Of a stretch of 64,000 nucleotides of DNA, positions 1 to 64,000 are shown one piece after another (within the stretch, counting starts at the first letter, position 1; the number at the start of each line of letters is the position of its first letter). The stretch is taken from NCBI RefSeq assembly GCF_006345805.1, contig NC_043001.1:89528001-89592000 (forward strand). Reading direction: 5' to 3'. The position numbers were made by a program, and so were the translations under genes. The stretch comes from Octopus sinensis. Taxonomy: Eukaryota. A model generated the notes under the pieces. The model ran no database searches. It saw only the letters and a list, made by a program, of their open reading frames with translations, and was not told the DNA's origin.

Positions 1-864
1 TGACTATCTTCTGAAAAGAGCAAGGTTCATTGATCTCGGACTGAATTTTTATATTTGACTAATTCAGAGTTACACCAGATGTGGAATGGTTGTGTTGTGT
101 TATGAAGTAAAGATGGTTTTTATGTCCACTTCTGTGCTGGCATAAGTTGGATGGTTAGACAGGATCCAACTTGCCTAAGTCTCTAAATTTCATGTTAGTA
201 ATTAATGATTATTTCATTACTAATGAAATACACTCTTTAATGTAAGTTGTCACTTGGTACTAGAAATAGTGTTGTGCATGTATAATTGTTAATTACATTA
301 TATTTAAGCGAAAACATAAAGAGAAATGTAGGTAATAAATGCAGTTAGTATTGGACAAGACCATAGATATTAGTGCAAACAGGGTTCTGTGGTTAAAAAT
401 GAGTGTTACCACCATACAGGTGGTATTGTCTGCATTTCCAGTTATTTGTGTAAAGTTTTCCAGCCATGTGAAAAAGTGCATCCAGAAAATCGTTTGATGG
501 AATTCCATCTAATGTATATAAGCATGAAAAGTGGACATTGAAATTATGCATATATTTGTGTGTACACAAACACACACACCGATTCTTGTTTATCACTGTG
601 GTTTGGTTCTAAATAGCACAGTGATGAATAAATCATCTCCACGCTGGAATAAATGGTAGGTCCATTGACAACAAACTTGCAGCCCTCAGCAGTGATGCAT
701 TCAATGTTACATTTTCTTGATCATCTCCAATTTCTCGTGAAGAGAATACACTCATCTTTCATTTGTTAGGATTAGGTACTTTTGTATTTTTCTTTCCACC
801 TGTCCAATGTTGACGGGTTCAGCTACATGAATCCATGTAAAAATATGTAACCTTGTAACACATT

Positions 865-1010
865 CATGTAAAGACAAGCAATGATCAGTGAATATTAGGT
901 AGCTGAATATCATGGGCTATCACTGGGACATGTTTTTATGATACAAGCTGAATCTTCAATTGGTTATTGATCTGTATTATCACAGATCAGTGTAACATTG
1001 GTTCACAGTT
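865..1010 (+). ncRNA. Candidate box H/ACA snoRNA
   Basis: Hairpin-hinge-hairpin-tail layout of about 146 nt. Hairpin 1 has upper stem cagtga/tcactg. H box ATACAA (ANANNA) at 941-946 lies 15 nt from the upper-stem base. Hairpin 2 has upper stem ttgatctg/cagatcag. ACA at 1005-1007 lies 14 nt from the stem base and is followed by 3 nt. Intronic and same strand as RPL34. Confidence 0.5.
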
Positions 1011-1330
1011 GAGCATAGTGTGTTATCCCAGATCAGTTATAAACGTGTGTGCATACCCATAAATAATATATATACACACTTATGTGCATGACTGAGTGCC
1101 TATTCCCCATTTTTTTTATATTTGTGCACTGATTATAAAGAAAAGCTTCACTTTATATAAACTTTGCCATGTTGTTCCTCCCAAAAGCATGTCTGAGTTT
1201 GTTGATAGATTGAGGGATTATTACCTTGCTTGGAAATAGGTAATGTTTGGCATCAAGAAGGACTCAAGCCATGAATATTCTACTGTAGCAGTCTCATTTG
1301 GCCCATGCAAGAATCGAAAAGTAGATGTTA

Positions 1331-1362
<32 letters not shown>

Positions 1363-1364
1363 GA

Positions 1365-1590
1365 GGCGCAATGGCCTAGTGGTTAGGGCAGCGGACTCGC
1401 GGTCGCAGGATCGAGGTTTCGATTCTCAGACTGGGCGTTGTGTGTGTTTATTGAGCGAAAACACCTAAAAGCTCTACGAGGCTCTGGCAGGGGGTGGTGA
1501 TCCCTGCTGTACTCTTTCACCACAATGGCGGTGCCCCAGCATGGCCACAGCTCAAGAGCTGAAACTGGAAAAACAAACAAACAAAACAAA
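1365..1590 (+). mobile_element. tRNA-derived SINE, truncated or chimeric
   Basis: tRNA-like head ggcgcaatggcctagtggttagggcagcggac...gtttcgattc with A-box and B-box-like motifs. Related copy at 26829. Flanked by (TA)n and A/C-rich tail. Confidence 0.8.
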
Positions 1591-1674
1591 ACAACAAAAC
1601 AAATATATATACACACACACACACACACACATACATACATAGTTATGTATTGTAAAAATATATTTAGCTATTAG

Positions 1675-1749
1675 TTGTCAAATATGATGATTTAAGCACT
1701 GGGCTATGACTAAATGTCTGATTCTAGTGTGCTTCACTGATTTTGACAA
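1675..1749 (+). ncRNA. SNORD88-like: Box C/D snoRNA, SNORD88/snR76-like, copy A
   Basis: 8-bp terminal stem ttgtcaaa/tttgacaa; C box ATGATGA 1684-1690; guide AGCACTGGGC 1695-1704, then T and D'-like ATGA; D box CTGA 1737-1740. Guide is antisense to conserved 28S GCCCAGUGCU. Confidence 0.88.
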
Positions 1750-2404
1750 GTTTTTTTAAATATTTGTTACTACAGCTATTTTATTTTGATAATTTGACAT
1801 GAGAAATTGCTTGGGGATCTAAATTTTTCTGCTCGTTCTTTCCAATCAATCAATCAATCCAGTCAGTATTGTATCACTTGAGATGTTAACCTCAGATTAA
1901 TTCATGGACTACATTGGTGACTTGCAGCTATGTCTCCATTTGACACCTCATTGACCAATGTGAGATCTGAAGTCATGAATACCATTGTACATTGCAGCTA
2001 AGTGTATTATGTCCTCATTCTGTGGGGATTAGGTTTCACAGCAATAACGATTAATCACTGTACCAATATTGTGAACATACTACTTGTACAATATTTAGAT
2101 TTGCCATCCTCTTGTCCTTCAGTTTTTGTTCATTAGTAAATTGTACATCTAACAAATTAATTCAAGTGTCATATTCTGGCAGTAAACTTGGGCACCTATA
2201 GTTGATAATTAATTTGAAATTGTCTTCTAAATGTATTGTGATGTTCTTTGCTCAGATATGCCAGTCTGTGAAATTAATTCCTTTAGATGGCTTATGACTT
2301 AATATTTGTATCTGCTGTAGGAGTTGGATTTTTGATGAGTATAAACAAACAGGTTAGATTAGATAGAGTTTGTAGAAGGTTTGATATGCTATAATGTAGG
2401 TGTC

Positions 2405-2460
2405 TATCGAATATGATGTCTTAGCACCAAGCTGTGAGTGAACACTTGATTCTAATTTCA
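2405..2460 (+). pseudogene. Degenerate SNORD88-like copy
   Basis: atcgaatATGATGTcttagcaccaagctgtga...ttgattctaat aligns to the intact copies, but the C box and guide are mutated and no D box or stem is seen. Confidence 0.55.
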
Positions 2461-2832
2461 TTTCTTCATATTTTCTGCATTATTGGTGGGCTGATGTTAT
2501 TATTGTGTATCTATTTGATATTTTATGTGAAATATTGTTGAATTAGGTGTTTATGGTTTCTGAAAGTTTTTGATATATGAAACTGTGGAACAGAAGAGCT
2601 AGCTTCACATAAATTAATCATTCCTTGTATATGTTGTAAGTAGTAGAAACCATAGGTTTAACTTTTAATAACTGAAGGGCATCTAGTCTTGTTCATTGAA
2701 GTTTTTTGTTCAAATTGTTCATGGGCTGGCTTAATTTGCTTTATCTCTCTTTAAGATCAATTACATCCAACATATTGGTCAGATAACTGAGAATTAATTG
2801 CCTTCTGTATGCTTTAACACATTAGCATTTAA

Positions 2833-4574
2833 CCCTTTCGTTACTATATTTCTGACCAAAATACACCCCTCATGAGTTTCAATTAAATTCTAAAATAATC
2901 ATGAATTTAGGCTTGTTTCATTAAATAACTGTAACTTTTTTACTTATCAACATATTAATGTGATATTTGGAACATAATTAAAGAAAGGGTTCTTAATCAA
3001 TTCTATTGGATAACTTTTGTCTCAAAGTGACTTTGATTACAGGTAAATCCAGGTAAATTGAGCAAAAGGTAAAAATATTAAAATTTTGTTTAAACATCAC
3101 CATAGAAAATGAATCATCAGCTAATATTCAAATGGGTATGCAACAAAATTTTGATAAAGAAGAATTGTGCACATCACTAGATTATCAGTTGTATTTAATG
3201 CACAACAGGTGTACCATAAAGGTGGAATATACTGAAATCCACCGCAAGTTTGACCGAACTAAAGAAACCAGTCAAAAAATAATATACGGCCCTGGTTATG
3301 GTATGGAAGTGATAAATTCCAGACCACATCATTCCCTAGGCCATGCTGACTAACATTATTTTCCCTGTATAAAAACTAAATCCACGCAATACCCAGTATT
3401 TGCTTCACAAATTTTCCGAAATTTGAACCCCCATTTTGTGTTTGTTTACATTCTGCGTAAGTTTGTTTCCGCATTGATTTCTTCAAACAATAACTTCCAG
3501 ACCACGTCATACCCTAATTGATTGACAACAGCTGCTTTGATTAGCCATTCCGAATCCTTCTCAAGACTGATACATTTCAATAACCACTAAATAATCACAC
3601 TTTCCATTTTATTTTTGCTATTAACCATCCTCACAACCCCCTTCGTGTCTATGATGGGGCCATGAACTATAGATAAAACTGTAGAATGAAAGAACATGTA
3701 AATCATTTGGATGTTATTGAATTATGTGGTCAAATATGATGACTTAAGCACTGGGCTATGACTGATTTTGATTCTAATGTGCTTCACTGACTTTTGACCA
3801 GGTTTAGCTTATTGAAAAAATACACCTTCACGATAAGGTCTGGCCTTGTACCTTGTGGTCCATGCTGACTAACATTAGTTTCCCTGTATAAAAACTAAAT
3901 CCACAACAGTAGCCAGTATTTGCTTCACAAATTTTCCAAACTTTGAACCCCCATTTTGTGTTTGTTTACAATCTGCGTAAATTTGTTTTCGAAGTGATCG
4001 CTTCAAACTAGCATACTGAAAAAAATAAAAGTCTAATGGTTTCACATAGACTATAGATAAACTTTATCTCAGAAAAATTACTAATAAAAACATTTTTAAA
4101 GTTTTTTTACTTCATTCCTATGTAAAATCGTCTTCGCTGTCGCCATTGCTGATTTGTTTCTTCAGAATCGCTTTCATTTTCGGATAAAAAAAATCCTATT
4201 CATTATTTTGTACACCACGTGCTTTAAGACCTCATGCATTCTTTTTCTCGATATCTCCCTATTTTCCGTTGGAAAAGCTTTAAATTCGGAATCAATGCTT
4301 GATAACATGAAACTCCTATCCATTTTCAAAGTTGAAGAAAAATCGATGCCGAAAAAAATGTGGAGAAAAATCTCCCAAAATTCACTGAGTTGAGATATCA
4401 CGTCAAGCAATGTCGGATACTATAAGCTAACTATTTACAAAGTGAAATCGCATGTTTTAACGAATGTACCAATGAGATTTGGGTTCAAATTTACATTTAA
4501 ATATCAATAGGTTCTCACGGCCGGGTTGGTATTATAAACCAAAGAATTTTTCGGCTGGGTTAGTAACGAAAGGG
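2833..4574. mobile_element. piggyBac-type non-autonomous element (MITE), copy 1, carrying a ~343-bp insert with a snoRNA
   Basis: TTAA target site 2829-2832 and 4575-4578; TIR CCCTTTCGTTACT/AGTAACGAAAGGG; internal ~170-bp tandem subrepeat; homologous along its length to 9553-10963. Confidence 0.88.
3727..3800 (+). ncRNA. SNORD88-like: Box C/D snoRNA, SNORD88-like, copy B (inside the MITE)
   Basis: Stem tggtcaaa/tttgacca; C box 3736-3742; guide AGCACTGGGC; D box CTGA 3787-3790. Confidence 0.85.
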
Positions 4575-4620
4575 TTAAACTGGCCAGATCCAGCCTCACA
4601 CACCTTACCTGAATCATTCT

Positions 4621-4850
4621 TACTCTTTTACTTGTTTCAGTCATTTGACTGCGGCCATGCTGGAGCACCGCCTTTAGTCGAGCAAATCGGCCCCGGGACT
4701 TATTCTTTGTAAGCCCAGTACTTATTCTATCAGTCTCTTTTGCTGAACCGCTAAGTGACGGGGACGTAAACACACCAGCATCGGTTGTCAAGCAATGCTA
4801 GGGGGACAAACATACATATATACGACAGGCTTCTTTCAGTTTCCATCTGC
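4621..4850 (-). mobile_element. SINE 3' portion (abundant family, also at 43066 and 50605)
   Basis: ttactcttttacttgtttcagtcatttgactgcggccatgctggagcaccgcc... is the reverse complement of the 3' half of the copy at 43066-43470. Confidence 0.8.
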
Positions 4851-5304
4851 TATTGCCCTGGGCATTGATCTAAAAATTAATAATCACATCGAATTCTCAA
4901 AAATATAAGATAATGTGTGATTAATTCAGAAATGTAAATATATAAGCATTACATTTGAAAAAAGAAATCTGAATTGTATTTATGATTTTGGCTGATACAA
5001 CTAAAAGGTCGAGTTATATTACAACATTAACTGTACCATGAAATTACATTGAACAGGTTCCTTGCAGAATTATATTCTTTATTGCAGGAAATTTTTCTGC
5101 TTTATGACCGTTTCCTGAAGTAATCTGATCTAATTTGTATTGCTAAGTGACTAATAGTAGACACAGGAAAGAATTGACCTATTAGAGGTTGCAGAATGTG
5201 TGTGTTTGTATATGTTTAGATGAGCACAAAAGGGATATCAAATATGATGTACAAACCTGTTAGTCATGGGTTGTAGAAGAATATTTGGGTGTTATTGAAT
5301 TATT

Positions 5305-5377
5305 TGGTCAAATATGATGACTTAAAGCACTGGGCTATGATTTACTGATTCTAGCGTGCTTCACTGATTTTTGACAA
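5305..5377 (+). ncRNA. SNORD88-like: Box C/D snoRNA, SNORD88-like, copy C
   Basis: Stem gtcaaa/tttgac; C box 5314-5320; guide AGCACTGGGC; D box 5364-5367. Confidence 0.85.
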
Positions 5378-5954
5378 GTTTCTTTCAATTTCACTACAGC
5401 TAGTTGGTTTTGATAATTTGATTAAGAGATAATAGTCTGAGTCGTCTAAAGAAAATATGAACGAAACTAATGAATCAATAAATAGCTTGGTGGTCTGTGT
5501 TTGCACTTTGCTTATTCTTTCAAACTAACCTATATCTGAGACAACCTCTTTGCATTTATCAGCTTAGAGGCAAAGTCAGATTTTGAAACCAATTGACATT
5601 TTATCACCTGAAACTATAGACTTTTTGACCCCTGGTTATTGCAAGGACTGCTTTGGTGACCTGCACCTGCAGTATTTTTGTTAATCCAAATGTATGGTTG
5701 TGTTAATGATAGCATTGCTGATATTGCCCAGTGAATATCTTTATAAGGCCATGAAGATCAAATGTCCAAAGAGATCTGGGGTTTAGGAACTCTTGGCATG
5801 CTATCAGTTGAGTAGTTTGGAGTTTTGCATATATAGCCATATTATTTCAGTCTCTTATTTGCTTAATAATAATAGTGTATGTCATGTGAAGAGCATTTAT
5901 TTAAAACTGTAGAATGAAAGAACATGTAAATTATTTGGATGTTACTGAATTATG

Positions 5955-6028
5955 TGGTCAAATATGATGACTTAAGCACTGGGCTATGACTGATTCTGAT
6001 TCTAATGTGCTTCACTGACTTTTGACCA
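5955..6028 (+). ncRNA. SNORD88-like: Box C/D snoRNA, SNORD88-like, copy D
   Basis: Stem tggtcaaa/tttgacca; C box 5964-5970; guide; D box 6015-6018. Confidence 0.87.
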
Positions 6029-6341
6029 GGTTTAGCTTATTGAATGACACCACTCTTACAGTGGGCAGGATGAGATTTGAAGTTATGGCTATATATGTCT
6101 ACTGTAGCCCTTCTGTCAGCTTAAATATGCTTTCTGCTTTATGACCACTTCCTGAAGTAATCTGATCTAATTTGTATAGCTAAGTGACTAATAGTAGACA
6201 CAGGAAAGAATTGACCTATTAGAGGTTGCAGAATGTGTGTGTTTGTATATGTTTAGATGAGCACAAAAGGGATATCAAATATGATGTACAAACCCGTTAG
6301 TCATGGGTTGTAGAAGAATATTTGGGTGTTATTGAATTACT

Positions 6342-6413
6342 TGGTCAAATATGATGACTTAAGCACTGGGCTATGATTTACTGATTCTAGCGTGCTTCAC
6401 TGATTTTTGACAA
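6342..6413 (+). ncRNA. SNORD88-like: Box C/D snoRNA, SNORD88-like, copy E
   Basis: Stem gtcaaa/tttgac; C box 6351-6357; guide; D box 6400-6403. Confidence 0.85.
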
Positions 6414-6990
6414 GTTTCTTTCAATTTCACTACAGCTAGTTGGTTTTGATAATTTGATTAAGAGATAATAGTCTGAGTCATCTAAAGAAAATATGAACGA
6501 AACTAATGAATCAATAAATAGCTTGGCGGTCTGTGTTTGCACTTTGCTTATTCTTTCAAACTAACCTATATCTGAGACAACCTCTTTGCATTTATCAGCT
6601 TAGAGGCAAAGTCAGATTTTGAAACCAATTGACATTTTATCACCTGAAACTATAGACTTTTTGACCCCTGGTTATTGCAAGGACTGCTTTGGTGACCTGC
6701 ACCTGCAGTATTTTTGTTAATCCAAATGTATGGTTGTGTTAATGATAGCATTGCCGATATTGCCCAGTGAATATCTTTATAAGGCCATGAAGATCAAATG
6801 TCCAAAGAGATCTGGGGTTTAGGAACTCTTGGCATGCTATCAGTTGAGTAGTTTGGAGTTTTGCATATATAGCCATATTATTTCAGTCTCTTATTTGCTT
6901 AATAATAATAGTGTATGTCATGTGAAGAGCATTTATTTAAAACTGTAGAATGAAAGAACATGTAAATTATTTGGATGTTACTGAATTATG

Positions 6991-7064
6991 TGGTCAAATA
7001 TGATGACTTAAGCACTGGGCTATGACTGATTCTGATTCTAATGTGCTTCACTGACTTTTGACCA
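6991..7064 (+). ncRNA. SNORD88-like: Box C/D snoRNA, SNORD88-like, copy F
   Basis: Stem tggtcaaa/tttgacca; C box 7000-7006; guide; D box 7051-7054. Confidence 0.87.
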
Positions 7065-7172
7065 GGTTTATCTTGTTGAATGACACCACTCTTACAGTGG
7101 GCAGGATGAGATTTGAAGTTATGGCTATATATGTCTACTGTAGCCCTTCTATCAGCTTAAATATGAGTGTTA

Positions 7173-7310
7173 ATGGCAGTGCAGCAGATTGCCCAGAGAA
7201 TGTTTATGTATTGCCATATTAGATATAGTATGGCCAATGGTGACTTAACTATACATTCCAACTTATGCTTTTATCAGATACTAGATGTCCAGTGTCGTCA
7301 TATAACAGAA
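7173..7310 (+). ncRNA. Candidate box H/ACA snoRNA (weaker)
   Basis: 11-bp stem atggcagtgca/tgtattgccat; ANANNA (ATAGTA) at 7225-7230; second stem atggtgac/gtcgtcat; ACA at 7305-7307; 138 nt. The upper stems are weak. Confidence 0.33.
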
Positions 7311-7832
7311 GCTCAGCCTGTAGGGAATTGGTTCACACCAATAAAGGAAAAAGAATTCATTGAATCAATGTCAGAAACAAAGGTTTTATATGTATCACTC
7401 AGCAGTATTTAGATTCACCAACTGCTGGTATATGGGTTCAGGTTTTTGATCTTTTATCAAGTATTCATATAAAAAATGATTAGTTGAATGAAGTGTTACA
7501 AAGTTTGGTCATCTACAGTTTATTGGAGTTTCTTGTGATTCTTTTTGATGTTGTGTGAAACTGCAGACTGGTAAAAGTTTATTGTAATAAATTTAATAGC
7601 TTTACATTATTTGAGATTCTTTGCTGAAAATTGTTTTTCTTTAAAAGCCAGTAGGATATACTGAGTTCATTTGAGTGAATATTAACAACCACTAGCAAAT
7701 CTACCTATCTACGATGGAGGCATAAAATGAGGGAGAGAAGTCATAACAGCAGTATGTATTGAGAAATGTGTAAATGGACTTGATAAATTGCTGGGTGATG
7801 TCTTAGAGAAATCACATTGTTGGTGATACAGC

Positions 7833-8852
7833 ATTCTATTGCAGCTATATGATGTGTTTGTGACTAAGTGACATGTGATAATGATTCACTCCCGAACTGA
7901 AATAGGCTCCCAGCTTCTGTATTATGAATGGTTTTGTGGACCACTCCTAACAAAAGCCAGAGCTTCCTTTGGCCACTACATAAAAATTTATTAAGAAAAG
8001 AATGTTATTTAGATATACTTTTATTTTAGTTATTTACACTATCTTACACTTGTTAATACTCTTATACATTCAAAGTTCACAAATTTCCTTATTTAAATTA
8101 TGAATTGTATTCCTTTCAGTAATATCAATGATTACAAAACTTCTTTGTAGACAATATTTTCTGTTTGGTCAAATTACTGAAGTCACTACTCCTAGTGACG
8201 TATAACTGGCTGTGTAAACATTGGAGTGGGTAAAAATACACCTTCACAATAAAGTCTGGCCCTGTGCCTTGTTTACTGTGAATGTGCAAGCAGAATCATT
8301 AGGGTTGCAAAAAATCAAACTAAGATTTATCTGTCATTGTTGTTTTCAAATAATGTCTGGATGTTCTGGTAACGTGGTTTATTTTGATTGACAAAACTGA
8401 CAACATTGATTGACAACAGCCGCTTTGATTAGCCATTCCGAATCCTTCTCAAGACTGATACATTTCAATAACCACTAAATAATCACACTTTCCATTTTAT
8501 TTTTGCTATTAACCATCCTCACAACCCCCTTCGTGTCTATGATGGGGCCATGAACTATAGATAAAACTGTAGAATGAAAGAACATGTAAATCATTTGGAT
8601 GTTATTGAATTATGTGGTCAAATATGATGACTTAAGCACTGGGCTATGACTGATTCTGATTCTAATGTGCTTCACTGACTTTTGACCAGGTTTAGCTTAT
8701 TGAAAAAATACACCTTCACAATAAGGTCTGGCCCTGTACCTTGTGGTCCGCAAAACCATTCATAATACAGAGGCTGGGAGCCTATTTCAGTGCAGGAGTG
8801 AATTGTCATCACATCACTTAGTCACAAACACGTCATATAGCTGCAATAGAAT
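7833..8852. repeat. Inverted repeat, ~110-bp arms at 7833-7944 and 8743-8852
   Basis: attctattgcagctatatga...ttttgtggaccac is the near reverse complement of gtggtccgcaaaaccattc...tcatatagctgcaatagaat. Confidence 0.9.
8615..8688 (+). ncRNA. SNORD88-like: Box C/D snoRNA, SNORD88-like, copy G
   Basis: Stem tggtcaaa/tttgacca; C box 8624-8630; guide; D box 8675-8678. Confidence 0.87.
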
Positions 8853-9531
8853 ATGAAAATCCAGAGTTGCTCGTGGTCAGTGAATATTTAATAAAAATGC
8901 AAGGTAGTTTATCAATTCAAAAATCGATATCCATCAAATAATCATACTCTATGATTTTTTAATGCTAAAAACCTTCCTGGCAACTGTCTTAGTAATCGCT
9001 CAAAATATCGTAACCATTAGTCCAGCTGTCTGGCTGTGAAGAGGGAACAAAGACAGACAGGTGGGCATAATGCCCATTATAGTAAGATAGCAAATCTGCC
9101 CATCTACAATGGGAAATACAGGGATAGTATTGCAAATCTAAACCCCCTAAATTCGCCAAATATATGGTGGGGAAATCTAGAGTTAATCCTCGTCGTTAGA
9201 TTTTTTTACAGAAAAAATCAAAGGTGATTTATTAATACAAAACTCAATATCCACTAAATAATCATACTTTTTCACATTTTTCTTATAAACCTTCCTGATT
9301 ACCTCTTTCATAATCTTGAAAAGCATTGTAACCATGGTCCAGCCATGGAAAGGGAACAGACAGACAAATGGACATAATGCCCATTATAGTAAGATGAATG
9401 TATTTAGTTGATCCAACTGTATCAACCAAAATGTTTATAATAATTAGTCTATGAAACTGAAGAACATAATCAAAGAATTTTGGGTGTACTGTATAAGGGT
9501 TATAAAAAATTTTCGTTTGGTGTCATTGAAT

Positions 9532-11021
9532 TGGTCAAATATGATGACTTAACCCTTTCGTTACTATATTTCTGACCGAAATACACCCCTCATGAGTTTC
9601 AATTAAATTCTAAAATAATCATGAATTTAGGCTTGTTTCATTAAATAACTGTAACTTTTTTACTTATCAACATATTAATGTGATATTTGGAACATAATTA
9701 AAGAAAGGGTTCTTATCAATTCTATTGGATAACTTTTGTCTCAAAGTGACTTTGATTACAGGTAAATCCAGGTAAATTGAGCAAAAGGTAAAAATATTAA
9801 AATTTTGTTTAAACATCACCATAGAAAATGAATCATCAGCTAATATTCAAATGGGTATGCAACAAAATTTTGATAAAGAAGAATTGTGCACATCACTAGA
9901 TCATCAGTTGAATTTAATGCACAACAGGTGTACCATAAAGGTGGAATAAACTGAAATATTGGAATCCACCGTAAGTTTGACCGAACAAAAGAAATCGGTC
10001 AAAAAATAATATATGGCCCTGGTTATGGTATGGAAGTGATAAATTCCAGACCACATCGTTCCCTAGGCCATGCTGACTAACATTATTTTTCCTGTATAAA
10101 AACTAAATCCACGCAGTATCCAGTATTTGCTTCACAAATTTCCCAAACTTTGAACCCCGATTTTAGGTTTGTTTACAATTTGCGTAAGTGTGTTTCCACA
10201 TTGATCGCTTCAAACAATAACTTCCAGACCACATCGTACCCTAAGCCATGCTGACTAACATTAGTTTCCCTGTATAAAAACTAAATCCACAACAGTACCC
10301 AGTATTTGCTTCACAAATTTCCCAAATTTTGAACCCCGATTTTGGGTTTGTTTACAATCTGCGTAAGTTTGTTTCCGAAGTGATTGCTTCAAACTAGCAT
10401 ACTGAAAAAAATAAAAGTCTAATGATTTCACTTCCTAAGAAAGGCTATAGATAAACTTTATCTCCTCAGAAAAATTTTAAAAGTTTTTTTACTTCATTCC
10501 GATGTAAAATCGTCTTCGCCGCTTTGTTTCTTCGGAAAGTGCTGCTTTCATTTTCGAATAAAAAAATATTCATTATTTTGTACACCACGTGCTTTAGTAC
10601 CTATTTCATTCTTTTTCTCGATATCTTCCTATTTTCCGTTGACAAAGCTTTAAATTCGGAATCAATGCTTGATAACACGAAACTCCTATCCATTTTCAAA
10701 GTTGAAGAAAAATCGAAGCCGAAAAACATGTGGAAAAAAATCTCCCAAAATTCACTGAGTTGAGATATCACTTCAAGCACTGTTGGATACTATAACTTAA
10801 CTATTTACAATGTGAAATCACATGTTTTAACGAATGTACCAACGAGATTTGGGCTCAAATTTACATTTAAATAACAATGGGTTCTAACGGCCGGGTATGG
10901 CCGGGTTGGTACTTTGAACCAAAAAATTTTCGGCCGGCTACGGCCGGGTTAGTAACGAAAGGGTTAAAGGCTTGGCTATGATTCATTATTTTGATTCTAG
11001 TGTGCTTCGCTGATTTTTGAC
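9532..11021 (+). pseudogene. SNORD88-like copy H split by a MITE insertion
   Basis: 5' half tggtcaaatATGATGAcTTAA (9532-9552) and 3' half TTAAaggcttggctatga...gtgcttcgCTGAtttttgac (10964-11021) flank the MITE. The guide is also mutated. Confidence 0.85.
9553..10963. mobile_element. piggyBac-type MITE, copy 2 (no insert)
   Basis: TTAA duplicated at 9549-9552 and 10964-10967; TIR CCCTTTCGTTACT/AGTAACGAAAGGG; the empty site can be rebuilt from the snoRNA halves. Confidence 0.92.
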
Positions 11022-11897
11022 TGAGTTTTTAACTAATTGAATGAGAGATGGTTTTGGTTCTTTGGCAATGCCCTGTTTTGGTCTTAACTGCAATGGTTTG
11101 ATCTGGTTAACTTCTAGATATTATGGTATTGATCAGTTGATCACCTAAGAAATATTCTGCCCATTGTAACTTTTTTTTTTTTTTGTGATTGTTAATCATA
11201 TATGCATATACATTTTTTTGCTGCATTCACATGACAGCTTTCCCTTTCATGCTGAATTAGTTAACTAGATAGTGTAGGCCTTGTGATACCAGCCTGTCCA
11301 AGATGGCCTCTGGTCCTGAATAACTTAGTAATCAATCAGCCTTCATTTAAATTCCTCTAAAAAATGTATTAAGCATCAAAATTCCATTGTAATTTTATAT
11401 ACAAATACTTGTCAGATGTTATGGTCAGGAACATATCCTATGTTAACATTGCTAATTTATCAGACTTCTGATAAAACACTGGGTTGCTGTCTAACTTCAG
11501 ATTCAGATGTGCTTTTTCAATTAATATCAAACACAAATGAGCCTCTATGTGGTTACTTAAGTTACTAGAAATAGCAGTCAAATCTCTACTATCTTAATAA
11601 GTTAGTTGTAGCTGGAATGTCTTTTTAGATCAAAGCTTAGGCTTAATTAGCATAAAATACTATTCATTTTGTAAAATATTTTAATTAACCTAATGTTGAA
11701 GAAAGGAGACTTGTCATTACGTTTTATTTTCATTGTATTTTTGCTGTGATCAATCCCAAATCTTTTGAATCTTTCATACAGTTTACCTGACTTTTATCTC
11801 TATCATCCAGGAGTATCATCAGCAATTTTTTATACTCTACCCATTCTTCTGTGTATTTTTTTGTATTACTATGAAACTTTTTTTTTTTATTAACCAG

Positions 11898-11976
11898 GAT
11901 TGTACGTGCATTCCTTATTGAAGAACAGAAGATTGTGGTCCGTGTACTGAAGGCACAAGAAGGCATGAAAAAATAA
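11898..11976 (+). CDS. RPL34: 60S ribosomal protein L34 (eL34), last coding exon
   Basis: Acceptor ttttttttattaaccag|G; translates (R)IVRAFLIEEQKIVVRVLKAQEGMKK*, matching the eL34 C-terminus RAFLIEEQKIVV.VLKAQ. Earlier exons were not found in the window. Confidence 0.92.
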
Positions 11977-11992
11977 ATTTTCATGGCATGTT

Positions 11993-11998
11993 AATAAA
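11993..11998 (+). terminator. Polyadenylation signal of RPL34
   Basis: AATAAA 17 nt after the stop, followed by GT-rich sequence. A second AATAAA overlaps the stop codon. Confidence 0.55.
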
Positions 11999-12084
11999 TT
12001 TTGCTCTGTAAGTCTTGTTGTGTTAGTTATTTATCTCCGGTTTTGGTTACATTTAATGGCATAAAAGTACTGTAATTATTATAA

Positions 12085-12086
<2 letters not shown>

Positions 12087-12136
<50 letters not shown>

Positions 12137-12146
12137 GTATATATAT
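12087..12146. repeat. (TA)n/(TATG)n microsatellite
   Basis: Directly visible. Confidence 0.95.
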
Positions 12147-13035
12147 AATCTTTAATAAAACCAATATTGACACTGTCACCAAAATACATGAAACAATCTA
12201 GATCCACCTGTTCATTTTTTTTTCTTTTCTTTTACATAAAATATTGACATCAATCATATTACATTAGTAGTAATATCTGAAAGATTATCTGATCTGTTGT
12301 CTGTGAGTTGCTAAATGGTATTTACTACACATCAGATTCCCAACTTGTTTAAATTTATCTCCTGTTGCATCTTACTTTCCTTGTATTCTTTATTCATCTA
12401 ATAGTACTCACTTTCTCTAAATACATTTAGTGCATAACTGTAGAAGTGTGTGCCCTGTTGTTTTCTGCCAGAAAGTTATAAACTTTCTGAAAACGGATGT
12501 TTTTTTCAATGAAATTTTCTACAAATATGTTTCAAGTATGTAGATTAAAATTATAGAGTTCTGGACTTGGGAAAGACAATCTCTGAATGTAAAGGGTTTT
12601 CAAATCAAGAAATAACTGCCATGGAGTTTCAAATTTTTCAAGTTTCAAGTTTTCAATTTTTTAAATTACATATAATTTTACTCTACATGTGACAAATTTT
12701 GCTGAAAATTTCCCCTACAAATTCCGTCTGACCCATGGAAAAGTGGATATTAAAATGAATCAATTTATTTTACCTAGTAATTTCCTTCAAACATTGATAA
12801 ATTACAGTATTTTACAATAGTTACCCCATATCCATTCAAGTCTAATAATATGCACATGAAGGTTGGCATTTATATAGTATTTGAGATAATTTCTAATTTT
12901 ACTTATTTTATCTGTAATTATAGTTTTGAGGCAAACTATGTTGTAGATTTCTGTAAGAACTTTTGTTGTAGTCCTCATACCACTTCAATATATTAATAAA
13001 TAAAAATAACATTGTCTTCGAAAAACTGGTCTTAA

Positions 13036-13254
13036 CCCTTTAGTGTTCAGATTATTCTATCAAACATAATGCTTATTGATTCCCATTGATTTGAATTAAT
13101 CATGTAGTATCTCATATCTTCAAGATCTTGATGGTGTAATTACTTAATGTAGAATAACATTGTAGAGTAGGTGTGAGGGCCTAAATCTGGTCAGTTTGAA
13201 CATGAAACAGATTAAATATTTTGGCCGGATATGGCCGGTTTAAATACTAAAGGG
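13036..13254. mobile_element. Short piggyBac-type MITE (~220 bp family)
   Basis: TTAA|CCCTTTAG ... CTAAAGGG|TTAA; opposite-orientation relative at 55859-56074. Confidence 0.85.
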
Positions 13255-15347
13255 TTAAATGAACAATTTATAGAATTAAATTGAAATGTATACCAGGTGT
13301 ATTCTGACCTATGCAAATATGGAACAGTAGGTGTTAAAATGATGGTTAATCAAGGAACAAAGTGTCCATGAACATTTATTTACAGGGCCTCCAAAGCTGG
13401 TGGACAGAAGGGAAAAAGGTATCTTCAAATTAGCAATCCAGCCTAAATGCTTGCAACTGAGTTTAATCTTTAAATTTTAATGGTTGTCACTTGATCTGAG
13501 AAAACAGCTTGCACAGACGGTTTTTTACTGATCAGTGTTTGTGCTGCACATTAGCTCACTCCTTTCATCAAATAGGCATTTCCTATACAGGTGCACAGTG
13601 TGCTACACATCAGTTGTCACTAATCATACAGCTACATGAGATAAAGTTCTGCTCAAGAGCATGAGGCATCCATTCCAACTTCCTTTGAATTCCATTAATC
13701 CACTACCTTGAACTGGAACTTTTCTTTTTCTTTCTCAACCCTGAAAAGTGAAGTTGATCATGGTGGGATCTGAACTCAGAGAGAAAAAAACCCAATCCCA
13801 TGAAGCATTTTGTCTGGCATTAACAACTTTGCCAACTTCTGATTAGAAATATTATTAAAAAGGCACTCACACTTAGTCATCAAAGACCTACTTTTCCACC
13901 AACCACAGATACTTTACTTATATGTTATATTTGTTGAAGATAATTTTTGAATTCATGCTGAATTAACTAGATGATACCAACCTGTCGAAGACGGCCTCTG
14001 GTCCTGAATACTAACAATCAACCTCCATTAAATTCCTCTAAAATGTTTGTAATTAAGCATCAACATGTCAAAAGTTGAAATATACTGCCTTATTTTGAAA
14101 ATAAATTTGTTATTAAGCAGGTGTTTGGGACATGAATTAGCATGAAATGCTCTTTTTTAAAGCGATGAAGACTGCTTTAAAACAAGTTTGTATCATAGAA
14201 CTAGGTGTGATTTTGTGCAGGTCAGTATAAAAAAAAAACTCGAGAATTTTACAGAGTGAAATTTATTAATGGCAAAATATATATTACAATTGGCAATTTT
14301 ATGAATGTTTTAAATTTTGCCTCATTTAACTGTTAATCCTTAGTTTATTCAATGTCCATTTTTCAAAATTAGCAAGGGTTGGACAGGCCACTTGTTGAAA
14401 GCAATATTTTATGGCTGAATAATCTTGCTGTCTATTGATCTTCCCTTACAAAGCTTGGGACGGTAGTGAAGAAGTAAATTAGGTCTTTGACATGTGAAAG
14501 TAGGTGTATGAATATTGAAGTTCTAAAATGTAGTTTAACAAAGAAGCTTGCCATATAAGTATGCAAGTGTGTTTCCTTGTCATATAGCATGATAGTTGTA
14601 AATGAGTGTCACTGTCATACAAGCAGTACCCTTTGTTTCCAGTCTTATGAGAAACATGTTTGGCCACAGTGAAATATTACCTTGCTCAGAAACAGTTGCA
14701 TGTTGGCAACAGAAGGGGCATTTGGTCATGGAAACTGTCTCAACAAATTTTGTATGACCCATACAAACCTGAGAAAGTGGACATTATAACTATGATAATG
14801 GTTGCAGAGTGAAACATAGTCAACATAAGCTAGACTACTGATCTGCATCCACTAAGCTGTGGTTGAGAAGTTTGCTTCCTGACAACATGGTTTGAGTTGA
14901 ATCCCACTGTGTGGCACTTTGGGCAAGTGTTTTCTACAATAGCCCAGACTGATCCAATCTTTCAGTGGATTTGGTTGGCAGAAACTCAAAGCAGCCTGTC
15001 ATATTCATGTTTGTGGCTCTTTGTCTTGACATTGCATTGTAGTTGTAAACCAGTGTTACTGTCTTATAAGTGGTGTTGTTCATCTCCAATCCTGTGGAAA
15101 TGCTTGATGGGGTATCTGGCCATAGAAAATCAGCTTGAATTCTGTCTGACCCATGCAAGCATGGAAAAGTGGATGTTAAAAAATGACAATATAATTATTA
15201 CAGAGAGATTAAATATATTTTGAAAATGTTTGCCAAAGAGTAGCAACAGGGTTTAGACCAGATCTTGAACATCCCAGAAGCACTGTACTGGTCTCTACTA
15301 TTCTACAGTAAGTTTCCAATCCTACACTCAAGGAACCATGAGTTTTA

Positions 15348-15437
15348 TCACTGCTCTTCAGTTGGCTGCAAGGTTCTTATGTTTTTTGTTTCAACAATTT
15401 CCATTTGGTTATCAGCATTAAACTTGACAGGTTCCAC
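15348..15437 (-). CDS. Uncharacterised gene, putative terminal exon (VEPVKFNADNQMEIVETKNIRTLQPTEEQ*)
   Basis: Strong acceptor ttatttttccgtcag; phase 0 matches the preceding exon; open to TGA. Confidence 0.55.
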   Translation of the reverse strand: MEPVKFNADNQMEIVETKNIRTLQPTEEQ

Positions 15438-16537
15438 CTGACGGAAAAATAACCAATATAAGAGATTTTTAACAAACACTAAGAGGTAAAGATGGACTAA
15501 CAAATATGAGGGGGTGCTGAAAAGTTCCTGGTTTTAAGGGTATTGTGAAAGGCCTGGTTGGAGGCCCAGCCTTCAGTTCTTTTATAGGGCTTAGAAAATC
15601 TGAAGGACTGCTGCACGGTAAGTGGGAATATGTTGAATAAAATCATAATTAACTGGTCCTCTTGTATTTTCTATTACCCAAAGCCAGTAACTTTTCAGCA
15701 CCCATTTGTACTAAATTTTCTCTAAATTCAAATTCCCTGCTTTGCAGTACATTTAAGTTCTGTATAAGCATAGTTAACTGATAACATTAAATAAACTGGC
15801 ATCTTGATTAGGAAATCTGGAGTTTACAGAGACATAGGGTAGTGAATGGGGAATATCTGCTTTGTCTGTGGAAAGCAATATTTAAGGACACAAAACAAGT
15901 TAATGAGCTGATACAGAATAAATATATAGAATAGTATCCATATGTATTTAACCTCAGTTAAACTGGAACAGCATGGACCTTTTTGGCAGCCTGTGATGAG
16001 GGTCAGTCTGATCGTCCCAAAATGTCAAGATATAGTAAGGGAAGGTTATTAATTAGAATATATATAAAAAAGACTTGTCAGGTACAAATAAGACGTGTAC
16101 AACAGAGTTCCTTAGGACTTTGGGAAATGTTTTCCAATGCCATTATACTAATATAATTGCAGTGCAAGGTTAAGGTGCTGAACTTGTCAAGGTAGATAAC
16201 TCCCATTATATTAACAGTGGTGCCTTTGGATATTGAGCTAGAAATAGTAAGGCATATCGTATCTTGCTGTAAAAACAATTATCCCAATAAACTAATCTCT
16301 TTCTCGCAAAAATTAGAAAATATATTTAAAATCTGGATATTTCATATCCAGTCAACAATCTTTCAATTTTTCTCTGTCTCAAACATGTTTTTGCTGGATC
16401 AGGGTTGAAACAACACAGGTTGAACAAAGTTTGCTGTGAAGTCTAAATTATAAAACTGATCCCATTTATTTTGATTACACTTTCCTTGACTTCTATTGTT
16501 TATGTCAAAATACTTTGTAAACAAAAATGAGACTTAC

Positions 16538-16674
16538 ATTGGTTTGGTCCTCATTGTGTTGACACTGTTCTAGTTTCTTGTAACACACATCTTGGATGAG
16601 TTTTAAATAGCTGACAGGTTCAACACTCTCATAATGTTCAATAAAGGCTTCTTTAAAGATATCACCATGGTTGG
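16538..16674 (-). CDS. Uncharacterised gene, internal exon (ANHGDIFKEAFIEHYESVEPVSYLKLIQDVCYKKLEQCQHNEDQTN)
   Basis: Acceptor ttctattctttcacag, donor gtaagt, 137 nt, phase 1 to 0, open frame. Confidence 0.75.
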
Positions 16675-17379
16675 CTGTGAAAGAATAGAAGCAGATGGAA
16701 ATTAGTGTGTAACAATATACTATATTAACAAAAGCTGATGAATATATATACATGTATATCTAAGTTTTTATGTTGTATAGAAGAATATATTAATCAATGA
16801 AATTCCAACTTAGTTTGATTTTCATATTTTATTATTTACAATCTTTACAATATTGAACTAAACTAGTACTTTCAATTGTGGAACACGACTGTCAATACAT
16901 AAACCTGATGATTGCATAACTTATGAAAGTACTACTTTATTTCAGTGTTGTAAAATTGTTATTTCATCTGTCTTTATGTTCTGAGTTCAAATTCCACCGA
17001 GGTTAGCTTTGCCTTTCATCCTTTCAGGATTGATAAATTAAATACCAGTTGTGTACTGGGGTTGATCTAATCAACTGGCCCCCTCCCTCATTGGGCTTTG
17101 TGCCTAGAGTGGAAAAGAATATTGTAAATCAGAGTAACTTGGAATTTCATTGATTAATATAATATATATATGTGTGTGTGTATCTATATATATATATACA
17201 CACACACACAATTGTCTCTCAGTTTTACTGGTAGATTAGTTCTGCGAGTTATTGCGTAAGTTGAAATTGTATCAACAGAAGCAAATGTATTTTTAATATC
17301 ACAAATAAGAAACAAAATTTGAACAATCCTTTATTGAAATGGGTATAATAAATATGATTATCACGTGTGTGTGTATGTG

Positions 17380-18010
17380 GATATACATATCCACATACAA
17401 GGGAATCTGATTTCCTTAAGTGTCCCAGTCACTCTCTGGAAGTTGTAAATCATTTTTTCTACCTAGGTTACCTAATTAGCAGTGGAGGAGGCTACACAGA
17501 AAGTGTAATTGCTAGAATAAGATTAGGGTGGAGAAAATTCAGAGGGCTTTTATCTCTGTTGGCAACTAAAAGTTTCTCTCCATATGAAGGGAAGATTGTA
17601 TGATGCATGTGCACAAATTGCAATGCTGCAGGGTAGTGGGATATGGGCCTTGAATGCAGAGGACATGCAAAGACTGGAGAGAAGTGAAGCTGGTATGCTC
17701 TACTGGATATGCAATATCAATGTGTGTGTATGACAGAGCATTGGTGTATTGAGAGAGAAGTTGGGCATAAGAGGAATTAAGATGCAACATGCAAGAGAAG
17801 AGACTGCACTGGTTTGGTCATGTGATGTGGATGGATGAACACAATTACTTAAAGAAGTGCCAATTGTTTAAAGTGGAAGGAAGTTGCTGAAGAGGAAGAT
17901 ATGGGACAAAGTAGTGAAGGGTGATTTCAAAATGCTGAACATTATGAAGGAGAACTGAGATATGTGGCGCAATGCTGTACTCAAGAAGATCCATCCATCA
18001 CTACAGAATT
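17380..18010 (+). mobile_element. RTE-clade LINE 3' fragment, degenerate
   Basis: YLGYLISSGGGYTESVIARIRLGWRKFRGL-type post-RT motif and RL.W.GHV-like segment, with stops and frameshifts. Confidence 0.75.
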
Positions 18011-18039
18011 AAGATCCTAAAACCAAGGTGCCATGTAAA

Positions 18040-19050
18040 AAGCATTAGTTCGGGTGCTGGTTCCATATAAAAAGCGCTGATGATGGTCCCATGTAAAAAG
18101 CACCCAGTACACTTTGTGGATTGGTTGGCATTAGGAAGATCATCCAGCTGTAGCAGGCAAGCCAAAGCAGACTATGGAACGTGTTGCAGCCCCTGGCCAC
18201 ATCAGTTCCCATTAAGTCATCTAATACATTCCAGCATGGAAAACAGATATCAATTGTTGATGATGATGTATATATGTTGATATATATATATATAAGTGTC
18301 TTGAGAGAAAAATTGGGCATAAATGGCATTAGATGTACAAGAGAGACAACTGTGCTGGTATGGTCATGTGATGCATATGGACGAGGACAACTGTAAAGCG
18401 CTGATCTCTAACTGTAAAGGGAAAATGTGGAAGGGGTAGATTCAGGAAGACACTGGACGAGGTGGTGAAGTGTTATCTTCAAACATTGGGTCTCATGGAG
18501 GCAATGACTAGTGACCAAGACCATTGGTGATATGCTATACCTGAGAAAACCCTTCAAGCTAAGTGAAACCATAGTCATGGCCAATGCCAGTGTCACGTAA
18601 CAGGCACCTAAACCGGTGGCATGTAAGAAGCACCTTTCAAGCATTGGGGCTCACAGAAGCAATGTGACAAATACCAGTGTCACATAACTAGCACCTGTGC
18701 TGGTGTTGTATAACTAGACCCATTGCTGGTGGTATGTAAAAAGCACTTTTCGAGTGTTGGCTCTCACGGAGTAAATGATAAACGACCAAAACCTTCAGCA
18801 ATATACCATACTTGAATAGAAGACCCATCAAGTCAAGTATAATCATGGTTGTGGAAGGTACTGGTGACATGCAACTGGCACATAAAAGCACTTATTACAC
18901 TCTTGGAGTAGCTGGCATTAGGAAGACTAGCTGTAGACACCTTGCCAAATCAGACTGGAGTCTGGTGCAGCCCCTCAGCTTACCAGCTCTGATCAAACTG
19001 TCCAACCCATGCCAGCATGGACAACAGACGTTAAATGATGATGATGATGA
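18040..19050 (+). mobile_element. Cluster of RTE tails and (GAT)n-tailed SINEs
   Basis: Second RTE fragment at about 18295-18570; SINE bodies ending catgccagcatgga...gttaaatgatgatgat. Confidence 0.7.
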
Positions 19051-20139
19051 TATATATATATATATATATGTATATGTGTGTGTGTGTATGTATGTATGTA
19101 TACACACAGAATGCACCAGGAAACCAAGAACAAAATACAGAAAAAAATACCCAGGGCACTACACAAAAAAGACAGGATACCCTCAGAATAACTGGTACAG
19201 CCATATACCCAACTACATCAGTCAAACAGGCCATTCAACAAAACCACTCTCAGTCCAAATGATGACCTCAATGTTGTTACAGAAGCACATATATATCAGG
19301 ATTAATTAATTGCTTTCATCCTGAGCCAATATAAATAATTATGGATACAACAGTCACAGAGTGATTAATGTAATTAGTTTACACACTGTAATTAATTAAT
19401 CAGATGTTCAAGATGTGATTGGTAATAAAAGAAGATGCTTGCTTGAGAAGACGTATATGAAGACAAGAACGTAGCAATGGCGATGTGGATATGTTATCAC
19501 TATGGTTACTGTGAAAGTCTGATATGTTAATTGAAACAGGTGGCAACAAGTTGTGGTGGTAGTGGTAGTGGTGTTAATAAGATGTAGGGTCCTAATGTGG
19601 ACAAAGAATGGTAATGTTATTATATATTAGATATTGTTTATTGATGTAGTCTGGAGACAATCAAGAAGGGAATGATGGGGAGGTAGCAGAAATTGTGACA
19701 AATCTAGATCTTTGAATTTCAAGAATAATATACTATACTTACATGTAGTACCTATGCACTGTACATATTCAAGGTATCTATATACTGTATTCACAAAGTC
19801 ACCTATATATTGTACCCACATAAGGTACTTGTACTGACATAAAGTGCCTATATATATTAAATTCTTAAAGTACGTAATTGCTGTTCCTACACAACACATA
19901 ATCATTGTCATCATCATCATCATGTAATGTCTGCTTTACCATGCTTGCATAGGTTAGATGCAATTTTATTGAAGCAGATGTTTTTCTAGGGTTGAATGCC
20001 TTTCCTGTTGCCAACCCCCATCTGTTTTCAGGTAAGGTAATATTTTCCCATGGCCAGATATATTTACAACATCAATTTTATGATAGTGATGCTTGTTTAC
20101 AACTGGCACATGGGGTCAAGACAATGGTACACTCAAACA

Positions 20140-20570
20140 CAGATATATCCACTTTCCATGTTGGCATGGGTTGGACGGTTTGACTGGGGACTGGTGAGCC
20201 AGATGGCTGCATCATGCTCCAGTCTGATCTGGCATAGTTTCTACAGCTGGATGCTCTTTCTAATGCCAACCACTCTGAGAGTGTAGTGGGTGCTTTTACA
20301 TGCCACCAGCACGAGGGTCAGTTAGGCAATACTGGCAACAGCCATGCTCAAACAGTGTTTTTCACGTGTCATCTGCACAGGAGCCAGTCCAGCGGCACTG
20401 GCAACAACCTTGCTCAAATGTTGTTTTTCACATGCCATTGGCACAAGTGCTAGGAAGGCAACTCTAGTAACGATCACACTCGAATTGTGCTTTTTACATG
20501 CCACCGGCATGGGGGCCAGTCAGTGGCCCTGGCAACGATCATGCTCGGATGGTGCTCTTACGTTCCACTA
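20140..20570 (-). mobile_element. (GAT)n-family SINE with ~60-bp subrepeats
   Basis: Reverse complement of the module seen at 46030-46470. Confidence 0.7.
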
Positions 20571-20604
20571 GCACGGATGCCAATCATGTGGTACTGTCAT
20601 CGAA

Positions 20605-20718
20605 TTTGATTTATATATGTGTATATTATTTATATATATGCATATATTATTTATATACACATATACACACACATACATATATATATATATACACATACAT
20701 ATACACATACGTATATAT

Positions 20719-20749
<31 letters not shown>

Positions 20750-20895
20750 CATACACATATATACACGCACACATATATATACACACCTACATAATATATA
20801 TAAACACACATATACAAGCATATGCATACATCTATACATACATATATGTATTAATGTGGATGAGTGTGTATATATACATATATATATATTATATA
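20605..20895. repeat. TA/CA-rich compound microsatellite
   Basis: Directly visible; it explains the Y/I/T/H-rich ORFs here. Confidence 0.9.
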
Positions 20896-22116
20896 CACGT
20901 GACAACAGCTTCTACACAGCTTCTGTTAACCAATAAAGAAAGCTGTCTAACCTAAATCTACCAAGTCCAAATCCTGTCAGAGATGATTTTACACTTACCT
21001 CTAAAAGACCAAGTCAGTATTAATATATGCCTAGGGAACTGATTTAATCCACTTCAACCAATCAGTCCCATACCATTTGACTTTATTTACACCAATAAAC
21101 TACTTATATTTGAGTAATACTGTAGAACAAAAAAGAAACAATGAAAAACAAAAGCAATACCACCACTAACAACAACAACATCTACGGAAAAAATAAGAAT
21201 AGCTTGGGGATATAATAGAGTGAGAGGGGAATATGTTGAATAAAATCATAATTAACTGATCCACCTGTACTTTCTTTTAATCAGAGCCAGGAACTTTTCA
21301 GCACCCTCTCATACAAGGCTTTGTTCAGCTTGGGGCTATAATAGAAGACGCCTAAGATACCACACACAGCCATGCCTGTGCCATCTGTAGGTTAAACAGT
21401 AAATACACTATGTAGGTATGAATACAAAAATTATTAAAAATCTCAACAAGCCCTTTATTAATGTTACTATTTTATGCATATAAAAATACTTTTTTAACTG
21501 CTTTCTCTCTCACTCTCCTGTCCTCCTTCAGTTATAGGGACCGTTTTAGGCTCTTTAGTTGTAAAGGTGACCTAACTAGTGGTGCTATGCAAAAAACACC
21601 CAGTACACCCTGTAAAGTGGTTGGCATTAGGGAAACCATACCAAACATTGGAGCATAATGTAATCATCAGATTCTGCTGAACTGTCCAGCCTATACCAGC
21701 ATTTAGAGCCGATATTAAACAATAATGATGATGATAGCATGTACATTGTGTGTGTGTGTGTGTATACAGAGAGAGAGAGACTTGTGTGGGGGAAGTATAT
21801 ATGTATCATGTGTAAATAGACTGTGCAAAGCTTTACATTAAAGAATATTTTATAACTTTGCTTCAGGGTGGCCATGTGAATCAAGAGAAAGCAACACTAT
21901 CAATGGAGTTGTATTTAGCCACAGACCCGAGTCTTTTAAATATCTTAATCAGTCTTTTAATTTGATTCTCTGCAGCCTGGTTCTGACATAAGTTTCATAT
22001 GATGATTAGTGGGTAATAAACAGTGTCTTGAATGTTAGCCATCAACCAGGTAATTGCTGCATTTTACTTACAACAGCTTCTCTTGAAACAATAACATTTA
22101 GATATATTTGACTTAC

Positions 22117-22290
22117 CTAAGAGCTCCTTGCAGGCTGTTAGCCTTAAAGGGTCATCCTGCATAAGTTTGTTGTCATTTGGGTTACATATAGAGTTTAGTG
22201 ATTTGGACACTGCTGCTTCTATGCTATAGTGACCTTTACGTCCAATAATCTGCAACCAGCGGTCAAGTTCTTCAAAACAATGAAAAGTTA
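22117..22290 (-). CDS. Uncharacterised gene, internal exon (ITFHCFEELDRWLQIIGRKGHYSIEAAVSKSLNSICNPNDNKLMQDDPLRLTACKELL)
   Basis: Acceptor tttatactaaacag, donor gtaagt, 174 nt, phase 1 to 1, compatible with both neighbours. Confidence 0.75.
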
Positions 22291-23766
22291 CTGTTTAGTA
22301 TAAATTTACAGATGGTTCTATGTGTATGTATATACAAACTATGTACACACACACACACACACATTCACTCTTCTATATGAATCATAACATACAGGATTCC
22401 CACTTTGTCTACAAACATTCCACAAAAACAGATAAATACACACTGACTCTGACACTAGCACTTGCATATCAACTCTAACAGCAGCACAACCACACATACA
22501 AACTAATTCTTTTGCACACATACATAGGTTCTAACATATATATTCATATACCCTTAAAGTAACACCAGTATACACATATATATATTATACATGTTAACAC
22601 ACATTGTAATCCTTAGATATAATTGCATCAGCATATCAGTAGTTTGGAGAGGTGTAGATGACTGGGAAGTAGAGGTACATTGGTGGTTAGCTGAGATTGT
22701 AATGAGGGCATGAGTTTTAGTTGAGTTATTTTATTGCAGCTATGTTCCCTATGTTTTCTGAGAGGTTAGTTACTAAGCTAATTTATCCTGGGACATTACT
22801 ACAGTGAAAGTTTTGGTGTTGACCCAGCTATAGTATCTTCTAACTCTTTGTTGTAAAGTGCCTAAGAGAAAGATAGGGAGAGATATTGAGTATGTGAAAG
22901 AGAAAGAGTGTGTAAGTGTTTGATGTGTTTTATGTGTGTGAAAGAGAGAGGCAGGAAGAGCAATAGACTTTGCTTTCTCGTTCCAAAACCAGCCTTCATC
23001 TAGCCATCAATGCTTTCATTTTCAAGAAGCAGTTTGACCATTGCCTAATTAAGATAACACATCCTCTAACCAATCACTTGACCTCTATAGTACTTGAAGA
23101 CAGTTAACTGGCTGGATATTGTTCATAGCTATTCAGACTATCTTTGTTTATAGGAGACCAAAACCTTCTTCCTAGGTATGTTCCTTCACATCTTTCATAC
23201 AACTAAATCCCATAATCTACAAAACACCTATGTGAAGCAGTACAAAGAATACAGTCTGTAATTCCTTGATAAAGTAACCAACCACAGTCAGCTAAGATTT
23301 TAATGGACACCACAACACAGATAAAACAACCCCCATAAAATCAAAAGAAGCTGTTAAGCATTACAGTTTGAAAACTTTCTTCCCACCTAAATTTCAGCCA
23401 GAATTTGTGGTCTGGTGTTAAGCTGGCTTGTAATAGCCATACAGAATATTCTGCTCCTACCCTCCATAGCTCACTTAACCCTTTTGTTAACATATTGTAG
23501 TGTGATGGAAGAAAAGGACAACAGAAAAAGAAGCAAACGGGAGAAAGAAATACAAAAGGCCTTACCTGTTGACCTCGGCGGAATGAGTGGTCATTCTCAC
23601 GAAATAGACACGTCTTTTCTCCCTGCTCGAACTGCCCACACGTGCTTCCTGCCCATGCATGCCTCTTTCACTCTTCCGCCGGCCCCTGCAGTCTTCACTC
23701 TCTTTTTGCCTCATCTACCATCCTCTCCACCAACACCACATAGCTCATCACAGCCCATAACACCGC

Positions 23767-26523
23767 TGTAGCAATATCGTCTCTCATTGCTATCTTCACT
23801 GTTTGAGAAGAGTATTAAGAATGACCTCGGTCGAGATTACAAACAGCTTTGGCTAGTTTAACATTGTTGTAAACACTAATTCGATGGCTGACACGTTGGT
23901 CTCTACTACGCTCGCACCGCTGGTTATAACTTGGCGCAAAATGTCTCGACTTATTTTCGCGCCATAGTCCAAGCAGCCAATCACAGCTTTCCATTTCTGA
24001 AGTTCACTGGGAGCCTGGTGAAGCTTATAAAACAAGGTTTCTCAGAAAAAATATTCGTCTTAGGTTTCCAGTCCTTCTCAGGGCGAACCTCTGACCACAC
24101 AGAGCTCGTCTTAGGTTTCCAGTCCTTCTCAGGGCGAACCTCTGACCACACAGAGCTCGTCGTAGGCTTTTAGTTCTTTTAAGAACTAAGTCTCTGACCA
24201 CACAGAGAATACTCGACCAAGTTCCAGTTTCGAGGCAAGCGACCACCATTAATACAAGATGTTACAGATACCTCTCATACTGTTAGTGTGAAAAATCACC
24301 ATGAAGAAAACGGTTACAAGATATCTATAACTAGAGAAACATAACCAAGCAGAACATATAATGAAGAAGCAGCAAGAACCAATCGACAAACATCGAAGAT
24401 TTAAATGTACACGAGACAACTACAGATTCAACTATAGCGGTTAGGTGAAATTCTCACCACGAAGAAAACGGCTACAGAAACATGTCTGGAAGTATATTCA
24501 GATCAAGAGAAAGATAAACACAACGAGTGGTTCAATTAGTCTCAACTGCGACACGCAATATCTTGATATGGAAGTCTGACGCTGTACCTCATAAACGGTA
24601 AATCAATTCACTGTTCTTGGGTTCTAGTTTCTTCTAAGAACTACCTTAAGCCATCTGTTATTACCTGTTGCCAAGCCGATACCAACAACATTAACTGTGA
24701 ATCAAATCCCAACGTCATTTCACTGGTCAGTACCTTTTTACGCCTAACGAACACACAGACACAAAAACATGCGAACACTTACAAACTTCCAACATCAAAC
24801 ATGATTGTAAAATATGTAAAATAAATAATGTATATATATTAAAAAGAAATCTTGTTGTCATTCCAAACTTATGTGTATTGCCGCTGCATGTAAAATATAG
24901 TCAGTAAAACATATTAATAAGAATAGGATCATTACTATTTTTATACTGGTGACCCCTTTAATACGCAGGACTTCTGATATACTGCGCGGCCAACGGTAGA
25001 CATAAGTTACGGAATTGACACAAGAGAACGCTGAAGGATGAACTTTTTAAGAAAAACAAAAAAAAAGAGATATATATATATATAATAATGTCAATTTTAT
25101 CGCCGTTTTGTCGTAGACAAATTATAAGAATCGGGTCAGTACCTATTTTTATACTGGTGACCCCTTTAATACGCAGGACTTCTGATATACTGCGCGGCCA
25201 ACGGTAGACATAAGTTACGGAATTGACACAAGAGAACGCTGAAAGGTGAACTTTTTAAGAAAAACAAAAAAAATAGATATATATAATAATGTCAATTTTA
25301 TCGCCGTTTTGTCGTAGACAAAACGTCTGGCAAGAGGCTATATGTAGCAATATCGTCTCTCATTGCTATCTTCACTGTTTGAGAAGAGTATTAAGAATGA
25401 CCTCGGTCGAGATTACAAACAGCTTTGGCTAGTTTAACATTGTTGTAAACACTAATTCGATTGGCTGACACGTTGGTCTCTACTACGCTCGCACCGCTGG
25501 TTATAACTTGGCGCAAAATGTCTCGACTTATTTTCGCGCCATAGTCCAAGCAGCCAATCACAGCTTTCCATTTCTGAAGTTCACTGGGAGCCTGGTGAAG
25601 CTTATAAAACAAGGTTTCTCAGAAAAAATATTCGTCTTAGGTTTCCAGTCCTTCTCAGGGCGAACCTCTGACCACACAGAGCTCGTCTTAGGTTTCCAGT
25701 CCTTCTCAGGGCGAACCTCTGACCACACAGAGCTCGTCGTAGGCTTTTAGTTCTTTTAAGAACTAAGTCTCTGACCACACAGAGAATACTCGACCAAGTT
25801 CCAGTTTCGAGGCAAGCGACCACCATTAATACAAGATGTTACAGATACCTCTCATACTGTTAGTGTGAAAAATCACCATGAAGAAAACGGTTACAAGATA
25901 TCTATAACTAGAGAAACATAACCAAGCAGAACATATAATGAAGAAGCAGCAAGAACCAATCGACAAACATCGAAGATTTAAATTGTACACGAGACAACTA
26001 CAGATTCAACTATAGCGGTTAGGTGAAATTCTCACCACGAAGAAAACGGCTACAGAAACATGTCTGGAAGTATATTCAGATCAAGAGAAAGATAAACACA
26101 ACGAGTGGTTCAATTAGTCTCAACTGCGACACGCAATATCTTGATATGGAAGTCTGACGCTGTACCTCATAAACGGTAAATCAATTCACTGTTCTTGGGT
26201 TCTAGTTTCTTCTAAGAACTACCTTAAGCCATCTGTTATTACCTGTTGCCAAGCCGATACCAACAACATTAACTGTGAATCAAATCCCAACGTCATTTCA
26301 CTGGTCAGTACCTTTTTACGCCTAACGAACACACAGACACAAAAACATGCGAACACTTACAAACTTCCAACATCAAACATGATTGTAAAATATGTAAAAT
26401 AAATAATGTATATATATTAAAAAGAAATCTTGTTGTCATTCCAAACTTATGTGTATTGCCGCTGCATGTAAAATATAGTCAGTAAAACATATTAATAAGA
26501 ATAGGATCATTACTATTTTTATA
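23767..26523 (+). mobile_element. Non-autonomous LTR retroelement: LTRs 23767-24945 and 25343-26523, ~400-bp non-coding interior
   Basis: Near-identical 1.18-kb direct repeats starting TGTAG; target duplication CCGC at 23763-23766 and 26524-26527; PBS TGGTGACCCC right after the 5' LTR; CCAAT, TATA-like and AATAAA motifs inside the LTR. Confidence 0.85.
24947..24956 (+). promoter_or_regulatory. Primer-binding site, tRNA-Trp type
   Basis: TGGTGACCCC is complementary to the 3' end of eukaryotic tRNA-Trp (...GGGGUCACCA). It is repeated near 25156. Confidence 0.7.
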
Positions 26524-26828
26524 CCGCTAACACCACACATATTTAGGTTGAAATATAGTGTTTGTTTCAGTTAACGAGCATTTTATTAAAATAACTTTGT
26601 CATTACTAAAATGGTAGTTTGGAATATAAATTAGCATGGGATTTTGATGGACGGTTTTAAAAGTGGATCACTTTAAAAAGGCATTTGTATCATAAAAACA
26701 AAAGCAGTTCTAGGTAGGTCAGTGTCAAAAGTGCTTGACTAATGACATTCCTCTTAAAATAGCATCCACATTAGTTGCTGGTTTTTGCTTATATATCCAC
26801 TTTACATACATACAAACAATGTTTGTAA

Positions 26829-27180
26829 CCCAGTGGTCAGGGCAGCGGACCCGCGGTTTCGATTCCCAGACCGGGCGTTGTGAGTGTTTATTGAGCGAAG
26901 ACACCTAAAGCTCCACGAGGCTCCGGCAGGGGATGGTGGTGATCTCTGCTGTACTCTTTCACCACAACTCTCTCTCTCTTACTTCCTGTTTCTGTTGTAC
27001 CTGTATTTCAAAGGGCCGGCCTTGTCACTCTCTGTGTCACGTTGAATATCCCCGAGAACTACGTTAAGGGTACACGTGTCTGTGGAGTGCTCAGCCACTT
27101 ACACGTTAATTTCACGAGCAGGCTGTTCCGTTGATCGGATCAACCGGAACCCTCGTCGTCGTAACCGACGGAGTGCTTCC
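26829..27180 (+). mobile_element. tRNA-derived SINE (same family as 1365)
   Basis: gtggtcagggcagcggac...gtttcgattcccagaccgggcgttg head, with a complete body. Confidence 0.8.
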
Positions 27181-27577
27181 CAGATACAAACAACTTATTC
27201 AAAGTTACTTCTTCATTCCACCTTATCACTACCATGTACACAGTTTGCAAAATGTGAAAATTCCTATAATTACTCTATTCCAACAAATCAAATAGTTTTT
27301 GAAAGTGTCTTTTCCACCAACCTCAGATAATGCACTCCAGAAATAGTCCTTATTTTCACAAAGCACTTAAATGTCATTTATGTCAACATACACATATTTA
27401 TAAACACACACAGCTCCAATAAAAGTTTCAGCTCACCTTTAATTGTGAATTGGCAAATTTCACAGAATGTACCTGGAAAAATATTTTAAAATGCAATGAG
27501 AAGTAAAACAGTTATAAATTAATTTTGGAATTCAATAAAATTATCAAAGTTTCTAATAAATAGTGATTGACTAGTCG

Positions 27578-27580
<3 letters not shown>

Positions 27581-27617
<37 letters not shown>
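27581..27617. repeat. (AG)n microsatellite
   Basis: Directly visible. Confidence 0.95.
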
Positions 27618-27619
<2 letters not shown>

Positions 27620-28576
27620 AGTAGTCTTTGACTGCTGGACAAAATGTTGCCTCAACTGTGTAGATAGTAGGAGTGGTCATATGCGGATATTCAGCGGAAT
27701 AACACGGTATGGCTGTAAAGGGAGTAAACCTTGATAAACTTAAAGGAAATTGATGAGATATGGAATGATAGGCTTACTGCATAACGAAAAAAAAAAAAAA
27801 AAAAAGGTGGGGTTATTGAAGTTAGAGTATGAACTAAAAAAAAAAAGGTGTCGTTTTAATAAATTTCTGTTCGAAAGAATTTGCATTGTTCATCAAGTTT
27901 ACATATACTCCAATTATGATCCGAAAATCTGTGACCGAGAAGGAATAGATCCTCAGAAATAATCATTGATAGAGAAAAAATGTCTTATTTGAGTTCCTCC
28001 CTGTGGTTTCTCTCCCTGTGTCTTTGCCTCGAAGGGTTTTGTTGAATAAATCAACCCCAGGGCTTATTTTTTTAAGTTGCTCTGATTACATCTCCCATCA
28101 TTTAATGGCTCAGTAGTAGGAAAAGAAACACACACGCATGATGGGCTTACAAGTTTTCATCAACCAAATTCATTCACAAAGGCATTGGTCAGCCTCGGGC
28201 TACAGCAAAAGATACCTATCCAAGGTATCACATAGCAGGATTGAACCCGAAACCATGTGGTTGTGAAGCAAACTTCTGAACCACACAGCCATGCCAGCAC
28301 CTATGTATGCATAAAAACTCTACAAAATGCACTAACTATATATACAACACACAATTAAGTAAACTAGGTAAACGACATACTCTTAACTGTATATGAATTA
28401 ACTGCTAATTTTTCAATTTAAAATGTACATTAGACATTATAAGAACTGGTTAGTTTACTCTTTCCTGATTCAGGCTGGTGCTTATAATGTCTATAATATC
28501 ACACAATTACTTGTTTTAACTATATAAAATACACAACACTCAGAGCCGATCACTAATTAAAATCAATAAAACTTAC

Positions 28577-28619
28577 TTGACTTGTTGACAGACTTCACAT
28601 CGTCAGTATCAGCTAAGGC
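28577..28619 (-). CDS. Uncharacterised gene, small exon (ALADTDDVKSVNKS)
   Basis: Acceptor tgtgttgtgtccag, donor gtaagt, 43 nt, phase 0 to 1, matches the 22290 exon. Confidence 0.65.
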
Positions 28620-28696
28620 CTGGACACAACACATAACAGTTAAAATGGTGAAACATGTTTTAATATCCATCATACTAACACTGTATTCCTATTTAC

Positions 28697-28752
28697 CTTA
28701 CACTGTACACACCCTCGTGTAGAGTGATGTCGTGCCTTTGCAGTATAGTGTG
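28697..28752 (-). CDS. Uncharacterised gene, candidate exon (HYTAKARHHSTRGCVQCK)
   Basis: ttatag acceptor, AAG|gtaaat donor, 56 nt, phase 1 to 0, followed by a 77-nt intron. Confidence 0.45.
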
Positions 28753-29419
28753 CTATAACTGTGGTCTGTTATGGTAGAGATCAATGTTACTTTGTTTTGA
28801 AATGTGTAGTGTTGTAATATGAAACAGTTCACTACATTACCTATCTAACTGATATCTTCTTCGCCAGATAACCATCAGGAAATGACCACCTAGCTTAACT
28901 GTTATGCATTCTTCTGTGTAACTACATACGAGTATACACGTCTGTAACTGTGTGTGTAGGTCTAATTAGGAATATATGTACGAAAGTATATGTTTGTACA
29001 CGTCTGGATGTGTGTACATATTGCTAAAGTGTAGCGTTTGAGGGATTTTTGTGTGTGTATATGTGTGGTTTAAAAAGTACAGTTTAACTCACACTTGTGT
29101 GTCTGAATCTGTAATAGTTTCAGCCCGGGGGTGAGGGGTGGGAAAAAACCTAAGATTGTTGTTGCTGTCAGTGTTGTGTGTTATAGTTGCATAAGTTGCC
29201 ATTGCTTATTGTTGTCAATAAACAATGTATGCATTGTACAAAAAAAAAGACACCTTGATTATATAATTAACTAATTAGTGCAACAATATCAGGTAGATCC
29301 TCCACCTCAACCACACTACTTTCAACAGCCCTACACAGTGCCATGTCATCTCGAGTCTGGACCAGTTCCACATATACAATAGAACATCTTTTTAGACTTA
29401 GTTAATCTGATAGACTTAC

Positions 29420-29474
29420 TCGCTACTTCATATATCACTGCTTCGTTTCCTTTTGTCCTTTCTTTTGATCTCAT
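29420..29474 (-). CDS. Uncharacterised gene, candidate first coding exon (MRSKERTKGNEAVIYEVA)
   Basis: ATG at 29474 and donor gtaagt give phase 1. Alternative models, for example using 28841-28913, are possible. Confidence 0.3.
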
Positions 29475-29840
29475 TTAACCTGCCTTTAAGAGTTTGGTTA
29501 TTTCATTTGTTACTCATAGAGTAACCATTTCCCCTTTTGTCATTATCACCATGACGACCATTCACTTCATGTGGTTAAACAATTTTTCGTTTGTAAGGAG
29601 TAACTTAAAGTAAGGCGGTGGGAATATGATAATATATATCTGTTCGGTAATCCTTCACTTTTATCACAAAGTGATAATTTCCCTACTCATTTCCTCAACG
29701 AAAAAAAAAAAGAAAAAGAAAAAAAGTTCAAAATGGGAATCTTTTCTGTTTGGCTGCCAAGATTTCAAAAATCAAAGTTTATTGAAAATTTTAAAATTTA
29801 GTACATTAATGTAATTTTCCAAGCCAAATTGCTGGAGATA

Positions 29841-31230
29841 CCGTGTTTCCCCGAAAATAAGCCCAACCATAATTTTTCAAGATGTTTTTAATATAAGCCC
29901 TACCCCGAAAAAATGCATCAGCTTGTTAGCATGACCATGAGATGTTTGCAAAATAAACCAAATACACAGCTTGGCTAAAGTCTGCGCTAAGTGCGCATGC
30001 GCGGAATTGACTCCCTTGTCCCCAAGGCAAGATGAGAGCAAAAAGAAAGAGTTATTCCGTGGAGTACAAGAAAGGAATTGTGAAAGAGTCACATAACAAG
30101 AATCTTACGGTTGTCTTTAAGAAGAAGATGTTGGATCTCCGAATGGTTCGAAAATGGCTACCAGAGTACGATAACCTCAGCAGACAGGTGGACGAGGGAA
30201 GTGTGGATCAGGTCGACAACCGTTATTTTCGGAGCTGGAAAGTATCACGTCGGGATGGATTTTTGACAGAAGAACAAAGGCTTTGGTTGTACGCAGGACT
30301 GATATTCAAGAATTTGCTCTTGCAATGACACCACAGAGATATTCAAAGCATCACCTCATTGGCTGGATAACTTCCTTCGGCGATACGAGCTCTCTCTAAG
30401 AAGATCGACATCACTGTTCAAGCTGGAGGATGCTGAAATGATTCAACGTGCACTCAAGGACTTGCATTCAAGTCTTTCGTTGATGCCATCGACTTTTCTA
30501 TTTACAGTCTCCCCAATATAATTGCTATGGTTGAGACTGCAGTATTTAAGGACCAAGGATCTAACGACAATTGAACAGACAGGTGTCTCGCCAATCTACG
30601 TTGCCTCAACGGGTTACGAAAGTGCAAGAGTTACCTGTATTTTAGCAATTCGTCTTGGAACAAAAGTCCTACCACTTATCATTACAAAGGACAAAAAAGA
30701 GAAAATAGAACGAGTTTTGGGCATTTATGTCCTTGAAACGGAAAAGGCTTGGTGCACACAAGTGTTATAAGAAAATGGGTTGATTTAACTATGCCTCTTG
30801 TTGTACGTGATTCTCAAAGAGGTCTTTTAGTTTGGAATTCAGCCAGTACACTTCCTTTCTGAAAGTTGACCACATAATGATTCCCGCAAGAATGTCTTTA
30901 TATCTACAAACAGTAGATCTTGTAATAAACAAACCCTTCAAAGATTATTTGCGGATGGAAGTGAATGAAGATATCGAACACAGAATGCAGAGAAATCAGC
31001 GTGGAAACATTGTCAAACCCAACCTTTAAGAAGCCGTGAATTGGGTGAAGAATTCATGGAATAAAATTACCGACAATGCACTACGAGCAGGGTACTTGGA
31101 CAAAAATAGTTCATTTAAGTAAAGTTATATTTCCAAACATGAGAGATTGGGGTCCATGATTCTACAGGAAATGGATTTGCAAAAAGTTCGGGGTTTGATG
31201 ATTCGTGACAATATTCCAGGAGAGGACGAA
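29841..31230 (+). pseudogene. pogo-family DNA transposon fossil (CENP-B-type HTH plus DDE_1 transposase)
   Basis: TA|CCGTGTTTCCCCGAAAATAAGCCC left end; frame-shifted pieces RKSYSVEYK, WLDNFLRRYELSLRRST, STGYESARVTCILA, LPLII, IPARMSLYLQTVDLVINKPFKDYLR. Right TIR not found. Confidence 0.85.
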
Positions 31231-32047
31231 ATGTTTGTACTTGACTAAAAACAATAAGCAAATAAGCTTTTACAACTAAAACCATGAGTTTCCTTTTTAA
31301 AATTTTTTCCTTTTACTCAAGGACATGAGACTTTTTTGTCAATGATAAAAAAACAAACAAACAAAACAAAACAATAAAACGAGTAAGCAACACGTATTTT
31401 GTAGTTTAAGCATTCAATATTCATTTAATGCAACAAACAGTACATTACTAATTAAATATTTCTCAAAATAAGAAAGTTGTAGCACAAATTTAATAGATTT
31501 ATCCAAAAACAAAATATCATGTTACAAATTAAATATTTTTGAAAAACAAACATTTCGCTGACCAGTTCATTGAAAACGAAAGTTAGAAATGTATTCGAAC
31601 AATTTCTCGAACAAATCGCAATTTTCATGTCCCCTGCGTCACATAAATTCACACATATATGAATCTACCATAGAGCGATGTGTGCCACAGCGTCATTTAT
31701 TACTTCGCTTTACAGAGGCCCACGTACACTCCATTTGTTGAATATGAGTACCATCTTTCGAGTTTAGAAACCCAACGCTGTGTTTCGCCGCCCTATGCTC
31801 AAAATTGTAACCATCAGTTTCAGGAATGTGAGAGTACGCACCCCACAAATCGCTGAAAATTGTGGTTCCTGGAAAAATCGAGTGACGTATGTATTCCTCC
31901 CGTGTGACACCGTATAAAGGGAAACCTGTCTGGTCTCAACCACTACTCAGGTAGGGCCCTTCCTTGGTTGTACTTACGTCTTGAGAAGACTGTTTCGTCG
32001 AAACAAAATAAAAAGTGGATTGATTATTCTAACACGTCCCCCTAGAC

Positions 32048-32322
32048 AAGTGCTTCTCAAACTATCTGATGTGGCGTACTGGCAGTTTTTTTCCCCCCAA
32101 TGTGCCAGAGACCGGTAATATTCCTTAGTAATATTAATTTATACTGGAAACAATATATATAGTAAATATAATAAAAGTTGACAATTTTTTTAAATCTTAT
32201 ATTTATTTTGTAAACGAATAATACAATATTACATAAGCATTTTATAATGTTTCTTTCTTTTCTGGAAACTCACCGCGTACCGGCAGCTGATAGCTCGCGG
32301 ACCACCACTTTGAGTAGCACTG
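32048..32322. mobile_element. hAT (Charlie-like) MITE
   Basis: 8-bp TSD CCCTAGAC at 32040-32047 and 32323-32330; TIR (a)agtgcttctcaaa/tttgagtagcactg. Confidence 0.85.
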
Positions 32323-35300
32323 CCCTAGACATTGCTGAATAGTGTTAATATTTCCACTGTCAATTTGTGGTCATAAAACAAATGAATGCCATTAATTCAA
32401 TATTTTTGTTTCATTTTTTAATATATCGAACAAACCATAATTTTTTTCATTATACAAGTGTTGCAATTGTATAACAAACAAGTCAGTTAATAAGCGACTT
32501 AAATATCATTTGTTCCAACTATTATTTATAGTATTTGAATAAAAGATGTCCTTTTTTTCATGTGATAGTTTTCCTGTGAGTTTTTTTTCTTGTAAATTTT
32601 TTGTAACCAAAATTTTAGACTTCTTTTCTCGTGACTTTATTATTTTCATTCCCAGTTTAAGGTAATGTTTTTAATGGTGGATAATGTAGCACTAATTAGA
32701 AGGCATTACAGTTAATTTAGTTGTGAGGGTTGATAGACCCGTGACAGCTCTCATCGAACAGATGTATAAGAGGCCTTCTCGACGTGACCATTTCGTTTTT
32801 ATATTTGACAACATTGTTCAACGTGTCATTTTTTCTTTGTAAAGAAGGTAGGGTGTGGTTTGAGGGGGATTTGGATGCTATTTCTAGCAGACCAAGCGAC
32901 TATGCAGAGGCTCCTTTTGTTGAGAACAAAATTAATCGGTTATAGAGCAACAATGAATGTGGAGGGAAACACAACCTAGACCTAGCGAGGAATAGGATGA
33001 GTTTTGGCCGCCTATGCTGTTGCCAGATTGGTTGCCCTCATCTTTAAACGTGACATGTATTCATATTGCCGTCCTATATAGTCAGCACAACATATTGCAT
33101 AACTTCGAGACAGCAGAGTTTTTAACTTAGGAACAGACAGAAGGGGATTTTATATTACAACGATTGATAGTTGGGGAAGGGTACAAAAGAGACATAATCC
33201 TAGTTTTATTATCATTATTTTTAGTTCAAAGGTAGTGAGCTGGTAGAATCATTAGAGCAATCGAAAAAATGCATTGCGACATTTGCTCCCGTTCAGAATT
33301 CAAATCACGCCGAGATCAACTTTTCCTTTCATCTCTCTGGGATCAATAAAATAAAGTACCAAGTTATGTTCTTGCAGTAGATGGTATCGACTACTCTTCT
33401 TTCTCCTCAAATTTTCTCCGTATGTCAAAAATCAGGAACTATTACTATTTATAGTTCAACCCAGATCTTAGAGGTGGCTAAAGTGTGATATAATGGTCGG
33501 TTACAACAATTGGGAAGACAACAAAAAGTACACCAGTAACATGTCACTAGATCATAATAGTAGAGCTAGGCGTAAAATGATAGCCGGTCACGCACAATAA
33601 CGGCGATGACAAAGGAAGTTGTAGTTCTTAACTACAATCAATCTTTCACAGTAGAGCAGATTTGATGTGATAACCGGGAACAATAACCGTGAACACAAAG
33701 TTTGCTATTGCAGAGAGAATATATAAGCTTCAGTCTTTAACAAACACGACATTGTGGATCATACAATCTGTATGGGAATGTCCGCTCGTTTCAAAAGCTT
33801 TTTTCAAATATTTTTGAAATAATTCGTATTTTGGCGATCTTTCAAATTTTGTATATATAAGATGACTGACAAAGTGACACAAACTGTACTGGATAAAAGG
33901 GAAAGATAAGCAACAAAAGATCATTAATAATCGACATTATGTAAAATACATTTGGTTTATTTTATTTTCATCGTTTTTTTAATTGTTAGTAGTAAATTAT
34001 CAAATGCCCTTGTACTCAACTTTGCCTAACGGGATCGATTTAATCAACCAACCCACTTACCATAAAATTACTGGCCTTGTACCAAAACTTGAAACAATAA
34101 TCAGATGGCGATAACAGAACAAAATACTTCGAAGGCATTTCTGGCACTTCATGTTCTGAGTTCAAATTTCATCCAGGTCAACCTTGCCCTTCATCCTTTT
34201 AGCGTCAATAAAATAAAGTACTAGTCAAGAACTGGGACTGATGTAATCGACTAATCTTCTCCCCTCAAAACTGTTGGCCGTGTACCAAAATTTAAAATCA
34301 TTATTAGTAAATTTAAATACGATTTTACAGGATGATATGCCTAATGCATTTGATTGCATACATCCATATGGATGCCAACTCATGTCCGTGTACGACATTT
34401 GGAATGCTGTTAATTTCTTGGTTGTTAGTATGGAAGCTCAGGAAAAAAGAGGATAAACATGGCGTGGGGTTGCTGATGAGTTCCAGAATTACGTAAGCAT
34501 TTTTTAAAGGTTCTTCATGGTTGAGTAGTGCTTTCCCTGGAAAGGGCTGTCTAGTTATTCATGATGTTGAATCTCTCCATCGCTATAGTTTGGAAAACAA
34601 AGCACTTATATTCTAAGCCGCCTACCTATAGATTTGCTACATGCTTCCAGCTATTAGCAACCTCAGTTATAATCGGGTTCAAAGCTTACATGTTCGACTG
34701 CTCTAATTACCTCAGGACTTTTGGTTTGTAGTGTTTACCGAGTTCATGTACATGATATTGATTATAGTGAGTGCAGTGTACAAAAAAAAAATCACTCACT
34801 TTTTAGTTACAACAGCAATTCCTCTTGGTGGCCCGACATTGGCGACCAGAAGCTGAACGATCATCAAGTTTTACCCGAAAGAATACTTTTAGACTGCTGT
34901 CGTAATTATAGAAGCCAAATATTCTCAGGTGGTCTTGTAGCCTGCTCGCTCATTATCACAAGTATTTCTATTTTCCTACGTTTCGTGGAGTTTATCTGTT
35001 CTTTTGCTAGATGTTGCTTTTGTTCTGCTAGGTTTCTAGCAACCCTCTTCACTAGGAAAATCTGGCGAGGAAAGTTATTTTGAAGCCAACGATTTAAGCA
35101 AGCATCAGGACTACATGTTACCAGCCAGTAGCTTATATGAACCGCCTGACGCATACGCCCACATATGCATATATTCATACATCAGTAGTATTAGAGATTA
35201 CTAAAGGGGTTGAGGCACAATGGGTAATATTTACTGCATTTTTTTACTTTGAGAAAAAAAAATTACGAGTATTCACTATCTTACGAAAACTATATCAGCT

Positions 35301-38300
35301 AAGCAAACCACCTTCTCTTTAATGCATTAAAAACTCTAAAACATATTCAGAACTCTATTTCAGAAAATTATCTCCGTTCTCATTGAGCATACAAGAGACA
35401 AATTCAGGTGGGGTAAAATGAGTAAGGCAAAGTAAGGTAAATTTGCTTCTTCAATTCCTTAGAATTACATTTGAAAAAAGTATCGATCCTTAGACATCAG
35501 AATAATCAGAAATGCAACAAAAAATTGTGAATATTTGGGTCAAATGAAAGAGGACATTGTAAAAATGACACATGATATGAAATTAACGAAACTCAACTAA
35601 ATCTAAAAACTCAGCATAAAATATTATGTATAGCATATTCACGATCTTCTGGGGTGACTCTCTTCCCGTCATATTTACGCACCATACCGTTAAAGAAAAC
35701 ATTACTGAAATTAGTCGTTACTCACTTTTCTCCAATTTAAACATTTGTTTTGAAAATGGAAAATTATCAGATTAGACATTAGTATGGAAAAAATTTGACT
35801 GGGAATCCGACAAAGAAGGGAATTTTGATTGTTAAGCACCAAACATTATCGAGATATTTTATTAGCAACCTCAATTATAATCGGGTTCAAAGTTAAAAAT
35901 TTCCTTTAATAAAAAAGTACTTGTCTCCTGACTATGTTTCAAACTCTCTCATCTTCGACGACAACAACAACAACAATGCTGACCAATGTTTGCTCCAAAA
36001 GATGACGCAAAAGTACAAAATGATGATGCAATATTTGCACTGTAATGGTTTTTAACAAGTAGGAAGAAGATAACAAAAATCAGCAATTACTTATTTTGCC
36101 CCACTATCTACGATTATCATATACCAGTTTATTAATTTTGTATAAAATAAACCAAACACATTTTACATGGTGCTAATTATTAACAATTCATTTACTTTCA
36201 CTTTCCTTCATTGTTAGTTGTTTCATTTTGTTCGCTATATTATATTCGAAAAATTGAAGGGGGCTAACGATAATTTAAAATAATTAATTGTTAATTAAAC
36301 ACGGATTAATTACCTAATACATTTTTATATTTTAAAACAAAAGTCTAAATACTGAGAGGACAGGACGTAAGAGAAAGAAAACAAGTTTTAGGAACAAAAT
36401 GAAATCATTCTTTAAATTCTTCGAAATTATTTTCTTCTCATCAACAATACAGAAAAAAAGAAGAATAGTTTTACTTGGGTCAGATTCTTTCCTGTTATCG
36501 TAGACTTAATCAGATGAGAGATACACTTCCCCCTAGATATGACGTTGATCTAATACATGTAACTTTTCTCCATAGAAGAATTGAATTTTGCTCTGAAAGT
36601 CAATTGTTCACCTATGAGTTCCAGGTGAGAGAGGTAAGCGTCTACAACTTAGTACGATGCAGTGCAAGTGATGTAACACGAATTAACGAGCTCCCGGCTG
36701 TATATGTCCAGTAACTTTGAACAACTTGAACCATCGCTTTTCACTGCCTTCGAGTAACTTTTAAAGTAATAGGTGATTTATATTACCAAGATGGTACTTT
36801 GTTATTTATAAACAAATAATATCGGTTTGCTTTCCTGTCGTTTCCTTTCTGCAAAAAGTTACAGGAATTTTGAAAAAAAATAGATGAAAATTTCAAATTT
36901 AAACAACGAAAACAAAAGGCTATGACGTCATCGCGCCGTGTTAAATGTCAACGCCGAGTGAAAAACCATCGAAAAATTGGCCGTTATAATCTTTCCTGTA
37001 ACGAATGACTTTAAGCAGCGACTAAACAATTGATGTTTAGAAAAACCTATTTTGGAGGGTTTTTTTGAGATTTATTTTTCATTTTTTTTTATTACCTATC
37101 AAGTGATTTAAAGACAATGGTTACCGTTTTCATACTTTATTTTATAATTTGCTTGTCCTTTAACAAAGGTTAGTATTGTAATGCAATTTTAAAACTCTTC
37201 TTAATTGTCCCTATTGGCTTTAGACTACAAACACCTTATCACCACAAAATATCAAACATATTTTACTGAATTGGGTTTTTTTCATACACATTGTTATTGA
37301 ATTTTTTTTTTTTCGTACACAACTGTTTGGGTAGATCCATGTGTGTATACGTGTTTGTGTAAATAAATGTTTATGTGTAAATATGGATATATATGCATCC
37401 AATAACCTATATTAATTCACTTGCCAAAGAGTACAACAGGTTAAGTCAAGTCATTCCCGTAGCATATCTGCAGTTGGGGCACCTGAATTTTTTCGTCAAT
37501 CTTCTCTGCCCTTTCCGTACTTGAGCCCTGTTCATCGACCATTCTGCTGTATTTGGGCGAAAGACGCGGCCGTTATTAACCCAGACCCCGACTACGTCAG
37601 CATAGAATTAAATATTGGTGTAACTTTTGTTGAAGTGTTTCATTAGGTTTGGTAATCCTGGTGACGCCCATCTCCACTAGATATGGGTTCCTTTGGTTAT
37701 CAAGGAACACCTTTGACAAATTTTTTAAAACTGATGTTAATATATTTATATAACATATATGTTGTTGCTCGATCTTGTAGAGAGCATACAAGAATATGAA
37801 ATATAAACTATTAAAGTTTCATACTTTGACATTTATTTGGCTACCTTAAGATTAGTAAATGGCGCCCACAGGGAAAGAAAAAGGGCAAGAAATTGGGTGG
37901 GTGGGGTTTCCATTCATTTTTATTAATTTCTTTTTTAAGTACTTATGTCTTTTCATACAAGAGAGATTACGAGTCTGAAAGTTTTTTTTCCTCCCCAAAT
38001 TTCAGTCTTTTACATCTTTATTCTCAATTCTGTTCACATTTCCTTCCGTCTAGTAACTCTTCCAAATATAGATTTAATGAGTTCGAGTTCTGAAATTATA
38101 GTTTAATGTATTCTGGCCATGTTTGGCGTAAATTATCCAGCAGTCCTCATTGCTAGGTTTTTGAAGCTTCTTATGTTAAGTGTTGTTCAACATTAATCAC
38201 AAGTGCTCTATAGGATTCATGTAGGTGGACTGGCTTGACAAAAGAATGTCTTTTAATTCTTTTTTTTTTTTTCCTGCAGTATGAAAGATCGTCCAGTAGG

Positions 38301-40214
38301 CGCCCAGTATGACATTTATTTATTTATTTTAAAAACATTGGTTTAAGTTTGTCTTCAAGGATAGAAACATATTTTCTGAAATAATGTTGGCAACACCTTC
38401 AAACATGCCTCATCGCTCACAATTCCAAGTAGCTTCCAAAACCGGCATATTTACACAAGTGCGCCCTCCCTTGCTTTGTTTCCTCACAACTTTCAGAAAA
38501 TAGCCACTTTCTAATGAAATTTTCTACAGATACCTTTTAAATGGTGCAGATTACCATAATTTTGAAAGTTGATATGGAAAAAAATTTGCAGGCGCAAACG
38601 TATACATGCTGACACATCACTTATTTACAAAATGAAACTTGAAATTTCGAAAGAAGTTATATGATTTGTGTCAACATGTATATGTGCGCGCTCACCGTTC
38701 TTTTTTTTTAATGTAGGATTCCGATATAATCGTAATCTACACCATCTGAGAGGTATTTTTAGAAATTTTCATTAAAAAATATCGTATCAATTATCCGAAA
38801 CTCCTCCCCGCTCCCGAAAATTTTTTCACAATGAATTCCGATATAGCTGTGATGTACACCATGTGAAAGGTACTTGCAGAAATTTTCATTGAAGAATATT
38901 CATTTTCTGAATTTTTATTGAAGAATATTCATTTTTCTGAACAAAATCGGTAGGGATAATTGTGTGGACACACTCTTAATACGTCACTGTTTAACTTTTG
39001 ACGAGGATTCAGTGTCCGAAAATTAAGCAAACCTTCAATCGTATACTGTGCTAAACGCCAGAAACTGGCTATTTTCAGTAATCCACGCATTCATTCATCT
39101 TCTTAACATTAATTGCTAACAAAATGACCTTCTTCTTAGCTTCACGTCCTTAATAAATCTAATGAAGCTAATTTGCTACTGTTCTTGGTTCTAAGGCCAC
39201 ATTGCTAGTGCCCCCCCCCCCACTCACCATCACAGACATAGACCATTTTCTCTAGCAAATTCAAAACAGCAGTCCTTCACAAATAAAACTTAACCTAATC
39301 AACCCTTTATTTTGTTTGGGGTTTTTTTTTGCATCCACTGTCCCGTTTTGGTCACCCCATTATCGCCCCCTTTTTCTTTCGATCTTTCCACCCCCACCCC
39401 CAGGGGCGGGAGCGGTACCGCCCACTTTGGGAACCATTGGCAGTCATCTGGCCCTTCTTATGACTTCAAGTCTAATTCTTGAAAGAAATAATCTCTTACA
39501 AATGTTGAATTGAAACGCTGTGTCCTCTTTATTTGCACGTTAAGGCCACAGGCATTGTTTTCACTTTGGTTCTATTGTAAATTTTTTTGTTTTTCCCCAG
39601 TGGGCGCCCCTTTGTGAACAGATTTCACTACTGTTTTTGTTTTTAGCTAAGATTTCTTTATCGGCTATGTTGTTATGAAGATTTTCTCTAGAACGTTTCT
39701 TAAGACTTTGATGTATGTCAAGTGTTCTTGTTTCGCTTTAATATTTATGTTGTGATTTTAGTTTTGATCACGTCATTTTGATTGTCTCGATTGCTGTTTT
39801 ATATGCCTGCAGTGCGACTGCGCAGAGTTCTGTTCTGTTTGCAGACGACATGTTCAGCGTTGATTTTAGTTAGTCTAGAATGTTGCAAGTCGCTGCATAA
39901 AATGTTATTGCGTTTTGCTTACAATTTAGCAATCTTTCTGTTTAGCAACACTCACTACTGCACTAGCTCACTCTTCGACGAAAAGTTCTGAAACGTTTTT
40001 TACACTGCTGTTCGTCGACGCAGGCGATCGGTATCTTCCGCGTATTCTGCTTTTCATTGTAAAGAAGTTCTTTTGTATACGATCGTCTTTCATTTTTAAC
40101 AGTCTCCAGCAAATCTAAAATAATATATTGGTTCTTTTTAAACCAATTTCATTTGGTACTTGTTCTTATCAATTTATTATCATAATTTTTCTGAAATCAT
40201 ATAAAAGAATTCAA

Positions 40215-40516
40215 GGTACTACTTAAGAAGAGTGGTCTCGGTGCGCGCACTCGCGTACTCGTGCTTCCGCGCTAGCCAGTCGTGACTAATCGATCCTACA
40301 ACGACTACCTAACAAAGTAAATAAAACACGAAATAAATAATTTTTTTAAACAAAGTAAATAATATTTTTTAAAACAAAGTAAATAAAACACAAAGTAAAT
40401 AATTTTTTTAAACAAAGTAAATAAAACACGAAAACACAGTAGGGATCGACTTGTCACGACTAGCTAGCGCGGATGCACGAGTGCGCGCACCGGGACCACT
40501 CTTCTTAAATAGTACC
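40215..40516. mobile_element. MITE with long TIRs and 9-bp TSD (Merlin-type, or Mutator-like)
   Basis: TSD AGAATTCAA at 40206-40214 and 40517-40525; ~65-bp TIRs starting GGTAC; A-rich tandem core. Confidence 0.85.
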
Positions 40517-41422
40517 AGAATTCAACTCATAGTACTTGCTGAATATTGTCCTTATTGTCCAAAATTCTGATCTACATAATAATGTCAGCCGGCAAATCCT
40601 AAGCTTTATGTCAAGGTAGATATTACCAGGCTCCCATACGTTTGTTCACAATCTCTCAAACGCTGAGCTAGATTTTGATAAACGGCTGTTAGATTTTCTG
40701 TTAATTTAGAATTATGGTATCGTAGTAAGCTAATTCATCTACAACGAGTAGATATGTAAATATGTAGATATGTAAACGAATATATGTAAATCCACTAGGG
40801 TGTAGGTTTACATATATTTATGTAGCTGAAAACGTCCGTTCTCAATGTATTGACGAGATGGGTGTTGATATGTGTTATGTATGTTAAATTTCAAAATCCT
40901 GACACGCCGCAAAAATGTAAAAGAGACCCTGTTCAAAGCGAATATCATATGTTTCAGAGCTAGCTACTAAAGCACAGACGTCGGCGACAGTGGCGTTACA
41001 TGGGTTTTGACCGTATATAAGATGACCACTCCGTGCAGTCCGTGCAGTCCGTACAACCTGTACTCCCCACGCTACTCCACTGATTGCCGAAAAGATCTCG
41101 AATTTAAGGATCTCTAAAGTTTCTGTTTAGTTCTATATTTGATATGTATTCCACAATCGAGAATGTATCAACAAATACTGAGCTGAGTAGAATATCAGAC
41201 AGATTAGGGGCTTACAAGGCGATCCTTCAGTATTGGTCTCCATAGTGTCGGTATAAGGAGACGATGTCATTCACCAGCTTTTTCAGCCTAGCCTCTTTAT
41301 GTCACGTGGAAAGATTGTGTGGGTGAATGACGTCGTCTACCAACCCTGAACGATTGCTCTTTAAAATAGAGCCTTGTTTAACAGCATTAAAGGTTGCTGA
41401 TTGCTCTTCATTATCTGTATAG

Positions 41423-41582
41423 GTCGCTTTGCCATTCTATCATTTTTATCCAGAGACCTCAGTTGTCAAGATAAATACTCTTTTTGTCAGATCTATAAAA
41501 ATGATGTACAAATTAATTTTGCTCACAACATCTTGGCGGGGAAAGCAAACATCTATTCTGCAGCCGTTTCTTTAGGAAAATG
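41423..41582 (+). CDS. Possible upstream exon of the PAN gene
   Basis: ttcattatctgtatag acceptor, gtatga donor, open frame (RFAILSFL...AVSLGK). It ends in phase 2, which does not join the 49585 exon directly. Confidence 0.25.
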
Positions 41583-43065
41583 GTATGAGTAGTGTTTTTT
41601 TTCTGACTCAAAACCAAACTTCATTTAATCTAGATTAATTCTGTTCCTAATCAGTTGTGCTATAACATTTTTTGTAACTTTTATGATCTGACCTGGCTGT
41701 TTAATAGCTTTGTAGTTTCCTCTTGCTAGTACATCTCTTTTGCTTTTGTAGCAGTTGATGATAATACTGTTATATTAGCCATTAGATATGATGCCTGATT
41801 TACCATGTGGATGATTAGTTCATGTCCCATCCTACAGATATTTTAGGAATCTCAGTGGTAATTTCTGATTCACTGAGTGAATTTCATGTCTTCATAATTT
41901 TCAGTCATCTTGACTAGCTGGTCCTTTTGTTGGGTCTACTTTGGGAGCAAATCTTACTTCCATGCATTCTCCTCATTTACAGCTTCTAATTATAGCACTT
42001 CCATGCCTCTCTTTTTAATGTCTGTAAGACTATGAACGTTATCCTGTTGTACACACTTCTCCCCAACAATGTCTTGATTTTCTCCCAAATATACATTGCA
42101 ATCAGTAAAACCTCACACTTTTTGCCCATGGCTTCGCTCCATGCTTAATGTACCTGATAATTGGCTTCTTTTCTTCTCAACTTGATAATGCTCTTTGCTA
42201 CTCCATTTTCTTTCATTGTCTTTCTAGAGTTGTCTCTTAGCCTTTATGTCTCTATCTATGGAAGTATTTCACTTCCATGTTACAATCATTTTGGTTGGGA
42301 TATTGCACCAGCCACAGATTTAGTCTGTTGTCCTCAGTAGATTGTCCCATAGAAGCTCCTAGTTGTCCTTTATAATTTTCTATCCCCTCCTCTATCTTGT
42401 CATATGTACCAATATACCCCTAAACTTATTGCTGGTTGTTATCTCGTTTAGCCCATGTATCCTCTGTCTCTAGATTGTCTTCTGCTTCTGGGCCTGGCTA
42501 ACTCTTACTCTCGAGTTGCAAAACATGAGTCTATGTTGGGATATACCTTTTTCACCAGAGAAAGACTTAGTGTTCATAACCAACTATCTTTTCTGGGAAA
42601 TATAAAGTCTGTCAGGTATCTATATTCACTTGATTGGCTAATGAACACCTGATGACCACATCAAGTAACCAACCAAATTGGCAGGCTGGTTTTTGTATAT
42701 GGTAGGTCATTTGCATCACAAAACTCCTTTGATCCTTCCTCATTTCATGTATCTTAACCATTGCCTTCATTTGTGTGTGTGTGTGTTTATATGTATTTGT
42801 ATGTATGTGTGTGTATGTGTATCTGAATGAATATGAATAAATATATGTGTGTGTGTGTTATACTCTTATTAACACCAACCACATTACAGCACATTCTGTA
42901 AACTGATAGGGATTATGAAGGGTATCGAGCCATAGAAACAATACTCAAACTGAAACATTTGAGCAAGCCATGGTCTTCTGACTTATTGGATCCTGTCAAA
43001 CTGTCCAATCCATTCCAGTATGGTAAATGGATCTAACATTATATGTATATATATATATATATATA

Positions 43066-43470
43066 GGTGCAGGCATGACAGTGTAGTAAGAAGCTTGCTT
43101 CCTAACCACATGGTTCAAGGTTCAGTTCCATTGCATGGCACCTTGGGCAAGTCTCTTCTATAGCCTGAGGCCAACCAAAGTGGATTTGGTAGATGGAAAC
43201 TGAAAGAAGCCCATCGTATATATATATGTATCTACGTATGTATGTATGTATGTACGTATCTTTGTGTTTGCCCCCACCTCACTGCTTGACAACCGATGTT
43301 GGTGCATTTACATCCCCGTAACTTAGCAGTTCAGCAAAAGGCTGATAGAATAAGTACTAGGCTTTAAAAAAGTCCTGGGGTTGATTTGTTCAACTAAAAC
43401 CCTTCCAGGCGGTGCTCCAGCGTGGTCACAGTTAAATGACTGAAACAAGTAAAAGAATAAAAGAATATAT
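43066..43470 (+). mobile_element. Full-length tRNA-head SINE
   Basis: ggtgcaggcatg...ggttcagttcc head, body, and aaaagaat tail after (TA)n. Confidence 0.8.
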
Positions 43471-43637
43471 AAATATATATAATTATAAATAAGGGCAAAA
43501 GAAAAAAATTGTCTTTGCCAATATACTGAAAAATAGATGCTAAAGCGTCTAACCACATAAGATATTTTCACTATATTATTACACCAGTGTGGTAAATGGA
43601 TTTAAAATTATATAAATATATATATGTATGTATATTT

Positions 43638-43936
43638 ATGGGTAGAGAACATCACAAACAGTAAACAACATGAAATACGAAAACAAATCAGTTGAATACG
43701 CAAACAACGAGAGAAACAAATGGGAAACAGAACAAGTAACATAAAGAACAACCCTACATCAGTTGTTGGCTGTCTAATGCTCGAAATGAGGAGTGGATAA
43801 ATAGCCTACAACTGATGAAGGATCATTCTTTATGTTACTTGTCCCGTTTTCCATTTGTTTCTCTCGTTGTGTGCATATTCGACTCATTTGTTTTCATATT
43901 TCATATTGTTTACTGTTTGTGATGTACTCTACCCAT
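43638..43936. repeat. Fold-back element, probably Penelope-derived
   Basis: Arms of about 110-130 bp: atgggtagag...aagtaacataaagaa versus ttctttatgttactt...ctctacccat; inner catcagttgt/acaactgatg. Confidence 0.8.
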
Positions 43937-43952
43937 ATATGCATATATGTCT

Positions 43953-46296
43953 CACCAAGGAAATGACTGAAGACCGAGTCCTATGGAAGTGTGCTGTGCA
44001 TGAGAGGACCCGGCAGGACTAGTCAGGCCATATCCCGTGGCCCCTACCTGGGACGTAGTCGATCCACCTGTGCATACCTTCCTTCTTGTGACACTTGTGA
44101 AGACCTGCTGAGACAAGTGAAAATCAAAATCAATCAAAATAGATGAACATCAATGGAATTTGTATCTTTGTGGTACCAGTGCCTGTGGCACACAAGAAAA
44201 CCATCCGAACGTGGCCGTAGCCAGTACCGCATCGACTGGCCTCCGTGCTGTGGGAACATGGCGGCACATAAAAACACCATCCGAAGACCCGGCAAGACTA
44301 GTCAGGTCATAACCCATGGGCCCTACCTGGGACGTAGTCAGTCCACCTGTACATACCTTCCGACTTGTGAAGACCTGCTGAGGCAAGTGAAAATCAAATC
44401 AAATCAAATCAAAACAAATCAAAATAGATGAACATCAATGGAATTTGTATCCTTGTGGTACCAGTGCCAGTGGCACACAAGAATCCATCCGAACGTGGCC
44501 GTAGTCAGTACCGCTTGTGGTACCAGTGCCGGTGGCACACAAGAATCCATCCGAACGTGGCCGTAGTCAGTACCGCATCACTGGCCATCGTGCTGTGGGC
44601 ACATAACAAACACCATCCGGTCGTGGCCGTTCGCCAGCCTCATCTAGCACCTGTGTCGGTGGCACATAAAAACACCTTCCGAAGACCCGGCAAGACTAGT
44701 CAGGCCATAAACCATGGCCCCTACATGGGACGTAGTCAGTCCACCTGTGCATACCTTCCCCCTTGTGATACTTGTGAAGGCCTGTTGAGGCAAGTGAAAA
44801 TCAAAGGCCTGTTGAGGCAAGTGAAAATCAAAATCAAAATCAAATCAAAACAAATCAAAATAGATGAACATCAATGGAATCTGTATCTTTGTGGTACCAG
44901 TGCCGGTGGCACACAAGAGAAAACCATCCGAAAGTGGCCGTAGCCAGTACCGCATCGACTGGCCTCCGTTCTGTGGGCACATGACAAACACCATCCGATC
45001 GTGGCCGTTCGCCAGCCTCATCTAGCACCTGTGTCGGTGGCACATAAAAACACCATCCGAAGACCCGGCAAGACTAGTCAGGCCATAACCCATGGCCCCT
45101 ACCTGGGACGTAGTCAGTCCACCTGTGCATACCTTCCTTCTTGTGACACTTGTGAAGACCTGTTGAGGCAAGTGAAAATCAAATCAAAACAAATCAAAAT
45201 AGATGAACATCAATGGAATCTGTATCTTTGTGGTACCAGTGCCGGTGGCACACACTTTGTGGTACCAGTGCCGGTGGCACACATGAGAACCATCCGAACG
45301 TGGCCGTAGCCAGTTCCGCATCGACCGGCCTCCGTGCTGTGGGCACGTAACAAACACCATCCGATCATGGCCGTTCGCCAGCCTCATCTGGCACCTGTGT
45401 CGGTGGCACATAAAAAACACCTTCCGAAGACCCGGCAAGACTAGTCAGTCCACCTGTGCATACCTTCCTTCTTGTGACACTTGTGAAGACCGGTTGAGGC
45501 AAGTGAAAATCAAATCAAATCAAATCAAAATAGACAAAATAGATGAACATCAATGGAATTTGTATCTTGTGGTACCAGTGCCTGTGGCACACAAGAAATC
45601 CATCAGTGCCGTAGTCAGTGCGGTGGGCACATGACAAACACCATCCGATCGTGGCCGTTCGCCAGCCTCATCTAGCACCTGTGTCGGTGGCACATAAAAA
45701 CACCATCCGAAGACCCGGCAAGACTAGTCAGGCCATAACCCATGGCCTCTACCTGGGACGTAGTCAGTCCACCTGTGCATACCTTCCTTCTTGTGACACT
45801 TGTGAAGACCTGTTGAGGCAAGTGAAAATCAAAATCAAATCAAAACAAATCAAAATAGATGAACATCAATGGAATTTGTATCTTTGTGGTACCAGTGCCG
45901 GTGGCACGTGGCACATAAGAAAACCATCCGAACGTGGCCGTAGCCAATACCGCATCGACTGGCCTCCGTGCTGTGGGCACGTAACAAGCACCATCCGATC
46001 GTGGCCGTTTGCCAGCCTCATCTGGCACCTGTGTCGGTGGCACATAAAAACACCATCCGAGCGTGGCCGTCTGCCAGCCTCGTCTGGCACCTGTGTCGGT
46101 GGCACATAAAAACACCATCCGAGCGTGGCCGTCTGCCAGCCTCGTCTGGCACCTGTGTCGGTGGCACATAAAAACACCATCCGAGCGTGGCTGTCTGCCA
46201 GCCTCGTCTGGCACCTGTGTTGGTGGCACATAAAAACACCATCCGAGCGTGGCCGTTTGCTAGCCTCGTCTGGCACCTGTGTCGGTGGCACATAAA
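43953..46296 (+). repeat. Composite tandem array: six RTE-tail units plus 61-bp subrepeats
   Basis: gacccggc at 44007, 44286, 44684, 45062, 45429 and 45712; each unit ends in (AAATC)n; about four to five 61-bp repeats at 46030-46296. Confidence 0.9.
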
Positions 46297-46466
46297 ATCA
46301 CCCACTACACTCTCGGAGTGGTTGGCGTTAGGAAGGGCATCCAGCTGTAGAAACACTGCCAGATCTGACTGGACTGGTGCAGCTTTCGGGCTCCCCAGAC
46401 CCCAGTTGAACCGTCCAACCCATGCTAGCATGGAAAGCGGACGTTAAATGATGATGATGATGATGA

Positions 46467-46470
<4 letters not shown>
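46297..46470 (+). mobile_element. (GAT)n-tailed SINE 3' body
   Basis: cccactacactctcggagtgg...catggaaagcggacgttaaatgatgat. Relatives at about 47760, 54020, 56535 (minus) and 57445. Confidence 0.8.
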
Positions 46471-46518
<48 letters not shown>

Positions 46519-46521
<3 letters not shown>

Positions 46522-46648
46522 CATACTTGGAAATGGATGCGTGGCGTTTAATTAAATAATAATATAAATAATATATATATATATATATATATATATTATT
46601 TATATTATTATTTAATTAAACGCCACGCATCCATTTCCAAGTATGTAT
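46519..46648. repeat. Perfect 130-bp palindrome centred on (TA)n
   Basis: atacatacttggaaatggatgcgtggcgtttaattaaataat... is mirrored exactly. Confidence 0.92.
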
Positions 46649-47191
46649 ATATATATATATAGTTAATCCAAACAAGAAAACACAGAAAAAAACACAGCAA
46701 CGCGAGGACATGGAACAATTAAAGTATTATTTGACGCTCAGGAAAGAAGGGAAGGAGGGTTTAACGTTTCGAGTGGAGCTCTTCGTCGGAAACAAGGAGA
46801 AGCAAAGATCCCAAGAAGGGAAGACAGAGGAAAAAAAATATTTTTGCTGGTGGTGCTCAAGAGATCACATATATATATATAATTTCTTTACTGCCCACAA
46901 GGGGCTAAACATAAAGGGGACAAACAAGGACAGACAAAGGGATTAAGGCTAAATCTAAGTCTAGAGGGTTCATAAATCTCAGTTATGTCATCAATTCCTA
47001 TTCTTTCATTATTTACTTAGCTTCAGGATTAATAGATTTGAGAACATCTTTGTTTATTATTTTGTGTTTTTTAGTATTTAGAAAAGTATGAAGAATCAAC
47101 ATTAGAAATCTTTTTGGAAACCACTCCAATTAAAGGACAAATCCACATTCAACCTGCTACACACGGATATGTGTGCATATGTATGTATGCG

Positions 47192-47223
<32 letters not shown>

Positions 47224-47279
47224 CATATGTATATATAAGTGTTATAATATCCTAACATATATTATTATTACTATTATTA

Positions 47280-47505
47280 AAAACCGTGTGAACAGCCATG
47301 CTACATGGCAATGAAACATGGGCCGTGACTGCTAAGGACATCTGCTGGATGTGTAATGTCAGTGTGCATACACGACAGAGTGTAAGCGCCCTGAGAGAAA
47401 AGTTGGATTTAAGAAGCATCAGATGTGGTGTGCAAGAGAGACGACTGCGCTGGTATGGTTATGTGTTGCAAATGAATGAGGACAGCTCATGTCAGCGGAA
47501 CATTA
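47280..47505 (+). mobile_element. RTE-clade LINE fragment
   Basis: MLHGNETWAV...LREKLDLRSIRCGVQERRLRWYGYVLQM, the typical RTE C-terminal motif. Confidence 0.8.
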
Positions 47506-47949
47506 AAAGCATATTTGAGCATGATCATTGCCAGGGCCATGGATTGGCTCCCATGCCGGTGACATGGGAAAAGCACCATTAGAGTGTGATCATTACCAGC
47601 ATTGTCTTACTGGCACATGAAAAACAACATTCGAGTGAGGTTGTTGCCAGCGCTGCCAGACTGGCTCCCATGCAGGTAGCTCGTAAAAACACCTTTTGAG
47701 CGTGGTCGTTGCCAGAACTGCCTGACTGGCCCTCATGATGGTGGCGCGTAAAAAGCATCCATTACACTCTCGGAGTGGTTAGCGTTAGGGAGGGCATCCA
47801 GCTGTAGAAACTTTGCCAGATCAGATTGAGCCTGGTGCAGCCTCTGGCTCACCAGTCCTCAGTCAAACCGTCCAACCCATACCAGCATGGAAAGTGGATG
47901 TTAAACGATGATGATGATGATGATGATTAATAGGAACCAGATTTCTAAC

Positions 47950-48350
47950 AGAAAATGGAGAAGATTGGAATTGATACATCTCTAAAAGATATACCATTAC
48001 ATACTCGTAAGGAGTACATTAAGGATATCATTGCTAAATTCCATGAATTAACAAGAAGAATGAGATGGAAGGCTCTGCTCCACGATAAAGAACAGAGTAA
48101 GGAAGAGAATTTATGCAATGATACCAATGAAGAACTAAGCAAAATCAGAAGAAATTTTAAATACAAAAAAGTCCCAATGGAAACTACTTAAAAATATCAA
48201 GTTTAAGAAAAACATTCTCAAGAATAAACCCTTATTTAAATTAAAGTACAAAGTTAAGGAGCTTAGAAAATTGAATGGAATCCTTGTACAGGATGATAAA
48301 ACTGGAAATTTATGCAATGTAGGTATAATTTATACCACAAACTGTTACAT
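47950..48350 (+). mobile_element. Penelope-like element, N-terminal ORF fragment
   Basis: SLKDIP...YIKDIIAKFHELTRRMRWKA resembles the conserved SxKNIP...RMRWKA region of Penelope-like polyproteins. Confidence 0.65.
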
Positions 48351-48367
48351 AAAGAATACTAAAAAAA

Positions 48368-48412
<45 letters not shown>

Positions 48413-49584
48413 CGTGGCAGTGTGATAAGAAGTTTGCTTCCCAAACACATGGTTCTAGTTCAGTTTTGTATCATGCCAACACATAAGGTCCAGTTTATGG
48501 TTTCCATGGTGTATGAATTCCCTACCTGGATAGGATGCTGATCTGTCGCAAGGTTACTCACTTTTGCCAGCTGGAACAATGTGAAATGAAGTGTTTTGCT
48601 CAAGAACACAATGTGTCTCTCAGTCTAGGAATCAAAGCCTCAACCTTACTATCCTAAGTCCAACACCCTAACCACTAAGCTATGTGCCTCCACAGGGGTT
48701 GCCTTGTAACTTGTAAGACTGACAGGGAAAATGGAAGGGAGGATGATGACATAAGCTAAGCTTAAATCAGGATGTTAAGATGAGTCAACCTTTTAGCACT
48801 CAGATTATTCTGTCAAATGTAATGCATATTAACTCATATTGTTTTGAATTAAACATGCATTATCATGTAGCTTCAAGATTGCAATGACGCGATTGTTTAT
48901 TTTAAAGAATGACATGGTAGGTTTGTTGTGAGAGGCTGGATCTGGCCAATTTGAACATGGCCAGATATAGCAGGTTTAAATGCTAAAGGGTTAAAGTATG
49001 ACGGGAAGAAAAGATTTATTGTCATCAGAGGGTGGTAAAAGAGGGGTAACAGAAGAGACAGTACTTGGTGGGGCGTAATGGAAGAGAAAGAATAGTGTGT
49101 GTGTGTGAGAGAGATGGACAGACTGATAGGTGGACAGTGAATGATAAAGGTGAGCGTGATGAGATGAGTAGGGAACAATCTATTGTTATTCCACATTATA
49201 TGGGTGAAATCGAGCAAGTGTTGGAGGGAGCAGTGTGCAATAGAGAGAGAAAAGTAAGAGGATGTTGAGGATGCAGCGAGGCTGTAGGGGAGGGAATCAG
49301 TGAAAGAGAAAGAACAAGATTATAGAGGCAGGAGGAGAGATAGATGAGCGTCAAGATGGCAAAGAAGCCATGGGAATGGAAGGCCACAGAGTGTCATAGA
49401 GGCAACAAGGACAGAGGGTGAATGTAATGAAAACACCCAGTCACCATCATTACTTTTGTTTCCATGTTCTCTTTGTCATGCTTATGTATGTACACACACG
49501 CGTATATGTTTAGACATACACATATGTATGTATATTTAGATGTAAATAATCTTTCTGCCTTTCTTCTCTGACAACTCACTGTAG

Positions 49585-49785
49585 TTTATATGAGCAACAC
49601 TAGTAATGGAATTGTGAAGCGAGGCAAGTTTACTCGGGATACTTGTGCCAAAGCCTGTGATTCAGAAACGACAATCAAATGCAAATTTTTCAACTTTGAC
49701 AAGCAAACAGGGAAGTGTTATCTGTCCTCCACCATTCACCTTAATATGCAAGTTTCAACCAGATCAAGAGAAAAAAGTGCAGGAG
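49585..49785 (+). CDS. PAN/Apple-domain exon of a PAN plus coiled-coil protein
   Basis: Acceptor ctcactgtag, donor gtaaat, 201 nt, phase 1 to 1; CAKACDSETTIKCKFFNFDKQTGKCYLS fits the PAN pattern C-x3-C-x7-C-x2-F-x-F-x6-C-x-L. Confidence 0.85.
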
Positions 49786-50604
49786 GTAAATATGACCTAA
49801 TAATTTTTCTATATTTTCAATTGATGCTAGGATGATGGCTTACTTTGAAAGAATTCATGCATGCACACACACATGCATGAATGCACATGCATGCATGTCT
49901 GTGTGGTTAAAAAGTTTGCATCCAAGCCATGGGATTTTAGGTTAAGTCTCACATCATGGAACCTTGGGCAAGTATTTTCTACTATAGCTCCAGGCTGACC
50001 TCACTTCTAAATAATGCATACATAAACACACATACATTTAAATACATAAACGCACTAATGTTTTTGTTGTTGATATTGTAGCTGTTTAATCCAATTTGGC
50101 TCTGATAGGAAAGACCTATAATGAAGGGCATTCTAACCCTGGGAGTCTATCTGTTTTGTTTTATTTCTGGCATATTGTATCCTGAACTATATTATCTGAT
50201 GTGTCCTATTTTTCTAAGACAGTAAAGTGTGATTTGAGAGAAATGTGGCTACTATTTCTAGTAGGTCCTGTAAGTAGATGGAAGCTCTCTCTTGTTAGCT
50301 TGTTGATTTTGTAATCATTATTATTGGTGTTGGTTTAATGGCGTTGCCTTAATGTTTGAAGTCCTGTTTAACTATTATATATCCACTTCATCGGAAATCT
50401 GCAATGGTTCCATAACTACCGTCTTAGCTATAACCTTGCAACTCCAGTAATCCATTACAGCACTTACCTAGTGTACCTAATCATTTAGATCATCTGCATA
50501 CTAAACCCCCATACTTTGTATATATATGTATTGTACATTTGACATATGAAGTGTTGTCAGGTTACCTCAGCAAGGTGGAAAATGTAATTGGTGGACTGTT
50601 ACTC

Positions 50605-50977
50605 TTTACTCTTTTACTTGTTTCAGTCATTTGACTGTGGTCATACTGGAGCACCGCCTTTAGTCGAACAAATCAGCCCCAAAACTTATTCTTTGTAAGC
50701 CTAGTACTATTGGTCTCTTTTGCCAAACTGTTAAGTTACAGGGATGTAAACACACCAACACTGGTTGTCAAGCAATGGTGTGGGGACAAACACACACACA
50801 CACACACATATATACATATATATGACAGGCTTCTTTCAGTTTCCTTCTACCAAATCCACTCACAAGGCTTTGGTTGGCCCGAGGCTATAGTAGAAGACAC
50901 TTTCCCAAGGTGCCACACAGTGGGACTGAACCCGGAACCATGTGGCTGGTATGTGAGCTACTTACCACACAGCTACT
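50605..50977 (-). mobile_element. SINE (same family as 43066)
   Basis: Reverse-complement homology across head and body. Confidence 0.8.
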
Positions 50978-51239
50978 CCTGTACAGAACCTGAGTTCTGT
51001 ACAGGATTAATGAGAAATTATGAGAAATTCTATGAGTATTGATGAGATATTCACCACTTTGTCCAATGTATTTCAAGGCCTTTCTCCACTTCATACACTC
51101 AGCACTTTATACACTGACAGCCTCTATACATATTACATACCTGTGCCAGCACAGTATTCTTTCTTTTATGTTACACCTGGCTGTATATATCATAATGCAT
51201 GTATATGAATGCCATTTTCATCATTGCCGTTTCTTTTGG

Positions 51240-51720
51240 ACTGAGACATGGAAGAACTGTGTTGACATATGTTGACAACCACAGAAGTGATGTCCAGCAA
51301 TGTGACATTGTCTACATGTGCCAACACACTGTCCAGAAGTGGGGATAGATGGCATCATTCTGAAAGAATTTGAGGCTGTAGTAATAGCAGGGGTTAACCT
51401 GGACATATTGGTGGGCTTTCGGCTCAGCACCCAGAGAAGCAAATCCATGCTGTTACACAATGTCATGCAATAGAGGACCAACAAATCACTTAAACAGTTC
51501 AGTCTCACCTAGAAATTGGCTGAGAGGAAGCTATTCTTGAAAAGTCAGGCAGTGGTGGTGAACACATATTGTTTTCATAATATTCTGCCTGGCTGTCATG
51601 TCTCGTCTTGATTTTTTTATGACTGGATGCTTTCCACTAGTCAAGGAGTTTGGGAGTTCTATGTTAACAATGTATAGAGAACTAGTAGTGAAGAAGAGCA
51701 ACAGTATTCTTGAGGAAGTT
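51240..51720 (+). mobile_element. Tx1/L1-clade LINE remnant
   Basis: Degenerate post-RT peptides such as AERKLFLKSQAVVVNTY, with stops. Confidence 0.4.
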
Positions 51721-52397
51721 CTGAGCATGAATATGGTAGAAAACAAAAAGAAATCTTTATTGTTCATATTAGTATTGTAATATCAGACTTGTGGTATTCA
51801 ATTACCTCTTACTTTTGTTAAATTTTAAGGTCTGCCTCTATGAATTTCTTCTTTCCAATTGAATACATTGCAAGTAAAAAATATCTGCAGTTTTAATAAA
51901 TTTTTTCTCAACATGTAAATTAACAAAAAAAAAAAAGTAACAAAAATATTTGCTAACAAAATGATGATTGAACTGTAAGTTTTATTGTTGGGTCTGTTTA
52001 TGATGATGATAATGTTTAGCACCAGGTAAACTTTAGACTGTAATCAAAAGTATTCTTGTAGTGACCACCCTGTTTTTTTAGAGGAATACAGGACTACATT
52101 ATTTAGTGTGTCTTTTCCTGTTTAAGATGGTAGAAGAGAGTTGGTTGTCATTTCTAGCAGATTCAGCGACCGCATAAAGGCCTTTCTTGTTGACTTGTTT
52201 CTAATGATAATAATTATGATGAATATGGTGCTTATAACAATGAGGTTGAAGGTGATAATGGAAACAATGTTGATGATGGCAATAATGTTGAATATGAAAA
52301 TAATGTTGATAATGATGATAATAACGTTTGGGGGTAATGTTTTATGTTGCATTGCATTTAATCCATGTTTTTGTTTGGCCTTTATTAGCTGCCATAG

Positions 52398-52522
52398 ATG
52401 TTACTAGCGAAACTAAAGACTACAATAAGTTGTACAAAGGAATGAGTGAGAGCACCCAGCGTAAACTTGAAGCTCTGCAGAGTAAAGTCAATCAGCTGAG
52501 AGAAGACATTGAAGATTTTGAT
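52398..52522 (+). CDS. PAN gene, coiled-coil exon (DVTSETKDYNKLYKGMSESTQRKLEALQSKVNQLREDIEDFD)
   Basis: ccatag acceptor, gtaaga donor, 125 nt, phase 1 to 0, compatible with both neighbours. Confidence 0.85.
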
Positions 52523-53004
52523 GTAAGAGTATTTTTTTGTTGTTGTTTTGACCCAGACTTTTTTTGATCCAGCAGAACTATGATTAAAAGGAGTCTAGCA
52601 TCTTTTATATAGATATAGTGTTGTAGGTGCAGGTTTGACTGTTAGATGCAAGTGTGGCTATATAGCCAAGGAGTTTGCATCCTGACCATGTGGTTTGGGG
52701 TTCAGTCCTACTGTGCAACACATTAGGCTAGTGTCTTTTACTATAGCCTTGTTAGTGGATTAGGTAGATGATTAAGTGTGGGTTGGAGAAAGTCTTACGA
52801 TTGCATGCTGTTGATTTAAGAAACAAGAGGTGGATGTAAAGTTAAAACAAGCAACATGAAATTCTTATGCCCAACTCAAGACAGAAGCTTTGCTGATTTC
52901 AAATTGCTTTTGCTGAAGTTCTTAAGAGAAAGGGACTGTTGCTGATTGTATGTGTATGTGTGTGTGTAAATGTATGTATATGTGTGTGTATGTGTGTGTG
53001 TGTG

Positions 53005-53039
<35 letters not shown>

Positions 53040-53730
53040 TGTCTCTCCTAGAACCTCATCAACACTTTGTACATGGAACAAATAGTACTCCAACCAATCA
53101 GGTCAGGTAATATACTGGATCTCTGCTTCACAAATAATATGGATCTCATCCATAATGTGAAAGTGACATCGACGCTACTCTTGGATCACAACATGGTAGA
53201 GCTGACCATGTACAAACCAAAGGAAACCATGGGCATGCAACCTACAAGAAACTCTTAAAATCTTTCCAGTTTGAACTTCCATAAAGCAAACTGGAAACAA
53301 ACTGAGAATGAGATCCTCAAGCAAAACTGGCCTAAATGTCTCTCTTCACCAGACATCGACATGAAACTTCAACAATTCATGTCTGTAATGCAAGCCATAT
53401 GCTACAAATGTGTCCCAGAGATAGAGGCCACTGTACACAAGAAAAAAATCCCCAGGGAGAGAAAAATTCTTATGAAATGGCATGCAAAAATTTCAAATTG
53501 CCTAAACAAACAAATTGAAAGCAGTGAAAAATCCCACCTGAAAATACAGTCACTGGAGATCGAAAAAAATCAGCAACTCTCCCATGAAAAAGAAAGAGCA
53601 GACAAAGAAGCCTGGGCTATAGACAATATAAAATCTAACCCCAGAGCCTTCAACAAGTTTGCCAAAGAATCAGGCTCAGTGCACTGCAGAGTAGGGCCAC
53701 ACCTTGGAAAAGATGGTTCACTCACAGTGT
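53040..53730 (+). mobile_element. CR1/L2-type LINE ORF2 fragment (endonuclease end and linker)
   Basis: IRSGNILDLCFTN...DHNMVEL, NFHKANW and IKSNPRAFNKFAK motifs, with an internal stop. Confidence 0.8.
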
Positions 53731-53880
53731 AGTGTGTGCTTTTATGTGCCACCAGCACGAGGGCCAGTCAGGCGGTACTGGCAACAGCCATGCTCAAATG
53801 GTGGTTTTTTTATGTGCCACCTGCACAGGAGCCAGTCCAGCAGCGCAGCACTGGCAACAACCTCGCTCGAATGTTTTTTC

Positions 53881-53924
<44 letters not shown>

Positions 53925-54927
53925 TGGCGTCCGTGTTGGTGACACGTAAAAGCACCAACCGATCGTAGCCGTTTGCCAGCCACCTCTGGCCCCTGTGCCG
54001 GTGGCATGTAAAAAGCACCCACTACACTCACATTGTGGTTAGCGTTAGGAAGGGCATCCAGCTGTAGAAACACTGCCAGATCAGACTAGAGCCTGGTGCA
54101 GCCTCCTGGCTCCCAGACCCTGGTCGAACTGTCCAACCCATGCTAGCATGGAAAACAGACGTTAAACGATGATGATGATGATGAGAGAGAGAGAGAGAGA
54201 GAAAGGAGAGAAAAACTAAAGGCATTAGTAAGGATTGTTGTTAGCTCTCTGAAATGTAGTTTTAAGTTGGTGGAAAGAATGCTATCAGTACTTGCCACCT
54301 TGTTGAGTTGGATTGATCAGAGAAGTTTTTGCTCTTGGCAGCTGCTGTGTGTATGTGGTGAGGAGACTGGTGAAGAAGAAGAGTTTGGGAGGAGTTTTCT
54401 TTATGCAATTTTAAGTAAGATAGCTGGAAAGTGCGATGGCTTTTTCAGTAGGAGAGTACTGCTTTAGGCAGCCTGCAACCCATGGGACTTTCAGAATGGC
54501 ATACCTAATAAAAAATTACCTTGAATTTTTTTAGCAGTGTGGCCTGCCTGATTATGAGCCATGCCTCATGTTGCCTGCTTCTTGATAAAAGTTGCCCACA
54601 CCTGGCTTAGAGAGTGGTATTTGTTGAAAAATGGTGAATTGGAAGATTCTGTAAAGATGCTGTGTTAAGTACGTTGTTTTGATGATGACGACGACGTTAT
54701 CCTTTCCTTTATCTATGTTAAAAGACAAAGACACTGATCTATCACAAGTAGATGTTTGCATGGGATAAATTGAACTTAGCATAGTAAGCTGGTTAATTTC
54801 ACAATATTACCACTGGATGTTATATCACCTTGAACAACCTGATACAAGTAAGGTAGACTTGGCTATGGATACTACACAATACTGGTGAGAGGCTTTGATC
54901 CATTGACTTCCTAGCTGGTTGTTCTAT

Positions 54928-55079
54928 AATGTAAAAATATTCTTGTATCAGTCATAATCATGATATGAGTGGTTTATCATCATCATCATCATCATTTAAA
55001 GCGGACGTTAAATGATGATGAGGATGATGATAAACCACTCATATCATGATTATGACTGATACAAGAATATTTTTACATT
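54928..55079. repeat. Inverted repeat with ~57-bp perfect arms
   Basis: aatgtaaaaatattcttgtatcagtcataatcatgatatgagtggtttatcatcatc is mirrored around a SINE-tail remnant. Confidence 0.92.
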
Positions 55080-55131
55080 CTCCTCCTCTTTCTCTTTTAA
55101 TAATTTTCTTCCATTTTATTCTCTTTGAAAG

Positions 55132-55557
55132 GAAATTCGACAAAAAGTCAGTGAGATGCGATTGGAGGCTGAGAAGGCATCAAAGACAAAATCTCAAATA
55201 ATCGATGAGCTGCAAAACAGTAAAGTGCAGCAAGAAATGGAGATGAATAAATTGAACCGAAAAGTAGAGAGCCTCATTTTGAACATGGAAAAAACAATGG
55301 CTGATGTTGCAGCCTTCAAGAAGACCCAGTTCAATTTTGAAAAGAAACAATCACAGATTAAACATATGTTAAGTGATCTGACTGCACAAATTGAAAACAT
55401 CCAAGATAAGACATCTGTAATTCCAGTTGAATTGAAAAATGTAAAAATAGAATCCGATAATTTGAGCAAGGGCTTGGCTGAAATTAACATGCGAGACAAA
55501 ACGCTGCAACATAACTTGGAAACTATTAAACAAGAAGTTTTGTATGCACGTCAGAAG
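55132..55557 (+). CDS. PAN gene, long coiled-coil exon (142 aa)
   Basis: ttattctctttgaaag acceptor, AAG|gtatga donor, 426 nt, phase 0 to 0; heptad-rich K/E/Q/L sequence. Confidence 0.88.
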
Positions 55558-55858
55558 GTATGAAGTATTTTCCTTATCTTTAGGTACAACTTAGTAGTAA
55601 TGATATAATAGCTGTTATTTTTGGCTAACTTTGACCAGTCTACTTGAGCTAACTTATAACTCAAATTTAACTGATCGAGGTATCCATTTCACTGGTATTT
55701 CTACAAAAGGTTAGTCTTCTTTTTACTTTATTTGATTTGTGGAGCATGATGTTTTGAAGTTTAGAAGCTAAAAACATGTGGCTTGACATTTGTAACTCTT
55801 TTGACACTAACCTGCCTGAGACCGTTCTTGGTTTTAGGATACAAACTTCCTACATTAA

Positions 55859-56074
55859 CCCTTTAGCACTTAAACCAGTCATATCCAGCTAAAATAACTT
55901 ACCTGTATTATTTTCAAACTGGCCAGATCTGGCCTCTCTCACTTACCTACAATATTCTAAAGGTAAGCAATCATATATCCGATATCTCAAAGATACAAGA
56001 TAATACCTGATTAATTCAAACTAATGTGAATAAATAAGTATTACATTAGACAGAGAAATCTGAATGATAAAGGG
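55859..56074. mobile_element. Short piggyBac-type MITE
   Basis: TTAA|CCCTTTAG ... ATAAAGGG|TTAA. Confidence 0.85.
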
Positions 56075-58814
56075 TTAAAGTGATCTAAATTAAAATCTTC
56101 CATCAAATTTTAGTTTGATCCATGTTCCAAACACCAGCTTGATAAAGGTAAATCTATTTTACAAAATTCATTACTTTCAGAATTGATTGAAACAAAAGCA
56201 GTGTATTTCAACATAAATATTGTAACTAACGGGTTAATATATAGAGAAGAGTTTACTGAAAGAGTTTTATCACATTTTTGAGTAGCTTCTAAAAAACAGT
56301 CGTGTTTGTCTTTTTCTATTCTATTTCTTCCATATTTCTCTTCCTTCCTTCCTTAATTTTGGGATATGGTCAGTAATTTTGCTCTATGGAAACTTAGAAA
56401 CTCGTATTGCTTAGTTTTTTTGAATTGTTAATGTAAAACTACATTTTCTTAGCTCAATGGCCACTTGCGTTTTAGTTAAGATCAACGTATATAGTTAACG
56501 ATTTGAAAAACTCTCGTTACACACATACACACATCATCATCATCATCGTTTAACGTCCGCTTTCCATGCTGGCATGGGTTGGGCGGTTTGACTGAGGACT
56601 GGCAAGCCAGATGGCTGCACCAGGCTCCAGTCTGATCTGGCAGAGTTTCCTAATGACAACCACTCCGAGAGTGTAGTGGGTGCTTTTACGTGGATACTGT
56701 GGATAAGATTGCTGAGTAATGGGAAGAACTGGAACCATCAACTGTATCTTCATTAACCTTGTTAATGAAGACACTAGCAAACAGTATCTAATATACAGCA
56801 TGACAACAAATGGTGTCTAATGCTACATAATAATAAATAATATCAAATGCAACATCATAATAAATGATATGTAATCCTAAATGAAAACAAACATGTAATG
56901 GTTGTTTTTATATTTTTCTTATATTGCTTAGTCCAAGGAGGAGGAGGAGGAGGAGGAAGGGAAGAAACCATGATCTTTTTCGGGCCTCTGAGACTGGTGG
57001 GAGGAAAGCAAGAAAGAAAGAATTTATTCTCAGACCAGAGATCTGGCTGAAATGCTTACAACAGAATGAACTGTGTTAAAGGCATCCAAGGATCAGATTT
57101 TGTAGTGGTGTTAAACTGGGTAACACTGTATATAATGCTACTTGGTAGCTCATAATGTTATTATTACATGGTTACAGACTGAGAAAAGACTTCCGTGTTT
57201 TTAATTACATATGTCTGTGTGCGTGTGTATTAGTTTTCATTATTGTACAAAATTATAGGTGTACTGTTGATTGCATTGACATCCACAGCACATGGCTGAT
57301 ACCTATTTTCTTAAATAGAACTTGTATATCCTTGCTCTTAAAATATGAAAAGCAAAGTTAAACCAATAACATATGATAGGACAACTACATATGCACACAA
57401 CCTCTATTTATCGATTCACACATATGTGTATATGTATGTGTGTGTATAGGAAGGGCATCCAGCCATAAAAACCATGCCAAAACTGATGCTGAAGCCTAGT
57501 GCAGTCTTCTGCCTAGCTAGCTTCTGTCAAATTGTCCAACTCATGCCAGCATGGAAAGTGGATGTTAAATGATGATGATGATGATATATATCATCATAAT
57601 TTTAATATTTACTTTTCCATGCTTACAAAAGTCAGAAAAACTTTGTCAAGGCCAGATTTTCTATGGCCAGATGCTCCCTCCCTGTTTCCAAGTGTACCAC
57701 CAAGTCTACATCATCAATCTCTTTGATAGCCTCTCATTCCTCTAACACCCTTATCGCTCATCTACCATTCATTCCCCACCACTAGTTGCCTATCACTCAA
57801 CCCATTCTTTACCTTTCATGACAGCCACAATTATTCCCTCTTGCTCATCTCTCAATCTCACTGTACCAAGTTGTTGGTGAGACTATGGATGACTGTGGAT
57901 CTCTTTTGTTCTCCATACAGAGCATTCCATTACAACCAAAGATGTCACTGCTCTTATCTGACCCTTTCACAAGTATTCCACCCACTCTTTGATCCTTAAT
58001 ACCTTTTCTTTCTCCTTGTCTATTGTGAGGCATATGCTTAAGAGACCTCATCATAAAAAAACACAGAATCTTCAATAGCCTCTCTAAGAGTTAGTATAAT
58101 GTAATGCTATCCCACTGTAAATATAGTCTCCAAGAATAAAGAGCACGGTAGTGAATTAGAGATAAATAGGGTAGCACTAAATGGGATATTATTCTGTGTG
58201 TGTATATGATATATATATATATATTGATAGAAATGGTAAGACAATAAAAGAATGAAAGAGACCTCAATATTATGTAAATAGAGGAATTTATCTGTAAATG
58301 TAATATGTGACAATTATTTGGTAGCCATGATAAAACTCCGAGTTTTGGATGTCGGGATGGAAATCCATGCCGCCATCTCTTCAGTTATCCGGCCATTGGA
58401 AAAATGCTATGAAAATGACTGTTAAACAAAGGGAAATTACTGTATGATAGACCGTTATTAAGACAAAAGAGCTATTTGAATGACCGCTAAGTAAGGGGAG
58501 GGAGTAAAAATATTCATGGTATTCGCATAAGCGCGCATGCCCATACCTACACATGCACGCCCGCACACCTACATACATGTGCCTATAAGTATACATTCAT
58601 CTACCCTCACTTGAAACACACACATCCTCACCCACACCATTTGCCAAAAAATATATATATATACAAAAAGGTTCATACGCACATCTATATATGCACATGC
58701 ACAAGAAAAAACAGGGCTAAGGGCAACAATACTGAAAAAAGTGTAAAGAAGTATAAAAAAATAAGCAATAAGAGTAAAACACGTCTATATATGCACATTT
58801 TATATATATATATA

Positions 58815-60065
58815 TCTATATTATAAATCTGAAATGCGAAAAGTTTGTTTGTTTGTCTGGTTTTGGCATTGAGAATGGGTTAAAGGCCACTAGATCCCGT
58901 CGGATCGACTCCAAAATTTACAGTGACATGTAAAATGAGGTGAGGATGCGAGTGGGCTAGGTTAGAAATCCCCATCTTAAAAGGTGTCGTTGCTAGGGCC
59001 AAAAACGCACTTTGACAAGTCTACTTTCATTCTTGTATGTATCTGTCTTCCTCCATCACTCATTCTCTTTCCTCCCTTCCCATCAATTTCTATATATAAT
59101 GTTTCACAGCGTCTAACTCCCTTACCTTCACATTCTCTTTATAACGTTGTTTCACAGCGTTCTATATCTCCCCCTCCCCACCTTCGACAGCGCTTTCACA
59201 CTCTCTCTCTCTCTCTCTACGTCTGTCTGCATTCACAGAGAGAATTATCATCGCCACCACCACCACACTATCATGAGAACAAATATTATGAATCAGATAT
59301 TTATTGGGTTAATTTATATATATGTGTGTGTGTATTCTATATATAAATATGTATATATAATGTAGGTTATAAAATGAGATAGGGGTTGAAAATTCAACCC
59401 ACCATGGGATAATATATATCCAATATACTGCAAGATAGGTACCCAACAAATTTAATACATAGATTTAACAATTGTCAAACAATCAGTTCATCTATTGCAT
59501 TATATGGGTAAAGGTAATATATTACCGTAAATTAATACTACAAAATTAGAGAATGGAGAAATATACTTAAATCAGTAAAACATCAACTATCCGATGATAC
59601 TCAATCCATACTTTAATACACCATTACATATGAGTAAAGGCAATACATAAAATGAAATAGATATACAGTAATAGTAAAAAGATAAAGAGATATAAGTAAA
59701 AAATTTTTTTCAAATATAATATGCAAATAAATCAAAACTGACAGCTGTTTCGAAACAGCTGTCAGTTTTGATATATATAATGTATTATACAAAGTGTATA
59801 TATCTGTATTTATGTATATTAAACTTTTTAATACTTTTTGATGGTTATATATATTTTTAAAAAAATTATAAATATGAATTAATAATTTAAATTTTTCAAT
59901 TTTATATTTTATATATTTTGTATATTATATTTTATTTTTATATTTGGTTTATGTTTTTCACTGTTTGATTTGCCTAATAGCGGTTTTATCTGTAATTTAA
60001 TTTATATATATATAATTTGTATACATTTGTATATATAATGCGTACACACCATATATATATAATGC

Positions 60066-60105
<40 letters not shown>

Positions 60106-60119
60106 GCATTATATATATA

Positions 60120-60153
<34 letters not shown>

Positions 60154-61040
60154 GTGTGCATTATGTGGTCGGTTGTGCTGAAAATATGCACACCTATGTT
60201 AAAAGTGGCTGGCGAGTTTGCATGGCAACTATTTTTTTCCTCAAATGAAAGGCCTGACCTCTAGGACAAAATTCCTCATCTTATAAAATGTGGCCCGAGT
60301 AGACCCGAATGAAATCAGATTATATTAACCAAAATGTGAAAAGGGGTCTAAATGGGGCTGGAAGGGGATTAAAATTTACAGGAGCGGGTGTTTAGGAATT
60401 CTCTGTTACATCAAGCTAAAAAATCTGCGCAAGCCTTTAAATCTTCAATGTGTTGCCGTCCATGATGAAGAAGTTTTGAATGCTTGCCATGGTGAGTTTA
60501 CTGTTGTGAGAAAGAGTCACTTCAAAACTTGGTGTTTAGGAATTTTCTTTTACATTAAGTTCAAAATTTTACGCCCGCCGTTAAACTGCCACTACGTTGC
60601 TGTCCGTCGTTAAGAAATGCCAGCCATGGTGACTCTACTATCCTCAGATTCTATCCCTTCAAACTTTGGTTTCCAATATTTTTTTAATTTTTATTCAGCT
60701 TGCAAGTTCGTCTGTCCCCTTTAATTGTTAGTGTTTTGCTGTCTGCATCGAAGCAGACCTTTCCGTTGTCACTGCCTGATATTTATGATTGATCTTTCAA
60801 AATATTTTATTTCTCAACTTACTCAAGATCTTTTGTTGTTTATAAATGGGAGAGAGATAGATAGAGAAAGATAGAGAGTAAGAGAAAGCAAGGGAGAGTC
60901 CGAGAGAAAGGAAGAGTAAGAGAGTGGGAAAGTGAGAGAGAAACAAAGAGGGAAAATGTGGTGATAAAAAACAGAAAGGAAACAACAGAAAGTAAGAACC
61001 ACACTCTTACCCGTGCGTAGAGCGGGTCACCTTAAGCTAG
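58815..61040 (+). mobile_element. Non-autonomous Helitron
   Basis: A|TCTATATTATAAA 5' end followed by (GTTT)n; 3' hairpin ACCCG-tgcgtagag-CGGGT at 61009-61027; CTAG|T at 61037-61041; no TSD. Confidence 0.7.
59731..59772. repeat. Perfect 42-bp palindrome
   Basis: atcaaaactgacagctgtttc|gaaacagctgtcagttttgat. Confidence 0.95.
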
Positions 61041-61071
<31 letters not shown>

Positions 61072-61129
61072 TATATGTATATATGTATGTATGTATATAT
61101 GTATGTATGTATATATGTATGTATCTATA

Positions 61130-61170
<41 letters not shown>

Positions 61171-61539
61171 TTCTTAAACAAGAATAAATTTGTATTCTAC
61201 AAAAGTATAGAGTAATTCCTCGGATTAATGTAAAATTGTTTATGTTATAATTGAACAAAAAAACAAATATTAATATATATATATGTGTGTGTGTGTGTAT
61301 ATATATATCTATATACACACATACACTCACAACATTTACTGTCTTTTACATTATATATAATGATTTATAATACTATACCTTGAATACTGTGTAGACTTGG
61401 ATCTCTGTTGACAGGTCACTAATATATCATGGTTGCTACATAACTGAAGTCTACAAATCTCATCAAAAGTTGTGTTGTCTCATTAGTGTAGTGGATGGCA
61501 CAGCTTTATGGTTTACAGCAGATGTGGTACCAAAATATT

Positions 61540-62900
61540 CCAGATAATGTTACAACTTTTTGCTATCTTCTTCTAAAGTGTGTGCGCATACATATGTACA
61601 TATGCACACACACACGTTTGATGTTAGGTCAAGGATTTGCCTATTTGAATATTATGTAGTTACATTTTCAGAATATACTATGTTTTGGTGGAGATATTTG
61701 TAGTTGAGTGGTCAGTTGAGTTTCTGTAGTTTTATGTTTGAGTGTTGAAAATTTCTTGGAATGAGTTGCATTTTTTGCAGTTGATATTGGATAGGACTGG
61801 GCAAGATTTGGGTTGAATTAAAGACTGACTGAGTGGTGTTGAAAATTGGGTGATATTTATGTAATCTGGAGAAATGCTTTCTGATTAGGTTGAGGAAATA
61901 TTTAACCCTTTTGTTACCAACCTGGCCGAAACCAGCTCTGGCTCTGTAGTACAAATATCTTATTTTCATAAGTTTTGAATTAAAATCTTCCACCAAACCT
62001 TAGTCGCAATTTATGTTCCTAACACTAGCTTAATGATAACTAAGTTATTTCACTAAATTCTTTGTTATATTTAAAATTGATTGAAAGAAACACAGAGCAT
62101 CTCAAAATAAATACAGTAACAAAAGGGTTAATGTTGGTTGTGGTTACTTGTAAATTGCATGGTGAGTTGTACTAGGTGATTTTCATTTTTCTATTCTTAG
62201 TTTTAAGCTTTGTGATGGGATGTAGTTGACGTTTTCTTTGGAATCACTTAGTATAAGGATATTGTATGAGTATTCATTTTTTATTAAGGCAAGCTTTGAG
62301 GAAAATATTTCTCGGGTTTATTGCTTATGGAGGGTTATATCATTGAAAGATGTATATTTGTTGGGTTATTTTGTTAGATTTTCAAAATAAAATTTTTGCA
62401 AGGTGTGTCTAGAGTAAATTAATTATACACTTTTTCTATGTTCGTATTCACTGAGATTTTCACATTGGAGCCTTTCAGCAGAGAAGCCCTCATGAATATG
62501 TTTGTGGCTCAGGGATTCATGTTTTTGACAATGGGAAGCTTTCGTTCATGTAAAGGCCTCCTTCAACAAATTGTGATTTAGTGTTAAGAGTGTATAATTA
62601 AAATAGGCCAACCAGTTCACTTACCTCAGTGGATTTGTATGACTCCAAACTTATGGGAGAGTGTTTAACAGGATTTCTCTTTATCCTTACATTTCCATTG
62701 TTTGAAGAGGTAGATTTCTGACATGTATAATGTTCATGTCTTGTGCTGAGATAGTGGTGAATTGGTTGGCATGTGAAATTGTGAAATTACAAGGAATTCC
62801 TTTGAAATCAGTGTTTCGGCTTTTATGTTTCATGGATCTACCTCAAGAGAGAGATCAACCACTGAAGTTGACAACAGTATGGTTGCTATGTGCAATTAAG
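61540..62900 (-). mobile_element. Degenerate Penelope-like element, interrupted by a MITE
   Basis: FLNLIRKHFSRLHKYHPIFN resembles the segment between RT and GIY-YIG in Penelope-like elements. Confidence 0.55.
61906..62127. mobile_element. piggyBac-type MITE
   Basis: TTAA|CCCTTTTGTTAC ... GTAACAAAAGGG|TTAA. Confidence 0.88.
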
Positions 62901-63199
62901 GATTATGAGGACAAAAAAGGCAGGCTAGTTTATAAGAAATAGCTATAGAGATGCTTAAAATATCTGAAGCAGAGTATGTGCTAGTTACTGATATAATCAG
63001 ATAGTATAAGAGCTTTTTGTATGCAATATGTAGCACATTATCATCAAATGCTTCTAAGGCAAAAGAAATACACAAGAAAGACCAATTACAGATTAATTAA
63101 ATTGTTGGATCAGTTTACGAAAGTCTTCAACAATCCCAAATCTTGTCCAGTCTTATCCAATATAAATTGTAAAGAAACGTAACTCATTCCAAGAAATCC

Positions 63200-63560
63200 T
63201 CAACATTTGATTCTACCAGTATAGTAACTCAACTACAAATACCTTCACCATAACATAGTATAATATGCTGTTAGCATAACCATATGCTCTTCAAATAGGC
63301 AAATCCTTGACCTAACTCCAAACAAATTCAAAGTTTGCTTTAAGCAACATCTGAGCACACATTTAGAAATATTTACAGAAAACATGAAGCCAAGTAAGCA
63401 CATTTGGAAAACTTGAAACACTCCAACACTTCACATTCCATTACTTAGACATTAAACTTCAGGCTCTAAATTCTGTTCCCTCTCCATTACAGAAAGGAAA
63501 GCAGTTCTCTTCAACAAATAAAACTTCAAAACAGAGTTAATCTCATTCTGTAGACAGAAA
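63200..63560 (+). mobile_element. Penelope GIY-YIG remnant, inverted relative to the 61.6-kb fragment
   Basis: ttcaaataggcaaatccttgacct is the reverse complement of 61625-61648; SKHIW-like motif. Confidence 0.45.
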
Positions 63561-64000
63561 ATCCTCCCTCTTTTGAAATGTCTTTAACCCACACAGATAA
63601 TAGCACACCACTACTAACCCTCATACAACTTCCTACAACCTCCATATTATCCCTACTGCACACATATTTTATCTTGCCCAAATAGCTATATATGAATATG
63701 CAGATGTGTGTATGTATACACTGTTATATTTGTATGACTTTAAACTGCATCCAGTGGTAGGGCTCTGGTTCAGGAGACCTCAGGATTTTCACAGTGTAGA
63801 AGCATCTCTTAGCCACTATTGCTCTTAGGTCTACTCTGACTCGGAGAAGCAGCACGTGTCAGGGTCCCAGATAATGGTTAGTATTATGGTTTGCCTACCT
63901 ATACATGTGAAGACTGGATTCGGTGGACTTTGCAGAGGAAACCTTTATGGTTCAATGGAGGGGAAGACAGCTGTAGCAATACACTGTGGAGTGCAGAGAG

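Follow-up and report, generated by a model that had tools for sequence, protein, structure and literature searches.

A non-autonomous piggyBac-type transposon in the Octopus sinensis genome carries, between complete termini, a 342-nt fragment that holds an entire, apparently intact C/D-box snoRNA gene. We found it in a 64-kb stretch of contig NC_043001.1 (64,000 nucleotides, all of which we analyzed and call the window below). The reading we favor, with a probability of roughly three in four, is that this was a local, transposase-free capture, in which a switch of template to a neighboring snoRNA unit (unit G) yielded a single-copy Pack-TIR. The anatomy of the insert, the direction of copying and the empty state of the element can be read from the DNA itself, whereas we infer the template switch and its independence from transposition.

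An interrupted and an empty copy of one piggyBac-type element

There are two copies of the element in the 64 kb, one with and one without the insert:

2829-2832, + strand: left TTAA target-site duplication of element copy 1
2833-4574, strand not assigned: non-autonomous piggyBac-type element copy 1, 1,742 bp with the insert; terminal inverted repeats (TIRs) at 2833-2846 and 4561-4574
4575-4578, + strand: right TTAA target-site duplication of element copy 1
3312-4008, + strand: internal 178-bp tandem duplication of copy 1; unit a at 3312-3489, unit b at 3490-3517 plus 3860-4008
9549-10967, strand not assigned: element copy 2 with both TTAA sites; element proper at 9553-10963, 1,411 bp; empty site CCCTAA-G-CCATG at 10239-10250

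Inverted-repeat and pattern searches revealed perfect 14-nt TIRs in both copies (CCCTTTCGTTACTA and TAGTAACGAAAGGG), each copy being bounded by TTAA followed by CCCTTTCGTTACTA on the left and by TAGTAACGAAAGGG followed by TTAA on the right. The 18-nt end, TTAACCCTTTCGTTACTA, occurs exactly at 2829-2846 (+), 4561-4578 (-), 9549-9566 (+) and 10950-10967 (-), with 0.04 occurrences expected by chance. At their termini, members of the piggyBac superfamily are recognized by TTAA duplications and CCC...GGG ends, and by these features we assign the host to it as an apparently non-autonomous member. Neither copy contains an ORF longer than 79 amino acids, the ORFs are not conserved between the copies, and no ORF for a DDE_Tnp_1_7 transposase with matching ends was found in the 64-kb window. 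When 12 ORFs of the loaded element, including both that span the junctions, were concatenated and searched against 5.8 billion proteins, a collection that does not include this genome, there were no matches at E ≤ 0.001; the 44-amino-acid ORF across the left junction had no record on look-up. Six IMG/VR matches to the 18-nt TIR plus TTAA were rejected as chance, because they fall in a single unrelated phage gene whose sequence departs immediately beyond the 18-mer.

A preliminary description of this DNA had called the element a piggyBac-type MITE with both TIRs and both TTAA sites intact in copy 1. The intact ends, identical in copy 2, and the piggyBac-type assignment stand. The term MITE does not: because the element is 1,411 bp long when empty, it is better described as a non-autonomous piggyBac-type element than as a typical MITE, which is usually shorter than 800 bp, lacks coding capacity and is present in high copy number. 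Elsewhere in the window, a 230-bp MITE with related TIRs (CCCTTTTGTTAC) lies at 61902-62131. A SINE at 4620-4816 we take to resemble an octopus SINE.

When the flanks of copy 2 were joined with one TTAA, a snoRNA was rebuilt that aligns across the junction with other snoRNA copies; joining the flanks of copy 1 gave a weak match to another repeat across the junction. Copies 1 and 2 are independent insertions. Divergence between them is uneven, at 0.75% (99.3% identity) over the left 410 columns, a 410-bp tract at 2829-3238, and 8.2% plus several indels over the remaining 1,038 columns, and points to an old family in which one tract has recently undergone conversion. Two subterminal motifs containing GGCCGGG, present near the right end of copy 2, are missing from copy 1, a loss that may impair transposase binding. 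We considered the perfect TIRs as a sign of recent activity and found them not significant: the left end falls in the tract of 99% identity, and P is only about 0.05 for 36 nt at a divergence of 8.2%.

The insert and its empty site

The captured fragment, its source and the segment that encloses the source are as follows:

3518-3859, + strand: captured fragment, 342 nt unambiguous; 345 nt of homology (3517-3861) with 1 + 2 nt of microhomology; template 8405-8749
8405-8749, + strand: source locus, unit G, a mosaic of unique sequence (8405-8561), a core (8562-8704) and a third part (8704-8744)
7833-8852, strand not assigned: 1,020-bp segment bounded by 112-nt inverted repeats (arms 7833-7944 and 8743-8852, 91%) that encloses the source

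In a self-BLAST and a base-by-base comparison of the window, 3517-3861 aligned with 8405-8749 over 345 nt without gaps and with 98.8% identity. All four differences are transitions (insert/source: 3533 T/C, 3768 T/C, 3832 G/A and 3846 T/C). Three bases at the junctions, a at 3517 and cc at 3860-3861, can be assigned to either the element or the source. These values agree closely with the preliminary description, which gave an insert of about 343 bp with about four differences from 8405-8749 and 1-2 nt of junction microhomology (a, cc). The insert consists of 210 nt of upstream flank, the 72-nt snoRNA and 60 nt of downstream flank. It is flanked by 685 bp and 715 bp of element sequence with both termini complete, and the breakpoint lies at 0.49 of the element length, 28 nt into the second unit of the 178-bp tandem repeat. 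The insertion is genuine, and chance is ruled out.

The plain form of the element, previously written accctaa-g-ccatgctgac, was recovered uninterrupted in copy 2, where the orthologous position (10239-10256) reads CCCTAA-G-CCATGCTGAC. Compared with this empty copy, copy 1 is missing a single base at the insertion point, the G at 10245. The 178-bp tandem duplication is present in both copies, and its paralogous unit, at 3333-3350 and 10060-10077, reads CCCTAGGCCATGCTGAC with no insert, so that the uninterrupted sequence CCCTA[A/G]GCCATGCTGAC is found at three sites (10239-10256, 3333-3350 and 10060-10077). Because the target is uninterrupted at all three, the ortholog in copy 2 and the paralogous units, comparison of the sequences shows the insert-free form as the ancestral state and the insert as derived. 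We also considered that copy 2 is a deletion derivative of a loaded ancestor, and rejected this: the paralogous unit is uninterrupted in both copies, and copy 2 has the extra G.

The fragment was copied from a mosaic snoRNA unit 4.9 kb away

The source lies 4.9 kb from the insertion site, in cis and in the same orientation. Its core, 8562-8704, is common to units D and F, and 8704-8744 repeats 8232-8272 (41 nt); unit G itself is a mosaic that arose by earlier copying of a 143-bp snoRNA core. Correspondingly, only a 143-nt core of the insert (3674-3816) is common to D and F, and the other 200 nt match G alone. The insert carries the private junctions of G (8561/8562 and 8704/8705) as well as its two private SNPs. 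Unit G extends on both sides into its own context, including the 8232-8272 repeat and an inverted-repeat arm, while copy B, the snoRNA-bearing copy in the element, ends at element sequence. Because the insert has the private junctions and SNPs of G, and B stops at element sequence, these markers show copying from G to B, the direction that the preliminary description had read from the mosaic junctions of the 8.4-8.75 kb locus. With D, F or the 8232-8272 repeat as reference, three of the four B/G differences can be polarized, and in each of these B has the derived base. At its far end, the copied tract reaches 6-7 nt into the right-hand arm of the 112-nt inverted repeat. Such an arm at the end of the tract could dislodge a copying polymerase, a coincidence that we noticed post hoc.

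The cargo is a SNORD88-like snoRNA

The insert and its surroundings contain the following snoRNA copies:

3728-3799, + strand: snoRNA copy B, SNORD88/snR76-like C/D box; C box AUGAUGA at 3737-3743, D box CUGA at 3788-3791
8616-8687, + strand: snoRNA copy G, parent of copy B
9533-9552, + strand: snoRNA copy H, 5′ part (stem, C box and TTAA), cut off by element copy 2
10968-11021, + strand: snoRNA copy H, 3′ part; D′ guide decayed (GGCUUGGCU instead of GCACUGGGCU)

They belong to a cluster of eight 72-nt C/D-box copies of two subtypes, all on the + strand within the first 11 kb. Seven start at 1676, 3728, 5309, 5956, 6343, 6992 and 8616, and the eighth is split (9533/10968). Every copy carries a TTAA after the C box, and element copy 2 sits in the TTAA of copy H.

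Near its 5′ end, copy B has an RUGAUGA C box, and near its 3′ end a CUGA D box. The terminal stem measures 7-8 bp, with GGUCAAA/UUUGACC as read from the sequence and 8 pairs by fold prediction. The boxes and both guides of copy B, including the guide AGCACUGGGCU, are intact. Its single private change, a U at position 3768 where the other type-II copies all have C, falls immediately 5′ of the C′ box. The earlier claim that the insert includes an intact snoRNA is thus borne out, with boxes, guides and terminal stem all present at 3728-3799.

At gathering thresholds, Rfam returned no matches in the 64-kb window. Below these thresholds, the four type-II copies match SNORD88 at 32.7-33.3 bits, against a gathering score of 46 (E = 3e-4 to 5e-4 in 12 kb), and one type-I copy (5309) matches the yeast counterpart, snR76, under an E-value threshold. 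The copies share with SNORD88 (RF00604) and snR76 (RF01209), which form clan CL00071, the C/D-box architecture. In the type-II copies, the 11-nt antisense element that precedes the D′ box, AGCACUGGGCU, agrees with the SNORD88 consensus at every position. They differ from SNORD88 in length (72 nt versus a 91-position model), in score (33 versus 46 bits) and in the presence of eight copies within 11 kb. Copy B is best described as SNORD88-like and a putative rRNA-methylation guide. No rRNA was found in the 64-kb window. Weak Rfam matches to aspC, SNORA51 and mir-242 were dismissed as chance. Copy B has lost none of its boxes or guides and is oriented in sense within the cluster; it may therefore be processed from the host transcript of the neighboring copies and so add one gene copy.

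A local template switch as the probable route of capture

Since only one base was lost, the junctions show 1 and 2 nt of microhomology, and the template lies in cis in the same orientation 4.9 kb away, the insert probably arose as a templated insertion at a break or fork. In the sequence of events we propose, a break or stalled fork would have occurred near the middle of the resident copy 1, inside the 178-bp tandem repeat. The repair or replication machinery would then have taken unit G, located downstream on the same strand, as its new template, copied 342 nt and returned to the element one base from its point of departure. The route may have been synthesis-dependent gap filling with template switching at a break or stalled fork, or FoSTeS/MMBIR; in either case transposase would have been unnecessary for the capture, and the outcome would be a single-copy Pack-TIR. 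The 345-nt identity, the clean junctions and the loss of only 1 nt of the element all support local capture. The junction microhomology does not prove the mechanism, as it is at chance level in simulation (P about 0.46 on the left, 0.18 on the right and 0.08 jointly). A recipient site within a tandem repeat fits a replication or repair accident; this, too, was noticed post hoc.

The capture is 1.2% diverged from its source, compared to 8.2% between the element copies over the right-hand 1 kb, and is much younger than the split of the element copies. Other copy events of about 1% are present in the cluster: a 1,036-bp tandem duplication (5094-6129/6131-7165, 98.8%) and the 410-bp tract that is 99.3% identical between the element copies. 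The capture would be one of several recent local copy events in the snoRNA cluster. We asked whether a single repair event could account for both the 410-bp tract (2829-3238) and the insert at 3518 and rejected this, as the roughly 280 bp between them are diverged, with approximately 6-8% mismatches and an 8-bp indel in 100-column windows.

FoSTeS/MMBIR events and templated insertions at double-strand breaks likewise use a short cis template a few kb away, with 1-2 nt of microhomology and minimal loss. We see no difference in kind; this case stands out only in having a transposon as recipient and a snoRNA gene as cargo.

Comparison with Pack-TIRs and snoRNA retroposons

A survey of 100 animal genomes identified 370 Pack-TIRs (Tan et al., 2021, Nat Commun 12:4280; PMC8277862), among them members of the piggyBac superfamily (Supplementary Data 1). 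A Pack-TIR was defined as a 100-5,000 bp non-TE insert between element parts that each include at least 10 bp of the terminus, with a parent that is at least 90% identical, a length ratio of 80-120%, a unique best parental match in the genome and no TE within 100 bp of the parental copy (PMC8277862). The loaded element has 342 nt between complete termini and a parent that is 98.8% identical over 345/345 nt. The parental match is unique within the 64-kb window, and the parent's right flank is an arm of the 112-nt inverted repeat. With parental uniqueness judged within the window, the loaded element qualifies structurally as a putative Pack-TIR.

Single-copy animal Pack-TIRs have been attributed to gap filling that is independent of transposition, on the evidence of a cis bias, a median of 2 bp of microhomology, capture after insertion of the element, small gaps and internal breakpoints (PMC8277862). 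Our case resembles them in its nearby cis parent of more than 90% identity and the same length, about 2 bp of microhomology, tiny gap, internal breakpoint and capture once the element was in place. It differs from them in its cargo, an entire and apparently functional snoRNA gene where theirs are pieces of protein-coding genes, and in the location of its parent, within the same tandem gene cluster as the element. Neither the text nor the supplements of Tan et al. (2021; PMC8277862) mention snoRNAs, and we found no case of a whole snoRNA gene as Pack-TIR cargo in the literature searched. What appears to be new here is the cargo only, a whole and apparently intact snoRNA gene.

The Pack-MULEs and Pack-MITEs of plants are also non-autonomous TIR elements with host sequence between intact ends. 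Pack-MULEs, however, belong to the Mutator superfamily and frequently occur in multiple copies (36% in rice, a figure given by Tan et al., PMC8277862), whereas ours is a piggyBac element with one copy in the window.

A route by which snoRNA genes reach new sites through mobile-element machinery is already known. Weber reportedly described snoRNA retroposons (snoRTs) in 2006, and Schmitz is said to have described platypus snoRTEs in 2008. snoRTs form by an RNA-mediated route; they begin close to the ends of the mature snoRNA and carry poly(A) or RTE tails along with target-site duplications. The insert, in contrast, is a DNA-level copy with 210 and 60 nt of flank. We rejected a snoRNA retroposon because 3518-3859 has no poly(A) or LINE-derived tail and no target-site duplication, and its ends lie far from those of the mature RNA.

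Mobility of the loaded element and other explanations

The preliminary description had seen in the loaded element a Pack-MITE-like route for spreading snoRNAs. In its full form, this explanation holds that capture was linked to transposition, through gap repair or FoSTeST, and was followed by mobility, so that a true Pack-MITE seeds SNORD88-like genes at new TTAA sites. We consider it unlikely. The loaded copy does have perfect 14-nt TIRs and TTAA duplications, and the family did transpose, having inserted independently at two sites, one of which (copy 2) gives back a snoRNA when its flanks are joined; multicopy Pack-TIRs are known in animals (PMC8277862), and recently active piggyBac elements in Octopus vulgaris (PMC13282606). 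But each of the chimeric junctions, …CATACCCTAATTGATTGACAAC… and …CCTTGTGGTCCATGCTGACTAA…, occurs only once in the 64-kb window, and multicopy, mobilized forms make up about 1% of animal Pack-TIRs (PMC8277862). When gap repair aborts after excision, part of the element is usually deleted, but here a single nucleotide is missing, and piggyBac excision is precise and by itself leaves no internal break. The absence from copy 1 of the two GGCCGGG-containing motifs, with its possible effect on transposase binding, also speaks against this explanation.

The spreading reading is unsupported: the cis source, the 1-nt loss and the mid-element breakpoint are the signature of gap filling. The accompanying caution that the window alone shows no later movement was well placed, as the chimeric element is present in one copy within the 64 kb. 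A search of JGI metagenome contigs, collections that almost certainly do not include this animal genome, gave no matches to the junction strings TTAACCCTTTCGTTACTATATTTCTGAC and ACCCTAATTGATTGACAACAG or to the TIR string, and is for that reason uninformative about further copies. Later mobilization is possible in principle and conceivable for this element, because its TIRs and TTAA sites are perfect and recent piggyBac insertions are known in Octopus: piggyBac families with hundreds of recent insertions occur in octopus, and recent insertions have been reported in Octopus vulgaris (PMC13282606). We regard it as quite improbable that an active piggyBac transposase still acts on the loaded element and that this element has spread, or spreads, a working SNORD88-like gene to other introns.

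The template could instead have been RNA, with a pre-mRNA or intron that contains snoRNA G either reverse-transcribed or used directly to repair a break in the element. This is very unlikely. The source does lie in a presumably transcribed snoRNA host locus, the copy has the same orientation, and templated-insertion polymorphisms of transcribed sequence are known. However, the insert has no poly(A), target-site duplication or 3′ truncation pattern, and its ends lie 210 nt before and 60 nt beyond the mature snoRNA, which is not the pattern of snoRTs. We saw no spliced version of the source within the insert.

It is similarly improbable that B and G both derive from a third locus beyond the window, or that G was copied from B. 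The sequence inspected spans 64 kb, and as the polarized substitutions are all on the B lineage, either G or an unseen twin would be near the ancestral sequence. Against this, G is surrounded on either side by mosaic sequence of its own, element sequence begins exactly where B ends, and copying from B to G would need excision of exactly the non-element part.

An assembly artefact, with unit G duplicated into the element through a mis-join or a chimeric read, is scarcely credible even in a region so full of near-identical repeats that it is hard to assemble. Collapses and chimeras normally give identical copies or broken collinearity, whereas here four positions distinguish the copies, both junctions are clean and the element resumes in register one base on.

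Two-way traffic between a snoRNA array and a transposon family

As far as is known, snoRNA families reach new introns mainly by retroposition and local duplication. The presence of a complete snoRNA gene between intact transposon ends indicates that a DNA-transposon vehicle can at least be assembled. Were the loaded element mobile, it would provide cut-and-paste dispersal of snoRNAs by a DNA transposon, distinct from retroposition; as it gives no sign of movement within the window, it is one more single-copy Pack-TIR, of a class that was catalogued, piggyBac included, in 2021. Within the same 11 kb, the sister element disrupts snoRNA copy H at the TTAA common to every copy. The locus is thus a compact example of traffic in both directions between a tandem snoRNA array and a piggyBac family.

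Elsewhere in the window, an exon-like ORF lies at 55156-55563. A product 99% identical to that of this ORF is encoded on a 1.2-kb Logan contig from run SRR11869391. A 45% homologue was found in ERR3431203, the accession adjacent to a Mytilus coruscus read set, and suggests a mollusc. The DNA of the Logan contig departs visibly from that of the window (88% mean column identity, gaps included), so this contig, the only one from a relative that we found, comes from a related species.

A snoRNA array containing a copy split by a piggyBac-type element

Eight copies of a SNORD88/snR76-like snoRNA, of two subtypes, lie on one strand between 1676 and 11021. Presumably, the array occupies introns of a host gene.

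snoRNA copies in the array
Type I, one strand: 1676, 5309, 6343 and the split copy (9533-9552 + 10968-11021)
Type II, one strand: 3728, 5956, 6992, 8616

Part of the array has been duplicated in tandem (5094-6129 and 6131-7165; 1,036 bp, 98.8% identity). The split snoRNA is interrupted by the empty second copy of the piggyBac-type element (9549-10967), whose insertion point is exactly the TTAA 3′ of the C box (GAUGACUUAAGC). Since this TTAA follows the C box in all eight copies, each is a potential piggyBac target. The 3′ half of the split snoRNA has decayed since the insertion: its D′ guide now reads GGCUUGGCU, and there is a further change adjoining the D box.

Comparison of the two element copies

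We compared this empty copy with the first copy of the element, which carries the snoRNA-containing insert. The left 410 bp (2829-3238 versus 9549-9957) differ by only 0.75%, whereas the remainder differs by 8.2%, together with indels. This disparity between the two sequences suggests a tract of recent gene conversion or else an origin by recombination.

The first copy itself appears to have inserted into the end of another repeat of the TTAA type (TTTAACACATTAGCATTTAA|ACTGGCCAGATCCAGCC). When its flanks were joined, the sequence across the junction weakly matched other copies of this repeat.

Copies of the TTAA-type repeat
2810-2832 / 4575-4610, apparent copy flanking the first element copy
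13223-13259
55912-55958

Inverted repeats around the source of the insert

The snoRNA at 8616-8687, from whose locus the insert was copied, lies in a 1,020-bp segment bounded by 112-nt inverted repeats (7833-7944 and 8743-8852) that are 91% complementary. The copied tract stops 6-7 nt within the right arm. We saw no target-site duplication at this segment (7833-8852) and no further copies of it in the window.

Other repeats and an exon-like ORF

A 230-bp piggyBac-type MITE occupies 61902-62131 (TTAA CCCTTTTGTTAC ... GTAACAAAAGGG TTAA). Solitary matches of related, TIR-like sequence occur at 23475-23492 and 56220-56237. Three copies of a SINE-like repeat (…GTCATTTGACTGCGGCCATGCTGGAGCACCGCC…), at 4620-4816, 43265-43460 and 50606-50796, share 81-85% identity; the repeat appears to resemble an octopus SINE. 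Elsewhere, a 1.18-kb direct duplication (23767-24946 versus 25343-26524; 99.8% identity, spacing 1.6 kb) contains 51-nt repeats, and a complex, GC-rich (46%) tandem-repeat block at 44000-46300, with periods of about 62 nt and longer, yields long spurious ORFs on both strands.

The ORF at 55156-55563 (+) is likely a real exon. It encodes 135 aa with a coiled-coil, and its 3′ end falls at a GT resembling a splice donor. A protein encoded on a related species' Logan contig (SRR11869391) matches this product at 99% identity, and one from ERR3431203 does so at 45%.
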